Below, piece after piece: positions 1 through 64,000 of a stretch of DNA of 64,000 bases. The DNA lies in the NCBI GenBank assembly GCA_965216785.1, contig OZ244197.1, positions 128,001-192,000 of the forward strand, in the 5' to 3' direction. The stretch is from Thermodesulfobacteriota bacterium (GTDB lineage Bacteria > Desulfobacterota_D > UBA1144 > Nemesobacterales > UBA2774). Within the stretch, counting starts at the first letter, position 1. The number at the start of each line of letters is the position of its first letter. The position numbers and the translations under genes are program-made. Below the pieces are notes generated by a model. That model saw only the letters and a list, made by a program, of their open reading frames with translations. It was not told where the DNA came from and did no database searches.

Positions 1-16
1 TAAATCCGGAGGCATT

Positions 17-1828
17 ATGTCTGAGAATAACAGTGAGAGGAATATGGACTGGGACCTTACGAGCTACTTTGTGGAGTACGGGGGCCCTGAGATGAAGGAG
101 TTTAAGGCAAAGTTAAAAGAAGATATTCTAACAATGAAAGATGAAGCGGCTTCTCTTTCCCACCTGGACAACGAAAACCGAGAGGATTGGGAGAAGATTT
201 TTATTAAAAATGAAGAGATAGCCGCTCGTTATTCTCACCTGAGGTCTTACATCGGATGTCTAGCTTCAGCGGACAGTTTAAACGAGGATTTTCTGAAAGA
301 AGAGGCCGAGATGGCTTCACTCGGAGCTGAATATTCAAAATTAAACGTAGAGCTTCTAAGATCAATCAAGGACGCGTCTGACGAGGCGTTTTCAAATTTT
401 ACTAACCTGAGCTCGCTTGAGACGGCTGCGTATTATCTAGGCCGGGTACGTGAAGAAGCGCAGAAAAGGATGAAGCCCGAGGAGGAGATACTGGCGGCGG
501 ACCTGGGTGTGGACGGCATCGGCGCATGGGGCCGTTTGTACGATACTGTGTCGAGTAAGCTGGAGTTCGATATGGAGTACCCTGACGGAAGCGTAAAGAA
601 ACTACCCATGTCTCAGAGACGCTCGCTTATGGAAACGCCCGATAGGGAAATACGAAAAGCAGCTTTCGAAGGCGGGAACAAAGCCTGGCAGGGAATAGAG
701 GACGTGGCTGCAGGGGCGCTTAACGCAATTGCAGGAACGAGGCTAACGCTTAACCGCCACAGGGGTATAGACCATTTTCTGGAAGTAGCTCTATTTCAGT
801 CATCCATTAGCAGAAAAACCCTGGACTCGATGTTCGAGGCAATAAACTCAGAAATAGATATCCCCCGCGACATACTGCGGTACAAAGCAAAGACCATGGA
901 TAGGGACAAGATCGCCTGGTATGACCTGGGAGCACCGCTAGAGCTTGAAAACCAGAAAAAGCTTGAGTGGAATGACGCGAAAAAGCTGGTGGGAGACTCT
1001 TTCACTACAGCCTACCCAGAGCTTGGGGAATTCGTAGACAGCGCCTTCAAAAAGAACTGGATTGATTATACACCTAGGGAAGGCAAACGTCCCGGAGGGT
1101 TTTGCACAGGATCTCTGCTAACTAAAGAATCGAGAATCTTTATGACTTACAACGATACGATAGGGGACGTGCTCACTCTCGCGCACGAAGCGGGACACGC
1201 TTTTCACAGCCACGTGATGCGTGACATACGTACTTACGCCCACTACTACCCAATGACTCTCGCGGAGTCGGCATCTACGTTCGGGGAGATGATACTCGCT
1301 GAAGGAGTATTAGAAGACCCCGGTGTTGAGGATTCGGAGAAGGCGCTGATGCTTGACACCGAAGTTAATCACGGCGCGATTTATTTGATGGATATACCTG
1401 TGCGTTTTGAATTTGAAAAGGCGTTTTACGAGGAGCGACAAAAAGGGGAAGTGAGCGTTAGCCGACTTAAGGAGCTTATGGCACAAACACAGAGACGGAT
1501 ATTCGGGGATGTGCTTGAAGAGGGGGGAGAGGATCCTTATTTCTGGGCGTCCAAGCTTCATTTCTACATCACGGGGGTTACATTCTACAACTTCCCTTAT
1601 ACGTTCGGATATCTCCTTAGCCGGGGGCTATTTTCACTCTTCAAAAAAGAAGGCTCTGACTTCCTTCCTAAATATGAGGAATTTCTGAGGCTAACGGGCT
1701 CAGACACAGCGGAGAATGTAGCAAGACGCAGTATCGGGCAGGACCTTGAATCGCCTGAATTCTGGGTGGAATCTATCCGGACGCTTAAAGAGCCTTTTGA
1801 GAGGCTAAAAGGAATTTTAGAAAGCTAA
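17..1828 (+). CDS. pepF: M3 family oligoendopeptidase (PepF-like)
   Basis: HEAGH zinc motif, GKRPGGFC, LAESASTFGE and FYNFPYTFG motifs; GGAGG RBS upstream. Confidence 0.9.
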   Translation: MSENNSERNMDWDLTSYFVEYGGPEMKEFKAKLKEDILTMKDEAASLSHLDNENREDWEKIFIKNEEIAARYSHLRSYIGCLASADSLNEDFLKEEAEMASLGAEYSKLNVELLRSIKDASDEAFSNFTNLSSLETAAYYLGRVREEAQKRMKPEEEILAADLGVDGIGAWGRLYDTVSSKLEFDMEYPDGSVKKLPMSQRRSLMETPDREIRKAAFEGGNKAWQGIEDVAAGALNAIAGTRLTLNRHRGIDHFLEVALFQSSISRKTLDSMFEAINSEIDIPRDILRYKAKTMDRDKIAWYDLGAPLELENQKKLEWNDAKKLVGDSFTTAYPELGEFVDSAFKKNWIDYTPREGKRPGGFCTGSLLTKESRIFMTYNDTIGDVLTLAHEAGHAFHSHVMRDIRTYAHYYPMTLAESASTFGEMILAEGVLEDPGVEDSEKALMLDTEVNHGAIYLMDIPVRFEFEKAFYEERQKGEVSVSRLKELMAQTQRRIFGDVLEEGGEDPYFWASKLHFYITGVTFYNFPYTFGYLLSRGLFSLFKKEGSDFLPKYEEFLRLTGSDTAENVARRSIGQDLESPEFWVESIRTLKEPFERLKGILES

Positions 1829-1861
1829 AGTGTTAGATCAATAGAGCACAGGCGGCGGAGA

Positions 1862-2788
1862 TTACCACTTATCTAAGACGTTCAGCAGACCCGTTTGTGA
1901 GGAGTGAAACACCATATCTACTATTAAGGTCGCCATGATTACAAGCATATAGATAATAGATACCCCAAACGCCCTTCCATACCCCTTGTCCTTTATAGTG
2001 CTCCAGATGATCACGTAGTCAAAATAGACACCTGAGATTACGGCGAATATCGCAAAGAATATGCTGGCATAACCAAGAAACCAAAGCGACAGACTTAGAG
2101 GAAGCAGGGCAATCGAATAAAGAAGAATCATGACGTTTGTGAACTTGGTGCCTAGCGCAACAGGCATCACAGGTACCCCCGCCTTTTTGTAATCGAGCTT
2201 ATACTTCTGAGCCAGCGCCCAGAAATGTGGCGGCTGCCAGAGCATCATGAATATAAATAATATATAGCCATCTGCGCCTATTGCGGGCTGCACGGCCGAG
2301 TATCCGATTAAAACCGGGAGCGCTCCGGGAAGCCCGCCCAGGATCGTGCCGTACGGGGAGCTTCTTTTTAAATAGAGCGTGTATAGAAGCGTATAACTTA
2401 AGAAGGCTGCTATGGTTAAAAGGGCGTTTACTACGTTTATGTAATAAAAAGATATAAAAAGAGAGATGACTAGGAACACCGTCGATATAGCCACAGCGCT
2501 CTTAACCCCGAGTGCCTCGAGAGCGTCTACGCGCTTACTGAGCCTGTTCATCAGGATATCGATCTGCTTATCGAGAACGTTATTCAGAATTGCTGAGCCT
2601 GCCGCGCTGAGTAGAAGAGATACGAGGGTAAGCACTAATAAAGAAAGAGAGGGAATACCCCGGTTCGCAAGCACAATCCCCGCAAACCCGGTGAAAGCAA
2701 CGCTCAAAATAATTCCGGGCTTAGCAAGGAGAATAGTCGATACCACTATCTTCGCGGGAGCGCTTTGGGCTTGTTCCATTGTATTCAT
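1862..2788 (-). CDS. ctaB: Heme o synthase (protoheme IX farnesyltransferase)
   Basis: UbiA-type membrane protein with LYTLYLKR, LWQPPHFWALA and DYKKAGVPVMPV; last gene of cox operon. Confidence 0.93.
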   Translation of the reverse strand: MNTMEQAQSAPAKIVVSTILLAKPGIILSVAFTGFAGIVLANRGIPSLSLLVLTLVSLLLSAAGSAILNNVLDKQIDILMNRLSKRVDALEALGVKSAVAISTVFLVISLFISFYYINVVNALLTIAAFLSYTLLYTLYLKRSSPYGTILGGLPGALPVLIGYSAVQPAIGADGYILFIFMMLWQPPHFWALAQKYKLDYKKAGVPVMPVALGTKFTNVMILLYSIALLPLSLSLWFLGYASIFFAIFAVISGVYFDYVIIWSTIKDKGYGRAFGVSIIYMLVIMATLIVDMVFHSSQTGLLNVLDKW

Positions 2789-2818
2789 TAAACCCTGACC
2801 CTGGGACTGAGTTTTAGA

Positions 2819-3673
2819 TTATACACTACTTTCCCGCATACCCCGAAACCAAGTGTAGAACGCTGCGGTTAATATAAATAGCGCTACTAAAAGATGGAGA
2901 GCTATAACCAGGAAGTGGAGCTTTGAGCTTACTACGAGCACGCCAAGGAGTACTTGAACGATTATAAGCCCGAGTATCACAAGAATTTCGTTTCTGTACT
3001 TCGCAAGTCCTTTTTGTGAGTAAGAAAACAGCAGCAAAAGGAGCACTATTGCCGTTATTATGTAAGCTAATGTCCTGTGAGCGAAATGGTTCAGTATGAT
3101 CCCCGACAGCTCGGGCGGTATCCAGTAGCCAAGACATGTGGGGAAATCAGGGCACGCAAGACCGGCATCGGAATGCCTGACATATGCGCCGAGGATCGCC
3201 TGGCACGTAATGAGTATGGCTAGGAAAAAGAACACTCCCTTATAACCGTCTATACTGAAGAGAGTTTTTTGCTCCACCCCGTCAAAGGACACCATGTAGA
3301 GCACTAGAAGGAATATGACCATCGCGTTTGCAAAGTGGAATGTGGTAAGGTCCACCGGAAGCTCGAGGAGCACCACTATGCCTCCGAGAATAATTTGGAA
3401 AATGAGTAGAAGCACTGTTATAACAGGCAGGGCTTTTACAGCTCCGATATAACTCCTGACGCGCTGGTAGGCGAGTATGACAATAAACACGGAGGTCACG
3501 CCGCCTATAACCCTGTGCGTGAATTCCATATAGATATCCCATCTAAATGGTGGAAGTACTTTGCCGTGGCAAAGCGGCCAATCGGGACATGCGAGTCCCG
3601 CCTTGAGGCCTGCTACCAGGTTTCCCCATATTAAGAGTAAAAACAGAAGTGAAAGGGCGATCTTGCCAATCAT
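2819..3673 (-). CDS. ctaA: Heme A synthase (COX15/CtaA)
   Basis: GLACPDWPLC and GLACPDFPTC Cys pairs, EFTHR motif, about 8 TM helices. Confidence 0.9.
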   Translation of the reverse strand: MIGKIALSLLFLLLIWGNLVAGLKAGLACPDWPLCHGKVLPPFRWDIYMEFTHRVIGGVTSVFIVILAYQRVRSYIGAVKALPVITVLLLIFQIILGGIVVLLELPVDLTTFHFANAMVIFLLVLYMVSFDGVEQKTLFSIDGYKGVFFFLAILITCQAILGAYVRHSDAGLACPDFPTCLGYWIPPELSGIILNHFAHRTLAYIITAIVLLLLLFSYSQKGLAKYRNEILVILGLIIVQVLLGVLVVSSKLHFLVIALHLLVALFILTAAFYTWFRGMRESSV

Positions 3674-3688
3674 ATATTCTAAAACCGC

Positions 3689-3997
3689 TTAGATAGGAAA
3701 TATCCTGGTAAAAGTATCGATGATGGTCATACCTATCAGGAGTGCCAATAGAGCTAAGGGGAAAAGAGCAAAGCCCCAGGTGATACTGTCTTCAAATTTG
3801 AGGTGCATAAAGAAGAGCGCGACCACCGCAGCTTTTACGGATGCAACACTCATCGCTACGACTATATTGAATATACCCACATCTATGTATGATACGTAAA
3901 CGGTAACAGCCGTTAGTATCATTAGTAGAATCCATATTAATATGTATGTTTTATAACTCGTTATATGGTGCTCTTCGCTGCTTGAATGTGATGACAT
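3689..3997 (-). CDS. ctaF: Cytochrome c oxidase subunit IV (caa3-type)
   Basis: KAAVVALFFMHLK motif; start moved to ATG 3997 behind AAGGAGG RBS. Confidence 0.85.
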   Translation of the reverse strand: MSSHSSSEEHHITSYKTYILIWILLMILTAVTVYVSYIDVGIFNIVVAMSVASVKAAVVALFFMHLKFEDSITWGFALFPLALLALLIGMTIIDTFTRIFPI

Positions 3998-4014
3998 TTT
4001 AAGTTGATACCTCC

Positions 4015-4620
4015 TTAGCCTATTAAATAAAGAAGCGGGAATAGATAGATCCAAATTAAGTCCACTAAGTGCCAGTAAAGCCCGCCGAGCTCTACAGGCG
4101 TGCTGTATTTTTCATTGAATTTGCCCTTCATAGTAAGAACTAGAATTGTCGCTAGAATACCTATACCTATGAAAACGTGAAGCATATGAAGACCAGTCAG
4201 CATAAAGTAGAGAGAGAAGAAAATACTGGTGTCGGGGTATATGTGGTGTGAGAATTTAGCTCCGTACTCAAAATACTTAACCACAGCGAACGCGAGGCCG
4301 CATAAGATCGTAATAAAAAGCATAAGTGAAGTAAGCTTCTGTTTACCCCTTTGTATCGCGGTAACACCAATGGCCATTGTCATACTACTGAATATAAGTA
4401 CGCATGTGTTTATTGCGCCCATCTCCCGGTTTAGCTCTCTGTGCTGCTCCAAAAACATTTCCGGATACTTGGCTCTGAAAATCGCGTACGCTGCGAAGAG
4501 GCCGCCGAAAAGCATTACCTCCGTGCCTAAAAAGAGCCACATACCCAGCTTGGATACGCCGTAAGCCTCACGCGGGCTCATCTCGTGCCCGTGGGATTTA
4601 TCCATAGTAGCTTGTTCCAT
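4015..4620 (-). CDS. ctaE: Cytochrome c oxidase subunit III
   Basis: LGMWLFLGTEVMLFGGLF, TGLHMLHV and GLYWHLVDLIWI motifs; start 4620 or 4626. Confidence 0.93.
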   Translation of the reverse strand: MEQATMDKSHGHEMSPREAYGVSKLGMWLFLGTEVMLFGGLFAAYAIFRAKYPEMFLEQHRELNREMGAINTCVLIFSSMTMAIGVTAIQRGKQKLTSLMLFITILCGLAFAVVKYFEYGAKFSHHIYPDTSIFFSLYFMLTGLHMLHVFIGIGILATILVLTMKGKFNEKYSTPVELGGLYWHLVDLIWIYLFPLLYLIG

Positions 4621-4698
4621 TTTCAATTATCTCCTAATAACTCTATCCTTCTTTATTTATGTCCCTATGCTATTTCTAAATGCTAAATATTATCTCTT

Positions 4699-6303
4699 TT
4701 AACTCTTTTTACCGTAGCCGTAAGTCCAGTCGGTAACATGTGGTATTTCTTCAAAATTCTCATGAGGCGGAGGTGATGGGACCTGCCACTCAAGTGAGAG
4801 CGACCCGTAGGGGTTCTGAGGCGCTTTTTCCTTTGAGAATAGTCCAGATATCAGGTTTACGGTCATGATAAGAAGCCCAAGACCCAATATCCACGATCCG
4901 TAAGTTGATAGAGCCATGAGCGATTCGAATTCCTCAGGATATGTAGCGTAGCGTCTCGGCATACCCTGAACACCCAAGAAGAACTGAGGGAAAAACGTAA
5001 CGTTGAACCCAACGAAGATGAGGAACCAGGAAATTTTGGCAATACTCTCGTTAAACATCTTGCCGAACCACTTGGGATACCAGAAGTGAAGCGCTCCCAA
5101 AAAGCCCATTACCGTACCTCCAATCATGACGTAGTGCATGTGAGCAACTACAAAATACGTGTCGTGGAGGTGAATATCGGCCGCTAATGCGCCGAGGAAG
5201 AGCCCCGTGAGTCCGCCGATGGTGAAGAGGAAAAGAAAACCAAGCGCATAGAGCATGGCGGAGTGGAGCTGAATAGAGCCTTTATATAGGGTAGCAGTCC
5301 AGTTGAAAACTTTTATTGCCGTAGGTATGGCTACAAGGAAAGTGAGGAACGAGAAAATAGTCGCCGCGACCTCTGAAATGCCCGCTGTGAACATATGGTG
5401 CGCCCATACTAAAAAGCTTATGAACGCAATGCCAAGACTCGAATATGCAATTGCCTTATATCCAAATATGGGCTTTCTGGCAAAGACCGGAATTATCTCT
5501 GAGATGACACCCATCGCGGGGATGATCATGATGTATACGGCCGGGTGCGAGTAGAACCAGAAAAAGTTCTGAAATAGCACCGGGTCACCGCCCTTGGCGG
5601 GATCGAAGAATCCTACTCCGAGCGTTCTTTCCGCAATAAGCAGTAAGAGCGTAATACCAACTACCGGGGTAGCAAGAAGCTGAAGTATGGCTGTTGCGTA
5701 TGAGGCCCATATGAAAAGCGGTAGTCTGTGCCAGGTCATTCCGGGCGCCCTCATTTTATGAATAGTTACGATGAAGTTCATACCGGTTAGAATCGATGAG
5801 AACCCGAGCACGAACACTCCGAACGTTATAAGCACTACGTCCGCGTCGGTCGTGGCACTGTAGGGCGTATAGAACGTCCAGCCGGTATCTGCGGGCTGAA
5901 GAAGCGCAAACAGTACGATCACGGTCCCAAGAAGGTATATCCACCAACTTCCAATATTTAGCTTGGGGAACGCCACATCAGGCGCGCCTATCATAAGCGG
6001 TATTAGAAAGTTACCGAAGCTCGCCGCAAGTCCAGGGACAATGAAGAAGAATACCATCATGGACCCGTGCAGCGTAAAGAGCACGTTGTATGTGTGTGGA
6101 TCTACAAAGTCCGCAACGGGCGTTAGAAGCTCATAGCGCATAAGCAGCGCTATAATGCCTGCAATCGCGAAGAAAACCGATATCGAGATTAGATATAGGA
6201 TTCCGATTTTTTTATGATCAGTCGTTACAAGCCAGGAAAGCAGCCCCGGTTTCTCTTGTAAAAACGGTACATACACATGTTCGGCAATAGTATTATTTGC
6301 CAT
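4699..6303 (-). CDS. ctaD: Cytochrome c oxidase subunit I, type A2
   Basis: [15 protein letters not shown] (YS motif of type A2), [24 protein letters not shown]. Confidence 0.97.
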
Positions 6304-6331
6304 TATTACGCCTCCTTAAAGATTAAAAACT

Positions 6332-7270
6332 TCAGTTAAGTGTTTTCATATACGCAATTAGCGCAGAAATGTCATCTTCGCTTAGTATACCTTTAAATGA
6401 CGGCATTACAGGCTGAAACCCCTTTACAATCTGAGCCTGCGGCTCAAGTATCGACTGTCTTATATAATTTTCATCCACAGAGTAGCTTTCGCCGTCCGCA
6501 AGCTCTCCTGTCTTGCCTATTAGGCCCTTAAAAGACGGACCTAAAACCACCGAGCCGTCAACGCTGTGACAGGCGTTACAACCCTTTTCCGTATATAGCT
6601 TTTCCCCAAGCTCCGCAGCACTCAAACCGGCAACCGCGGGGCCTTCTTCTACCTGGGCTCCGTTCTCCCATATATCATAGGCTTCAGGGCTCAGTACGTT
6701 CACCTTTGCGAGCATTTTCGAATGCCCGGTGCCGCAGTACTCGGCACAGAACAAATCGAACGTGCCGACTTTAGTCGGAGTAAACCAGAGCTGGGTATAA
6801 CGCCCGGGAATGAGATCTTGCTTAACGCGGAACTGCGGTACGAAAAAGCTGTGCAGCACGTCGTCAGCCCTCATCACCATTCTTACCGGAACATTCTGTT
6901 CTACAAAAAGCTCGTTCAACGTTTTCTTACCGTTATAATAATCAAACTCCCAAAGCCACTGCTTTCCTACCACAGTTATATCGACCGCGTCCTTAGGCGG
7001 GGTCCTCATGTCCTTATAGACAACAAAGGCGTATACGAATAGGACAATAAGCAGAATCGATGGGATTACGGTCCAAATTATTTCTAATGGCTCGCTTCCG
7101 GTGATGTAAGGAGTCTCGTCGTTCTCTGAGCGTCTTCTATATTTTATAGAGAAATAAACTAGCAAAACCGTTATGAGCACAAAGAAAACGACAGACATTA
7201 TAGTAATAAGCCACAGCACCCCGTCCACTTTACCAGCCAGATTCGATGCAACTTCGGGAATCCAAGTCAT
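6332..7270 (-). CDS. ctaC: Cytochrome c oxidase subunit II with C-terminal cytochrome c (caa3)
   Basis: CuA ligands DVLHSF and CAEYCGTGHSKM; heme c motif CNACH. Confidence 0.96.
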   Translation of the reverse strand: MTWIPEVASNLAGKVDGVLWLITIMSVVFFVLITVLLVYFSIKYRRRSENDETPYITGSEPLEIIWTVIPSILLIVLFVYAFVVYKDMRTPPKDAVDITVVGKQWLWEFDYYNGKKTLNELFVEQNVPVRMVMRADDVLHSFFVPQFRVKQDLIPGRYTQLWFTPTKVGTFDLFCAEYCGTGHSKMLAKVNVLSPEAYDIWENGAQVEEGPAVAGLSAAELGEKLYTEKGCNACHSVDGSVVLGPSFKGLIGKTGELADGESYSVDENYIRQSILEPQAQIVKGFQPVMPSFKGILSEDDISALIAYMKTLN

Positions 7271-7294
7271 ATGATATCCTTTAAACCTCCATTC

Positions 7295-8116
7295 CTATTG
7301 GGGGTCCTTATTCTCTCTTCTCCAGAAATATGTCAATGTTCCGCATAACAGCAGTAACGTGACAACCCCGCTTGCTTTAACAATATTGAGCGCTTTTAGT
7401 GCATATCTTTTTCCAATCGGATCAAACCCATAGCAAAAAAGAAGTACCTGATTCATTAATTTAGATGAGCCTATTTCCCCTCTTGAAGTCTCAAGAAGTG
7501 ACAGCCTGAAGTCTGAGGGTTCATGCTGTATACCGTGTAGATACCTCGTGACTTTTCCTTCGGGTGAAATAAAAATCAGAGCGGAGCCGTGGGCAAACTC
7601 GTCCCCGTCTTTAAAGTATCTGAATCCCACAGAATCGGTAAGACTTTTAATGTTTTCGGCACTACCTGTAAGAAACTGCCAGTCCGACACACCCGGGTCG
7701 GCGTTTTTAACCGCCCCTCTGTAACGTAGAGCCTTAGACTCGGCAAGCTCAGGGGTTTCTTCAGGGTCAAAGCTCACTGTTAGTACTTTATAATCTTCAC
7801 CGAGAGTAAGGTAGTTGAGCTCACCTATTACTTGAAGAAGTCCGTCTGTCGCGAAATTACAAACTCTCGGGCAGCTATAGTACACTAGGTTCAAAACTGT
7901 GGGAACATCTTGGGATAGTAATTCTTTGGTTGTGACTGTATCTCCGGTTTCATTTACAAGCTCTATGTCAGAAGGTATATAGGCCCCGAGTTTTTCATCG
8001 ATCCCCATATTCTTAACGTCTCTTGCATCTGTCAGCGCGAAAGCAATATTGGAGCTAAGCAGCATTAGCGTCGCAGCTGTAATCACAGTAAACCGAATGT
8101 AAATATTATTATTCAT
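7295..8116 (-). CDS. SCO family copper chaperone
   Basis: CPRVC (CxxxC) plus conserved His in FAHGS, signal peptide and C-terminal TM; first gene of cox operon. Confidence 0.88.
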   Translation of the reverse strand: MNNNIYIRFTVITAATLMLLSSNIAFALTDARDVKNMGIDEKLGAYIPSDIELVNETGDTVTTKELLSQDVPTVLNLVYYSCPRVCNFATDGLLQVIGELNYLTLGEDYKVLTVSFDPEETPELAESKALRYRGAVKNADPGVSDWQFLTGSAENIKSLTDSVGFRYFKDGDEFAHGSALIFISPEGKVTRYLHGIQHEPSDFRLSLLETSRGEIGSSKLMNQVLLFCYGFDPIGKRYALKALNIVKASGVVTLLLLCGTLTYFWRRENKDPQ

Positions 8117-8302
8117 GAAATTATATGCCCTAATTACAGAACTCTTTGTATCACCCGACTACACTCGCTTTGCCTGCAAACTACTTATGATGAAGAGTCG
8201 GCTTTTCCCATAATTTCAGTGTGATAACAGGGTATTACTATAAATACTGGTGTGGTTATTTGCCTTTATGTATTCTTGACCCTAATAACCAAAACGTGCT
8301 TG

Positions 8303-8330
8303 ATTGTAGCTGATTATAAAATCATGTCAA
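8303..8330 (-). promoter_or_regulatory. Putative sigma70 promoter of sco-cox operon
   Basis: Minus strand TTGACA-N16-TACAAT; spacer contains imperfect palindrome TGATT-N4-AATCA. Confidence 0.55.
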
Positions 8331-8397
8331 GCCCGGAATGAAGCGCGTATGAAGACAATATTTGGAACTTAAAACTATTGATTATAGTATTATTCCT

Positions 8398-9360
8398 ATG
8401 GGCTCAATTACAGATATAGAAGGTATAAAAGTAGGACACGCCTCTGACACTGAAGCGGTAACCGGGTGTACAGTGATACTTTTTGATAAACCCGCACTAG
8501 GCGCAGTCGACATGAGAGGCGGCGGAACGAGTACAAGACAGATAGACCCTCTGCTCTCACACAACACGTTCGGAAAAATCCACGGAGTGCTGTTTACCGG
8601 CGGTAGCGCGTTTGGCCTTGACGCCTCGAGTGGGGTAATGAAATATCTTGAGGAAAATAATACGGGCCTCCACGTGGGCGGCGGAACTTATGTGCCCTCT
8701 GTTCCCACAGCCGTTATATTCGACCTCGGTATAGGGGACGGAACCGTGAGACCGAACAGTGAAATGGGATACAGAGCCTGTGTCAACGCTAAGAGTGATA
8801 ACACTGAGCAAGGCAGCGTGGGCGCGGGAACGGGAGCAAGTATCGGAAAGCTCCTTGGAATAAGCCATGCGACGAAGGGGGGAATCGGGCAGTCGAGCTT
8901 CAAATTTGAAAACGGAGTCACGGTCGGAGTACTTACGGTAGTGAATGCTTTTGGAGATATCGTATCGAGAAAAACGGGGGAAGTAATAGCAGGGCTTAGA
9001 GACACGCCTGACGGGAATACTTTTCCGGGTACCGTAAATCTTATGAGAAAGGGCGTGGTGAGAGAATTTGAAGAGCCTTGGAATACAACACTAGCCCTGG
9101 TCGCAACCGACGCGGAGCTGTCCAACGGAGAGCTTGAGAGAGTATCCATAATGGCTCAAAGCGGACTTTCCAAAGTGATCTCTCCCGTAAACACAGGAGC
9201 AGACGGCGATCTGGTAGTAGCAGTATCCACAGGAGGCCTTAAGGGAGACGCAAATGCCGTTGGCTCGGTCGCGGCTGAGCTGCTCGCGGAATCTATAGTA
9301 AGGGCGTCCCAGGAATCTAAAAGCCTTGGCGGCGTACCATCCCCAGCGGATTTTAGGTAG
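8398..9360 (+). CDS. P1/S58 family peptidase (DmpA-like)
   Basis: ITDIEGIKVGH, TGGSAFGL, GSVGAGTGA and NTTL motifs; start uncertain (8362 or 8398). Confidence 0.88.
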   Translation: MGSITDIEGIKVGHASDTEAVTGCTVILFDKPALGAVDMRGGGTSTRQIDPLLSHNTFGKIHGVLFTGGSAFGLDASSGVMKYLEENNTGLHVGGGTYVPSVPTAVIFDLGIGDGTVRPNSEMGYRACVNAKSDNTEQGSVGAGTGASIGKLLGISHATKGGIGQSSFKFENGVTVGVLTVVNAFGDIVSRKTGEVIAGLRDTPDGNTFPGTVNLMRKGVVREFEEPWNTTLALVATDAELSNGELERVSIMAQSGLSKVISPVNTGADGDLVVAVSTGGLKGDANAVGSVAAELLAESIVRASQESKSLGGVPSPADFR

Positions 9361-9367
9361 AGAAAAG

Positions 9368-10495
9368 CTATTTAAGGTCTATAGCCTCTCCTGCAGACAT
9401 GGAGAACTTTCGCATCCTGATCCCAAGCACGATGCCGACCCCGATAAAAGCGGTAAGTGTGGAAGAGCCACCGTAGCTGAATATCAGAAGCGGCACTCCC
9501 GTAACGGGCAGTAGACCGACAACCATGCCTACATTGACAAGGACGTGCCAGAAGAACATCGCGGCTATTCCGAACGATACAAGCATCGAGAATTTATCAC
9601 GCGATCGTCCCGAAGTATCCAGAATCCAAAGGATGATCATAAAATAAAGAAGCAGCGCGAATATCCCGCCCAAAAAACCCCACTCTTCTGCGAGTACAGA
9701 GAAAGCGAAATCCGTCTGCTGCGCGGGAATAAATCTGAGCTGAGACTGAGAGCCTGCCTTAAACCCCTTTCCGATTATCCTTCCCGAGCCTACTGCAATC
9801 TGTGACTGAATTGCATTGTAACCTGCGTCAAGCGGGTCTCTTGAGGGATCGAGAAAAGTCTTGATCCTGTCTTTTTGATAGGGCTTCAGAAAAAAGTTCC
9901 ACGCGGGATATGACAGAGCAAGCAGCGCGACTAATATTAAAGCTACAGAGCGTTTCCTGACACCCATGAAAAGCACCATGCTCCCCGAGATGAGAATAAT
10001 GGTGAGAGCGGTCCCCAGATCGGGCTGCATCATCACAAGAGCAAGCGGAAGCCCGATTAGCGCAGCGGGCTTAATTAGATCGAGGAAGCCGTAAGGACCC
10101 TGCTGGTAGTCATTGTCGTAGAACCGCGCGAGAGCCAGAATCAGCGGGATCTTAATAAACTCGGAGGGTTGTATCGTCCCTAGAGAGCCGATCTGAATCC
10201 AGCTCGATGAGCCGGAGACTGTCTTTCCGAAAAAGAGCACATAGACAAGAAGCAGTACCGAGAGAGCGTAGATATATAGAGAGTACCTTTTGAGGAGACG
10301 GTAGTTAATAAAGGATATGAGTATCATGATGACTATGCCGATGACCACCCAAACAAGCTGTTTTTTGAATGAAGCAAGCCCGGTCTCGTATGAAGCGCTG
10401 TAGAGGTTGAGTAGCGCTATGCACGAAAAAGCTATAGTCATAAAGAATAAAGACCACCCGAAGCCAATGAGCAGTCTTCTATCAAACATTATCAT
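9368..10495 (-). CDS. rodA: Rod shape-determining protein RodA (SEDS)
   Basis: QPSEFIK, QPDLGT, TDFAFSVLAEEWG and SYGGSS; follows mrdA. Confidence 0.96.
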   Translation of the reverse strand: MIMFDRRLLIGFGWSLFFMTIAFSCIALLNLYSASYETGLASFKKQLVWVVIGIVIMILISFINYRLLKRYSLYIYALSVLLLVYVLFFGKTVSGSSSWIQIGSLGTIQPSEFIKIPLILALARFYDNDYQQGPYGFLDLIKPAALIGLPLALVMMQPDLGTALTIILISGSMVLFMGVRKRSVALILVALLALSYPAWNFFLKPYQKDRIKTFLDPSRDPLDAGYNAIQSQIAVGSGRIIGKGFKAGSQSQLRFIPAQQTDFAFSVLAEEWGFLGGIFALLLYFMIILWILDTSGRSRDKFSMLVSFGIAAMFFWHVLVNVGMVVGLLPVTGVPLLIFSYGGSSTLTAFIGVGIVLGIRMRKFSMSAGEAIDLK

Positions 10496-12305
10496 CTAAG
10501 TCTCTTGTCTCCTGAAGCTTTTTATAAAGCTCTAGAATCTGCTTTGCCAGAGGAGCTGCGACAGCGCCTCCCTTGCCTCCGTGCTCTACAAGCACAACGA
10601 CCGCGATCTCAGGGGCCTGTGCCGGAGCATAGGACATAAACCAGGCATGGTCTCCGTGTTTTCTCTTATCGCTTTGAGAATCAAGTGATACGACCTGCGC
10701 TGTGCCGGTCTTGCCAGCAACTGTATAATTCTCCATCCTGGCCCTTCTCCCCGTTCCGCCCGGGTCGTTGACAACCCCTATAAGAGCGTCCTGTATTAAA
10801 GCGATCTTATCATCTTCGAGAGGTATGGTCGCGACTACCTCCGCGCTGTTCTGAACTACGGTTTCACCTTCTCTGGTTTTAATCTTCCTGACAATATTTG
10901 GCTTTAAAATAGCGCCTCCGTTGGCAACCGAGGCGGTCATCATCGCTACCTGAAGAGGAGTCGCGCTTACGTAGCCCTGCCCTATGGCGGAGACTACAGT
11001 CTCACCCTGATACCAGGGTTTGTTGAATCTTTTAAGCTTCCATTCTCTGCTCGGAGCTACCCCCGCCCTTTCTTCTATACCGATTCCTGAAAGAGAGCCG
11101 AAACCAAACAATTTTATGTACTTACTGAATTTGTCTATGCCTAATTTCTCAGCCAATTTATAAAAATACACATCACAGGAATGTACTACGGCGAGTCTTA
11201 AATTGACCCATCCGTGTCCGCCTCTTTTCCAGCATCTAAATGTATTTCTTCCAAGCTTGTATTGACCGGGGCAGTTTACGAGCGTATCCGGGGTTACTAC
11301 GCCTTCTTTCAGCCCCGCTACGACCGGGACGACTTTAAACACCGATCCTGGCGCGTAAACACCCTGGGTGGAACGGTTAAGAAGAGGATAGGATTTATCG
11401 TTTATGAGCTCTGACCAGGTTTTTGAGTCTATACCTTTTATAAAATCTTCGGGATTAAAAGTGGGATTACTGGCAAGCGCGAGCACCTCGCCCGTATTTA
11501 CGTCAACGGCAACTATGGAGCCTGACTGCTCACCAAGCGCCTCCTCGGCTCCTCTCTGAAGATCTATATCGACAGTGAGTATGACGTCATTTCCCGATAC
11601 GCTCTTTTTGTTCGTGAGGTCTTTTTGAAATAGGCTGGAATCGACCCCCCTGCCGAGCGCATCAGTTACGTTTTGGATGTAACCGTCCTCACCGCGGAGG
11701 TAGGACTGCCAATTCTTCTCTACACCGCTTTTGCCCACCAGGTCGTTTCTGTTGGTCTTGGGATCCTTCTTGAGCTCATCTTCACTCACTTTACCTATGT
11801 ATCCGAGAAACGACGCGCCGAGCTTGCCGCGCGGGTATTTTCTCAGGTTGTTAACCTCTACGATCAGACCGGGGAGAGCGCTCTTACGGGCCTCTATGTA
11901 AGCAAGCTGGTCACGGTCGATGTCCTTGGCCAGAAGCACTGGACTGAAGCGGCTTATTTTCTTGGCGGAGTTTATTTTCTCTACTAAGGAGGAGGGCTCT
12001 AAATTGAGCACGCCTGAAAGCGATAGGCTAAGCTCTTGTATATCCTGAATCTCTTCAGGCAGCGCGTACACATCGAAAGAAGGACGGTTGACGACAAGCT
12101 CTCTTCCGAATCTGTCTAGAATCCTTCCCCTGGGCGCGGGGACTCTTTCAATTCTTATTCGGTTATCGAGCGAGAACTCTTCAAACTCGTCGCCCTTAAG
12201 TACCTGGAGATACCAGAGCCTCGAGGCCAGCACAAGGAATGCTATAGCCAGAATGACGGTAACAATTACGAGTCTATTTTTGAAGTTTTGCATGAAGCCT
12301 CGCAA
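10482..12305 (-). CDS. mrdA: Penicillin-binding protein 2
   Basis: GSVFK (SxxK), SCD (SxD) and KTGT motifs; mre operon context. Confidence 0.95.
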   Translation of the reverse strand: MRGFMQNFKNRLVIVTVILAIAFLVLASRLWYLQVLKGDEFEEFSLDNRIRIERVPAPRGRILDRFGRELVVNRPSFDVYALPEEIQDIQELSLSLSGVLNLEPSSLVEKINSAKKISRFSPVLLAKDIDRDQLAYIEARKSALPGLIVEVNNLRKYPRGKLGASFLGYIGKVSEDELKKDPKTNRNDLVGKSGVEKNWQSYLRGEDGYIQNVTDALGRGVDSSLFQKDLTNKKSVSGNDVILTVDIDLQRGAEEALGEQSGSIVAVDVNTGEVLALASNPTFNPEDFIKGIDSKTWSELINDKSYPLLNRSTQGVYAPGSVFKVVPVVAGLKEGVVTPDTLVNCPGQYKLGRNTFRCWKRGGHGWVNLRLAVVHSCDVYFYKLAEKLGIDKFSKYIKLFGFGSLSGIGIEERAGVAPSREWKLKRFNKPWYQGETVVSAIGQGYVSATPLQVAMMTASVANGGAILKPNIVRKIKTREGETVVQNSAEVVATIPLEDDKIALIQDALIGVVNDPGGTGRRARMENYTVAGKTGTAQVVSLDSQSDKRKHGDHAWFMSYAPAQAPEIAVVVLVEHGGKGGAVAAPLAKQILELYKKLQETRDLDDNV

Positions 12306-12765
12306 TCACCCAAAATAGCGGAATTCCTACAATCGTATTAACTACGGCTTGAGTCATAATTTCACTCAGCGTTAGAGTGAAGTATGTATCCTGTCTAATT
12401 TTAAATATAGAAATAATAAATGTCCATGAAAAAATTGTAGCTACAAAAATCACCAGTCCCTGCACGAGCCACTTTTTGAGATAAACGTGGTTAGAGCTCG
12501 TTCTAACCAGGAGATACGCGCTCAGGCGCGAAATAGTGAAAGTGCCCGGCAAATTGCCGGAGAGTACATCCATAAGATAACCGTTACCCGTGGCTAATAC
12601 GAGACTCCCCCTTACCTCTGAATATACGCCGAGAAATACGATTAGGATTAGATTTAAGTCCGGGAATACATAACCTACTTTTCTAGGCGATAATATTGTT
12701 GTCTGGAGTGTGATAAAGAGTAAGGATATGAGAGCGAATAATATTATGGATAGTGTTTTATTCAT
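12274..12765 (-). CDS. mreD: Rod shape-determining protein MreD
   Basis: Hydrophobic, PDLNL and GYLMDVLSG motifs; between mreC and mrdA. Confidence 0.85.
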   Translation of the reverse strand: MNKTLSIILFALISLLFITLQTTILSPRKVGYVFPDLNLILIVFLGVYSEVRGSLVLATGNGYLMDVLSGNLPGTFTISRLSAYLLVRTSSNHVYLKKWLVQGLVIFVATIFSWTFIISIFKIRQDTYFTLTLSEIMTQAVVNTIVGIPLFWVIARLHAKLQK

Positions 12766-13585
12766 TTAATACGACGCTGTCCACGTTTTTAAGTATTATA
12801 ACCACCTCTTCAAGCGAATTTAAATCCACGTGCGGGGAAACAGTTGCGGTGATAAAGCTGCCGTCTGCTTCGATGTCTGTCACAGTACCTATTATCACAC
12901 CCTTGGGGAAAAAGCCGTCCTTGCCAGAGGATATGACTTTATCGCCAATGCTTACGTCTGATTTCTTTTCTATATACTGCATGATACAGCCGCTGCCGGT
13001 GCCTTTCACAATGCCCCTTGCCCGCGTTCTGTGAATGTAGGCGTCGACCGCGCTTACAGGGTCGGTGATGAGAAGCACTTCGGAGCTCTTGTCGGCTGAA
13101 ACGAGTATCCGGCCTACTATTCCGTCGTAAGACGCGACGGGCATTCCCTGGGTTATACTGGAGCCCGTGCCCTTATCGACTAAGACGACCTGGGAGCGGA
13201 GTATGGAGGGGCTTGCGCCTATCACGTTTGCAGACACCACGGGATAGGAGGTTCTCTCTTTAAATTTGAGGAGCTTCTTCAGCCTTTTATTTTGCACCTG
13301 TGCTTCGCTAAGCTCAAACCTTTCCTGACGAAGAATATCGATCTCCTGCTGGAGCCTCATGTTGTCCTCTCTAAGCTGTACCAGGTCAAGGTATCTGTAC
13401 CAAACGGATACAACCTTGCTCGTAGAGGCTGAAACGAATTTCTGAGGATAATAAGTCACTGCCAGGACTAACCTGGATAGGGGATTATTGGCGGCCTTAT
13501 CCTGCTGGTATAGAGAGAAGAGCTGGATAGCCGCAAAAAACAGAATTAGTGTAATAAGTATAGTACGGCGTTTAAAGAAGCCCAT
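12758..13585 (-). CDS. mreC: Rod shape-determining protein MreC
   Basis: N-terminal TM, coiled coil, DKG and SSGKDGFFPKG motifs. Confidence 0.93.
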   Translation of the reverse strand: MGFFKRRTILITLILFFAAIQLFSLYQQDKAANNPLSRLVLAVTYYPQKFVSASTSKVVSVWYRYLDLVQLREDNMRLQQEIDILRQERFELSEAQVQNKRLKKLLKFKERTSYPVVSANVIGASPSILRSQVVLVDKGTGSSITQGMPVASYDGIVGRILVSADKSSEVLLITDPVSAVDAYIHRTRARGIVKGTGSGCIMQYIEKKSDVSIGDKVISSGKDGFFPKGVIIGTVTDIEADGSFITATVSPHVDLNSLEEVVIILKNVDSVVLNE

Positions 13586-13636
13586 TTACCACCCACAACC
13601 GTATTTAAGTTTAATAAGAGAAATCTAACCGGGTTT

Positions 13637-14680
13637 CTAAGAATAGGCCATGCTTACTTCTCTTAGAAGGTTCAGCTCATCAAGAGCCTTACCCGATCCG
13701 AATACTACGCATGTTAGAGGATCATCGGCTCTTGCAACCGGAAGCCCGGTCTCTTCTTTAATGAGCTCGTCCAGATTGCCGAGAAGCGCGCCCCCTCCGG
13801 TTAGTATAATTCCGCTGTCGACAATATCGGCAGCAAGCTCCGGGGGAGTTCTTTCAAGGGTCTGTTTTATGGCCTCGATGATGAGACTTACGGGCTCGGT
13901 GAGGGCCTCTTTAACTTCTTCTGAAGTTATTTCAATCGTACGGGGAATACCCGCTCGAAGGTCTCTGCCTTTTACGTTCATTGAGCCCACGTCACCGTTT
14001 CCGAGCACTTTGCCCAGTTTCTTTTTCACATCCTCTGCTGTTCTCTCACCAATCAGCATGTTGTAGTTACGCTTTACGTACTGCAGAATGGATTCGTCAA
14101 GCTTGTCGCCGCCTACTTTGATCGATTTGCTAACAACAATTCCCGCAAGAGAAATAACCGCTACCCCTGTGGTACCGCCCCCAATATCGACAACCATGTT
14201 GCCCGCGGGTTCTGTGACCGGCATGCCTGCTCCGATTGCGGCGGACATGGTCTCTTCGATCAGATAAACTTCCCTCGCTCCTGCAGCCTCTGCAGATTCT
14301 TTCACTGCCCTTTTTTCTACCTCTGTGATACCTATAGGAACGGATACGATAATCCTTGGCCTAACGAAGCTCTTACGGTTATTATGAGTTTTTCTGATGA
14401 AGTACTCGAGCATCTTCTGAGCGACGTCAAAATCGGCGATCACCCCATCCTTAAGAGGCCTGATAGCCTTAATTGAGCCTGGCGTTCTTCCGACCATATT
14501 CTTTGCTTCCGTACCTACGGCCAGGATCTTCTTGGTGCCCTTCACATCTTCCTGAACGGCCACCACAGAAGGCTCGTTGGCTACAATCCCCTTACCTCTT
14601 ACATAAACAAGCGTATTTGCAGTTCCCAAATCAACAGCCAGGTCATTTGAAAACCACCCTAGTATAGCGTCAAATATCAT
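13637..14680 (-). CDS. mreB: Rod shape-determining protein MreB
   Basis: [26 protein letters not shown] and LTGGGALL actin-like motifs. Confidence 0.98.
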
Positions 14681-14889
14681 TTCCAGAACCCTCCCAACCG
14701 AATTAATGCAAAACCCGAGTAAAAATTATTAATTACGGCTCTTTAATGAATATACCCAACCCTAATTATTAAGTACTTTTTCAAAAAATACAACCGTAAC
14801 TTCATACTATAATTGAAAGGGAAATAAAATCAAGGAGTTTCGGGGCAATATTAACCCTATTTATACCATATTCCGGATATATAACCGAG

Positions 14890-15978
14890 CTAAAAAGGAA
14901 TGCTGGAAACAACGGCATTATCTTGAGTTTCAGATTTACTGTCTTCAGCCGATTTAACAGTGATTTTAGTGCCGGGCTCCTTGAACTCTCTTCTTATGTA
15001 CCCAAGCGCAATCGGCTTTCCTAAAGATGGTGAGAACACCCCGCTTGTGATACGCCCGATTTTACGCTCCCCTAAAAATAATTGATCCCCAGGTTCAGGA
15101 ACCCTGTCTCCCTCGACCACAAACCCCATGAGATGCCAGTTGACATGCCCTCTCCATTTTATCCTTGCCACTACCTCCTGCCCCACATAACAGCCCTTCT
15201 CGAAATCAAGCGCGTCCCAAAGGGCCGCCTCGATCGGGATGTTGCTCTCATCCATATCAGTGCCGTAGACCGCAATGCCAGCCTCGACACGGAGAGTATT
15301 CATTGCTTCAAATCCTGCCGGGGTTATGCCGAATTCCTCGCCGCTGGTAATGAATAAATTCCAGACTGTGGAAGCAGCTTCTCCGGGCATATAGATATCG
15401 TAACCGTCCATGGGAGTCCTACTCACTTTTACGACCGTTACATCATTGCCGTTTATATCGGCACGAAAATGATCGTATTCCTCCATATCTTTGGGAGAGG
15501 TTCCTAAAGTTTTGAATAGTAGTTCTCTAGCCTTGGGACCATTTATCGAGAAAAGCCCGAGCTCTTCAGAGAGGTCGTCTATATCCGCCTTATAGGATAG
15601 TCTGTATTTCTTAAGTAGCTCGGCTACTTTTAGATTCAGGCCGGGCTCCAGATCAAGAAACGCGGAAGCCTCTTCTTTGTACACCTTCATATCCGAAACC
15701 ATACGCCCCTTAACCGTCAGAAGCGCCGCGTGCACGCCCTTTTCGGGCTCAAGCTTTACTACGTCGTTTGTGAGCATGCCCTGGAGGAATCTGAGATGGT
15801 CTTTGCCCGAGAGTCTGAGCTTGCCGCGGTGCGAGAGGTCTGAAATACCAACCGTAGTCCTTACAGCCTCATACTCGTTTTTAGTATCTCCGTAGTCGCT
15901 TGGTAATAGCCAATCTCCATTATCTGTGAAGTTTGCGCCTGATGCCAGGTGTGTGTCGTGAAGAGTAAGTTTATTCAT
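14890..15978 (-). CDS. Folate-binding YgfZ/GcvT-family aminomethyltransferase-like protein
   Basis: GcvT-like fold with YgfZ signature KGCYVGQE. Confidence 0.85.
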   Translation of the reverse strand: MNKLTLHDTHLASGANFTDNGDWLLPSDYGDTKNEYEAVRTTVGISDLSHRGKLRLSGKDHLRFLQGMLTNDVVKLEPEKGVHAALLTVKGRMVSDMKVYKEEASAFLDLEPGLNLKVAELLKKYRLSYKADIDDLSEELGLFSINGPKARELLFKTLGTSPKDMEEYDHFRADINGNDVTVVKVSRTPMDGYDIYMPGEAASTVWNLFITSGEEFGITPAGFEAMNTLRVEAGIAVYGTDMDESNIPIEAALWDALDFEKGCYVGQEVVARIKWRGHVNWHLMGFVVEGDRVPEPGDQLFLGERKIGRITSGVFSPSLGKPIALGYIRREFKEPGTKITVKSAEDSKSETQDNAVVSSIPF

Positions 15979-16183
15979 AATACGGTCCGGTTTTGTAAAG
16001 TATGAACGAATATTAATCTATGTACTGATAATATAAAGGGTCGTAGACCCTCACACAAAGCTGAATCCTTCACCGCACGCGCGCTATCTAATACGTAACA
16101 ATTTGAATGCGGGATTAGAGTATAACTTGAAAAACTTATCTTCAAATGTAGTATAAAGCCAAGACAATCTCCGAGGTTAGAAA

Positions 16184-17137
16184 ATGACAGACATTTCAAA
16201 GCTAAAAACAAGACATAAAGTGATAATCATGGGCTCGGGTCCCGCGGGTCTGACTGCGGCTCTCTACACGGCGAGAGCTAACCTGGAACCCATAATATTT
16301 GAGGGGCTCGAGGCCGGAGGGCAGCTTACGCTGACCACGGACGTAGAGAACTACCCGGGGTTTCCGGACGGAGTGATGGGTCCTGATCTGATGAACGCTA
16401 TGAGAGCCCAGGCTGTTAAGTTCGGCGCTGTTTCGATAATGGAGGAGATTACCTCTGTCGATCTGAGCGTAAGACCGTTTAAAGTGACCGCAGGTGATAC
16501 GGAGCTAGAGACGGATACTTTTATAATAGCTTCGGGGGCATCGGCTAAGATGCTGGGGCTTGATTCCGAAAAAGAGCTTTTGGGACACGGGGTGTCCACG
16601 TGCGCCACTTGCGACGGGTTCTTCTTTAAAGATAAAGAGCTTATCGTCGTAGGCGGTGGGGACAGCGCTGTAGAAGAGGGAATTTTCCTTACAAAGTTCG
16701 CATCCAGAGTGAACCTCGTGCATAGAAGGGACGAATTAAGAGCCTCCAAGATACTCCAGGACCGTGCTTTCGCGAATGAGAAAATGAATTTCATTTGGGA
16801 CAGCGAAGTAGAAGAAGTGCTCGGCGATAAAGAAGGCGGCGTAAGCGGAGTGAAGATAAAGAACGTAAAGACCGGGGAGGTTACAGAGAAAGAAGCGCAG
16901 GGAGTATTTGTAGCTATCGGTCATAACCCTAACACAACGCTCTTTAAAGGGCAGCTCGAAATGGATGATGTCGGCTATCTGATCACAAAAGCCGGGAGCA
17001 CGGAAACCAACGTGCCCGGCGTATTCGCAGCGGGAGACGTGCAGGATAATAAGTACCGTCAGGCCGTAACGGCTGCCGGGACCGGGTGCATGGCCGCGCT
17101 TGACGCAGAGAAATTTCTCGAAGAGCATGGGGAATAA
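16184..17137 (+). CDS. trxB: Thioredoxin-disulfide reductase
   Basis: GSGPAG, CATCDG, GGGDSA and FAAGDV motifs. Confidence 0.97.
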   Translation: MTDISKLKTRHKVIIMGSGPAGLTAALYTARANLEPIIFEGLEAGGQLTLTTDVENYPGFPDGVMGPDLMNAMRAQAVKFGAVSIMEEITSVDLSVRPFKVTAGDTELETDTFIIASGASAKMLGLDSEKELLGHGVSTCATCDGFFFKDKELIVVGGGDSAVEEGIFLTKFASRVNLVHRRDELRASKILQDRAFANEKMNFIWDSEVEEVLGDKEGGVSGVKIKNVKTGEVTEKEAQGVFVAIGHNPNTTLFKGQLEMDDVGYLITKAGSTETNVPGVFAAGDVQDNKYRQAVTAAGTGCMAALDAEKFLEEHGE

Positions 17138-17228
17138 GACATAGGGATTGCTTTAAGTACCGGTATTTCATTCAATTTGAATCCCGACATACTGTTATAG
17201 AACGGAAATTCTGTCCGGTCTTCCAGTT

Positions 17229-18644
17229 ATGAATAGTCCCAATGAAAACCACACCCTGAATATTACATCCATAGTTTCGGGGATTATACTCCTCGGCCTC
17301 TTCATCATACTTTGGTACATTTCACCACAATTCTCATTAGATATACCTCTTTCCGAGCAGCCTGTAATAATGCTCGTTTCGATCCTGGTCATAGCGGGCG
17401 CTGTATATCTGCTGGCACTCAGAAAGACACTGAAAGCAGCTCTTACTAAGAATTACTTCCTATGGATACTGGCAGTAGGCATTGCGATGAGGGTACTTAT
17501 GATCGTGTCTGTGCCGATCCTCGAAGACGATTACTTCCGCTACCTATGGGACGGAGGGGTGACGGTAAGCGGTGTGAACCCCTACAGCTTCTCACCTGAA
17601 AACGTTTTGGGAAACAACGGTATTCCCGAGAAGCTCGCGGAACTAGCCGGTGAGTCAGGCGGAATCATTGAGAATATAAACAACCCTTCCGTTCGAACAA
17701 TCTATCCGCCAATCGCCCAGGCCGCGTTCGCTCTCTCTTACCTAATCGATCCATTTGGTTTAATAACCTGGAGAATAATACTCCTGGTTTTCGATTTTAT
17801 AACACTCTTGCTATTATTCTACGCCCTTAGGGCAAAGAAGCGGCCATATGCGTATTTAATGATTTACTGGTGGAACCCGCTGCTCGTAAAAGAGATATTC
17901 AACTCGGGCCACCTGGACGTTTTGGTATTTCCTTTTGTTCTGGGCGGACTTTTGCTTGCGTCACAAAACCGACACGTAAGATCCACCCTAAGCTTGGTTA
18001 TAGGGTTCGGGATAAAGCTATGGCCCGCATTCCTGCTGCCTCTCGTGCTGCGCCCCCTACTCTCACAGCCGAGAAGACTTGCCGCGGCTTTACTGTTGAT
18101 GGTGATAATTCTCGGCGCGCTATTCGTACCGGTATATATGTCGGGGCTTGACCAGAGCTCCGGGTTTATCGCTTATGGAGAAAGGTGGCAGAATAACGAT
18201 TCAATTTTCAGAGGGCTTATTCTGATTTCCGAGGTAGCTCTCGATACGCTTGGCTACCAAGCTTTTCACAAATACGTTTTGGCCCGCGTGCTTGTCGCGG
18301 CGCTCATAGCGCTCTGGATAATTTTCATAACCTTCGGCGGTAGATTCAGAGACGTAGATTTATATAAAAAGAGTCTTTTCATCATAGCGTTTGTATTCCT
18401 TCTAAGCCCGACCCAATTTCCTTGGTATTACACGTGGCTTCTACCACTGCTCGCAGTGGCTCCGAGATTCTCTCTGCTTCTGCCGACTCTTCTCCTGCCG
18501 CTTTATTATCTTCGCTATTATTTTGAGCCGATGGGGAGGATAGATATTTTCACTGATCTGGTGGTGTGGGTAGAGTTCGTTCCGGTATGGATATTCATTC
18601 TAATTGAATGGCGCAGGGGTCTTAGTTCCTCTCAATATGACTAG
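17229..18644 (+). CDS. Polytopic membrane glycosyltransferase (GT87/DUF2029-like)
   Basis: DDYFRYLWDG, TIYPP, WWNPL..E..GHLD and PWY motifs typical of GT-C fold. Confidence 0.7.
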   Translation: MNSPNENHTLNITSIVSGIILLGLFIILWYISPQFSLDIPLSEQPVIMLVSILVIAGAVYLLALRKTLKAALTKNYFLWILAVGIAMRVLMIVSVPILEDDYFRYLWDGGVTVSGVNPYSFSPENVLGNNGIPEKLAELAGESGGIIENINNPSVRTIYPPIAQAAFALSYLIDPFGLITWRIILLVFDFITLLLLFYALRAKKRPYAYLMIYWWNPLLVKEIFNSGHLDVLVFPFVLGGLLLASQNRHVRSTLSLVIGFGIKLWPAFLLPLVLRPLLSQPRRLAAALLLMVIILGALFVPVYMSGLDQSSGFIAYGERWQNNDSIFRGLILISEVALDTLGYQAFHKYVLARVLVAALIALWIIFITFGGRFRDVDLYKKSLFIIAFVFLLSPTQFPWYYTWLLPLLAVAPRFSLLLPTLLLPLYYLRYYFEPMGRIDIFTDLVVWVEFVPVWIFILIEWRRGLSSSQYD

Positions 18645-19432
18645 CGCTTATTTAGACGCTCTAATAAATCAGGGAGCACCTTTTCCGCGGCTTGGATTCC
18701 ACACTCTATAATCTCTTGTCCACGGTGAAAATCCATGACTTTAACATGAGATACCCTCGGCTCTATTAATATATCGGGAGGATCCTTCTCGTAGCGGAAC
18801 TGATTGATGCGCCTCTGCGCGATGATGGAGCTCCTCTGGACTATCTCCACGATCGACCAGTTCCCTTCTTCCTGGTCAGTGGAGTTTGATATATCCGCGA
18901 GAAGATCTACGGCTATTACCACACGGGCCCCTAACGCTCGAGCGGCCGCTACGGGGACAGACTCGAGGATGCCGCCGTCAACCAGGATCTTGTCTTCATA
19001 AATTACAGGTTTAAACAGACCCGGGATCGAGACGCTTGCGTGCACAGCTCTTCGCAAGTCGCCTTTTGTAAAGGTTATCACTTCAGCTTTTTTAAGATCG
19101 ACAGAGAGGGCGGCAAAAGGTTTTTTGAGCTCTTCAATGTTCGTCTCGGGAACAAAATCGTTAAGGAGCTTTTCAATGTAGTCGCCGGTAAAAATCCCCA
19201 TTGCCGGCCAGCTGGGTCCGAGACGCAGCGCAAGCTCGGCACGGCTTACGTTGGCCGCATATTCCTCGAATCTTTCAATACTACCCGAAGCGTAAACCAC
19301 CCCCACAAGCGCGCCGATGCTCGTTCCGGTCACGATGTCGCAGTCTATGCCCGCTTCCCTGAGCACTCTAAGCACTCCTAGATGCGCAAACCCCTTAGCC
19401 CCGCCGCCGCCGAGAGCTAAACCTATCTTCAT
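18641..19432 (-). CDS. Patatin-like phospholipase
   Basis: GGGGAKG, GTSIG and DGG motifs. Confidence 0.93.
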   Translation of the reverse strand: MKIGLALGGGGAKGFAHLGVLRVLREAGIDCDIVTGTSIGALVGVVYASGSIERFEEYAANVSRAELALRLGPSWPAMGIFTGDYIEKLLNDFVPETNIEELKKPFAALSVDLKKAEVITFTKGDLRRAVHASVSIPGLFKPVIYEDKILVDGGILESVPVAAARALGARVVIAVDLLADISNSTDQEEGNWSIVEIVQRSSIIAQRRINQFRYEKDPPDILIEPRVSHVKVMDFHRGQEIIECGIQAAEKVLPDLLERLNKR

Positions 19433-19469
19433 CTGAACTCCCGGAACATCTTGGTCGATATCAGCATAA

Positions 19470-20636
19470 TTAAAACGAGTCGAAAAATTTTTTTATATAA
19501 CCTGTAAGCTCTCGGTATTCGAGTAAAAACGAGTCGTGTCCGTAGGGAGAGTCTATATCATAGTAATCAAGGTCTACACCGTTTGCCGTGAGCGCATCCA
19601 CAATCTCCTTTGACTGATATGTGGGGAACAGCCAGTCCGAGGTAAAGGATGAGACAAACACTTTTTTGCACTTTATTCTGGAAAAGGATTCCATGAGATC
19701 CTCATAGCCTTCAGCGGCGTCGTAGATATCGATCGCGCGCATGACGTAAATGTAGCTGTTGGCGTCGAACCTATCGACGAACTTCTCGCCCTGATACTCG
19801 AGATAGTTCTCGATATCGAACTTACTGTCGAGACGCTTTTTCATATTTTCGGGGTCAGAGTGCTTTCTGCCGAATTTCTCCCAAAGCCACCCGTGATTGA
19901 GATAGGTGATGTGACCGATCATCCTAGCAATGGCGAGACCGTTTCGGGGCAGCTTGCGCCCGTAGTAGTGCCCTCCGTTCCAGTTGGGATCGTCGATAAT
20001 AGCCCTTACACCCACCTTGTGTATGGCAATGGACTGCGGGTTGGAATTGGCGCCGGAAGCTATGAGAGCAATGGACTCGACAAGCTCAGGATACAGAAGC
20101 GCCCACTCAATTGCCTGCATCCCGCCCATCGACCCCCCGATTACGCATTTAATGCCCTTGATGCCAAGGTGATCTATGAGGCTTTTCTGCACCCGCACCA
20201 TATCGCGAATCGTGACTACGGGGAATGTTTGTCCGTACTCTTTACCGGTCTCAGGATTTATTGACGAGGGACCTGTCGTGCCGTAGCAGCTCCCGAGAAT
20301 ATTTGAGCACACTACAAAATATTTATCGGTATCAAACGCCCGGCCCGGCCCGATCATCACGTCCCACCACCCGGGGTATTTGTCATCGGAATTGTGCCTT
20401 CCGGCCGCATGAGCGTTGGCGGTGAGCGCGTGCTCTATCAGGAGTACATTGTCCCCGGCATCGTTAAGCTCGCCATAAGTTTCATACGCAACCGTTATAG
20501 GCCCAAGCTCGCTCCCGTTATCCAGGACGAGCCTGTCCGGAGGCTCGGCGAAAGTATAGAACTCTGTCCAAACCAGCCCCACCGAGCCTTCTTTAATGTT
20601 GACAACAGGATTTTCGCCTAGTTGCCTCTGTGTCAT
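19470..20636 (-). CDS. metX: Homoserine O-acetyltransferase
   Basis: HALT, GGSMGG, DWLF and GHDSFL catalytic motifs; ATG 20636 overlaps metY stop (ATGA). Confidence 0.93.
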   Translation of the reverse strand: MTQRQLGENPVVNIKEGSVGLVWTEFYTFAEPPDRLVLDNGSELGPITVAYETYGELNDAGDNVLLIEHALTANAHAAGRHNSDDKYPGWWDVMIGPGRAFDTDKYFVVCSNILGSCYGTTGPSSINPETGKEYGQTFPVVTIRDMVRVQKSLIDHLGIKGIKCVIGGSMGGMQAIEWALLYPELVESIALIASGANSNPQSIAIHKVGVRAIIDDPNWNGGHYYGRKLPRNGLAIARMIGHITYLNHGWLWEKFGRKHSDPENMKKRLDSKFDIENYLEYQGEKFVDRFDANSYIYVMRAIDIYDAAEGYEDLMESFSRIKCKKVFVSSFTSDWLFPTYQSKEIVDALTANGVDLDYYDIDSPYGHDSFLLEYRELTGYIKKFFDSF

Positions 20637-21928
20637 GCCTTCGCCTTTTGAGAGGCCGCGAGAGCCTGGTCCAAGTCCCATATGAGATCATCCAGGTTCT
20701 CAAGACCAAGTGAGATACGAACCATCTCGGGTGTAACGCCTGCTAATTTTTGCTCTTCTTCGTTTAACTGACGGTGAGTCGTAGATGAGGGGTGTGCAAT
20801 AAGAGACTTCGCATCACCAACGTTTACAAGGTGGCTGAACAGCTCTACGCTGTCAATCAGTTTACGCCCGGCATCCATGCCTCCCTTGACTCCGAACGTG
20901 AACACCGAGCCCGGCCCCTTGGGAAGGTATTTATCTGCTAATTCTTTGTAAGGACTGTCCGGAAGACCCGAATAGTGAACCCATGTCACAGCCGGGTGAT
21001 CTTTTAAGAACTTGGCTACTTCCAGAGCGTTATGACAGTGCCTGTCCATCCTGAGAGGAAGTGTCTCAAGCCCCTGTAGGAACAGGAAGGAATTAAACGG
21101 GCTTAGAGCCTGACCGTGGGTTCTGAGAATTTCGACCCTGGCCCTGACTGAGTAGGCAAAGTTCCCGAAGGTCTCATAAAACTTTATACCGTGATAGCCT
21201 TTTGAGGGCTCTGTCATGCAGGGGAAATTACCGTTATCCCAGGGGAAATTGCCCGATTCAACAATTACTCCGCCAATTGACGTCCCGTGGCCGCAAATGA
21301 ATTTTGTGGCTGAGTTTACAACAATATCGGCGCCGTATTCTATGGGCTTACATAGATACGGTGTTGCAAAAGTGTTATCTATGATAAGTGGAAGTCCAGC
21401 GTCGTGGGCTATCTTGGCAACAGCTTCGATGTCGAGGATATTTCCAAGCGGGTTACTAATGGTCTCAGCGTATAAAGCTCTTGTTTTGTCTGTTATAGCT
21501 TTTTTAAAGTTCTCGGGATCCTCGGGATCTACGAACGTGACGTTAATACCAAGATCTCTAAGGTTCACATCGAACTGAGTGAACGTGCCTCCGTACAGAG
21601 TGCTTGAAGAAACGATCTCGTGGCCTGTTTGCATGATATTCAGGATTGAGGTCATCTGGGCGGCCATGCCCGAGCTTAGCGCGAGCGCCGCCGTGCCACC
21701 TTCGAGCGCCGCCATTCTTTCTTCGAACACGGCATTGGTGGGATTCATGATCCGGGTGTAAATGTTCCCGAACGCTTCAAGGTTAAAAAGACTTGCCGCG
21801 TGATCCGCGCTATCGAACACATACGCCGTAGTCTGGTGAATCGGCACCGCGCGCGACCCTGTTGAAGGATCGGGCAGCTGCCCCGCATGTACACACTGTG
21901 TATCGAATCCGAATTTTCTCTCTGACAT
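20633..21928 (-). CDS. metY: O-acetylhomoserine aminocarboxypropyltransferase/sulfhydrylase
   Basis: GNIYTRIMNPT, SATKFICGHG PLP-Lys and HLVNVGDAKSLIAHP motifs. Confidence 0.95.
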   Translation of the reverse strand: MSERKFGFDTQCVHAGQLPDPSTGSRAVPIHQTTAYVFDSADHAASLFNLEAFGNIYTRIMNPTNAVFEERMAALEGGTAALALSSGMAAQMTSILNIMQTGHEIVSSSTLYGGTFTQFDVNLRDLGINVTFVDPEDPENFKKAITDKTRALYAETISNPLGNILDIEAVAKIAHDAGLPLIIDNTFATPYLCKPIEYGADIVVNSATKFICGHGTSIGGVIVESGNFPWDNGNFPCMTEPSKGYHGIKFYETFGNFAYSVRARVEILRTHGQALSPFNSFLFLQGLETLPLRMDRHCHNALEVAKFLKDHPAVTWVHYSGLPDSPYKELADKYLPKGPGSVFTFGVKGGMDAGRKLIDSVELFSHLVNVGDAKSLIAHPSSTTHRQLNEEEQKLAGVTPEMVRISLGLENLDDLIWDLDQALAASQKAKA

Positions 21929-21954
21929 TCTACTCCCTCCTAATAAATTGGTAT

Positions 21955-22428
21955 CTATAGTTTTTTTGACGATATTAGATTTCTATTTACTCCCAGAAAA
22001 TTAATCCCGCCGAAAAGCCTTCCGTGCTCTATTTTAACACAGCGGTTCATAACTACCTCAAGTCCAGCTTGCCGCGCTCTTTCGGCAGCTTCCTCATTTA
22101 TAACTCCAAGCTGCATCCATACGACTTTGGCACCGATTGTAATGGCGTCCTCAACGATCGGCGGAACATCCTGAGGTCGCCTGAAAATATCCACGATATC
22201 GACAGGTCCCGGAATATCAAGGAGACTAGGGTAGCATATTTCACCCAATATTTCCTTATATGAAGGATTTACCGGGATAATTTTATAACCGAATCCCTTC
22301 ATATATTTCGCAGCGAAGCGGCTGGGTCTATTCCAGTTGTTCGAAAGCCCTACGACCGCAATAGTCTTATTCTGTTTTAATATACGCCTGATCGTGTTGT
22401 CGTCATATGAAACTTTGTCACCCATCAC
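21955..22428 (-). CDS. CoA-binding protein (YccU-like)
   Basis: TIAVVGLS, IIPVNP, VDIVDIFR and VWMQLG motifs. Confidence 0.9.
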   Translation of the reverse strand: MMGDKVSYDDNTIRRILKQNKTIAVVGLSNNWNRPSRFAAKYMKGFGYKIIPVNPSYKEILGEICYPSLLDIPGPVDIVDIFRRPQDVPPIVEDAITIGAKVVWMQLGVINEEAAERARQAGLEVVMNRCVKIEHGRLFGGINFLGVNRNLISSKKL

Positions 22429-22500
22429 TATAATTTACCCCAGATGCCGCTTTAACTGCAATACTCATTGACTTTAGAGGGCGCTTTACCTATTCTTGAA

Positions 22501-23877
22501 ATGGTCATGGAAGCTGCCTATAAAGATTACAGGGAGAAGCAGCCGTTCTTCCCGCCGGGCCCGAAGGGGCTGCCTTTTGCGGGCTCAATGTTTGACTACT
22601 TCAAGGATATGCTCGGGTTCCTGATAAGAGTAAAAGAGGAATACGGGGATATAGCCTATTACAAGCTCGGCGCTAGAAAGATGTACTTACTCAGTAACCC
22701 TGAGCACATTAAAGACGTGCTGATTACCCATAACCGTAATTTTACAAAAAGCAGAGCTCTTCAGAGGGCAAAAATTGTGCTCGGAGAGGGGCTTCTGACA
22801 AACGAAGGCGCTTCTCACATTAAACAGAGAAGAATTATTCAGCCTATTTTTCATCATAAGAGAATACGCGGTTACGGGGATACGATGGCCGAGTACACGC
22901 GTCTGCGGACAGAGCGATGGGAAAACGGAGAGGTGCTGGACGTGCATAAAGAGATGATGCGTCTAACGCTCACGATAGTCGCGAAAACCCTTTTCGACGC
23001 AGACGTAGAGTCTGAGTCAGAGGAGATAGGGAAGTCGCTAACAAACCTGGTAACCCTGTTTCCGAGGCTTTTGTTCCCCTACTCGGAGTATCTGGATAAG
23101 CTGCCTCTTCCTGGGAATAAAAGATGTAACGACGCAATCGAACACCTGGATAAGATAATCTACGCAATGATAGAGGAGAGACGCAGCAAAAGCAATAGGC
23201 GAGAAGACCTTCTTACCATGCTGCTTGAAGCTCAGGACGAAGGCAGCGATGGCTCTACCATGAGTAATAAGCAGCTAAGGGATGAGGCGCTTACGTTATT
23301 TCTGGCGGGACAGGAAAGCACGGCGAACTCTCTTACATGGACTTTTTATCTCATTGCTCAGAACCCAGAAGTAGAAAACAGGGTGCATGAAGAGCTCGTA
23401 AGCGTTTTAAACGGCAGGCCCCCTTGTCTTGATAACATTGGCAAACTCTCATATACACAGAAAGTTTTTAAGGAGGCTCTCAGGCTATATCCACCCGCTT
23501 GGGCAGTCGCCAGAAGAGCGATAGAGGACTATACGGTCGGAGGGTACTTCGTGCCGGCAGGGACAGACGTATTTATGAGTCAATTTGTCGTGCACAGGGA
23601 CCCAAGGTTCTATAAGGAGCCCCTAAGGTTCGATCCGGACAGATGGACCCAGGATTTTGAGTCCTCTCTTCCTAAATTCGCCTATTTCCCCTTCGGAGGA
23701 GGGCCGAGGCGGTGTATTGGAGAGCCGTTTGCGTGGATGGAAGGGGTGATAATAATAGCCGCAGTAATGGCCGATTGGAAAATGCGGCTTGTGCCCAATC
23801 AGAAAATCGTACCTGACGCGCTTATAACGATACGTCCTAAGAACGGGATGAAGATGATAGTTGAAAAAAGGGCATGA
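22501..23877 (+). CDS. Cytochrome P450
   Basis: PPGP, AGQEST I-helix, EALR (ExxR) and [10 protein letters not shown] heme motif; TTG 22468 is more likely the -35 box than the start. Confidence 0.95.
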
Positions 23878-24690
23878 CTACTTCCTGTTTTCATCCATAT
23901 AGCTAAAGTATTCAATCAGGTTATTTAGATCGCTCTCCGAGAGATCGGGGTGATCTGGCATTTGGGTGTAGCGATATTTCGAGGGCTCCTTGATAAGCTC
24001 TTTTATCATAAACTCCGAGCGGTAGGAGACGATGCTCCGGGGCGCGTTTAGGTCGGGGCCGATTTTCCCGCCCTCTCTATTCATAGCGTGGCACCTGACG
24101 CAGCGCCCTTTAAAAATCTCAAACCCCTTATACGCGCCAGAGCTTAAACCCGCACCCTCAGGATATACGAGCGGATAAGCGTCTTTAAAACTTATTAGGC
24201 TCATCTTTGCTAATTGCCAAGGCCAGGGATATTCATTTGCCGTAGTCTGATCCTCTCCGGTCCATACGACATAGAAAGGGCCCGGATAGGCTTTCTTATC
24301 GTCTATTAGCTCCCATCCTTCCTGATCGAGATCCTCAAAGACTACATATCCGCCGGGCTCGTTCAATTTTGAAGTTGCCGTCACACTCTCATAGCCGTCC
24401 AGCGCTATAAACGCCATATCCGTATAGTCAGGGCTCTTCCATTTATCGCCGAAGCCAAGAGTGGCCACATCTGCAAGCGAAAAGCCCCGGTATTTCTTTT
24501 TCTTACCGAAGTTTGGATGGAAAAACTCTATTTCGTAGACTTTGAGATTAGATTTCATTTCAGAGAGGGTCAATTGCTTAACCACTTGATTTGATACCTG
24601 AAAAAGGAGAGATGGGTTTTGCTCTCCGGCCATCCCAATGGGAGTAAATGAGAATATCAGCAGTAAAACCGCAAATAGATAATCTGTCAT
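23878..24690 (-). CDS. Secreted protein with N-terminal oxidoreductase-molybdopterin-like domain and C-terminal monoheme cytochrome c
   Basis: Signal peptide, FIALDGY and GPFYVVW, CVRCH, GPDLN, distal Met in QMP. Confidence 0.75.
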   Translation of the reverse strand: MTDYLFAVLLLIFSFTPIGMAGEQNPSLLFQVSNQVVKQLTLSEMKSNLKVYEIEFFHPNFGKKKKYRGFSLADVATLGFGDKWKSPDYTDMAFIALDGYESVTATSKLNEPGGYVVFEDLDQEGWELIDDKKAYPGPFYVVWTGEDQTTANEYPWPWQLAKMSLISFKDAYPLVYPEGAGLSSGAYKGFEIFKGRCVRCHAMNREGGKIGPDLNAPRSIVSYRSEFMIKELIKEPSKYRYTQMPDHPDLSESDLNNLIEYFSYMDENRK

Positions 24691-24714
24691 TTCTTAAGTT
24701 AATATCCCGGAAAA

Positions 24715-24954
24715 TCAATCAGCCGAATTATTCCCGGTATAGTTGGTAATGTATTCGCTTTGATCTGCGTAACCCGAGTCTCCCGTTAGCCCTGTACCCA
24801 CAGTATTGTTAGAGGATTCTTCGCTTCTGTCGGTGACGCAGTTTTTCACCAAGAGCGCTAACATGATAACTGCGATGATTACGAGAATAAGACTTGCTAT
24901 GTTTTTAGGGTTACGGGGTTTTCGCTTTTCGCCACTTTCACCTGAGTCGGTCAC
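24715..24954 (-). CDS. Small single-TM hypothetical protein
   Basis: GTG start with AGAGG RBS; basic N-terminus followed by hydrophobic helix. Confidence 0.6.
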   Translation of the reverse strand: MTDSGESGEKRKPRNPKNIASLILVIIAVIMLALLVKNCVTDRSEESSNNTVGTGLTGDSGYADQSEYITNYTGNNSAD

Positions 24955-25083
24955 TGATTATCCTCTTTAATTTTTAGCTTGGGAATGAGTATTATATCGG
25001 TATTTGAGAGGAAATAGGAGAGTTTGAATAAAATTAAAACTCCCGCATACTAATTTCTAATAACTGAACTTCAAAGACTAACC

Positions 25084-25848
25084 ATGAAACTTAAAGATAA
25101 GAGAGCGATAATTACGGGGGGCGGGACGGGTATCGGAAAAGCAACGGCGCTCCTGTTCGCAAGAGAAGGCGCGAGTGTAGTAATTACCGGTAGGACCGAA
25201 AAAACACTGGCTGAAGCTGCAGGTGAGGCAAAAAGAGAGAACCTCGAGATAGATTATCTAGTCTCGGACATCACAAATGAAAAAGATTGTAAAGATGCCG
25301 TTGACTATATGGTAGAGAGCTTCGGACGCCTAGACATACTGTTTAATAACGCAGGAGTTTCATACCAAGGCAATACGCATGAAACCGAGACCCAGATGTG
25401 GGATGAGACCTTTGATATTAACATAAAAGGCACTTTCCTTATGTCAAAGCACGCAATCCCTTACATGCTCGAGCAGGGCTACGGCTGCATAGTGAATAAC
25501 TCATCCATACTTGGGCTCAAGGCATCTACAGCCGGGTTTGCCGCCTATGCGGCGTCCAAAGGAGCCGTGAACCAGCTAACACGCAGTATGGCGCTCGAGT
25601 ACGCTGACAAAGGAATACGTGTGAACTGTATCTGCCCCGGAACTATCTACACACCGATGATGGACGAGCTGTTCGAAAAGTGGGGTGATAGAGAAATAGC
25701 TGAAAAGCGATTTATCTCTGTACATCCTATTGGAAGGCTGGCCGAGCCTGAAGAAATTGCGCACTCTGTGCTGTTTCTTTGTGACGATAACGTCGGATTT
25801 ATGACCGGGGCCATGATCTCTGTGGACGGGGGTATGAGCGCTAAGTAA
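25084..25848 (+). CDS. SDR family oxidoreductase
   Basis: TGGGTGIG, NNAG and YAASK motifs. Confidence 0.95.
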   Translation: MKLKDKRAIITGGGTGIGKATALLFAREGASVVITGRTEKTLAEAAGEAKRENLEIDYLVSDITNEKDCKDAVDYMVESFGRLDILFNNAGVSYQGNTHETETQMWDETFDINIKGTFLMSKHAIPYMLEQGYGCIVNNSSILGLKASTAGFAAYAASKGAVNQLTRSMALEYADKGIRVNCICPGTIYTPMMDELFEKWGDREIAEKRFISVHPIGRLAEPEEIAHSVLFLCDDNVGFMTGAMISVDGGMSAK

Positions 25849-25944
25849 CATTTAGGCTGCCTAACTAATTTATTACTTCTTTCTCTTTATTTATACTACT
25901 TAACCCGGTATGTTTTTTTGAAAAAAAGAAGGGGGATACATAAA

Positions 25945-26757
25945 ATGAACGAGAAGGATATAGGAGTTGATTACTCTGTACTTCACCAGATAGACAGCCC
26001 TGCGAACAGGCTGATAAGGGATTCGATTTGGGGGAAAGAAAATGACATCGGTCAGCAGTCTTTTATAACGCCGCGCTATCTGGACGCGCTTATCGAAAGG
26101 TGCGGTATTAATGAGAACACTTACCTTTATGACGTAGGCACCGGAGTGGGCGGCCCCGCAATATATATAGCCAACAAGACCGGGTGCAGAGTTGCCGGCG
26201 TTGACGTGGCAGAAGTCGGGATTGAGATGGCGGAGAAGCTCGCAAAAGCCTCTAACCTTAGGAGCAGAACAGAGTTTCATCTGACAGACGCTATGAACAC
26301 GCCTTTTGAGGAGGATACGTTTGACGTAGCCATGAGCTTAAACGTGATGAACGTTTTTGAGGACAAGGTCGGTCTCTTTAAAGAGGTCCTTAGAGTACTT
26401 AAGCCCGGAGGTATTTGGGCTTTTCTGAGCGGAACGTTCGATATGCCGGACGACCCGGAAGTAAAAAGGAAAATGGCGCGGGGTTATCTGATACCTCAGT
26501 ACTACGATTCACTCCCCTCGTACCGCCGCATGCTGAAAGAAGCTGGGTTTGAGGTTGAGGAGATAATCGAGTATGTCTCTGACTTTAGGGTACAGAACAA
26601 GAAATGGGGCGACGCCTATAAAAAGCACTATGACATAATTTCTGAGGAACAGGGAAAAGAGAACACCGATTATCACATTGAGTATTTCGATACATACCTG
26701 AGCCTGATTGACGTGGGCAAAGCCGCAAATCATCTGTTAATATCGAGAAAGCCCTAG
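25945..26757 (+). CDS. Class I SAM-dependent methyltransferase
   Basis: DVGTGVGG motif I and RVLKPGG; start placed at ATG 25945 after GGGGGA RBS. Confidence 0.88.
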   Translation: MNEKDIGVDYSVLHQIDSPANRLIRDSIWGKENDIGQQSFITPRYLDALIERCGINENTYLYDVGTGVGGPAIYIANKTGCRVAGVDVAEVGIEMAEKLAKASNLRSRTEFHLTDAMNTPFEEDTFDVAMSLNVMNVFEDKVGLFKEVLRVLKPGGIWAFLSGTFDMPDDPEVKRKMARGYLIPQYYDSLPSYRRMLKEAGFEVEEIIEYVSDFRVQNKKWGDAYKKHYDIISEEQGKENTDYHIEYFDTYLSLIDVGKAANHLLISRKP

Positions 26758-26945
26758 AGCACAGGGAACGGTTCTGTTCTTAATACAACTGTCGATTTCT
26801 TAACCAGATAGAGCACTGAAAGTAAGACTATCGTATTAATACTTTAGTTTTATGTAATCTCAAAACTTCAACCTTTTTTAGTGTGGGAAATTAAATCTTG
26901 ATAAGGTAATGTAGAATCGACTAATATAATAAGCAGAGGACGAAA

Positions 26946-27026
26946 ATGAAAAAAAGTTATGGATATTCTGACTTAGCTTTGTTTACGATAATAATTGCCG
27001 GAATAGTCCTCTTTTTGTTTTCATAA
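26946..27026 (+). CDS. Putative 26-aa membrane peptide (MKKSYGYSDLALFTIIIAGIVLFLFS)
   Basis: GAGGA RBS, upstream TATAAT at 26925, hydrophobic helix, downstream terminator; below ORF-track cutoff. Confidence 0.45.
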   Translation: MKKSYGYSDLALFTIIIAGIVLFLFS

Positions 27027-27071
27027 AATTTGTAATATCAGCTTAACTACATCTTGCCTTTTGCTTCTCTT

Positions 27072-27112
27072 AACCCTCCTACTTCCTCCTCAGGATTTAG
27101 GAGGGTTTTTTT
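27072..27112 (+). terminator. Intrinsic terminator hairpin
   Basis: AACCCTCCTA/TAGGAGGGTT inverted repeat with inner TCCT/AGGA stem, then T-tract; between convergent genes. Confidence 0.7.
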
Positions 27113-27668
27113 ATGTTTCTGTTAGCCAATCATCCCTGAGCATAGAGTAAACTACGTGGTCTACAAAATGATCGTACAGCCATTCTGCCTGACGCAGAAC
27201 TCCCTCCTCTTTAAACCCGAGCCTCTCGGGTACAGCGCGGCTTTTGGAATTGACGGGCGCGCATCTTATCTCCACCCGGTTAAACCCCATATTGTTAAAC
27301 GCGTAATCCGTGAGGCCGCGGCAGGCCCTGGTGATGAGCCCACTGCCCTGATATGTCTCACCCAGCCAGTACCCGATGTGCGTAGAGCGGTTTAGCCAGT
27401 CAATGCGGTGAAGGCTGATGATACCGGCTATTGCGCTCTCGGTGCAGACTGCCAGGTTCATAGATAAGTTATCACTGTATTGCTTTCTTGAGAGCTTGAT
27501 GAAATCCACGGTGTTTTGAAGGTATTGATTGTTGTCAAGCCATGGAAGCCACTTACGTAGATACTGCCTATTGGAATCGATAAGTTCGAATAATTCCCCG
27601 GCGCGGCTCTCGTCAAGAGAGCTGAGCTCCAGAACCTCGTCTATTTTCAGCTCGAATTCGTCGTACAT
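27111..27668 (-). CDS. GNAT N-acetyltransferase, RimL/RimJ family
   Basis: YLRKWLPW, IGYWLG and NSKSRAVPERLGF motifs. Confidence 0.9.
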   Translation of the reverse strand: MYDEFELKIDEVLELSSLDESRAGELFELIDSNRQYLRKWLPWLDNNQYLQNTVDFIKLSRKQYSDNLSMNLAVCTESAIAGIISLHRIDWLNRSTHIGYWLGETYQGSGLITRACRGLTDYAFNNMGFNRVEIRCAPVNSKSRAVPERLGFKEEGVLRQAEWLYDHFVDHVVYSMLRDDWLTET

Positions 27669-27678
27669 AATACTTCCA

Positions 27679-28353
27679 TCAACTCGCTTGAGTGGGCGCT
27701 TGAAAAGGATTGTCGGTGCTTACGCTTACGCCTGATTGAGAATATAGTTTTCTGTATACATGAATTGACGCCATAAGAGTAATAGGGAATGCGACTAAAT
27801 AACCAACAAAGATGAGAAGCATTCCGATCAGGAGTATTAGCCCAATTAACATATCAAACAGGAAAAGACGCCACTTTATGCCATTTGTAATCTCAGAGCT
27901 CATGTTAAAGGCCGGAACAATATCCATACCCTTATCCACAACCAGGTAGAGAACGAACTGGTATTTAACCATGAAGTAGAAGCCCGGAACTATAAATAGT
28001 ATCAACCCTGCAGCGACAATAAGAAAATACAGCACATTAGCGAGCAGGAACTTAAAAAATAGCGGGAGGGAAAGTGTCAATATATCCTGCAAATCTCCTC
28101 TGTCGCCTTCATATATATTTAGAGCGACCCTAATGAAAACGATGTTCATAAACACACTGAACAGCGCAGAGCCGATGTTAAAAATTAAGGAAAGACTTGG
28201 AAGCTTCTCTTCGAATAAGCTTGCAAAAGTGCTGAAGAAAAAGCTTATCAAAAACACTATCAATATGAGTACGATGAAAAAACCGAGGTTCTCCGTCATT
28301 TTCTTCCATCCGTAGCTGATCGCCTCATCTATTGAAAACATCTTTTCGTTCAT
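27679..28353 (-). CDS. Integral membrane protein (DUF975-like)
   Basis: Several TM helices; GLILFIVPG and S.EITNG.KW pattern. Confidence 0.65.
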   Translation of the reverse strand: MNEKMFSIDEAISYGWKKMTENLGFFIVLILIVFLISFFFSTFASLFEEKLPSLSLIFNIGSALFSVFMNIVFIRVALNIYEGDRGDLQDILTLSLPLFFKFLLANVLYFLIVAAGLILFIVPGFYFMVKYQFVLYLVVDKGMDIVPAFNMSSEITNGIKWRLFLFDMLIGLILLIGMLLIFVGYLVAFPITLMASIHVYRKLYSQSGVSVSTDNPFQAPTQAS

Positions 28354-28370
28354 GTGAGTTCTCCTATGAC

Positions 28371-29132
28371 TTACTTGGGCTTGTGTGCTGAAAAGAATAT
28401 ACGGTTATAGGGATAAAAAACCGGAGAGCCCGGGTATGACGATTTAAGCTTATCACCAATATCTGCCAGGAACTGTTCATGAAGCTCCGCGGGAAGGCGC
28501 TCAAGATAGGGCAAAATGGCTGTGCTCGAAAGCCAATCCAGCACCGCGTATGAGTCCGGGAGCACATGCGGATATATCTTTTCGAATACGACTAAGTCCT
28601 CTGCCCCACAGTCATATAAAAGCTCTGCATATTCCCTGATGGTAAGTACAGAATAATTTCTCGTCCACCCTTCTAAAGCCGAAGTATAGGGCTCCTCCAT
28701 ACCAGTCTCTAGAATGAAGCTCTGTGTTGGGTGGTTATGGTTTGAGGGAAGCTGTACAGCCAGCTGACCGCCCGGGCGGATGTGAGAAAAGAGTTTGGGA
28801 ATAAGCTCTCTGTGCTCAGGGACCCACTGGATTGCCGCGTTTGAGAAAATTAAGTCCCAATCATCCTCTATATCCGTAATGGAACGGAGCTCGAAACTTA
28901 GTCCGGGACATGATTTGTCCCTTGCCTGCTCAAGCATTTGTGGTGAAGAGTCTATTCCCAGTATTCGGCTTCCCGGTAGTTTCTCAGAGAGCATTTTCGT
29001 AAGCTCTCCCGTGCCGCAGCCCAGGTCAATAACCGACATCCCATCTTTGACGGTAATTAAATCTGCAAGATTGTAAAAGGGCGCAAAGCGCTCTTCCTGA
29101 AACTTATGATAGAGCTCTGGGTTCCATGACAT
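28371..29132 (-). CDS. tam: Trans-aconitate 2-methyltransferase-like SAM methyltransferase
   Basis: WNPELY..F..ER..P, DLGCGTG, SNAAIQW and GGQLAVQ motifs. Confidence 0.8.
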   Translation of the reverse strand: MSWNPELYHKFQEERFAPFYNLADLITVKDGMSVIDLGCGTGELTKMLSEKLPGSRILGIDSSPQMLEQARDKSCPGLSFELRSITDIEDDWDLIFSNAAIQWVPEHRELIPKLFSHIRPGGQLAVQLPSNHNHPTQSFILETGMEEPYTSALEGWTRNYSVLTIREYAELLYDCGAEDLVVFEKIYPHVLPDSYAVLDWLSSTAILPYLERLPAELHEQFLADIGDKLKSSYPGSPVFYPYNRIFFSAHKPK

Positions 29133-29262
29133 AGGCTGCTCCTGTTTTAAATATCGGGTAAAAATACTTAATACATAATATTATTTCCACTTACGACACA
29201 AAGAAATAATATGTTATGATTCTCTCCCCGTAGAAAGTTTATATATTAATTGGAGAGATTAT

Positions 29263-29649
29263 ATGTCCAGTCTCGTATACATAGCAATCGGCGGCGCTAC
29301 AGGAGCGCTTCTCAGGTATTCAGTGTCGGGTATCACTTACAAGTACTTTGACGGCTTTTTACCATGGGGTACGTTGGCTGTAAATATGATTGGGTGCTTT
29401 GCCATCGGGTTTTTATGGCAGATATTCGAAGTAATCGGGAGCTCACCCAATTCAAGGGCGTTCATTTTTATCGGTATACTGGGGGCCTTTACTACATTCT
29501 CGACATTCGGGCTCGAGAGCTTTAATCTCTTGAGAGAGGGACAAGTGGGTTATGCGCTTATAAACATTGTGCTGAGTAACGCGCTTGGTTTGGGACTGGT
29601 ATTTGCCGGGTTTATATTATCAAGATACATGATGAGCCTAATTAGATAG
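29263..29649 (+). CDS. crcB: Fluoride efflux channel CrcB/Fluc
   Basis: GGATGALLRY, PWGTLAVN and GAFTTFSTF motifs. Confidence 0.95.
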   Translation: MSSLVYIAIGGATGALLRYSVSGITYKYFDGFLPWGTLAVNMIGCFAIGFLWQIFEVIGSSPNSRAFIFIGILGAFTTFSTFGLESFNLLREGQVGYALINIVLSNALGLGLVFAGFILSRYMMSLIR

Positions 29650-29658
29650 GAGAGTGTT

Positions 29659-29991
29659 ATGAAAACTCGGGAAGAGGGGATGCTGCTTAGAATATTTATC
29701 GGTGAGACGGACAGGGCACAAGGAAAAGCGCTGTATGAGCAGATTGTGCTTAAAGCCAAAGAGCTACACCTGGCTTCAGTAAGTGTTACAAGGGGTATTA
29801 TGGGCTATGGAGCAGACAGTGAAATACACACTGCTAAAATACTGAGGCTTTCAGACGATCTGCCGGTTATAGTCGAGATTATAGACACGGAGGAAAACCT
29901 GGAAACGATACTTCCCTACCTGGAAGAGTGGATCGAGGACGGATTCGCAACCTTGGAAAAAGTTAGGGTTATTCAATATGGTAAGAGATGA
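29659..29991 (+). CDS. DUF190 family PII-like protein
   Basis: LLRIFIGE, RGIMGYG and LSDDLPVIVEIID; typical crcB partner. Confidence 0.9.
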   Translation: MKTREEGMLLRIFIGETDRAQGKALYEQIVLKAKELHLASVSVTRGIMGYGADSEIHTAKILRLSDDLPVIVEIIDTEENLETILPYLEEWIEDGFATLEKVRVIQYGKR

Positions 29992-30073
29992 TCTCTTGCA
30001 AGGGATTATCTTGAAGGGGCATTCCAACTAATTTAAACTATCTGTGCAAGTAATATTAAGCTGAGGGAAATAA

Positions 30074-30517
30074 ATGAAGATAGCGGTCGGGAGTGACGAG
30101 CGTACGCATCTGACTGATTTTGTAATCGATGAGCTTGAAAAAAGAGGCATAGATATTGAGCTTCATGGACCTCTTAACGGTGAGGATATTGAATGGACGG
30201 ACGTCGCCGAAAGGGTGTCTGAAAGGGTAAGGGACGGGGAGTGCGAGCAGGGAATACTGTTCTGCTGGACGGGGACTGGGGTTAGCATAGCGGCAAACAA
30301 GGTGCCGGGCGTCAGAGCGGCCCTTTGCGTGGACGCGAAAACGGCTGAGGGCGCAAGGAAATGGAACGACGCGAACGTGCTCGCGATGAGCCTGCGGATG
30401 ACTTCGCCAACGCTTGCGGCTGAGATAATCGAAGCCTGGCTAAGCGCCGAGCCCGAAGAAGAGGAGCTTGAGAACATCGAGAAAGTAGGAAAGATCGAGA
30501 AAAAATACAACAGGTAG
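30074..30517 (+). CDS. rpiB: RpiB/LacA/LacB family sugar-phosphate isomerase
   Basis: MKIAVGSD, CWTGTGVSIAANKVPGVRAA and NDANVL motifs. Confidence 0.88.
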   Translation: MKIAVGSDERTHLTDFVIDELEKRGIDIELHGPLNGEDIEWTDVAERVSERVRDGECEQGILFCWTGTGVSIAANKVPGVRAALCVDAKTAEGARKWNDANVLAMSLRMTSPTLAAEIIEAWLSAEPEEEELENIEKVGKIEKKYNR

Positions 30518-30543
30518 TAACGAAACAATAATTGGAGACAGAA

Positions 30544-31566
30544 ATGAAAAGCGAAGGTTACAACGTCGCAGTTGTAGGCGCCACAGGGGCGGTTGGACAG
30601 GAAATGATAGACATACTCTCGGAAAGAGACTTCCCAGTAAAAGAGTTAAGACCCCTTGCGTCTGAAAGATCGGCCGGGAAGAAAATTAAGTTCGGCGGAG
30701 AAAATATCGAAGTACAAAAGCTGGACGAGAACTCGTTTGAAGGAATAGACATTGCGCTCTTTTCGGCAGGCGGCGGGAGAAGCAGGGAATTTGCCCCCTT
30801 AGCAGTGGAAGCGGGAGCGGTGGTAATAGATAACAGCTCGGCTTTCAGGATGGATGAGGACGTGCCGCTGGTAGTTCCGGAGATTAATCCCGAGGCTATG
30901 GAGGGATACAGGAAAAAGGGGATAATCGCTAACCCTAACTGTACAACTGCCGTAACTATAATGGCGCTAAAGCCTCTTCACGACATAGGGAAAATTAAAA
31001 GAGTGGTTGCAGCGAGCTATCAGGCGGTTTCCGGCGCAGGGGCTCAAGCGATAGAGGAGCTGCGCTCGCAGACTCTTGCATGGGCGAATAATGAGAGCAT
31101 AGAGGCAAGCGCTTTTCCTCACCAGATAGCGTTTAACCTACTGCCGCATATAGACAGCTTTATGGAAAACGGTTATACGAAAGAGGAGATGAAGCTTCAT
31201 AACGAAACGCGGAAGATACTCTCTGATGATAAGATCGCGCTTACCGCAACGACGGTAAGGGTGCCTGTTTTCAGGGCGCACTCCGTAGCTGTGAACATTG
31301 AGACGGAGAAGAATATATCGATTACAGAGGCAAAAGAGGCGCTCGACAGATTTCCGGGTGTCAGGGTTGAGGATGAGCCTCAGAATCTCAAATATCCCAT
31401 GCCGATCGACGTTTCAGGGAAGGATGATTGTATAGTCGGGAGAATAAGAGAGGATTATACTGTCCCTTCAGGACTGAGTTTTTGGGTAGTGGGCGATCAG
31501 CTTAGAAAAGGGGCTGCGCTTAATGCGGTGCAAATTGCCGAGTTATTGGCAGAGGAGTATATCTGA
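30544..31566 (+). CDS. asd: Aspartate-semialdehyde dehydrogenase
   Basis: VGATGAVG, IDNSSAFRM, ANPNCTT and DQLRKGAALNAVQ motifs. Confidence 0.97.
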   Translation: MKSEGYNVAVVGATGAVGQEMIDILSERDFPVKELRPLASERSAGKKIKFGGENIEVQKLDENSFEGIDIALFSAGGGRSREFAPLAVEAGAVVIDNSSAFRMDEDVPLVVPEINPEAMEGYRKKGIIANPNCTTAVTIMALKPLHDIGKIKRVVAASYQAVSGAGAQAIEELRSQTLAWANNESIEASAFPHQIAFNLLPHIDSFMENGYTKEEMKLHNETRKILSDDKIALTATTVRVPVFRAHSVAVNIETEKNISITEAKEALDRFPGVRVEDEPQNLKYPMPIDVSGKDDCIVGRIREDYTVPSGLSFWVVGDQLRKGAALNAVQIAELLAEEYI

Positions 31567-32114
31567 TGGCGCTAGGAAGTGTGATAAAGACTCTTGTAAA
31601 TAACCTTGTTACTCGTAATTACACCGAGATTCCGGAGAGGATTCAAACGGGACTCGATAAATACTTAAACGATAACGAGGAGATATTGTTAACACTCCTT
31701 AATTACCGCGCGATCTATAAAGCGCCCAGGTGGCTCGATAGCAATACGTTTTTTAACTCCTGGTTCGTACTGACTAATAGCAGAATAATAATCGCCCGGA
31801 ACTCTTCTCACTTTAAAAGATTCCGCGATATCCCGCTTAACGAGATAACCCAGATTTTTTATGAGCTTGAAGAAGACGAAGGCAGGATTTCGATAACCTG
31901 TCCGGGGAAAGAAGATATTATTGAATTTTCTAAGGGTACGTCCCCTTATTTTGAGAGCCTGGAAAAACAGCTAATCCATGCTCATGAGAACGCAAAGGAA
32001 TTAAAGAGGTCTGATGTAGAAACAGAATCAATACTATGCACCAAATGCGGAAGTAAAATAGACAGTGAAAGTAAATTCTGTCCTGAATGTGGAGCCCGCG
32101 TAGGCGGTTTTTAA
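31566..32114 (+). CDS. Bacterial PH-like domain protein with C-terminal zinc ribbon
   Basis: VLTNSRII PH-like motif; CTKC...CPECG; start overlaps asd stop. Confidence 0.7.
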   Translation: MALGSVIKTLVNNLVTRNYTEIPERIQTGLDKYLNDNEEILLTLLNYRAIYKAPRWLDSNTFFNSWFVLTNSRIIIARNSSHFKRFRDIPLNEITQIFYELEEDEGRISITCPGKEDIIEFSKGTSPYFESLEKQLIHAHENAKELKRSDVETESILCTKCGSKIDSESKFCPECGARVGGF

Positions 32115-32156
32115 CAAATACATATTCAAGTTAGTAAATTTGAAGGAGATTGACTT

Positions 32157-33035
32157 ATGATTCACGGCTCTCTTGTCGCCATCGTAACACCTTTCAAAAA
32201 CGGCGCAGTAGACGAAGAAGCGCTAATAAATTTGATAGAATTCCAGATAGAGAACGGAACGCACGGTATTGTCCCGTGCGGGACCACAGGGGAGTCCCCT
32301 ACCCTTTCGCATGAAGAGCACGAGCATGTAATCGAGCTTACTGTAAAAATTGTAAATAAGAGGGTCCCCGTGATTGCGGGCACAGGCTCGAACAGCACGA
32401 AAGAGGCGATCAGACTGACCAGGTTTGCAGAGCAGGCGGGGGCAGACGGCGCGCTCCTTGTTACTCCATATTACAATAAACCTACACAGGAAGGGTTGTA
32501 CCAGCATTTTAAGCACATATCAGCTCAGTCTGGTATTCCTCTAATTCTTTACAATATTCCCGGAAGAGCCGGTGTTAACATGGCGCCTGAAACAATAGCC
32601 AGGCTGGCAGGGGAATGTAAGAATATAGTCGGCGTTAAAGAGGCCTCAGGCTCTCTGTCCCAAGCAAGTAAGACGCTTTACCTATGCGGAGAGGATTTTC
32701 TGGTGCTTTCGGGAGAAGACGCGCTTAACTTTCCGCTCCTGGCAATTGGCGCAAGAGGGTTTATCACGGTTACGGCTAATGTTGCCCCTGCGGATGTGGC
32801 CGCAATGTACGACACCTTTTCGGCAGGTGAGTTTGAAAAAGCAAAAGAGCTTCACTACAAGTTACTACCCCTTAACGAAGCTTTATTTATCGAGACCAAC
32901 CCCATACCGGTTAAGGCCGCGCTCAGTATGATGGATAGAATTAAGTACGAGTACCGCTACCCGCTTTGTGAGATGGCGCCTGAAAATTATGAGAAGCTAA
33001 AAGAAGCTGTTTCAAATTATGGTCTCATAGGATAA
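32157..33035 (+). CDS. dapA: 4-hydroxy-tetrahydrodipicolinate synthase
   Basis: GTTGE, PYYNKP, LYNIPGR, GVKEA and ETNPIPVK motifs. Confidence 0.97.
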   Translation: MIHGSLVAIVTPFKNGAVDEEALINLIEFQIENGTHGIVPCGTTGESPTLSHEEHEHVIELTVKIVNKRVPVIAGTGSNSTKEAIRLTRFAEQAGADGALLVTPYYNKPTQEGLYQHFKHISAQSGIPLILYNIPGRAGVNMAPETIARLAGECKNIVGVKEASGSLSQASKTLYLCGEDFLVLSGEDALNFPLLAIGARGFITVTANVAPADVAAMYDTFSAGEFEKAKELHYKLLPLNEALFIETNPIPVKAALSMMDRIKYEYRYPLCEMAPENYEKLKEAVSNYGLIG

Positions 33036-33091
33036 GCCTGCCTTGTTCAAAGCTACTAGTCTTCGGTTAAAACAAAAAATACTAAATCTTT

Positions 33092-33330
33092 CTTCTTTTC
33101 CTGGATGAAAAGAAGCAAAAATCACCGCCTAGACATAAATTACGCTAAAAATGAACCCTGGAAGCTAAACCTTATAATTCCTCCCACACCCCGTATAAGG
33201 TTCTTAACGCTTCCATGCTTCATTTTCTTAACGCTATTTATGTATGTCGGAAACTATTCACCCTTCAACAAGTTCAGGGTGATCGGGTTTATCCCCCTCA
33301 CCTTTAATCCTCCCCCACAGAGGGGGGAGG
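33092..33330. repeat. Cluster of intergenic palindromes (REP/MITE-like)
   Basis: Hairpins at 33092-33115, 33133-33243 (long, with two identical internal loops), 33258-33282 and 33309-33330. Confidence 0.7.
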
Positions 33331-33456
33331 AAATTAACAGGCATATGACCAACAATCCACCCTTTTGATTTTGGGTATTGAGTTGGATATTTTAATGTCA
33401 TATACGAGATAGTCCTGCCCTAAAGAGGAGATAAAAAGGATGGAGGGTAATTTCAT

Positions 33457-34053
33457 ATGAGTCCGCCTGACCTGATAATTGAAAATTCTATTTGGGAAAA
33501 GGGGAAGATGCCCGCGGGAGTGGACGAGGCGGGGAGAGGACCGCTCGCCGGACCGGTTGTGGCTGCCTGCGTGATACTCCCGAAAGACTGTGAAATAAGA
33601 GGCCTTAACGACTCTAAAAAACTCTCTGAAAAACGTAGAAGGCTCGTTCTAGCAGACATAAGAAGAAAAGCCGTAGCCCTGGCAGTCGGTATAGTGGAAC
33701 CTGAGGAGATCGACAAGATAAACATACTGAGAGCCGCCCTTTTGGCTATGGAAATATCGATCACCAATCTACATGACAGACCCGATTATCTCCTCATAGA
33801 CGGGAACCAGAGAATATCCCTCCATATACCCCAGGAAACAGTGGTAAAAGGAGACTCCAAGTGCGGATCAATCGCCGCAGCTTCCGTGCTGGCAAAGGTG
33901 ATAAGGGACTATATAATGGAGAAGTACCACGCCATGTACCCAGCTTACAACTTCCTTAAACATAAAGGCTATCCAACTAAAGAGCACCTTGAAGCGATCA
34001 GAGAATACGGCCCATGTCCTATTCACAGAAGGAGTTTTCGGGGAGTATTGTAA
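33457..34053 (+). CDS. rnhB: Ribonuclease HII
   Basis: GVDEAGRGPLAGPV, DSKKL, LIDG, SIAAASVLAKV and HKGY motifs. Confidence 0.97.
   Translation: MSPPDLIIENSIWEKGKMPAGVDEAGRGPLAGPVVAACVILPKDCEIRGLNDSKKLSEKRRRLVLADIRRKAVALAVGIVEPEEIDKINILRAALLAMEISITNLHDRPDYLLIDGNQRISLHIPQETVVKGDSKCGSIAAASVLAKVIRDYIMEKYHAMYPAYNFLKHKGYPTKEHLEAIREYGPCPIHRRSFRGVL
33979..34043 (+). repeat. Direct repeat copy 1 (rnhB 3' end)
   Basis: 57/65 identity to 35019-35083 by manual alignment. Confidence 0.9.
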
Positions 34054-34219
34054 GATCGTATGCGTTTAATTCTAGTGCGGGAATTCGGAAATTAGTTAGG
34101 GAATCGTCTCCTGTTTCTCTCATATGTAGTCTGCATATACAAACCCTTCAAATTAGCTTAAATCTGCTTTATAATCTGTTCGTAATAGTTTACATAAATA
34201 ACATTAGGGGGGGTTGAAT

Positions 34220-35008
34220 ATGGTGCGGACAGTTAAGTATTCCCTGATAATATCTTTATTTTTATCAATTACTTTCTATAGTGGTTATTCCCACGCCGCA
34301 ACGTTAATCATAGAGAACAATACGAAGCTGACTATTGAGGTATTTAAAAATAGTGAGCGCCAACTCAATGCGGAGTTTCTTGCTGTTGTACCACCGGAGA
34401 CCGAGTACAGAATTGATGGTAATAAAAAAGGTGTATGGAATATCCATATCTGGGCTCTTGTGCCCGGCAAATCGGAAAAGGAATATCCGAGAATTAGCAA
34501 AACGGTAGTGCTCAATAGCGATTCTTCAGTCGAAAGAATAATGGTTTTAGACAAGGATTTCGGTAAGAGCGCTATAGTGGGGCCCTCCTGCGATCCCTCC
34601 ATGGGAGGCAAATATTCAAATTTTTTAAAGAGGATTGCGGTACCGACAGATAAATCCGGTTATGGTGAATGTAAAGATTACGGATGGTGGGGCAATACTT
34701 CTTACGCAGGTCATCAGAACCTGCCCAAAGGCTACTGGGTCTATGTGTATCCCGACTGGTATATATGGGGGGAGAGTAAAACCGGGAGAACCTCCACAAA
34801 GAAGACAAGTGGGTGCGATACTACAATGGGCGGTAAGTATTCCGATAAATTAAGGACCGTGAGTGTGCCCGATGATGTGCGTGAATACGGTAAGTGCAGA
34901 GACTATGGCTGGTGGTCAGGAACAGAATATAAAGGGCATAAGAACCTTCCACCCGGGTACTGGGTTTATGATGCACCAAATTGGGTTATTTACGGGAAGA
35001 AGAAGTAA
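34220..35008 (+). CDS. Secreted hypothetical protein with two C-terminal ~60-aa Trp/Tyr/Gly-rich repeats
   Basis: Signal peptide; two copies of CD..MGGKYS..L....VP.D...YG.C.DYGWW..T.Y.GH.NLP.GYWVY..P.W.I.G; candidate promoter TTCAAA-N17-TATAAT at 34147-34175. Confidence 0.8.
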   Translation: MVRTVKYSLIISLFLSITFYSGYSHAATLIIENNTKLTIEVFKNSERQLNAEFLAVVPPETEYRIDGNKKGVWNIHIWALVPGKSEKEYPRISKTVVLNSDSSVERIMVLDKDFGKSAIVGPSCDPSMGGKYSNFLKRIAVPTDKSGYGECKDYGWWGNTSYAGHQNLPKGYWVYVYPDWYIWGESKTGRTSTKKTSGCDTTMGGKYSDKLRTVSVPDDVREYGKCRDYGWWSGTEYKGHKNLPPGYWVYDAPNWVIYGKKK

Positions 35009-35018
35009 CTATTTCAAC

Positions 35019-35083
35019 AAAGAGCACATTGTAGCGATAAGAGAGCACCGCCCATGTCCTATTCATAGGAGGAGTTTTCGGGG
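35019..35083 (+). repeat. Direct repeat copy 2 (degenerate rnhB 3' fragment)
   Basis: Translates KEHIVAIREHRPCPIHRRSFRG versus RnhB KEHLEAIREYGPCPIHRRSFRG. Confidence 0.9.
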
Positions 35084-35159
35084 GCGGGTCGATTTAATAG
35101 TCACGGCAAACGACATATCCTTACTGGCAGAGAAGTTCTTATGCCTTTCGAGCGTAATA

Positions 35160-36086
35160 TTAAATATTGATCCTTAAGCCGCCGCCCAGGAAAAAGAGGG
35201 TATCGAAGTCTTCTTTTTCGATCCTGTCGCCGCCGCGGTCCTCAAGCTCCATCTCACCCAGAAAACCGGCTCCCGAATAAAACTCGAGCCTTAGAGCCTT
35301 GTTGATATCATAATATATGCTCCCCCAAACGGGCAGAACTTTAACATCCCCTACTCCGTTCGGAGCGACTCCGTCTTTATCGAGCCTGAACCGCCCGAAT
35401 TCGTAACCTCCGGTGGCCGCAATACCAAAGCCCCGGGCAAGATCGTACGACAAGCGCACCCTTGGACCAAGCTCTGTTTTTACACCGGTTATAAGTGAGG
35501 AGAGACGAAGCTTGTTTGTTATCTGCCAGTTAAGGATAGCGCCCGGAACAACAAGCACATCGTCCTCTAATCTGCTTGCTATAAATACACCCGCGCCAAC
35601 TAGGAATGTTCTTCCGCGTGAGTAAGTGAAACCAAGTGTTCCTCCGCCTGTGAGTGAGTCGCCGAAATCCGCGCCGCTCTCGCCTCTGAACCTTATAAAC
35701 GGCCCGCCGCCGACGCCCCAGTTTTCATTTATTTGATAGTTGACCCTGAGCCCGAGCCCCGCCCTGTTTATTAATCCCCAGGGGTTAAGCCCCGCCAGAC
35801 CCTTGCTCCCTGAAAAATCATAGTCGGTAAACCCATACGTAGCGTCCAGGCTCATACTCCACTGAGCTCCCAACTGACGCTTGAGATCGCCGCTGATACT
35901 GAACCTGTTGATATTGAATTCGCCGCCCCCGTCGAGGTCAGTGTCAAAGCCGTACTCGTAGCTTGAAGATAGCTCGGACTTGAAACTCTTTATAAATGGG
36001 GCGCCTTCCTGTACTCCCGGCGGCTGGGGAAAGGCAATTGTAGGATAAAGCAGAATAAGCACAAGGAATATGGAATATATTCTCAA
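35160..36086 (-). CDS. Outer-membrane beta-barrel protein (DUF6268-like)
   Basis: Signal peptide, alternating amphipathic beta strands, terminal beta strand. Confidence 0.7.
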   Translation of the reverse strand: MRIYSIFLVLILLYPTIAFPQPPGVQEGAPFIKSFKSELSSSYEYGFDTDLDGGGEFNINRFSISGDLKRQLGAQWSMSLDATYGFTDYDFSGSKGLAGLNPWGLINRAGLGLRVNYQINENWGVGGGPFIRFRGESGADFGDSLTGGGTLGFTYSRGRTFLVGAGVFIASRLEDDVLVVPGAILNWQITNKLRLSSLITGVKTELGPRVRLSYDLARGFGIAATGGYEFGRFRLDKDGVAPNGVGDVKVLPVWGSIYYDINKALRLEFYSGAGFLGEMELEDRGGDRIEKEDFDTLFFLGGGLRINI

Positions 36087-36233
36087 TTACACAACTCCCG
36101 CAATTTTATCCTTAGAGTTGCATAAATCGTAAATGTGTCAAGGCAGCGATCCAGTGTCCGCTAGGGAGGACTGAACCATTTATACTCGACGCTGTAGATA
36201 AAGATATTCGATTTAGACGAAGGCTAAAGAGCT

Positions 36234-36893
36234 TTAGTCGGGCTGTTTTACCAATCTTAAGTATGGCTTAAGGGTTTTCCAGCCGTCGGGGAACATCTCC
36301 TGCGCTTCCTCGTTGGATACCGAAGGTACGATGATGACTTCGTCGCCGCTCTGCCAGTTGACCGGCGTGGCAAGTTTGTGCCTGGCCGTTAGCTGCATGG
36401 AATCTAGCACCCGGAGGATCTCGTCAAAGTTACGGCCCGTGGTCATTGGGTATGTAAGCGTTAGCTTTATTTTCTTGTCAGGACCGATGATAAAAACACT
36501 ACGCACCGTAGCGTTGGTAGCGGCGGTACGTCCCTCGGAGGTGCCTTCTTCCTCAGCGGGCAGCATGTTGTAGAGTTTGGCTACCGCTAGATCGGTGTCG
36601 CCGATCATTGGGTAGTTTACGGCATGGCCCTGGGTCTCCTCTATATCTTTTGCCCATTCACTGTGGTCCTGGACCGGATCTACGCTTAGGCCTATGACTT
36701 TACAGTTACGCTTGGCAAATTCAGGCGCAAGCTTAGCCATGTAGCCAAGCTCTGTAGTACATACAGGCGTAAAATCTTTAGGGTGTGAAAATAGGATTGC
36801 CCATCCATCACCAATCCATTCATGGAAATTGATTGTGCCCTCGGTCGTGGCTGCCGTAAAATTCGGCGCTTCATCATTGATTCTTAATGACAT
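36234..36893 (-). CDS. 1-Cys peroxiredoxin (Prx6)
   Basis: FSHPKDFTPVCTTE and TGRNFDEILR motifs. Confidence 0.95.
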   Translation of the reverse strand: MSLRINDEAPNFTAATTEGTINFHEWIGDGWAILFSHPKDFTPVCTTELGYMAKLAPEFAKRNCKVIGLSVDPVQDHSEWAKDIEETQGHAVNYPMIGDTDLAVAKLYNMLPAEEEGTSEGRTAATNATVRSVFIIGPDKKIKLTLTYPMTTGRNFDEILRVLDSMQLTARHKLATPVNWQSGDEVIIVPSVSNEEAQEMFPDGWKTLKPYLRLVKQPD

Positions 36894-37235
36894 TGTAATG
36901 TTCCCCCCTGGGATTTAATTTTACAGTTTAATATACGCTAAACTATGCTCTCTGAAACCAATACCCATCTAGATGTATCAAACGATACAACGAGTATATT
37001 AATCCCCTGAATAAATTATTCAACCGACTTTAACATATTATCCTAATATATCTTAAGTTTCTGAGTCAACCCCAAATCCTCCAGCTATCTGGTTGTTGAT
37101 AAATAAACATATTAGCTATATATTTCGTGCTAGTAGGAAAAAATATATTGGTGATCAATATCTTGAACCTTGGCTCCGGTATCTATTAACATCGTAGAAT
37201 TAAAATAATCCGCTTACTAAGTAAAGGAGGATTTC

Positions 37236-37928
37236 ATGAAAGCCGATAGAAATTTAATATATTTAATCGCGCTCATATTGTCTGTAGCAACTTTGGGCAT
37301 TGATTATTCAGCGGCGGAAGTACTATGCAGAAATAATAAAAGAGACGTTCTAAAATTAAGACCCGATCAGTGCGCGAAGAATGAAACACAGGTCGACCCT
37401 AGTGATATCGAAACAGACACTGCGCTCAACCCCGAGCGTTGGAGCTGGCTCGGTGAAGATGACGGTACATACTGGTATGTCCCGACACCGAGCCTCCCCG
37501 CAGTACAATGGGATTCGTCTGCCCCTAAAGACTACTCACCGGTAATGGATCAGACGGTATGGCATATAGAGCGTTATGAGAACGGATATTTCTTCGGCCC
37601 CATAGTCGCTCAAATAGGCGTGCAGCCTCCGATATGCCAGTATATGATAGGCTCTGTGACCCCAAACGGCAGAGTATATATAGCCTTTAACCCGCTCAGT
37701 ACTATTCCTATAGGCAGTCCTTCTCTCACAATCGGTTTAGGTCAGATGGTTCTAAAGCAAGGAGAGTGGACATTTAACATGCAGATGGCTTCGGGGACCT
37801 CATCGAACCAGGTCGCGCACTGGGCATTTATGCTAGAGTGCAGCCCCGGTGAACAATGCTGGGATAATCTGCCGGGAGCGCAGAAGAGCCTTACCGAGTT
37901 TCTCTCAAACTGTGAAACCGATAATTAG
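37236..37928 (+). CDS. Secreted hypothetical protein
   Basis: AAGGAGG RBS, signal peptide, several Cys pairs, TYWYVP and DQTVWHI..Y.NGYF.G motifs. Confidence 0.7.
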   Translation: MKADRNLIYLIALILSVATLGIDYSAAEVLCRNNKRDVLKLRPDQCAKNETQVDPSDIETDTALNPERWSWLGEDDGTYWYVPTPSLPAVQWDSSAPKDYSPVMDQTVWHIERYENGYFFGPIVAQIGVQPPICQYMIGSVTPNGRVYIAFNPLSTIPIGSPSLTIGLGQMVLKQGEWTFNMQMASGTSSNQVAHWAFMLECSPGEQCWDNLPGAQKSLTEFLSNCETDN

Positions 37929-37994
37929 AGCTTTATTGTGGAGCTATTATAGAGAAGTATCCTGCTTGTGATGGCCCTGCTCTAACGAGTGAAA

Positions 37995-38720
37995 TTATTC
38001 CACTACGGTTACGGACTCGATGACAATGACCTCTTCGGGGACGTCTCCGGGACCGACCTTGACCGCGGCGATCTCGTCGACAACGTCCATGCCATCGACT
38101 ACTCTTCCGAACACCGCGTATCCGAAGTCTCTGACTCCGTGGTTCAGGAAGTCGTTGTCCACGTGATTAATGAAGAACTGGGCGGTAGCGCTGTCTACAT
38201 CACCTGTTCTGGCCATAGCGAGCGTGCCCCTATCGTTCTTAAGTCCGTTTCTGGCTTCGTTCTTAATAGGCTCTTTAGTGGGTTTTTGCTGCATATCGGT
38301 CGATATACCGCCGCCCTGTATCATAAAGTTATTTATAACACGGTGGAATATCGTGTTATCATAAAATCCGTCGTTAACGTACCCGAGAAAGTTCTCAACT
38401 GTTATCGGGGCATTTTCCTGATCAAGCTCTATTTTTATATCACCTTTCGAAGTCTTCATAAGCACCATAGGATTTCCTCCTTCAGTTTTAGTAGCCGCTT
38501 CATCCGCAGATTCAGGTCCAGGGGTCGGTTCAGATTGCTCATTTTCATCGTTTGTTCCAGCTACTTCGTTGTGTTTTTGTTCTTGTTTAACTTCACTTTC
38601 AGTGGTCTCTGTACCAATATCTTCATTCTGTTTGCAAGCGAATGACAAAATTATCATCGATATTAACGATATAAACAAGAGATTTTTAGTTAAACTCGTT
38701 CTGAGAACTAGGGGATTCAT
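37995..38720 (-). CDS. Cyclophilin-type peptidyl-prolyl isomerase, probable lipoprotein
   Basis: Lipobox-like SFAC, acidic linker, [19 protein letters not shown] and YAVFG motifs. Confidence 0.93.
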
Positions 38721-38867
38721 TATGAGGAAGCCTCCATTGATTTAAATAGCGTTTGTTAACTTATAGGAAATACTTGCGTGTGTCAATCTTAAGCCACATT
38801 AATATTTGATTAGATTTATGCGGTCTGTTAAAGTGAATCAGAGGGCTACTAAATACACAAAAGGACA

Positions 38868-39806
38868 ATGGATATGAGCAGAATCGATTTTGGCGTAATG
38901 CTGAGGCAGCAGAAGATAGAATACTCGCAAATAAAAGAAACAGCGCAGCTCTGTGATGAGCTCGGCTACCATTCGGTGTGGCTGTATGACCATATTCTCG
39001 GAATGGGCGCAATTGAAATGGACATATACGAGGCTTGGACGCTGATGAGCGCGCTGGCCGAGGCGACAGAGAATATAAAAGTTGGGACTATGGTGCTCTG
39101 TAACTCGTTCAGGCCGCCCGCGCTGCTAGCTAAAATGGCCGCAACACTAGATGTTATAAGCGGTGGGAGACTCGAGTTCGCACTCGGCGCAGGATGGTTC
39201 GAGCCCGAGTATAAGGCATATGGATACCCATATCCAGATAACGCAACAAGGGTCACACAACTGCGCGAAGCCGTGCAGATAATAAGGTCTATGTGGACCG
39301 AGGAGAAGGCAAGTTTTAATGGGAGACATTACAGGATTGAGGAGGCTTACTGCAACCCAAAACCCGTGCAGAACCCCCACCCGCCGATTATGCTCGGAGG
39401 GGCTGGGGAAAAGTATATGCTGCCCCTTATAGCAGAGCTTGCCGACGAGTGGAACTGCCCGGCCACACATGTACCGGAATATGACACGAAGCTCGCCGCG
39501 CTTAAAAAATATTGCGAACAAGTCGGAAGGGATGTAAACGAAATTGCCATATCGCAGCAGACCGTGTGCGTGCTGGCGAGGGACGAGGCTGAGTATGCTG
39601 AGAAGCTGCCGAAAGCTCAGAAACGCTACGGGTTTTTCGGAGATATTGAGACACTGGGAATCACTGGCACACCGGAGCAATGCATCGAGAAAATAAGACG
39701 GAATGAGGAGAAAGGCGTAACTAAATACACTATATTCTTCTCAGACATTATGAACCACGATACGATAAGGTTTTTCGCAGAGGAAGTAATGTCTGCGTTT
39801 GACTGA
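38868..39806 (+). CDS. LLM-class flavin/F420-dependent oxidoreductase
   Basis: WLYDH, FRPPALLAKMAATLDVISGGR, GAGW...EY and PKPVQNPHPP motifs. Confidence 0.9.
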   Translation: MDMSRIDFGVMLRQQKIEYSQIKETAQLCDELGYHSVWLYDHILGMGAIEMDIYEAWTLMSALAEATENIKVGTMVLCNSFRPPALLAKMAATLDVISGGRLEFALGAGWFEPEYKAYGYPYPDNATRVTQLREAVQIIRSMWTEEKASFNGRHYRIEEAYCNPKPVQNPHPPIMLGGAGEKYMLPLIAELADEWNCPATHVPEYDTKLAALKKYCEQVGRDVNEIAISQQTVCVLARDEAEYAEKLPKAQKRYGFFGDIETLGITGTPEQCIEKIRRNEEKGVTKYTIFFSDIMNHDTIRFFAEEVMSAFD

Positions 39807-39820
39807 TTAAAAAAAACCAA

Positions 39821-40165
39821 TCAGCCGTCTTTCGTAGCAAAGTCCTCTACCTTGCTCGCAAAATCGTTAGCGAAATCCCTCATCATCTGAGCAATATCTT
39901 CATTGTTGGTCGCCCTCTGATACGTATCGGCCATTTTCATCATCATGTAGTAGTAGTGTGCGTTCATCTCCCCGACCTCCATCTCCTTTGTCCAGAGGTC
40001 GATGCTCATTGTGTTTTTCTCGCTCCGGTCCCACATGGATATCATGAGGGCGTCGCAAGACTGAAACCCCTCTGTCTCGGCTTCGCTCGCGCTCCAGAGA
40101 ATATCCAGTGGGGCGTTCTCGGAATCAAGCTTAACAACAAAGTTAATCTCTGCTTCTTTAGACAT
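39821..40165 (-). CDS. gldC: GldC-like protein
   Basis: Recognised from memory: I.F.V.LD...P..I.W.A, SMWD......IDLWTKEM.V.EM and MADTY.RAT patterns of the GldC family. Confidence 0.75.
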   Translation of the reverse strand: MSKEAEINFVVKLDSENAPLDILWSASEAETEGFQSCDALMISMWDRSEKNTMSIDLWTKEMEVGEMNAHYYYMMMKMADTYQRATNNEDIAQMMRDFANDFASKVEDFATKDG

Positions 40166-40223
40166 AAGAATACTCCTAATATATTGATATTATTGAACTA
40201 TTGACATCATATGCAGCGAATTA

Positions 40224-41069
40224 TTAATCGACACCCCAAAAATCAGGCCTGCGTTTCTCCATAAAAGCATTTGCTCCCTCTACCATTTCGGGGGCCTTCA
40301 TGAAGAACCTGGCAAGCTCAAGCCCGTGCGAAATCTGAGGGTGCGCCATATCGGAGGCATAATTTATCTGTAGTTTGGCGATCCTGAGCGACTGTCTTGA
40401 TTTCTGAAGGAGGCTCTTGCACCAGGCATCGACTTCCTTGTCGAGGTCCTCTTTAGGAACGACTTTATTAACCCAGCCCATGTCTGCCGCCTGCTGCGCG
40501 GTATAGCGGTCGCAGAGGTATACGATCTCTCTTGCCTTCTTGTCGCCCACGGAATGCTGGAGCCCCTGGAGTCCGTACCAGATGGGGACGCTGCCTACGA
40601 GCGGGCCCGCTTGAGCAAATATCGAGGTGTCCGAGGCTATGGTGAGGTCGCAGAGCATATTGAGCTCGTTCCCACCGCCCACGCAGTAACCGTCCACACG
40701 GGCTATGATGGGTTTACCGCAGCAGCGCATCGCCGTTGCCAGTCTGTAGTGAACAAGCATGAATTTAGCATCAACCTTCTTTTTGGGATCGGGGATCCAG
40801 GAAAGATCGCCCCCTGCTGAAAACGCCTTGCCCCCCGCGCCTGTTAGCACAATGACGCCTATTTTGTCGTCAAGCCACGCGTCTTCAAATGCCTGAGCAA
40901 GCTCTTCACGGGTCTGTGTGTTTAGGGCGTTACGGGTCTCAGGCCGGTTGATCGTGACGTATGCTACCTTCCTCTTTTTCTCGTACAGCACGTTCTTTAA
41001 ATTAAGCCCGTGGTTTTTCTTTACGGCTCTCTTTTTTGTTTTTGTAGTTGTTGATTTGGCTCTGGGCAT
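40224..41069 (-). CDS. Crotonase-family enzyme, MenB/BadI-like
   Basis: INRPETRNA, AFSAGGD, GYCVGGG, GP.VGS and AFMEKRRPDF motifs. Confidence 0.8.
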   Translation of the reverse strand: MPRAKSTTTKTKKRAVKKNHGLNLKNVLYEKKRKVAYVTINRPETRNALNTQTREELAQAFEDAWLDDKIGVIVLTGAGGKAFSAGGDLSWIPDPKKKVDAKFMLVHYRLATAMRCCGKPIIARVDGYCVGGGNELNMLCDLTIASDTSIFAQAGPLVGSVPIWYGLQGLQHSVGDKKAREIVYLCDRYTAQQAADMGWVNKVVPKEDLDKEVDAWCKSLLQKSRQSLRIAKLQINYASDMAHPQISHGLELARFFMKAPEMVEGANAFMEKRRPDFWGVD

Positions 41070-41227
41070 AATTTCCTCCTATGCGCTATGTTATGGAATT
41101 CACAATTGTAACTTTAAAGCTATGCACTTGTCGATAAATATTTTTTCTGAATCAATAGATACTGGGAATATGTCAAAGAAAGAGGGTGATTGAATAAAGA
41201 TAAAACTGTTTAGCTCTTAAATAGAAA

Positions 41228-41371
41228 CTACCAGGGGAGCTTGTTCATCAGAGGAGCAAGCTGCGGGCCGAAGAAAGCGACTGTGGCTATGAGAGCTATA
41301 AAACCGGCCACACCAGTGCAAAGTCCCGCTACTACCATCTGACTGATCACTTCAAGGTGTTTTTCGTCCAT
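41228..41371 (-). CDS. 47-aa single-TM protein at end of ACIII operon (MDEKHLEVISQMVVAGLCTGVAGFIALIATVAFFGPQLAPLMNKLPW)
   Basis: AAAGGAG RBS 7 nt upstream of ATG; 50 bp downstream of actF stop; one hydrophobic helix; not in ORF track. Confidence 0.65.
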   Translation of the reverse strand: MDEKHLEVISQMVVAGLCTGVAGFIALIATVAFFGPQLAPLMNKLPW

Positions 41372-41421
41372 TTTTAACTCCTTTCGCCTTAATTAGAGCG
41401 CTTATTCATTCCTATACCGCT

Positions 41422-42684
41422 TTAGATCATATCCCTCTCAGTCTGATGCTCCTGTGACGCTTTACCTCCGAAGAACGGGTCTCCAAAAGGAATAGCCGGG
41501 AACGCCTTCATAAAGAGAAGGAACATGAATATGAAAATACCAAGGAAACCGAGCGTTATCAATATCTGTGTAATTCCGATGTTAATCGCGTTTGATAGGG
41601 ATGGTATTATGAGTACATACTTTTCAATAAGGAAGCCTGTTACTGAAACAGAGGCTATGAAAACAAGTATGGGCTTTACGATTTTATTCGTTCTCGGCAT
41701 AAGAGAAGCGAACGGGAATATGAAGCAGCAAGTGAGCACGATCCAAGATAGGGTCTTAAAAGGCTCTTCCCCAACGCGCTTAATTACAAAGCCTGTCTCC
41801 TCAGGCATATTCGCATACCAGATTGGCAGCAGCTGTGAGAAAAAGAAATAGACCCAAAAGAGTGAGAAACCCTGGAGCATCTTGGCAATGTCGTGGTATT
41901 TATGGTCATCAAGATATTCCTCAAGCCCCTCTCTTCTTCTTATTAATATCGAGAGAATAATGGTCATTCCAATCGCCGCTATGACGCTGCCCATAAAATA
42001 ATAAGGGCCGAAAAGGGTGCTGAACCAGTGAGGGTCGAGCGACATCATAAAGTCCCAAGCAAAAAAGCTGAACACCGCTGCGTATAGAATAAGCACGGCG
42101 GGCGCAAATTTTCTAATAGTCGTCCAAATCCCTTTTCTCTCTTCCTCACCTTTCCATCCTGACGCAACCCAAGCAGATATGCCTGTGAGCTTATCGCCGA
42201 AACCGCCCAGATCCTGCCTTAATGAATAGTAAAGGTAAGACAGACTTACTATGAGAAGTATGATGTAGCCGATTACGTTACGAAGGAAGACAAAAGTCAT
42301 ATTAAGCCATACATCTTTTGGGTGGTGATAGTGCTCAGTCGCGTAGGGGAGGATGTACTCCCTTCCGACGAAGACTAGAAGAAGCAGTATGAGCGCGATC
42401 GGCGTAAATGCGCCTAATCCTTCGCTGACCCTGAGCAGGGGTCTTGCCCAGCGGGCGTCGGTAATGCGAAGTATGCATGAGAAGACTATGCCGCCCTGCG
42501 AAACTCCCGTCCAGAAGATGAAGTTGATCAGGAATATCTCCCACGCGGCTTTGGGATCGGCTCCGAAAGCCTGAATACCGAAAGTGGCAAAGCCTATAAT
42601 GCCCAGAATTAAAAACACATATATAGCCGAAGAAGGTATAAGGGATCTTTTAGCTAATATTTCTTCTCTTATTTGCTCATCCAT
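41422..42684 (-). CDS. actF: Alternative complex III subunit F
   Basis: NrfD-like membrane protein with WDFMMSLDPHWFSTLFG and SQLLPIWYANMPEE; start ATG 42684. Confidence 0.88.
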   Translation of the reverse strand: MDEQIREEILAKRSLIPSSAIYVFLILGIIGFATFGIQAFGADPKAAWEIFLINFIFWTGVSQGGIVFSCILRITDARWARPLLRVSEGLGAFTPIALILLLLVFVGREYILPYATEHYHHPKDVWLNMTFVFLRNVIGYIILLIVSLSYLYYSLRQDLGGFGDKLTGISAWVASGWKGEEERKGIWTTIRKFAPAVLILYAAVFSFFAWDFMMSLDPHWFSTLFGPYYFMGSVIAAIGMTIILSILIRRREGLEEYLDDHKYHDIAKMLQGFSLFWVYFFFSQLLPIWYANMPEETGFVIKRVGEEPFKTLSWIVLTCCFIFPFASLMPRTNKIVKPILVFIASVSVTGFLIEKYVLIIPSLSNAINIGITQILITLGFLGIFIFMFLLFMKAFPAIPFGDPFFGGKASQEHQTERDMI

Positions 42685-42685
42685 G

Positions 42686-43324
42686 TTACTCGGTACTCTC
42701 CTCAGCCGTATTGTCATCCTGAGCCGCATCAGGCTCTTGTGGTGTTTGCGTTACATCAGTGGTCTCTGTCGCTTCCGCATCTTGAGTCGTTGTTTCGGGC
42801 GGAGGCTCGGGGCTTCCCTGGAGCTTCCTCACATAGTTCACAACGTCCCACGCGCTCTCAGAGGTTATGCTCTCACGGTAGCTTGGCATCATCACCTTGC
42901 CGCCATATCGTATGTAGGCGTATAAGTAACCATCTGTCCTGGCTATCACACCCGGGCCTGTGAGATTTAAAGGATAGAAACCTCTCTTTATAACCGGCCC
43001 GTCGCCCTTTCCTTCCACGCCGTGGCAGACAACACAGAATGTCTTGTAGGCCTGCTCACCATGGGCAAGCGATTCTTCTGTCGCCGGAACCGGGCTGCGC
43101 GCAATGTTTTCAAAATCTTCTCTTGGAAGAGGCTTGATCCTGAGCCCGTCCGTAGATACGGAGAGTTGGGGATACACAACCGGCTCCTCATAGGGCAGGA
43201 TGGAAGGCTGTATCCACATATCGAAATTCCAAGGGAAAGCGTGCGCTCCGATACTGCCGCTTAGACATATAGTCAGAATTAGTAGAAAGTTGTATTTCTT
43301 ATTGATGAGATTCATGAGATTCAT
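42686..43324 (-). CDS. actE: Alternative complex III monoheme cytochrome c subunit E
   Basis: DMWIQP, CVVCHG..G.GDG, MPSY and W.VVNYVR.LQ; operon position. Confidence 0.85.
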   Translation of the reverse strand: MNLMNLINKKYNFLLILTICLSGSIGAHAFPWNFDMWIQPSILPYEEPVVYPQLSVSTDGLRIKPLPREDFENIARSPVPATEESLAHGEQAYKTFCVVCHGVEGKGDGPVIKRGFYPLNLTGPGVIARTDGYLYAYIRYGGKVMMPSYRESITSESAWDVVNYVRKLQGSPEPPPETTTQDAEATETTDVTQTPQEPDAAQDDNTAEESTE

Positions 43325-43368
43325 TAGAAATAATCTTGTTTGACCTCCTGAAGAGCATTTAAGCGCCC

Positions 43369-43881
43369 TCAGACTTCGTCAAACTTTATCTCCTCCGCTC
43401 CCTGGGAGCTTAATATGTTTTCAACTTCTTTTATGCTCTCTTTATCGCAGGTGACCATAACACCGAACTTATCCTCGGAGAACCTGGGATCATACATGCT
43501 GCTTGGCGCGTTTTTCCTTAGCCTCGAGTTTATGAGAAGCCCCAAAAGGGTGGAGAGAGCTCCCATTAAAATCGTTAGCTCGAAGATAATGACCATAAAC
43601 GGCGGCAGAGACACAATAGGCTTAGCGCTTACAGATATCGGCCAGTCAGACGAAGTAAGCACCGTAAACCCAACACCGCACGCAGCTCCAAGCATAGCAC
43701 CGAAAAGAGTGAAAAAACGTACTATGCTTTCCGGCTCGTCCATCACGTCTTCAATCTCATGATTGGGCAGCGGTGAAAACACGCGCAGCTTCATGAAACC
43801 GGATCGTCTTAGCTTCTTTACCGTATCTACGGTAACGTCGACATATGAGAAAATTCCTAAAACACCTTGATTGTCTTTCAT
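43369..43881 (-). CDS. actD: Alternative complex III subunit D (DUF3341)
   Basis: FSPLP.H, WPISVSAKP, IIFELTIL and DPRFSEDKF motifs; start uncertain (43881 or 43914). Confidence 0.88.
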   Translation of the reverse strand: MKDNQGVLGIFSYVDVTVDTVKKLRRSGFMKLRVFSPLPNHEIEDVMDEPESIVRFFTLFGAMLGAACGVGFTVLTSSDWPISVSAKPIVSLPPFMVIIFELTILMGALSTLLGLLINSRLRKNAPSSMYDPRFSEDKFGVMVTCDKESIKEVENILSSQGAEEIKFDEV

Positions 43882-43900
43882 TATGCTCAAGCCGCGGTCG

Positions 43901-45247
43901 TCAGTGACCCGCATGGCCTCCTTTTATGCCTTTGTTCGGTACCGGAAGTATTTCCTTCATCTCGGCGATAGACACAGCGGGCAGGGTCTTCAGGAATATC
44001 AGGAAGAACATGAAGAACCATGCGAAGCTGCCGACCGTGATGCCTATCTCTACCCACGAAGGCATGTATATGCCCCAGGCAGCGGGGTCAAAGCCCTGAG
44101 AGAGAGAAATAACGATAATGTTGAATCTTTCAAACCACATGCCGATATTAATAAAGATCGAAATTATAAATAGTGCCGTAATGTTATGGCGCACCGATTT
44201 GAACCAAAGCGGCAGCGGAATTACGACGTTACATATGACCATTATCCAGTAGAATATGGCGTATTCGCCAGTGGCCCTATATACGAACTGCCCCCACTCA
44301 TAAGGGCTTCCGGTGTACCAGGCCAGGAAGAACTCGACGCCGTAAGCATAGCCGACGATCAGCGAGGTGAGGATAATGAGCTTTGCCATCCCGTCGTAGT
44401 TATCGATCGTGATGTAATCCTCAAGGTGGAAGATCTTTCTTATAGGTACGGTAAGTGTGATTACCATGGCGAGACCCGAGAATATGGCTCCCGCAACGAA
44501 GTAAGGCGCGAAAATCGTCGTATGCCACCCGGGGAGGTTGGACATTGCGAAGTCCCAGGACACGACGCTGTGCACGGAAAGAACAAGGGGTGTGGCGAAT
44601 GCCGCAAAGTAGAGGTAGGCCCTCGTGTAATGGAGCCACTCCCAGTTAGAGCCTTTCCAGCCTAAAGATAATATCGAATACATAATCTTACGCGGCTTCT
44701 CGGTAACCCTATCCCTTATGGCCGCGATGTCCGGGATCATTCCTACGAAGAAAAATACAGAGCTTACGGTTAGATAAGTGCTTACAGCGAATACGTCCCA
44801 AAGGAGCGGAGACTTGAAGTTAACCCAAAGCTCCCTTTGGTTCGGGTATGGAAAAAGCCAGTAGAAGTTCCACGGACGACCAAGGTGAATAATGGGGAAA
44901 AGACCCGCCGTCAAAACGGCAAACACAGTCATCGCCTCGGCTATTCGGTAAATCGACATCCTGAAACTGGCTCTGAATAAATAAAGCACAGCGGAAATAA
45001 GGGTTCCCGAGTGCGCTATACCTACCCAGAACACAAAGTCGGTGATGTAAACGCCCCAGAACACGGGGTGACGGTAACCGGCCACACCAAGACCTGTGTA
45101 GACCTGATAGATGAAGCAAAATAGTCCGAATCCGACAAAACCAAGTGTAGGTATAAAGAGAGCAAGCCACTTGACAGTAGGCTTGTCCAGCATTTTTATT
45201 ACATCTTCGTTGACTCTTGCGTAGGTTAGTGTTGATTGCTCGCTCAT
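43901..45247 (-). CDS. actC: Alternative complex III quinol-binding subunit C (NrfD family)
   Basis: FVFWVGIAHSGTLISA, HLGRPW, SPLLWD and SVHSVVSWDFA motifs. Confidence 0.93.
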   Translation of the reverse strand: MSEQSTLTYARVNEDVIKMLDKPTVKWLALFIPTLGFVGFGLFCFIYQVYTGLGVAGYRHPVFWGVYITDFVFWVGIAHSGTLISAVLYLFRASFRMSIYRIAEAMTVFAVLTAGLFPIIHLGRPWNFYWLFPYPNQRELWVNFKSPLLWDVFAVSTYLTVSSVFFFVGMIPDIAAIRDRVTEKPRKIMYSILSLGWKGSNWEWLHYTRAYLYFAAFATPLVLSVHSVVSWDFAMSNLPGWHTTIFAPYFVAGAIFSGLAMVITLTVPIRKIFHLEDYITIDNYDGMAKLIILTSLIVGYAYGVEFFLAWYTGSPYEWGQFVYRATGEYAIFYWIMVICNVVIPLPLWFKSVRHNITALFIISIFINIGMWFERFNIIVISLSQGFDPAAWGIYMPSWVEIGITVGSFAWFFMFFLIFLKTLPAVSIAEMKEILPVPNKGIKGGHAGH

Positions 45248-48171
45248 TAAGCTTTATCCCGTACCACTTTTTTAAGATATGTAATTCCAGGTTGTGTGTT
45301 AACAAATGAAAGCGCTTTATAGCCCCTGTCGTCGTGTGAGAGTTTTGATGCTTTACTTTCGTGATCTTCAAGATTACCGAACACTATGGCCTCTGACGCG
45401 CATGCCTGTTCGCACGCGACTTTAAACTCGCCGTCGCCCACGTCTCTGCCCTCGTCCTTGGCTAGATCCTTGGCGTGGTTGATCCTCTGTACGCAGAATG
45501 TGCATTTTTCCATTACACCCTTGGAGCGGACTGAAACATCCGGATTGAGCTGCCAGTTTAGAGGCTCTGGCCATTTATATGTGAACCAGTTGAATTTTCT
45601 TACTTTATATGTGCAGTTGTTTGCGCAGTACCTTGTACCTACACAGCGGTTGTAAACCATACCGTTGAGACCTTCAGGGTTGTGATAGGTAGCAAAAACA
45701 GGGCATACAGGCTCGCAGGGCGCGTTTCCGCACTGCTGGCAGAGCATCGGCAAGTAGATGGTTCTGAACCCTGCTGCGTCATCTGTTTTCTCAAAGTATC
45801 TTTCGATACGGATCCAAGCCATATCGCGCCTCTTGGCAACCATATCCTTACCGACGAAGGCGATATTGTTCTCTGCGTAACAAGCCGTCACGCATGAGCC
45901 GCAGCCCGTGCACTTTTGAAGGTCGATCGTCATTCCCCAGCGGTACTTGTTGTATTCTCTGGGCGGATAGAAGTCGGGCTCGTGATGCTCCTCGTGATGT
46001 ATGCCTTTCTGGAGTTCACTTAGCGCAACCGTTTCGGCAATAATTCTGTCATGCTGGTGAGTCGTATATTGTGTTTGTACGAACTGAGCGCTCTTTCCGG
46101 TCCTGGAAGCGCTTACCTTTGTACTAAGCCAAGCCAAGCCGCCCGAAAGCTCGTCTGTAGATACGGGCAGGAGATCCAGCGGGTTAACACCCCTGTCTTT
46201 CGCGTATCTTCCGTATGCGGTATGTCCCTGACCTATCATTACAGCAAGCGTGTCGGGCCTTATGCCTTCATAAACATAGGCTTGCGTATCGATGGTGCCT
46301 TGTGGTGACTCAATAGATAGAAAGTCGCCGAGTTTTATTCCAAGTTTTTTAGCCGTATCGGGATGTACCTCAACCCAGGAATCCCATACGCCTGTCGTTA
46401 TCGCTTCTGGAAGCTCCTGGAGCCACGGTTTGTTTGCGCCTCTACCGTCGTAGTAGCGGTAGGACGGGTACGCCATGAAGTAGAATTCACCGTCGCCCTG
46501 AAACTCAGCTTCGGGGAGTGAAACACCTGCGGCTGCAGAGGAAAGAGATACCGAAACAGTTTGAGGCTCTTCATAGTAGCCTCCGTCCTCAAGCGCCTTG
46601 TTCCATCGTTTATCGAAATCGCCCGCAGGCAAAATATTTTTCCAGGCGTCTCTTAAGTAGTCGTAATATGTAGTCTGAACGTATCTGCCGTTTAGCTCCT
46701 CAACCTGACCGCTTATCGAGAGAAGCACATCTCCTGTGCTCTTCGTGTTGAAAACAGGGGTCATGATAGGCTGTGTGAGCCCCTTTACGGAGGTTCTGGG
46801 GAAATAGTCCCCCCAGCTTTCGAGAAACGTGTTGTCAGGAAGCACGAGGTCAGAAAGCTCGGTCGTCTCGTCCATAAAGCTCGAGAAGCTGACGACAGTA
46901 CCTACCTTCTCTAACGCCTCTTTGAATTTCATGGACTTGGGAAGCGTAAACACGGGGTTTACGCCGTGAATAAATATTAAGTCAATGTCGCCACTTTCCA
47001 TGGAAGCGATAAGTGAGGAAATGTCCTGTAACGAATTCACGTCTGAGATGGAAAGCGTATCACCAAAATCAATCGTCTCGCCGATATTGCCGGCTACGAA
47101 GTTAAGAATATTTATTGCTACCAGCGTTTGTGTCGCGTTAGTACCGGAAGTGGCTACACCGCCTCCTATGGCGAGGCTTGAATCCGCGGCTGCGAATTCC
47201 TTTGCGATCTGAGTTATTATTTCTACAGGGACATCTGTAACTGAAGATACTTTATCGGGCGAATAATTACTCAGAAGCCCGCGAAGGCCGCCTGCTGAAT
47301 TAGAAGAGAGCCCTTCGTTTACTATTACGTTTGCAATTCCGAGCGCTAATACACCCTCGGTTCCGGGCCTAATGGACACCCACTGGTCGGCGTTTGTGCC
47401 GGTGAGTGAGGCTCTTGGGTCAACGAAAACAAATTTTCCGACCGTTTTATCTTTAACGGCGTGCATCTCTGAAAACATCCTGGTGTACTCGGTTGCCGAT
47501 AGCCAGGTCTCCAGAAAATCCGCGCCGAATGAGAGCAGATAGTCCGCTTTATCTATATTGTATGTAGGTATTTTTTCAATTCCGAAGGAAATCTTGTTTG
47601 CTTCTTTAAGAGGCTCGTATGCAAATGATTCGTACTGGACGTGAGAGCCTCCGAGAACACCCATCCAATCGTCCACAAGCGCGCCGAAAGTGCTGGCTTC
47701 ATTCCCGCTCAGAAAAACTATATTTCCGCTCTTTCCGCTCTCGCGTGCTTTAACTATTTTTTCACTAAGTGCCTTCTCTACGGCTTCCCAGCCCTGTGGC
47801 TGCATTTTACCGTCATCGTTTTTAAGTAGCGGAGACTTGATACGGTCCGGGTTGTATAGCCCCTGGAGCGAGGCCTGACCCATGGAGCAGCTGCCGCCGT
47901 TGCTGACGGGGTTTTTGGGGTTTCCTTCAACTTTGATCGCTCTGCCTTCACGGTTCTTTACTATAATACCGCATCCGGCTGGGCATTCTCTGCATGTGCT
48001 GGCGTAGTAGTTGGGAACTCCGGGAATGATGCCTTCGGGGGGTATTACATAGGGTATAATCTGCTCAACAGGCTCAGAGCACGCTCCGGTAACTGCCGCC
48101 GTACCGCCGGCCACACCTATTATCTTCAGAAAATCCCTTCTCTTTAATCCGCCCTTCTTATCTTGAGACAT
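45247..48171 (-). CDS. actB: Alternative complex III subunit B (molybdopterin-oxidoreductase-like plus Fe-S domain)
   Basis: Tat signal KRRDFLK, CxxCxxxC..C, and C-terminal ferredoxin motifs CTGCGSC, CQQCGNAPC, CVGTRYC, EKCTFC. Confidence 0.92.
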   Translation of the reverse strand: MSQDKKGGLKRRDFLKIIGVAGGTAAVTGACSEPVEQIIPYVIPPEGIIPGVPNYYASTCRECPAGCGIIVKNREGRAIKVEGNPKNPVSNGGSCSMGQASLQGLYNPDRIKSPLLKNDDGKMQPQGWEAVEKALSEKIVKARESGKSGNIVFLSGNEASTFGALVDDWMGVLGGSHVQYESFAYEPLKEANKISFGIEKIPTYNIDKADYLLSFGADFLETWLSATEYTRMFSEMHAVKDKTVGKFVFVDPRASLTGTNADQWVSIRPGTEGVLALGIANVIVNEGLSSNSAGGLRGLLSNYSPDKVSSVTDVPVEIITQIAKEFAAADSSLAIGGGVATSGTNATQTLVAINILNFVAGNIGETIDFGDTLSISDVNSLQDISSLIASMESGDIDLIFIHGVNPVFTLPKSMKFKEALEKVGTVVSFSSFMDETTELSDLVLPDNTFLESWGDYFPRTSVKGLTQPIMTPVFNTKSTGDVLLSISGQVEELNGRYVQTTYYDYLRDAWKNILPAGDFDKRWNKALEDGGYYEEPQTVSVSLSSAAAGVSLPEAEFQGDGEFYFMAYPSYRYYDGRGANKPWLQELPEAITTGVWDSWVEVHPDTAKKLGIKLGDFLSIESPQGTIDTQAYVYEGIRPDTLAVMIGQGHTAYGRYAKDRGVNPLDLLPVSTDELSGGLAWLSTKVSASRTGKSAQFVQTQYTTHQHDRIIAETVALSELQKGIHHEEHHEPDFYPPREYNKYRWGMTIDLQKCTGCGSCVTACYAENNIAFVGKDMVAKRRDMAWIRIERYFEKTDDAAGFRTIYLPMLCQQCGNAPCEPVCPVFATYHNPEGLNGMVYNRCVGTRYCANNCTYKVRKFNWFTYKWPEPLNWQLNPDVSVRSKGVMEKCTFCVQRINHAKDLAKDEGRDVGDGEFKVACEQACASEAIVFGNLEDHESKASKLSHDDRGYKALSFVNTQPGITYLKKVVRDKA

Positions 48172-48184
48172 CTACTCCTCCGAA

Positions 48185-48751
48185 TTAATAATGACAAGTC
48201 AAACAGTCTTTTAAATGTTCAAGCTCAACTTCGTCCTTTGCATTCTGTGTATGACACTGTATGCAAAAGCCCATATTCATGCGGTTAACCTTGTGAACCT
48301 GATCCATTTGGGCTACGTCCCCATGACACTGAGCGCACTCAAAACCGCGCTGTATGTGTCTCTTGTGGGTAAAATGCACGTATCCTGGCTGTGAGTTGAC
48401 TTTAACCCAAGGTATGGGCTCTTTGTTGGCCCAGTACTCTCTTACCTTGGCTATTTCATTTTTAATATTTATGGTCGTGCCGTCGAAATCATAATCTACG
48501 TCGCGCCCAGCAATTTGAGAGTGGCAGCCCATACACTTTTTAACGGACGGAATGCCGGGATTGGGCGACACATCGACGAAGCTATGACAGTATTCACATG
48601 GAATCTGGTCTTCGGTGGCATGAATCTTATGGCTGAATCTTACAGGTTGGATAGGCCCTTGGTCACTGCTTTCAGCGTTGTAGAAATAAAAACCCACGAG
48701 TGCGAAGAGAACTAGTGCGGGCAGTGAAAGTATTTTTATCCTATTCCTCAT
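48185..48751 (-). CDS. actA: Alternative complex III pentaheme cytochrome c subunit A
   Basis: N-terminal TM, QPVRFSHKIH, five CxxCH motifs (CEYCH, CMGCH, CAQCH, CIQCH, CLTCH). Confidence 0.92.
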   Translation of the reverse strand: MRNRIKILSLPALVLFALVGFYFYNAESSDQGPIQPVRFSHKIHATEDQIPCEYCHSFVDVSPNPGIPSVKKCMGCHSQIAGRDVDYDFDGTTINIKNEIAKVREYWANKEPIPWVKVNSQPGYVHFTHKRHIQRGFECAQCHGDVAQMDQVHKVNRMNMGFCIQCHTQNAKDEVELEHLKDCLTCHY

Positions 48752-48851
48752 CCTATTTCCTTAGCTGTAACCTAGTACTTTATTACTTAATGTCTTTGAA
48801 GTGTGAGCTTTTTATAGATTATTTAGGCTTAACTCTCAAAAACGCCTAGTA

Positions 48852-48879
48852 TTTATATCATACCGAGAAGTTCTGTCAA
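48852..48879 (-). promoter_or_regulatory. Putative sigma70 promoter of act operon
   Basis: Minus strand TTGACA-N16-TATAAA with extended TG. Confidence 0.5.
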
Positions 48880-49059
48880 GAATTTGAGCAGAATCTTTAA
48901 AAAGATGCTGTAAAATAAGGGGTTAAAGCTAATGCGGAAAGGGGTTAGTATAAGCGGTATATTCATTCTAAATTAACATTTCGCAATAAGATGGAAGATT
49001 TTCCTCTGTTTAACCGCTCGGAACCAAGGCTCTTTTGACCCATCAAGAACCTCTTGTTG

Positions 49060-49247
49060 GGGGACGGAGGCGAGCGCTTCACAGCAATGCCGGGGAATTA
49101 AAATATGGGGACGGAGGCGAGCGCTTCACAGCAATGCCGGGGAATTAAAATATGGGGACGGAGGCGAGCGCTTCACAGCGATGCCGGGGAATTAAAATAT
49201 GGGGACGGAGGCGAGCGCTTCACAGCGATGCCGGGGAATTAAAATAT
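49060..49247. repeat. Tandem repeat, 4 x 47 bp, no spacers
   Basis: Unit GGGGACGGAGGCGAGCGCTTCACAGC(A/G)ATGCCGGGGAATTAAAATAT at 49060, 49107, 49154 and 49201. Confidence 0.97.
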
Positions 49248-49251
49248 CCTG

Positions 49252-50022
<771 letters not shown>

Positions 50023-50045
50023 CTATACCGGTAAGTCAGAGCTCA

Positions 50046-50576
50046 CTAGAACATACCCATGCTTTGCTGAGCCTCTTCACTCATTTTACTCGGGTCCCAG
50101 GGCGGATCCCATACCAGCTCTATCTCGACAGATTCGACACCGGGCATCTGCTCTACGAGCGCTTTGGATTCTCCCGCGATTTGAGTAGAAGCGGGACATC
50201 CCGGGGCTGTCATGGTCATCCTAATATTCACTTTAGAGCCGTCTATATCTATCCCGTAAATGAGCCCGAGGTTTACTATGTCGATCGGGATTTCAGGATC
50301 ATAGACTTCGCTCAGGACATTTAGCACGCTTTCCTGAGTTACCTCGGTCCCGTTTGAGCCTTGCTCTTGTGAAGGTGGATTCACCGGAGCGCCGCCGCTT
50401 TCGTAAGTGGAATCGAGAGGCTTTGAGCCGACTTCGTCCAGTGAGGCGGTCTCATAAATATTCTCAGGCTCGGATTCCTCTGTCAGAGCGTTAGCCGGAG
50501 ACAGAACCTCCTCTTGCTTCTCTACCGAGCCGCTTTCCTTTTTAAAGAGTTTACTGAGCATGTTGCCTAGCCCCAT
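50046..50576 (-). CDS. DUF59/SufT-like Fe-S assembly factor with acidic N-terminal extension
   Basis: VYDPEIPIDIVNLGLIY, MTMTAPGCP and VWDPPW motifs. Confidence 0.88.
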   Translation of the reverse strand: MGLGNMLSKLFKKESGSVEKQEEVLSPANALTEESEPENIYETASLDEVGSKPLDSTYESGGAPVNPPSQEQGSNGTEVTQESVLNVLSEVYDPEIPIDIVNLGLIYGIDIDGSKVNIRMTMTAPGCPASTQIAGESKALVEQMPGVESVEIELVWDPPWDPSKMSEEAQQSMGMF

Positions 50577-50686
50577 ATTCGGTGCCTCCTTAATACATTC
50601 ATCAGCTATAAGAATACATTAACCCTTCATTTCGGGAAAGGACATTTGTTTGCTCTAGCAACTCATTCCCTCTAGCGTGAAGAGTA

Positions 50687-51205
50687 TTATAAAGCTGCTC
50701 TGGCCGCTTGCAGGGCAGCGTCGTAGTTTGGCTCTGAGGCGATCTCGGGCACGTACTCTACGTACACGACGTTATCGTCTTTATCTACGACGAATATGGC
50801 CCTGGCCAGGAGACGATGCTCTTTAATCAACGTGCCGTAAGCCTCTCCGAACGAAGCGTCCTTGTAGTCGGAGAGAGTCCTTACTTTGTCTATGCCGGCA
50901 GCTCCGCAGTAACGGCTTAGCGCGAACGGGAGGTCCATGCTCAGAGTCAGTATCTCTACATCGTCCCCGAGTCCTGCGGCTTCCTGGTTGAACCTCTTGG
51001 TCTGAACGTCACACACAGGGGTATCGACAGATACTATAACGTTGAAAATCTTTACCTTGCCCTCAAGATCTCCGAGACCTACTGGAGAGCCAAGAGCTTC
51101 CAAAGACGAGAAATCCGGCGCTTTATCACCGACTTTAATTTCATGTCCTACTAATGTTACGGGATTGCCTTTTAAAGTTACTACACCTGATCTTTCTTCC
51201 GCCAT
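50687..51205 (-). CDS. tpx: Thiol peroxidase (atypical 2-Cys Prx)
   Basis: SVDTPVC, SMDLPFA..R.C and EPNYD motifs. Confidence 0.95.
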   Translation of the reverse strand: MAEERSGVVTLKGNPVTLVGHEIKVGDKAPDFSSLEALGSPVGLGDLEGKVKIFNVIVSVDTPVCDVQTKRFNQEAAGLGDDVEILTLSMDLPFALSRYCGAAGIDKVRTLSDYKDASFGEAYGTLIKEHRLLARAIFVVDKDDNVVYVEYVPEIASEPNYDAALQAARAAL

Positions 51206-51241
51206 GACTGAAACAACCTCCTAAGGAGTTATAATTTTTAC

Positions 51242-51286
51242 TGAACGTGCGTTCACGTAACTGCTATATACTCATAGACTTCTATG
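51242..51286. promoter_or_regulatory. Two 14-bp palindromes in the tpx/csp intergenic region (candidate operators)
   Basis: TGAACG-TG-CGTTCA at 51242-51255; CATAGA-CT-TCTATG at 51273-51286, overlapping minus-strand TTGACA. Confidence 0.4.
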
Positions 51287-51388
51287 TCAAATAGAATGTA
51301 TTAGGCAAATATACCGACTAATTTCTATTTGACCAAATAAGAGATTATATGTATCCTCACTTTAAATAATTTATTGGAGGCGTTTATT

Positions 51389-51592
51389 TTGAAGGGCAAA
51401 GTAAAATGGTTTAATGAGTCCAAAGGATTCGGTTTTATCGAACAAGAAGGCGGTAACGACGTATTCGTACATTACAGCGCTATTGAAGGCGAAGGCTTTA
51501 AAACCTTGGTAGAAGGTGAAGAGGTCGAGTTTGAAGTAGTCGACAGCCCAAAGGGGCTTCAGGCAAGTAAGGTCAATAAGGTTACTCAGTAG
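51389..51592 (+). CDS. csp: Cold-shock protein
   Basis: [14 protein letters not shown] and VFVHYS RNP motifs; TTG start after GGAGG. Confidence 0.95.
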
Positions 51593-51743
51593 ACTAAGAT
51601 AGGATTCCTTCCTTATTAAGTTCCCAAGAGTAATTTTAGTTTATTAGGTCTTATTTTCTAGCCTTAACCCAGAATCTTAGACGTAATATATGCAGTAGAG
51701 TTGCGTCCGGACATTCATGTTGGGCTAGTGAATAAAGCCGTCC

Positions 51744-52103
51744 TTACTCAACTACGAGTTTGCCGCGGTACATGGCCATCTGGCAGGTGAATTCGAACTC
51801 ACCTGTTTTATCCGGGGTGAAGCTAAGCTCATAGGGTCTGTCCACAGCGAGGTCCGCGCTCAGGTCGAGGTCTGAGAACAGGACTTTTTCAGCGCAGGGA
51901 TTTTCGTCTTTGCGTATGAAACGAAGCGTCACAGGTTTTCCTATCGGGACATGGATTAATGAGGGCTCGTAAACTCCGGAGTCCACTATAATATCGATTG
52001 TATCTCCATGTACGCTCGCCTCGGAGCGGCCCTTATATATCCAGAACCACCAAACTATAAAGGCAATCAGAACAATTCCGGTCAAATTTACTATATAGCT
52101 CAT
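51744..52103 (-). CDS. Cupredoxin-domain protein
   Basis: N-terminal TM, YEPS.I and FTCQMAMYRG motifs; downstream of copA. Confidence 0.88.
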   Translation of the reverse strand: MSYIVNLTGIVLIAFIVWWFWIYKGRSEASVHGDTIDIIVDSGVYEPSLIHVPIGKPVTLRFIRKDENPCAEKVLFSDLDLSADLAVDRPYELSFTPDKTGEFEFTCQMAMYRGKLVVE

Positions 52104-52131
52104 ACGTCCTCTTTATGCTCGCTTTGTAAAA

Positions 52132-54381
52132 TCAGGGCTTATACCACCTTAGGCGGTTCGCGTTTGTGACTACGGTTACCGAAGAAAGCGCCATCGCAGC
52201 GCCCGCGATAACAGGGTCTAGAAGCATTCCCATAAAGGGATACACTATGCCTGCCGCAACCGGTATGGCCAGAGTGTTATACCCAAACGCCCCGAGCAGG
52301 TTCTGCTTTATGTTCCTGACCGTGGCTTTTGAAATATTAATAGCATCTGAAACCCCGTGCAGGGAGCCGCGCATGAGAGTTATATCGGCGCTCTCTATGG
52401 CGACGTCCGTTCCAGTGCCTATGGCAAACCCTACGTCGGCCCCGGCTAGCGCGGGAGCGTCGTTTACTCCGTCCCCCACCATGCCCACTGTCTCACCCAG
52501 GGCCTGAAGCTTGGCAACCTCTGCCGCTTTATCCTGGGGGAGGACTTCGGCAATGTGATCATCTACACCGACATCCGCGGCAACGGCTGCCGCCGTAGCG
52601 CGGTTATCTCCCGTAAGCATGATGACTTTGATACCCGTAGACCTGAGCCTTTGTATTGCTTCTTTTGAATCACTTTTAACGGGGTCCGAAACACCCAGAA
52701 TACCCGCCACTTTACCGTCTACAGATGCGTACATTACTGTCTGGGCCTGTCCGGACAGCTCATTCGCACGCGTCTCTAAATCTGAAGTTGGAATGTTGTT
52801 TTGCTCCATGAACCTTTTGTTGCCGAGCAAAATATTGCGCCCGCCAGAGACGGCCTTAACGCCGTGGCCTGAGACTGCTTCAAAAGACTCGCAGGCCCAT
52901 TGAGCTATGCCTTTTTCTTTGGCCGCTTCCACTATGGCCTGAGCAAGCGGGTGCTCTGAGTTTGATTCCACACCGGATGAGAGAGCGAGAAGATCGTCCT
53001 CACTCCATTCCTGCACCGGCTCAACAGCGGTGAGAACGGGTTTTCCCTCGGTGATGGTGCCGGTTTTATCGAGCACCAGTGTCGTAAGCCTGCCGGCCTG
53101 CTGAAGCGCGTCGCCCCGGCGTATCAGAACGCCGTACTCGGCCGCTTTTCCCACTCCGACCATAACGGAAATCGGGGTCGCAAGCCCAAGAGCGCACGGG
53201 CAGGCTATAATGAGTACCGACATAGTGGTGACTAGCATATAAGTGATTACCGGTTCGGGCCCTAAGTTAAACCACACAAGAGATGTTAAAACTGCTATTA
53301 TCAAAACCACCGGAACAAAAACGCCTGAGACCTTATCAGCCAGCCGCCCGATTGCGGGCTTTGTGTTCTGCGCTTTTCGGACCATGTCTATAATCTGTGA
53401 AAGCGCTGTGTCTTTGCCGATGCGCGTGGTTTTAAAGAGAAAGCTTCCTGACTTATTTATAGTACCGCCGGTTACCTCATCTCCTACGTTCTTCTGAACA
53501 GGAACGGGCTCTCCCGTAAGCATGGACTCGTCAACATGGGAGGAGCCTTGTGTAAGCTCTCCGTCCACGGGTATTTTCTCACCCGGGCGGACCCTTACTA
53601 TATCGTCGATTAGAAGGCTCTCTATGGGAATGCTTACTTCCTCACCGTTTCTTATGACCGTAGCGGTCTTGGGCTGTAAGCCTATGAGGCGCTTAATGGC
53701 TTGTGAAGTTTTTCCGCGCGCCCTCATTTCAAGAGCGGAGCCAAGGTTAATAAACGCGATTATGAGCGTGGCGGTATCAAAGTACATATGCCTTGCGACT
53801 TCAGAGAGCGCAGTAGGAAACAAAACTATGAACGTAGAATAAACCCAAGCGACCCCTGTACCGATGGCAATCAGGGTGTCCATGTTTGCGCTGTGGTGCT
53901 TAAAAGATTTGAGCGCTCCAGTGAAAAAACGCCCGCCGCCGTATATGAGAACAAATAAAGCGAGAATAGATACTACAGCCCAGGAGATTCTGCCGGGCCC
54001 GGTCTCGACAGCGGGCAGGAGACCGAGCATCGTTACAGCCAAGATGATAACGCTTATGACTGCCGATACTACGGTCTGCTTGAGTAATTGCCTGTAGTGT
54101 ATAAGCTCCGCGTTATCTTTTTCTGAGCTGTCCTGCTCGGGTGATGCTATTGAAGCAGTGTAGCCGGCGTCAGACACTGCTTTAATTAGCACATCAGGCG
54201 GCACATCGCATTCTACTGAAGCTGAGAGATCTGCGAAATTTACATCCGCGCTCTTTACGCCAGGCACTGATCTCAAGCTCTTTTCAACTTTTGACACGCA
54301 TCCGGCACAGGACATATCTGGGACATTCAGATGAACAGTCTCTGCCTCTTTAGATTGTGAAGACGTTTTTATTTCTTCCAT
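52132..54381 (-). CDS. copA: Copper-translocating P1B-type ATPase
   Basis: HMA MSCAGC, TGE, CPCALG, DKTGT, SEHPL, GDGVND, YN and MALSS motifs. Confidence 0.95.
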
Positions 54382-54479
54382 AGCGATTTTTGACCTACAT
54401 TAAATAATAGTCCGAATTTCCCGGATTCTTAAAAATAGTTTGCCGGATCAGACCGATTGACACTAGAATACGATGCCAA

Positions 54480-55568
54480 TCATACACTCTGTGAGCGTGA
54501 AAGCGCAGCCTGTATCCTCATAAACTCTCCTACGTTATCCATTGTAAGGAGCCCGGTCAAACGCCCGTTGTGCAGAACGGGAATGGTATGACAATCACTG
54601 GTCTGGAGCTTTAAAAAAGCGATCTCGAGCATCTCGGAAGGATCGACGACAGGATACTCGGTGCGCATGATCTCGCTAACACGTGTCGCGGAATTTTTTT
54701 CTGACAAAGCCAGTATAAGGTCTTTGTGTGTTACCATTCCCACCAAATTTGCGCCGTCAAGGACCGGGAAATCTTGCTGAGAGCCCGACATGGTGAGATC
54801 GACCAGATGCTGCAGAGTGTCTTCGGTTGATACGGTCTTGTAATCACTGAGCATGGCTTGTGTTACGGGTATACCGCCAAGAGCTGATTTTATTTTAGTC
54901 ATGCTCGCTTCCTGAGCCGCGCCTATCCAGACAAAGAGAGCGATAAAAATGAGGAACGGATTCGTAAAAAGCCCCGCAAAACCAAAAAGCAGCGCTATGC
55001 CCTGACCTATTGTGGCCGCAACCTGAGTTGCGCTCGTGTAGTTCATGCGAAGAGCGAGAAGCGCACGGAGAACACGCCCGCCGTCCATTGGAAAAGCGGG
55101 GATCATGTTAAAAACGACTAGGAATATATTGACAAACATAAGCCGCTCGGCAAATGAGCCTCCCGTAACGCTCAATTGCTCAATAGGGGTGAGACCGCCT
55201 GTAAACTGTATCCATATATATACTATGGCCGCAATGACTATATTGACTGCCGGGCCCGCGAGCGCGACCCAGAGCTCTTGCAGCGGTTCATCGGGCATAC
55301 GCTCTAGCCTGGCTACGCCCCCGATCGGCAGGAGCGTGATGTCACGGGTTTTAATACCGTACTTTTTAGCCGTAAGCGCATGACCGAATTCATGGAGAAC
55401 TACACAGCCGAATATGGCCAGGACAAATATGATGCCTGCTACAGTAGTAGCCACATCATGCCCCTGTCTCCAGTATATTAGGACTACCCAGGCTATAATA
55501 AGCATGAAAGTCGCGTGTATATATACCCCTATCCCCGCAAACTCCCCTATTTTCCACGACCATTTCAT
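54480..55568 (-). CDS. Site-2 protease (M50) with CBS domains
   Basis: HEFGH, NMIPAFPMDGGR and two CBS domains. Confidence 0.93.
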   Translation of the reverse strand: MKWSWKIGEFAGIGVYIHATFMLIIAWVVLIYWRQGHDVATTVAGIIFVLAIFGCVVLHEFGHALTAKKYGIKTRDITLLPIGGVARLERMPDEPLQELWVALAGPAVNIVIAAIVYIWIQFTGGLTPIEQLSVTGGSFAERLMFVNIFLVVFNMIPAFPMDGGRVLRALLALRMNYTSATQVAATIGQGIALLFGFAGLFTNPFLIFIALFVWIGAAQEASMTKIKSALGGIPVTQAMLSDYKTVSTEDTLQHLVDLTMSGSQQDFPVLDGANLVGMVTHKDLILALSEKNSATRVSEIMRTEYPVVDPSEMLEIAFLKLQTSDCHTIPVLHNGRLTGLLTMDNVGEFMRIQAALSRSQSV

Positions 55569-55790
55569 AGCACTATGCTCCTGTGTGAAAGTGTATCAAA
55601 TATTGTGCTAAACACACAGTGTAAATATACACAATTTACCATCTGGATTTTTAGCTTAATTTGTAATCGCCATAAATTACACAATAAATTGAAATTCATA
55701 CTTTTGGCATGGAAATTGACAGTATATAAGAGCTAAGAAATAAAAATGGGCTATTCCTTTTATATCTAAACTATGTTATATATTTAAGAT

Positions 55791-56006
55791 ATGGTAACCA
55801 AGAAGAAGGAAACGAAGAAAAAAGAAACTTTGGAAAAGGCTATTTACGTAAAAGCGTCCAAAGAGTTCGTGGATATGTTGAATGAATCGCAGTGGCACCT
55901 TCAGATGAGGCCGGCACAGATTGTAAGAGAGGCTGTAATAGAGTATCTGAAGAGGCACCTGCCAAAAGACGCGAAACAAAAGGTTTTGAAGATAGGTAAT
56001 CTCTAG
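55791..56006 (+). CDS. Small basic protein, probable ribbon-helix-helix DNA-binding
   Basis: Beta strand KAIYVK followed by two helices ending AQIVREAVIEYL. Confidence 0.55.
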   Translation: MVTKKKETKKKETLEKAIYVKASKEFVDMLNESQWHLQMRPAQIVREAVIEYLKRHLPKDAKQKVLKIGNL

Positions 56007-56123
56007 AAGATCCCTTCCGAATTTCTTAATTTATCGCAATAAAATCAGGACGTTGGAAGTGGGGATTGTTGTATCCTCTTTAGTGTTGGGTCAGCAGATT
56101 TTCCGCTATCAATAAGAAAAGAA

Positions 56124-56258
56124 TGGATTCCCGATAAATATTTTCGGGAATGACAATTATAGGCTTGGGTGCTGCAATGAAGGGGATTGCTGCGGTCATT
56201 TTGTTCCCTCGCAATGACTGCTAATGACATTGTGGCAGGAATCTAGCTTTGCAATGAC
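56124..56258. repeat. REP-like palindromic elements ending in AATGAC
   Basis: TGGATTCCCGA..TCGGGAATGAC at 56124-56154, GATTGC..CTCGCAATGAC at 56185-56218, further AATGAC ends at 56228 and 56258. Confidence 0.65.
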
Positions 56259-56260
56259 GA

Positions 56261-56545
56261 TTAGTCCCAGCCGGCGTTTTTATTGAGGTGGTTATTCATG
56301 ATAAATTCGGCCCTGGCGCCTTTATATCCCAGAACGTCCGTTAGCATTACTACTATAAGATCTTTCGCCTTTTTAATATCGCGCTCGTTTATTGCTTTAC
56401 CCATCTGTCCGATCATCCTATCCAGCGTTAGCTTCAAGTCTTCAGAGAGACCTTTTTTCTGAGCTTCTTTATATATGAGCTCCGTAAGATCCCCGAGCCT
56501 CTCAAGCGCTCTGTCGCCTTGCAGGTAGGTACCGGCCATATTCAC
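56261..56545 (-). CDS. Hypothetical helical protein
   Basis: GGAG RBS, protein-like composition. Confidence 0.6.
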   Translation of the reverse strand: MNMAGTYLQGDRALERLGDLTELIYKEAQKKGLSEDLKLTLDRMIGQMGKAINERDIKKAKDLIVVMLTDVLGYKGARAEFIMNNHLNKNAGWD

Positions 56546-56716
56546 TCTCCACTAATATAAGGACTATACTACACCACTTAAGGATTTAAGCGCAAGGATG
56601 CAGTATTACGTATTGGTACAAGGAACTTATGCGCGATACTAACCGATAAAATATTACTCTTTAAATTGCCTCTTAAGTGATTATATTCAATGATAGAAAC
56701 AAGCGGAGACTATAAA

Positions 56717-56947
56717 ATGAATAACGAAAACACAAGATTTACGGCAACGCAAACTGAAAATGGCTTTCATGTAACCTTTTTCGATTCATCTGAGGAGATT
56801 GATGTATCGGTGCATGATCTGAATGAATTCGCAAACAGGTATAGTCACAAAATGCTCGAAGGGAAACCGCAGGAGCTGAGTGAAAAAGAAAAACTGATGT
56901 TTTCCATCTGGGAAATGGTACTAATTCCGGATGACACTATACACTGA
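56717..56947 (+). CDS. Hypothetical protein
   Basis: ATG 56717 after GGAG RBS. Confidence 0.6.
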   Translation: MNNENTRFTATQTENGFHVTFFDSSEEIDVSVHDLNEFANRYSHKMLEGKPQELSEKEKLMFSIWEMVLIPDDTIH

Positions 56948-56982
56948 GATGAATAAAGCTTTTAGTTGCTCACAAAATTCAC

Positions 56983-57420
56983 TTATCTGCCGGCATAACG
57001 GCATACGGCATAGGACACCTTTGCCCCGAGTGAATCATCGTTTGTGTACTTATCCTCTTCTCTTCCTTCCGTAGCGTTTATGAGCTTGGACGAGGGGCTG
57101 TAGAATTCCTCTCTTAGCCTGAAAAGCTTTCGGTCAAAGCAATCGACTTCCCAATAACCAAGCTGTCTGATATAGCCAGGGTCGTTTTCATCATCGGCTT
57201 TCCTCTGAACGTACTTTATGAAGAATTTCCTGGTATTATCGTTCACTTCTATACTGTCTAAATCAAGGTATACGGAGACTACCGCTCCTTGTTCGGGATA
57301 CATATCACCAAGGTATTTCCACCTTGTGTCGGTGTCCTGAGCGCTATCTCCGCTGCAGGAAATAAGACATACAGAAATTGATAAAAACACCGCAGCTAAA
57401 AATATACTTAACTTTATCAT
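56983..57420 (-). CDS. Lipoprotein, surface-adhesin-E-like fold
   Basis: Lipobox LISC; W..LG, YLD.DSI, VDC and C-terminal VC pattern. Confidence 0.6.
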   Translation of the reverse strand: MIKLSIFLAAVFLSISVCLISCSGDSAQDTDTRWKYLGDMYPEQGAVVSVYLDLDSIEVNDNTRKFFIKYVQRKADDENDPGYIRQLGYWEVDCFDRKLFRLREEFYSPSSKLINATEGREEDKYTNDDSLGAKVSYAVCRYAGR

Positions 57421-57440
57421 AGTAATTTTCCTTATGAGGA

Positions 57441-57878
57441 TTAGTTTTTATACGCACAAACGAATTCAAGAACCTCACTTCCTATAGTATCGGGACCCGC
57501 GGGCTTAAGAGTATTTTCTTGCTTGTAATTTTTAATTACAGAGCCGTCCCTGGCGTAAAATATCGCTTGTAAATTTTTACCTGTTTTCTCGGCGCAATTC
57601 CCCTGTCTTTCAATACTTACCCGCATATAAGCGGCGCCCGATGGCAGCGGCTGATCTTTATAGAAAACATGTCCCTGCCAAAACCTGACTATATCGCCGA
57701 TGTGAACTATGGTGCGGGTATCGACATAAACGTCGAACCGGCTTTGATCCTGAAGCGTACCGTAGCCCACCTGCTCCCATTCAGCCGCTTGAACAGAATA
57801 AGCCTGAATTAAGAGCACAGAGGCAAGAAGCAAGCTGACTGTATATAAAAATGTGGCTTTTTTCATACCGGTAATCAT
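57441..57878 (-). CDS. Secreted protein, surface-adhesin-E-like fold
   Basis: Signal peptide AAEW; YVD.RTI, VRFW, NC and PDTIG..VLEFVC pattern. Confidence 0.65.
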   Translation of the reverse strand: MITGMKKATFLYTVSLLLASVLLIQAYSVQAAEWEQVGYGTLQDQSRFDVYVDTRTIVHIGDIVRFWQGHVFYKDQPLPSGAAYMRVSIERQGNCAEKTGKNLQAIFYARDGSVIKNYKQENTLKPAGPDTIGSEVLEFVCAYKN

Positions 57879-57973
57879 CTTTAAGAAACTATTAATATAT
57901 TAGTATAGAATTCAAGAGGTCTCAAATAATAAACGCATAAAAGCACAAATCCTTCACATTTCTTATCTTAATT

Positions 57974-59323
57974 TTACTTAATTGATGTCTCGACAGGTAA
58001 ATACTTCTTAGTCTCCTCCACCACCACTCTGGATAAACCGAGGAGACCTATTAAGTTCGGGAAAGCCATAAGCCCGTTCATGATATCGGCAAAAGCCCAA
58101 ACCAGCTCGAGCTTTACGACTGCACCGAGGAATACAACTAAAGTGAACACGACACGGTAGGGCTTTACAGCCCTTTCTTTGAGTATGTATTCAATCGCTT
58201 TCTCGCCGTAGTAGCTCCATCCAAGAAGTGTCGAATAGGCAAAGAAGGCGAGGCTTATTGCTACTATATCAGCGCCGAACGAATAGCCGCTTTCAAAAGC
58301 CTCAGCAGACAGGGCCGCGCCGTTCTCCCCAGAAGTCCAAACGCCGCTTGAGAGGATCACAAGACCCGTGAACGTGCATACAACTATAGTATCTATAAAG
58401 GTCTGAGTCATGGATACCAGGCCCTGGCCAACGGGGTTTTTGGTCTTGGCTGCAGCGGCGGCGATGGGAGAGCTTCCGAGCCCGGACTCGTTTGAGAATA
58501 TCCCGCGGGCAACCCCCATCCTGAGAGTTTGCGCTATAGTGGCCCCAAGGAAACCGCCCGCCGCGGCTGTTGGAGAAAGGGCATGCCGGAATATAGAAAA
58601 GAACGCTTCGGGAATATTTCCCCGAAAAACGACGAGTGTAATTACAGCCCCAATAAGATAGAAGATGATCATGAAGGGGACTATGGCGCTCGTTGTCCGG
58701 GCTATACTTTTTATGCCCCCGACAATCACCAGGCCTGTCCCAATACACAGCACCGCCCCGGTCAGCCAAAAGGGAATTCCGAACGCTTCACCCAGAGCGT
58801 CCGCAACGGAATTTGACTGCACCATGTTGCCGATGCCAAAAGCTGCTATGGAAGCAAAAAGAGCGAAGAGGAATCCGAGCCACTTGAGCCCAAGCCCCTT
58901 TGAGATGTAGTACATAGGGCCGCCGCTCATTGTGCCGAGGTTATCGACCTCTCTGTATTTTACGGCGAGTACGGCCTCTGAGTACTTTGTCGCCATTCCT
59001 AAAAGCCCCGTGACCCACATCCAAAAAAGAGCGCCCGGACCGCCGACCGCGATGGCTGTGGCGACTCCCGCAATATTGCCGACGCCCACGGTTGCGGAAA
59101 GCGCTGTCATCAGAGCCTGAAACTGCGTAATATCTCCCTCGGCCTCGCCGCTTTCCTTCCTTTTAATTAGCGCAAGATACAGGGCCGGCCAAAGAGCGCG
59201 GAACTGTATGCCTCTAAGTATCACGGTAAGATAAATGCCGGTTCCCAAAAGCAGTATAATGAGGGGAAGCCCCCAAACGAGGGAGCTTATTTCCGATAGT
59301 ATTTGAGAGAGATTTTCCTGCAT
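57974..59323 (-). CDS. Sodium:alanine symporter (AlsT/AgcS family)
   Basis: [29 protein letters not shown] and [12 protein letters not shown] motifs. Confidence 0.95.
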
Positions 59324-59526
59324 TCTTTAATCCGTGTTTAAAGTTTGGAAAGTTTAGTACCTTATCATATTTAATTATCAATAGTAAAGCCGTCCTGAAC
59401 CATATGTCTTCGGAAACCTTTCCGATATATAGCTCATCATATGGGGTATACTATATTGCAAAAATAAAGTGCTTATGTACAATTAACAATTACCGGAAAG
59501 TAACTGGACGGAGGCTAAGCTGAATA

Positions 59527-60489
59527 ATGAGCGTAGATAATCCTTTCGTAGTTCTAAAAGAAGAAATGGACAAACTGGTGGTCGGCCATGAGGAGGTAAA
59601 AAACGCACTCCTGCTTGGTATCATTGCCAGAGAGCACATTTACGTAGAAGGTCCTCCGGGAACCGCAAAAACAATGTTGGCCGAAATAGTATCGGGTGCG
59701 GCGCAGCTGAGGTTCTTCTTTTATCAGCTCCACAGAGACACCAGGCTTTCAGAGCTGATCGGTGACCTGGTTATATCTAAAGAAACTACAGATACCGGAG
59801 AGGTAATAAAGCAGAAGGTGGTAAAGGGCGGTATACTGACATCTGAAATCTGCCTCCTGGATGACATTTCAAGAGCACCCGGCGAGTCACTGAACGTGCT
59901 TCTCAGAATACTTAACGAAAGAAAATTCTTTGATGAGAACATTCCTCTTTTAACAGCCATCGCAACAAGTAACCCGACGGCTGACGAGTACTATAACGAG
60001 CCTCTTGACCCTGCGAACCTGGACAGGTTTGTACTGCAGATTAACGCCCAGGGACTTTCCTATGGGAAGAAATGGGAAGAAGCTAAAGAGGTTATAAAGC
60101 TATACACTGAGAACCCCGGGGATTATGAAGTGCCGCCGAGGGTATCAAGAGAAGTGTTTGATGAGTATTACGCAAAACTCGGGAGTGTAGATATTCCTAC
60201 CGAAGTGCAGGAGGGACTTGCTAATTTTGTCGCTACTCTGATTGAGAACTACGGGTGCAACGAGACTAACTCTCTTATTTCGGACAGAACTTTCTTTGTA
60301 AAATCGCTTAAGATTATGAGGGCGCACGCGCTTCTCAACAACCGCGAGCAGTGCACAATTGAAGATCTGAACGCGCTTAAATACATGACTGCTTTTCGTA
60401 TACCTGAGGAAATCTTCATGCAGCTCGATCAGATTCTGGACGAGCTTACAGCTAAAAAAAAAAAGACCAGGACAGCGGGAGCGAACTAG
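59527..60489 (+). CDS. MoxR/RavA-like AAA+ ATPase
   Basis: Walker A GPPGTAKT, Walker B variant CLLDD, LNVLLRILNER, TSN sensor and DRF arginine finger. Confidence 0.9.
   Translation: MSVDNPFVVLKEEMDKLVVGHEEVKNALLLGIIAREHIYVEGPPGTAKTMLAEIVSGAAQLRFFFYQLHRDTRLSELIGDLVISKETTDTGEVIKQKVVKGGILTSEICLLDDISRAPGESLNVLLRILNERKFFDENIPLLTAIATSNPTADEYYNEPLDPANLDRFVLQINAQGLSYGKKWEEAKEVIKLYTENPGDYEVPPRVSREVFDEYYAKLGSVDIPTEVQEGLANFVATLIENYGCNETNSLISDRTFFVKSLKIMRAHALLNNREQCTIEDLNALKYMTAFRIPEEIFMQLDQILDELTAKKKKTRTAGAN
60454..60465 (+). other. Candidate -1 programmed frameshift or transcriptional slippage site (A11G)
   Basis: 11 A plus G; in-frame A_AAA_AAG at 60459-60465; -1 frame has TAA at 60453-60455 and is then open to 61640. 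Confidence 0.6.
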
Positions 60490-60659
60490 AGCCTGAGCCT
60501 TCCTCCGAGTTCGAACAAGACTTCAACGAAGAGGAAGAGAAAAGTGAAATCCCGGACGATCAGGCCGAGAAGGAATCACAGGACCAGCTGTCTGAGGCCC
60601 GCAAGACCTTTTTCCAAGCCTTAAAAGAACTCAAGGAAAACATCCAGAACGAAAACGAG

Positions 60660-61640
60660 ATGGCTCCGCCCGAGGACCAGAACGCACCAACTGACCCAAG
60701 CGGCATGGCAGCGGACGAGGGTGAGAGGAACGATGAGAAGGACGATCCCAAAACAACCAAGGTATTCGCGAGCAAATCCCCTGACCCTGGGGACGAAGAG
60801 GACTACTGGATAGGCGGGAAAAGAAACACCGAATCCGCCGATAATATTAAATCTATAATGAGAGTGCTCGAAGGAAACTTCCAGCGCAACATAGCGCTTA
60901 AGGCCCCTCATCCGGGCGGTCTTCCCAGGACCTGGAAGAGGATGAGTTACTTTGACGAGATGGAAGACGTAGACCCGTTCGAGGCCTCGTTCTGGACAGA
61001 GCACACTACCCCAAACCTACCCCGCGTACATAAGAGGGAAAAGGAAATGATGGGCGGTGAGATCGCGATATTAAGGGACGTAAGCACTTCTATGATGGGA
61101 GTTTACAGCGAATGGTCTTCCTCGGTCGTAAGAGGCGTAATAGAGCTTGCGCGCACGAAGAGAATGAGGGTTGGATACGTAGAGTTCAATCACCGCTCCT
61201 ATAAATATAAAAGAAACTCCAAATTCTTTACGAGAGACTACCCCTGGATGCTCGAGCTTGCAGCTAAAACCGAGTGCTCGGGGAACACCAATTACGAAGA
61301 CGCGCTTAAGGACGCGCTCGGCGAGTTCAGAGGCCGGGGGCTGAGAAATAAGCACGTGCTGTTCATAACGGACGGCATACCCACTTCAGGTGACTGCGAC
61401 GTAGTCGCCGAGAGGCTGAGAGCCAAGAAACTGGGCGTGTGCATACATTCGATTTTTATAGGCTCAAAGAACTACCCTCGCATACTGCAGAAGATCTCGG
61501 GTGAGACGAGCGGCACTCAGTTTATCGCTACCAGGAGAAAGAACGGAGCCATAAAGATTGAAAGAAGAGATAAGAGGCTCGGACCTCCGGCAACAAGCGA
61601 TAAGACTCAGGTAGACCCGTTCGGTAAAGTATTCGCCTAA
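60660..61640 (+). CDS. von Willebrand factor A domain protein (ViaA-like); frame is open from 60456
   Basis: MIDAS DVSTS, GNT and FITDG motifs; no clear RBS at ATG 60660; frame extends 68 codons upstream to the A-run. Confidence 0.88.
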   Translation: MAPPEDQNAPTDPSGMAADEGERNDEKDDPKTTKVFASKSPDPGDEEDYWIGGKRNTESADNIKSIMRVLEGNFQRNIALKAPHPGGLPRTWKRMSYFDEMEDVDPFEASFWTEHTTPNLPRVHKREKEMMGGEIAILRDVSTSMMGVYSEWSSSVVRGVIELARTKRMRVGYVEFNHRSYKYKRNSKFFTRDYPWMLELAAKTECSGNTNYEDALKDALGEFRGRGLRNKHVLFITDGIPTSGDCDVVAERLRAKKLGVCIHSIFIGSKNYPRILQKISGETSGTQFIATRRKNGAIKIERRDKRLGPPATSDKTQVDPFGKVFA

Positions 61641-62653
61641 GGTTTATTGTTCTTTCGGTAATCTCTGACAGCCTGTTTGTGATCATTATAGTTTGAAGAG
61701 AACGTGTGCGTGCCCGTGCCGTCGCCTTTGGATACGAAATATAGGTAGTCAACATCGGCTGGGTTCAGGGCGGCAGCAATTGAATCCTTACCAGGGTTTG
61801 CTATGGGGCCCGGGGGAAGGCCTTTTACCTGATATGTATTGTATGCCGTGATTCGCCGCAAATCGCTTTTTCTGAGCTTCCCTCTATAGTCTTCCCCTAA
61901 ACCGTAGATGACAGTAGGGTCGCTGTCTAGCTTCATACCAATGCGCAGGCGGTTATGAAAAACCGCGGAGACGAGCCCGCGCTCGCCCGGGGAGCCTGTT
62001 TCTTTTTCAATAATGGAAGCAAGTATAATAACCTCTTTGTCCGTTAGTTTTGTATTGGTACGCTCGCTTTCAAACGAGCCGTAGACTGTGTTGAACCTCT
62101 TTACCATCATATTTATTAATTCAAGGGCCGTGACTCCTTTATTGTATAAATATGTATCTGGAAATAGATAGCCTTCAAATCCGGAACTGCCACCCAGGAG
62201 CTCTGACTGAAGCCCTTTGTCACGAGTAAGCTCAAGAAACTCTTCTTTGCCGACAACCCCGTTTTCCTGAAGAAGCTCTCCGATCTCATTTACCGTTAGT
62301 CCTTCGGGAATAGTCACTTTGTAAACAACGACGTCTCCCTTTGCCAGCTTCTCTACCACCTCTGACATGGTCGAGCCGCTCTCGAAGTGATACTCACCCG
62401 CTTTGAGACGGTCCTGCAGCCCCTCGTACATAACATAGAGAATAAATAGGTTTTCGTTTGCGACAACACCGCTTTGCCTGAGCTTAAGGGCAATCGATCT
62501 AAGCCCTTCGCCCCTATTTATGTCCACGGCCGTATCTTGGGAAACCGAAGGGGTACTGTGGATATAATGGAATATTCCGTAAAGACCCGCGCCGGCAAGG
62601 AGTACCAGAACAACAAACGGGATTAATATGAATGATATCTTCTTGGATTTCAT
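61637..62653 (-). CDS. mltG: Endolytic transglycosylase MltG
   Basis: VTIPEG, EGYLFPDTY, LASIIEKE, DPTVIYG, GLPPGPIANPG and YLYFV motifs. Confidence 0.96.
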   Translation of the reverse strand: MKSKKISFILIPFVVLVLLAGAGLYGIFHYIHSTPSVSQDTAVDINRGEGLRSIALKLRQSGVVANENLFILYVMYEGLQDRLKAGEYHFESGSTMSEVVEKLAKGDVVVYKVTIPEGLTVNEIGELLQENGVVGKEEFLELTRDKGLQSELLGGSSGFEGYLFPDTYLYNKGVTALELINMMVKRFNTVYGSFESERTNTKLTDKEVIILASIIEKETGSPGERGLVSAVFHNRLRIGMKLDSDPTVIYGLGEDYRGKLRKSDLRRITAYNTYQVKGLPPGPIANPGKDSIAAALNPADVDYLYFVSKGDGTGTHTFSSNYNDHKQAVRDYRKNNKP

Positions 62654-62675
62654 ATCGGAGAATCAAAAAATGCTT

Positions 62676-63815
62676 TTATTTTGAGATTATAGCCAGGTCG
62701 TCACGGTGAATGACCTCGTCGCTGTATTTATATCCGAGTACGCTCTCGATCTGAGACGTTTTTAAACCCGCTATCTTTTTAATATCACCGGAGCCGTAAG
62801 AGGTGAGACCCCTTGCTACCTCGGAGCCCGATTCATCGACACAGGATACAGCCTCGCCCACGCCGAAATCTCCTTTAACGCTCTTAATACCGGAGGGGAG
62901 CAAACTTTTACCGGAGGAGGTCAGCGCATTAACGGCGCCTTTATCAATTACCAGCTTGCCTGCGGGTTTGAGTGTAAAGGCTATCCAGTGTTTTCTGCCC
63001 TTTAGACTATTCCCGGAAGGCAATATAAGGGTCCCCGCATCTCCGCCCTCAAATACTCTTGAAAGCTCGCCCTTACATCTGCCGCTGGCTATTACCGTGG
63101 GGACCCCGAAAGCGGCCGCTTTGGCCGCAGCCTCGATCTTTGTCTTCATACCCCCGGCAGTAGTGGTTCCTTGCGTGTCGCCCGCGTTTTTCATTATTTC
63201 CTCGCTTATTTCATCGATGGTTGAGATAAGCTCAGCGCCTTCGTTATGCCTCGGATCCTTGTCGTAAAGGCCCTCAATGTCGGTAAGCATAACCAGGAGA
63301 TCCGCCTCTATGAGAGTAGTTATGGAGGCTGCCAGGTTGTCGTTGTCGCCAATCATAATTTCCTCTATCGCAACCGTATCGTTTTCATTAACAATGGGAA
63401 CAACTCCTATCTCAAGGAGTGTTAGCACCGTTTTACGGGCGTTTAAGAATCTTTTTCTGTCAGAGAGCCCGGCATGGGTTACCAGAATCTGAGCTACATT
63501 TATGTCGTATCTGGAAAAAGCCTGCTCATACTGTCCTATGAGAGTGTTCTGGCCGCAAGCTGCAATAGCCTGCTTCATGGAAATCTCTTCCGGTTTATTC
63601 TTAAGCTTGAGCTTTCTCATACCAAGCGCAATCGCGCCAGAAGAGACTATGACAACTTCAATATTCTTAGAGCGGAGTTTGTGCACTTCCCGGGCAATCT
63701 CATCGAATATTTCTAAAGACAGAGTGCCGTCGCTCTGCGCAAGCACACTGCTTCCTACTTTAATTACAGCTTTTTTCACTTTTGAAATGATAGATTTTCT
63801 CACGATTTCACTCAC
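62676..63815 (-). CDS. proB: Glutamate 5-kinase
   Basis: VIKVGSS, VSSGA, NEND, GDND, GGMKTK and PUA domain. Confidence 0.97.
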   Translation of the reverse strand: MSEIVRKSIISKVKKAVIKVGSSVLAQSDGTLSLEIFDEIAREVHKLRSKNIEVVIVSSGAIALGMRKLKLKNKPEEISMKQAIAACGQNTLIGQYEQAFSRYDINVAQILVTHAGLSDRKRFLNARKTVLTLLEIGVVPIVNENDTVAIEEIMIGDNDNLAASITTLIEADLLVMLTDIEGLYDKDPRHNEGAELISTIDEISEEIMKNAGDTQGTTTAGGMKTKIEAAAKAAAFGVPTVIASGRCKGELSRVFEGGDAGTLILPSGNSLKGRKHWIAFTLKPAGKLVIDKGAVNALTSSGKSLLPSGIKSVKGDFGVGEAVSCVDESGSEVARGLTSYGSGDIKKIAGLKTSQIESVLGYKYSDEVIHRDDLAIISK

Positions 63816-63866
63816 ATAATTAAACAGATTCTACATTTTACCTGAAAGTAGCGAAGGCGCGCATCC

Positions 63867-63895
63867 TTGACAACTAATATCGGGCTTGATATCTT
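63867..63895 (+). promoter_or_regulatory. Sigma70 promoter of tRNA-Gly
   Basis: TTGACA-N17-TATCTT, 14 nt upstream of the tRNA. Confidence 0.7.
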
Positions 63896-63909
63896 TTATG
63901 CACCGTTCA

Positions 63910-63986
63910 GCGGGAATAGCTCAGCTGGCTAGAGCGTCTCCTTGCCAAGGAGAAGGTCGCGGGTTCGAATCCCGTTTCCCGCTCCA
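63910..63986 (+). tRNA. tRNA-Gly(GCC)
   Basis: Acceptor GCGGGAA/TTCCCGC, anticodon arm TCTCC-TTGCCAA-GGAGA, T-loop GTTCGAATC, encoded CCA. Confidence 0.98.
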
Positions 63987-64000
63987 CATTTTTCCACTCA

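Follow-up and report, generated by a model that had tools for sequence, protein, structure and literature searches.

The vWA partners of the RavA/ViaA, NorQ/NorD, CbbQ/CbbO and CobS/CobT machines are described as ATPase-free and separately encoded (PMC13036017, 10.64898/2026.10.09.757910). For NorQD and CobST, one vWA finger is described in the ring pore (PMC13036017, 10.64898/2026.10.09.757910). The fs-chlD genes are described as encoding an AAA+ – acidic linker – vWA architecture, with an A-rich and mostly -1 shift site at the AAA/linker joint and a short and a medium subunit produced from one gene (PMC3711429, PMC9227772). These accounts include a two-gene form without the signal, as well as members without a large subunit and without a known function.

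Two further systems yield two proteins from one gene at runs of A. The E. coli dnaX gene carries A_AAA_AAG in frame and encodes two AAA+ ring subunits (PMC3711429). Transcriptional slippage has been shown by experiment for Thermus thermophilus dnaX and for tssM of Citrobacter rodentium and Yersinia pseudotuberculosis (PMC5009743, PMC4256274). As described, runs of 9-11 A's in these genes give two length variants, slippage leads to the long or the short form depending on the species, and the ratio of the forms matters for a multi-subunit machine.

We identified a candidate for this type of gene in a window of 64,000 nt of contig OZ244197.1 (assembly GCA_965216785.1, positions 128,001-192,000, forward strand); all features below are on the + strand and numbered within the window. 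A frame-0 ORF (59527..60489) encodes a predicted 320-aa MoxR/RavA-like AAA+ ATPase, as judged from Pfam and the nearest solved relatives, with Walker A GPPGTAKT at residues 42-49 and Walker B LLDD at residues 110-113. Its ATG at 59527 follows a Shine-Dalgarno GGAGG (59510..59514; duplex energy -9.5 kcal/mol, computed with the 16S tail from the window's own genome). The ORF ends GCT AAA AAA AAA AAG ACC ... TAG. This end contains an A11G site (60454..60465; A11 at 60454-60464 and G at 60465) with an in-frame A_AAA_AAG at 60459-60465, and the TAG at 60487..60489 terminates the short product 7 codons past the run.

In the -1 frame, a TAA at 60453..60455 bounds the 5' side, so a shift has to fall within the A-run, after which the frame stays open to a stop ending at 61640. 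It encodes an acidic, mostly disordered linker (60465..60824, 32% D+E; the linker of an in-frame relative has low pLDDT in its structure model) and a vWA module (60825..61640) with a predicted N-terminal helix/hairpin extension, which would form the C-terminal part of a predicted 704-aa product. The module contains MIDAS residues (DxSxS as DVSTS at 61077, T in GNTNY and D in TDG at 61371) and matches a vWA fold (Z 19.7, rmsd 2.3, 167 aligned). Pfam places bpMoxR/AAA_5/AAA_lid_8 on the ATPase part and VWA on the -1 frame. These features of the ORF, the run, the heptamer and the -1 frame are all as an earlier note, made from the sequence alone, had given them.

The gene is single copy in its own genome, which contains no separate short or long paralogue. 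Its neighbours include mltG, proB, GST, thioesterase, gyrA and guaAB-like genes, and other lineages have different ones. We found no adjacent beta-propeller/effector gene in a conserved operon at the locus, as occurs in bpMoxR ternary systems, and neighbourhood comparison revealed no client gene common to the lineages. A promoter and terminator scan at the locus gave chance-level results. A plasmid search returned distant MoxR matches only, none of which covered 80% of the query.

Several observations indicate that the family is MoxR/RavA-like and not ChlD. First, the nearest solved relatives of the window ATPase are CHU_0153 and RavA, with an E-value of 2e-16 to RavA versus 0.05-0.22 to ChlD. 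Second, the family falls outside the profiles of ChlI/ChlD sequence membership (TIGR02442, TIGR02030 and TIGR02031): an in-frame relative scored 28 bits on TIGR02442, whose cut-off is 779, and a true ChlD from the same order reached 444 bits. Third, in a quick tree the branch leading to ChlD measured 7.4 changes per site. Finally, genomes of family f6 encode this gene and chlD separately, and the ATPase differs from ChlD in its RavA-type lid (AAA_lid_8) and the DD of Walker B. Feature neighbours in the ESM Atlas were ChlD-like clusters at 0.95. Of 61 genomes, 6 have a CobN that scored over the cut-off; G000 (92% complete) is not among them, and the four of these six that were searched all have their own chlD. 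A chelatase identity was thus rejected on sequence; the absence of CobN is by itself a weak test, since fs-chlD without a large subunit has been described (PMC9227772).

The gene shares with RavA an AK[ST] Walker A, the MoxR-clade ATPase fold and a MIDAS vWA partner. Unlike RavA, it has no LARA domain and no conserved client gene nearby, and it scored 60 bits on the RavA equivalog (cut-off 681), with 320 aa versus about 500 aa for the LARA-containing protein. A fold search with the vWA module returned generic vWA folds, and the matches listed did not include NorD, CbbO or CobT. By sequence, fold and MIDAS, the system is, in the broad sense, a MoxR-clade AAA+ with a vWA partner. It differs from RavA/ViaA, NorQ/NorD, CbbQ/CbbO and CobS/CobT as described in that its vWA domain follows, on a tether, a second copy of the ATPase.

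Relatives of the gene retain the run at the same joint. We searched 120 genomes of its own phylum, Ca. Dadabacteria, and identified a match in 117 and a readable junction in 115. Outside the 115 are G016 and G116, whose contigs end before the joint, and the partial G031; a heavily frameshifted locus (G084) is counted among the in-frame junctions and is absent from the tree and the stop test. A run of A9-A12 is present in 115/115 junctions, which span AAA identities down to ~56-60% and locus GC of 0.28-0.56. Ninety-four junctions need a -1 shift, 18 are in frame and 3 need +1. The shortest run is 9, and 83 of the 115 are A9-A10. The gene is near-universal and single copy in the phylum, including genomes of 0.8-1.1 Mb, and the site occurs in at least three further lineages. 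All 62 single-gene-type metagenome loci also carry the run, and 30 of these loci fall beyond the Dadabacteria-like group.

Natural in-frame fusions of ~700 aa are encoded in the 18 genomes and represented by dozens of database proteins. In-frame genes keep the run too, with no frame break there for it to repair, and locus L141, whose ATPase part has 16 AAG and 0 AAA codons, nevertheless has AAA AAA AAA at the joint. By contrast, the fused relative P0056 and a majority of the distant representatives, known from proteins alone, have no lysine run at the joint. In-frame A_AAA_AAG is found in 45 of the 94 minus-one loci, the same 45 of 115 overall, and is absent from the other 70. The conserved element is thus the run itself. 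Both the A-rich site with its frame break and the fused orthologues for which the earlier note had proposed to look are present among the relatives.

The -1 frame past the run has the properties of coding sequence. A stop occurs within 60 codons in 0/94 minus-one loci in the vWA frame and in 94/94 in each other frame, and the frame-0 stop lies 2-8 codons past the run in all 94. Over codons 10-62 of the linker, we counted 8840/3441/1986 changes at codon positions 3/1/2 (27 loci), a pattern which indicates coding selection on the linker in the vWA frame. (G001, which has an N after A11, was excluded from the linker and structure tests; L168 is a cut locus.) Comparison of the loci argues strongly that, as first proposed from the window alone, one gene very probably gives both a 320-aa AAA+ and a 704-aa AAA-linker-vWA protein. 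In these respects it resembles fs-chlD in every feature set out above. It resembles E. coli dnaX in its in-frame heptamer and its predicted two AAA+ ring subunits from one gene; unlike dnaX as described, the shift in the window gene would yield the long product, and no conserved SD-like or hairpin stimulator was found.

The conserved run at the ATPase/linker-vWA joint probably gives both proteins through RNA polymerase adding or dropping A's, and we consider such slippage the likely main route. Transcripts with 12 or 15 A's would encode the long product and those with 10, 11, 13 or 14 A's short products of 320-323 aa; in the in-frame lineages, the same slip would give a short product instead. 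The minimum of nine A's equals the in vivo threshold described for bacterial polymerase slippage (Atkins 2016, PMC5009743), which favours this route. Ribosome sliding is described as weak on A9-A10 in vitro (Koutmou 2015, PMC4363877). The gene shares with T. thermophilus dnaX and tssM the run length and, by prediction, the two length variants, both polarities of slippage and a ratio relevant to a multi-subunit machine. It differs from these systems as described in that the proteins are unrelated, slippage is proposed here on comparative grounds and the site is phylum-wide and beyond.

Off-frame stops in a second lineage point in the same direction. Among 21 Tectomicrobia-like in-frame loci, CGA/AGA precedes the run in 19 and GTA/ATA/CTA follows it in 20, all rare codons (usage 2-6%). 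These codons create an immediate +1-frame stop in 21/21 loci, and the -1 frame meets a stop after 2-5 codons. Stops this tight occur at only 0.6% of gene positions; the 21 loci are close kin. The pattern resembles T. thermophilus dnaX, for which stops in both off-frames are described (PMC5009743); the +1-frame stops could also be explained by a -2 ribosomal shift. In the 17 in-frame Dadabacteria loci, the off-frame stops lie no closer than expected by chance (24.5% of positions).

The same two products could instead arise mainly by ribosomal -1 frameshifting on A_AAA_AAG/A_AAA_AAA or by ribosome sliding, a reading that we consider less probable. A -1 ribosomal shift is possible everywhere because A_AAA_AAA is in frame in 94/94 minus-one loci, and exactly -1 is needed in 94 of 97 broken loci. 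The run in the window is long enough to slide robustly in vitro, as described for A11 (PMC4363877). Moreover, fs-chlD is described as ribosomal (Kuznetsov 2022, PMC9227772), and chelatase cassettes are reported to shift with 63/40/10% efficiency for 11/9/7 A (PMC3711429). Against this route, no run is shorter than 9, though the heptamer needs only 7, and the immediate stop of the Tectomicrobia-like loci is in the +1 frame. Nor did we find a conserved SD-like stimulator (median percentile 0.16-0.67 within each gene, 0.49 for the window) or a conserved structure at the 5-9 nt spacer. Loci of family f8 have a hairpin ~20 nt downstream, with z below -2 in 23/36.

The earlier note had emphasized a dnaX-type heptamer with a putative pseudoknot (60477..60513). 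The heptamer is indeed in frame in the window and the complementary stretches exist. However, the region shows no excess folding over shuffled sequences (z +1.23), and in family f1 stem 2 is 89% paired, which would suit a ribosomal shift, versus 49% for stem 1 (22 distinct same-family rows, oriented alignment). No pseudoknot-like pattern was present in 13 of 30 family loci scanned. The pseudoknot is thus not supported as a conserved stimulator. Since A_AAA_AAG is limited to a minority of loci and stem 1 is unconserved, the emphasis on this combination is weakened, and the invariant feature, a run of 9 or more A's whatever its phase, fits polymerase slippage, an option that the earlier note had listed, at least as well. 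In the window's genome, a ribosomal -1 shift on A_AAA_AAG and sliding on A11 would probably contribute alongside polymerase slippage.

It is improbable that replication slippage switches the vWA part on and off in sub-populations as DNA-level phase variation. Five single genomes have one A more or fewer than the genomes closest to them (G023, G043 and G111, which need +1; G029, with A12; and G044, with A10), and A9, A10 or A12 variants occur in some metagenome contigs of the same lineages. These five singletons may be homopolymer assembly errors. The frame phase is stable by clade, with 8 changes on the tree compared to 19.1 in shuffles (0/200 as low), and this reading would leave the vWA domain, on which purifying selection is strong, in the ‘off’ state in 94 of the 115 genomes.

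Slightly less probable still is that, like ravA and viaA, the ATPase and the vWA protein have a gene each, with translation of the latter beginning at ATG 60660 or another internal start. A Met is common at about codon 62-73 past the run across families, and 32 of 88 minus-one loci have an SD-like score of -5 or better at their best start within 100 codons; an extra internal start is thus possible in some lineages. At the window locus, the first ATG, GTG or TTG of the -1 frame is ATG 60660, codon 65 past the run, and anti-SD pairing there is -0.1 kcal/mol versus -9.5 kcal/mol at ATG 59527, in agreement with the earlier note on both the missing starts and the lack of a clear SD. No stop interrupts the 65 codons before this ATG, which show coding selection, and 6 of 94 loci contain no start at all within 100 codons. 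In-frame fusions in 18 genomes and dozens of database proteins also count against separate genes, which would leave the A-run unexplained.

The A11 run is no chance feature: it ranks first in length among the A or T runs of the 3.12-Mb genome, of which 19 reach at least 9. This genome avoids AAA AAA AAA, with 5 occurrences observed versus ~40 expected among 229 KKK sites. Contigs (rather than raw reads) of 4 runs from 3 studies span the run with 0 gaps, in favour of A11 over A12, with no indel at the run; the sources X1, X2 and X5 may be the window DNA's own source, and X7 is another study. An assembly error in a plain fused gene or a recent pseudogene is already effectively refuted: homopolymers are error-prone and A12 would join the two frames, but A11 recurs in contigs of three studies and the same -1 state is found in 28/31 family genomes.

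A sister lineage encodes the same long and short proteins in two adjacent genes without the run. In 15 of 17 sister loci, a long or vWA-bearing gene is immediately followed by a separate AAA-only gene (~322 aa), whose product stops at the same place as the truncated one. The 17 loci have longest A-runs of 3-7, and the vWA protein of this lineage still has an ATPase domain. A one-clade test of one-gene versus two-gene forms gave a p-AU of 0.187.

If both chains are made, short and long forms may together build a MoxR-type ring in which ATPase subunits outnumber vWA domains, as in NorQD and CobST, and the slip rate would set the vWA:ATPase ratio of the ring. The tethered MIDAS domain would then grip a client, which the ring would remodel or load with a cofactor. 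A complex prediction with two ATPase copies and the vWA module of an in-frame relative scored 0.00 and was uninformative either way.

To our knowledge, few cellular (non-mobile) bacterial genes show conserved recoding. We found no earlier account of one-gene/two-subunit recoding in this MoxR/RavA-like family in a search of mostly open-access literature. We tentatively propose, as a reading somewhat short of even odds, that an ancient, previously undescribed MoxR-like AAA+/vWA motor, retained even in streamlined Dadabacteria of 0.8 Mb, uses polymerase slippage to control how many vWA adaptors each ring receives, that the fs-chlD solution was reached independently of chelatases, and that the phase flipped several times while the run was kept, with one lineage encoding the two subunits in two genes. 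These observations suggest that AAA+/vWA machines twice evolved a one-gene route to a ring with few vWA domains. If so, annotations of these genomes miss one subunit, and long-default, short-default and two-gene forms would provide a natural series for the vWA-to-ring ratio in MoxR machines. The phase flips and the two-gene lineage would make the stoichiometry question directly testable, with a cassette short enough to suit an E. coli assay.

The ATPase open reading frame (59527-60489) encodes 320 amino acids and ends GCT AAA AAA AAA AAG ACC ... TAG. A TAA at 60453-60455 closes the -1 frame, which beyond the run has 391 open codons and ends at 61640. Re-reading the window bore out this layout of ORF, A-run and -1 frame as set down in the earlier note, together with its remark that the ATG at 60660 has no clear Shine-Dalgarno (SD) sequence: anti-SD pairing is -0.1 kcal/mol there and a strong -9.5 kcal/mol at the ATPase start. 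Among the A and T runs of the 3.12-Mb genome, A11 at this joint is the longest, and AAA AAA AAA is avoided elsewhere in this genome (5 observed vs ~40 expected; 229 KKK sites, 1678 long ORFs). Contigs, rather than raw reads, of four sequencing runs from three studies bridge A11 without a gap; three of these runs may be the source of the window DNA itself, and the fourth (X7) belongs to another study. The vWA-frame stop overlaps that of convergent mltG (YceG) by 4 nt (61637-61640). Two tandem 145-aa genes next to an alanine symporter (56983-57878, minus strand) match Adhesin_E.

We identified the ATPase (E <= 1e-60) in 117 of 120 Ca. Dadabacteria genomes, in single copy in each, genomes of 0.8-1.1 Mb included. 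Comparison of homologous loci, the check proposed in the earlier note, recovered 9-12 consecutive A's at the equivalent position in all 115 joints that could be read among the 117 (15 A9, 68 A10, 31 A11, 1 A12). The vWA frame is reached by a -1 shift in 94 of these, is in frame in 18 (including G084, a genome with many other frameshifts) and requires +1 in three. Phase tracks clades, with 8 changes on a 114-row tree vs 19.1 in shuffles. Five single genomes differ from their nearest kin by one A, which could reflect either assembly error or natural variation. Linker changes at codon positions 3/1/2 number 8840/3441/1986 (27 same-family loci), and a stop falls within 60 codons in none of the 94 minus-one loci in the vWA frame and in all 94 in each other frame. 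By these sequence patterns, the linker is coding in the vWA frame.

Searching for longer relatives yielded 286 proteins, with Tectomicrobia and Entotheonellaceae among the source names. Within the best 120, 113 of 119 scorable proteins have at least three lysines at the joint; one fused protein (P0056) lacks the lysine run. We retained 80 of 248 metagenome loci, of which 62 are of the single-gene type. All 62 carry A9-A12, and 30 fall outside the Dadabacteria-like group. In its ATPase part, one locus (L141) encodes lysine 16 times by AAG and 0 times by AAA, but it has AAA AAA AAA at the joint. At 21 in-frame Tectomicrobia-like loci of full length, which are close kin, codons of 2-6% usage flank and lengthen the run; a +1-frame stop follows immediately in 21/21 and a -1-frame stop after 2-5 codons, a tightness seen at 0.6% of gene positions. 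Off-frame stops in 17 in-frame Dadabacteria loci are no tighter than chance (24.5%). Several Tectomicrobia-like contigs (L149, L162, L165, L166, L167) start 46-64 nt ahead of the match start. L167 (A12, +1) exceeds its in-frame relatives by one A and would be a slipped transcript if the contig derives from RNA. Eukaryotic transcriptome and proteome sets (MMETSP, EukProt) also supply family members or cluster mates (P0122, P0123, P0130 and other representatives; one entry is named Norrisiella sphaerica), mostly 700-900-aa fusions without the lysine run, plus paralogues of ~600 aa whose ATPase part has diverged.

A sister lineage accounts for 17 of the 80 metagenome loci and offers a natural control. 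In fifteen, the first gene is long or vWA-bearing (seen at full length in eight) and the next is a separate gene of ~322 aa for the ATPase alone; in the other two, the short gene alone is visible. The end of the short gene coincides with that of the truncated product. One long-group protein carries the name Deltaproteobacteria bacterium. The longest A-run in the 17 loci is only 3-7. As read from its genes, the family thus has two ways of encoding the short and long forms, a single slippery gene or a pair of genes. Divergently upstream (minus strand) of two-gene loci L178, L201 and L218 lie a Peptidase_M14 gene and one without annotation.

The gene is a member of a separate MoxR-like AAA+/vWA family, itself apparently undescribed. 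Pfam matches are bpMoxR, AAA_5 and a RavA-type lid, and NCBIfam gives only a weak RavA match. CHU_0153 and RavA are the solved relatives by sequence profile and the top two by fold. A model of an in-frame relative predicts an ATPase, a disordered linker with one helix and a vWA module; the window's own module is predicted to adopt the vWA fold (Z 19.7, rmsd 2.3, 167 aligned). Walker B reads LLDD (59854-59865), and this DD, not DE, is invariant in family alignments, both two-gene subunits included. ChlD identity was rejected on sequence (TIGR02442, 28 bits for an in-frame relative vs 444 for a true ChlD); the window ATPase scores E 0.05-0.22 against true ChlD proteins of the same order and 2e-16 against RavA. 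The nearest ESM Atlas clusters by features are ChlD-like (0.95), which counts against a clean separation and which we read as shared architecture. CobN exceeds the cut-off in 6/61 genomes; its absence alone is a weak argument because frameshifted chlD genes without the large subunit are described (Kuznetsov 2022, PMC9227772). All four of these six genomes that were searched, from family f6, carry a true chlD as a separate gene, and its AAA/linker joint likewise has an A8-A10 run (L227:2195, L228:2194, L229:2197 and L230:2207 in G043, G051, G037 and G058); this chlD is split in two of the genomes and in frame in the other two. It looks like the known frameshifted type, which gives these 1.2-1.5 Mb genomes two slippery AAA+/vWA genes that are unrelated to each other. 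The neighbours of the family gene have housekeeping roles and vary from lineage to lineage (most commonly mltG and proB downstream in the phylum), and none points to a client. A literature search on Dadabacteria, MoxR and VWA recoding, with Antonov 2020 outside its scope, found no paper on the family; the main text of Antonov 2013 does not mention MoxR (PMC3711429; supplement covered in part).

Two products are very probably made from one gene, working like frameshifted chlD and slippery dnaX and tssM, from which the family is separate in sequence. We lean towards polymerase slippage as the main route because no A-run at the joints falls below 9, the threshold reported in vivo (Atkins 2016, PMC5009743); because one lineage, the Tectomicrobia-like loci, has stops in both off-frames, as described for T. 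thermophilus dnaX (PMC5009743); because SD-like and structure scans of family loci found no conserved stimulators near the run; and because ribosome sliding is reported to be weak in vitro on A9-A10 (Koutmou 2015, PMC4363877), which make up 83 of the 115 runs. Polymerase slippage of 20-25% is reported on A11 of C. rodentium tssM, with opposite polarity in a Yersinia relative (PMC4256274).

Ribosomal shifting is possible at every minus-one locus, since all 94 contain A_AAA_AAA, and the chelatase cluster of Antonov 2013 is reported to shift at 63/40/10% on 11/9/7 A's (PMC3711429). The A_AAA_AAG heptamer singled out in the earlier note is present in the window and 45/94 minus-one loci and absent from 49/94. 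Its tentative pseudoknot held up by half: across 22 distinct rows stem 2 is 89% paired and stem 1 fails at 49%, and 35/500 shuffles match or pass the overall covariation score. Loci of family f8 (e.g. L120, a sponge-type genus) have a stable hairpin ~20-55 nt after the run (z below -2 in 23/36), farther away than usual stimulators. Both routes may act in the window, which has A11 as well as A_AAA_AAG.

The locus is a real, deeply conserved candidate for recoding. A fully fused gene would put six vWA domains on each ring, and slippage would reduce that number. In NorQD and CobST, one vWA finger is reported to enter the ring pore (PMC13036017; 10.64898/2026.10.09.757910). By analogy with these systems, we infer that the purpose may be fewer vWA domains per ring.
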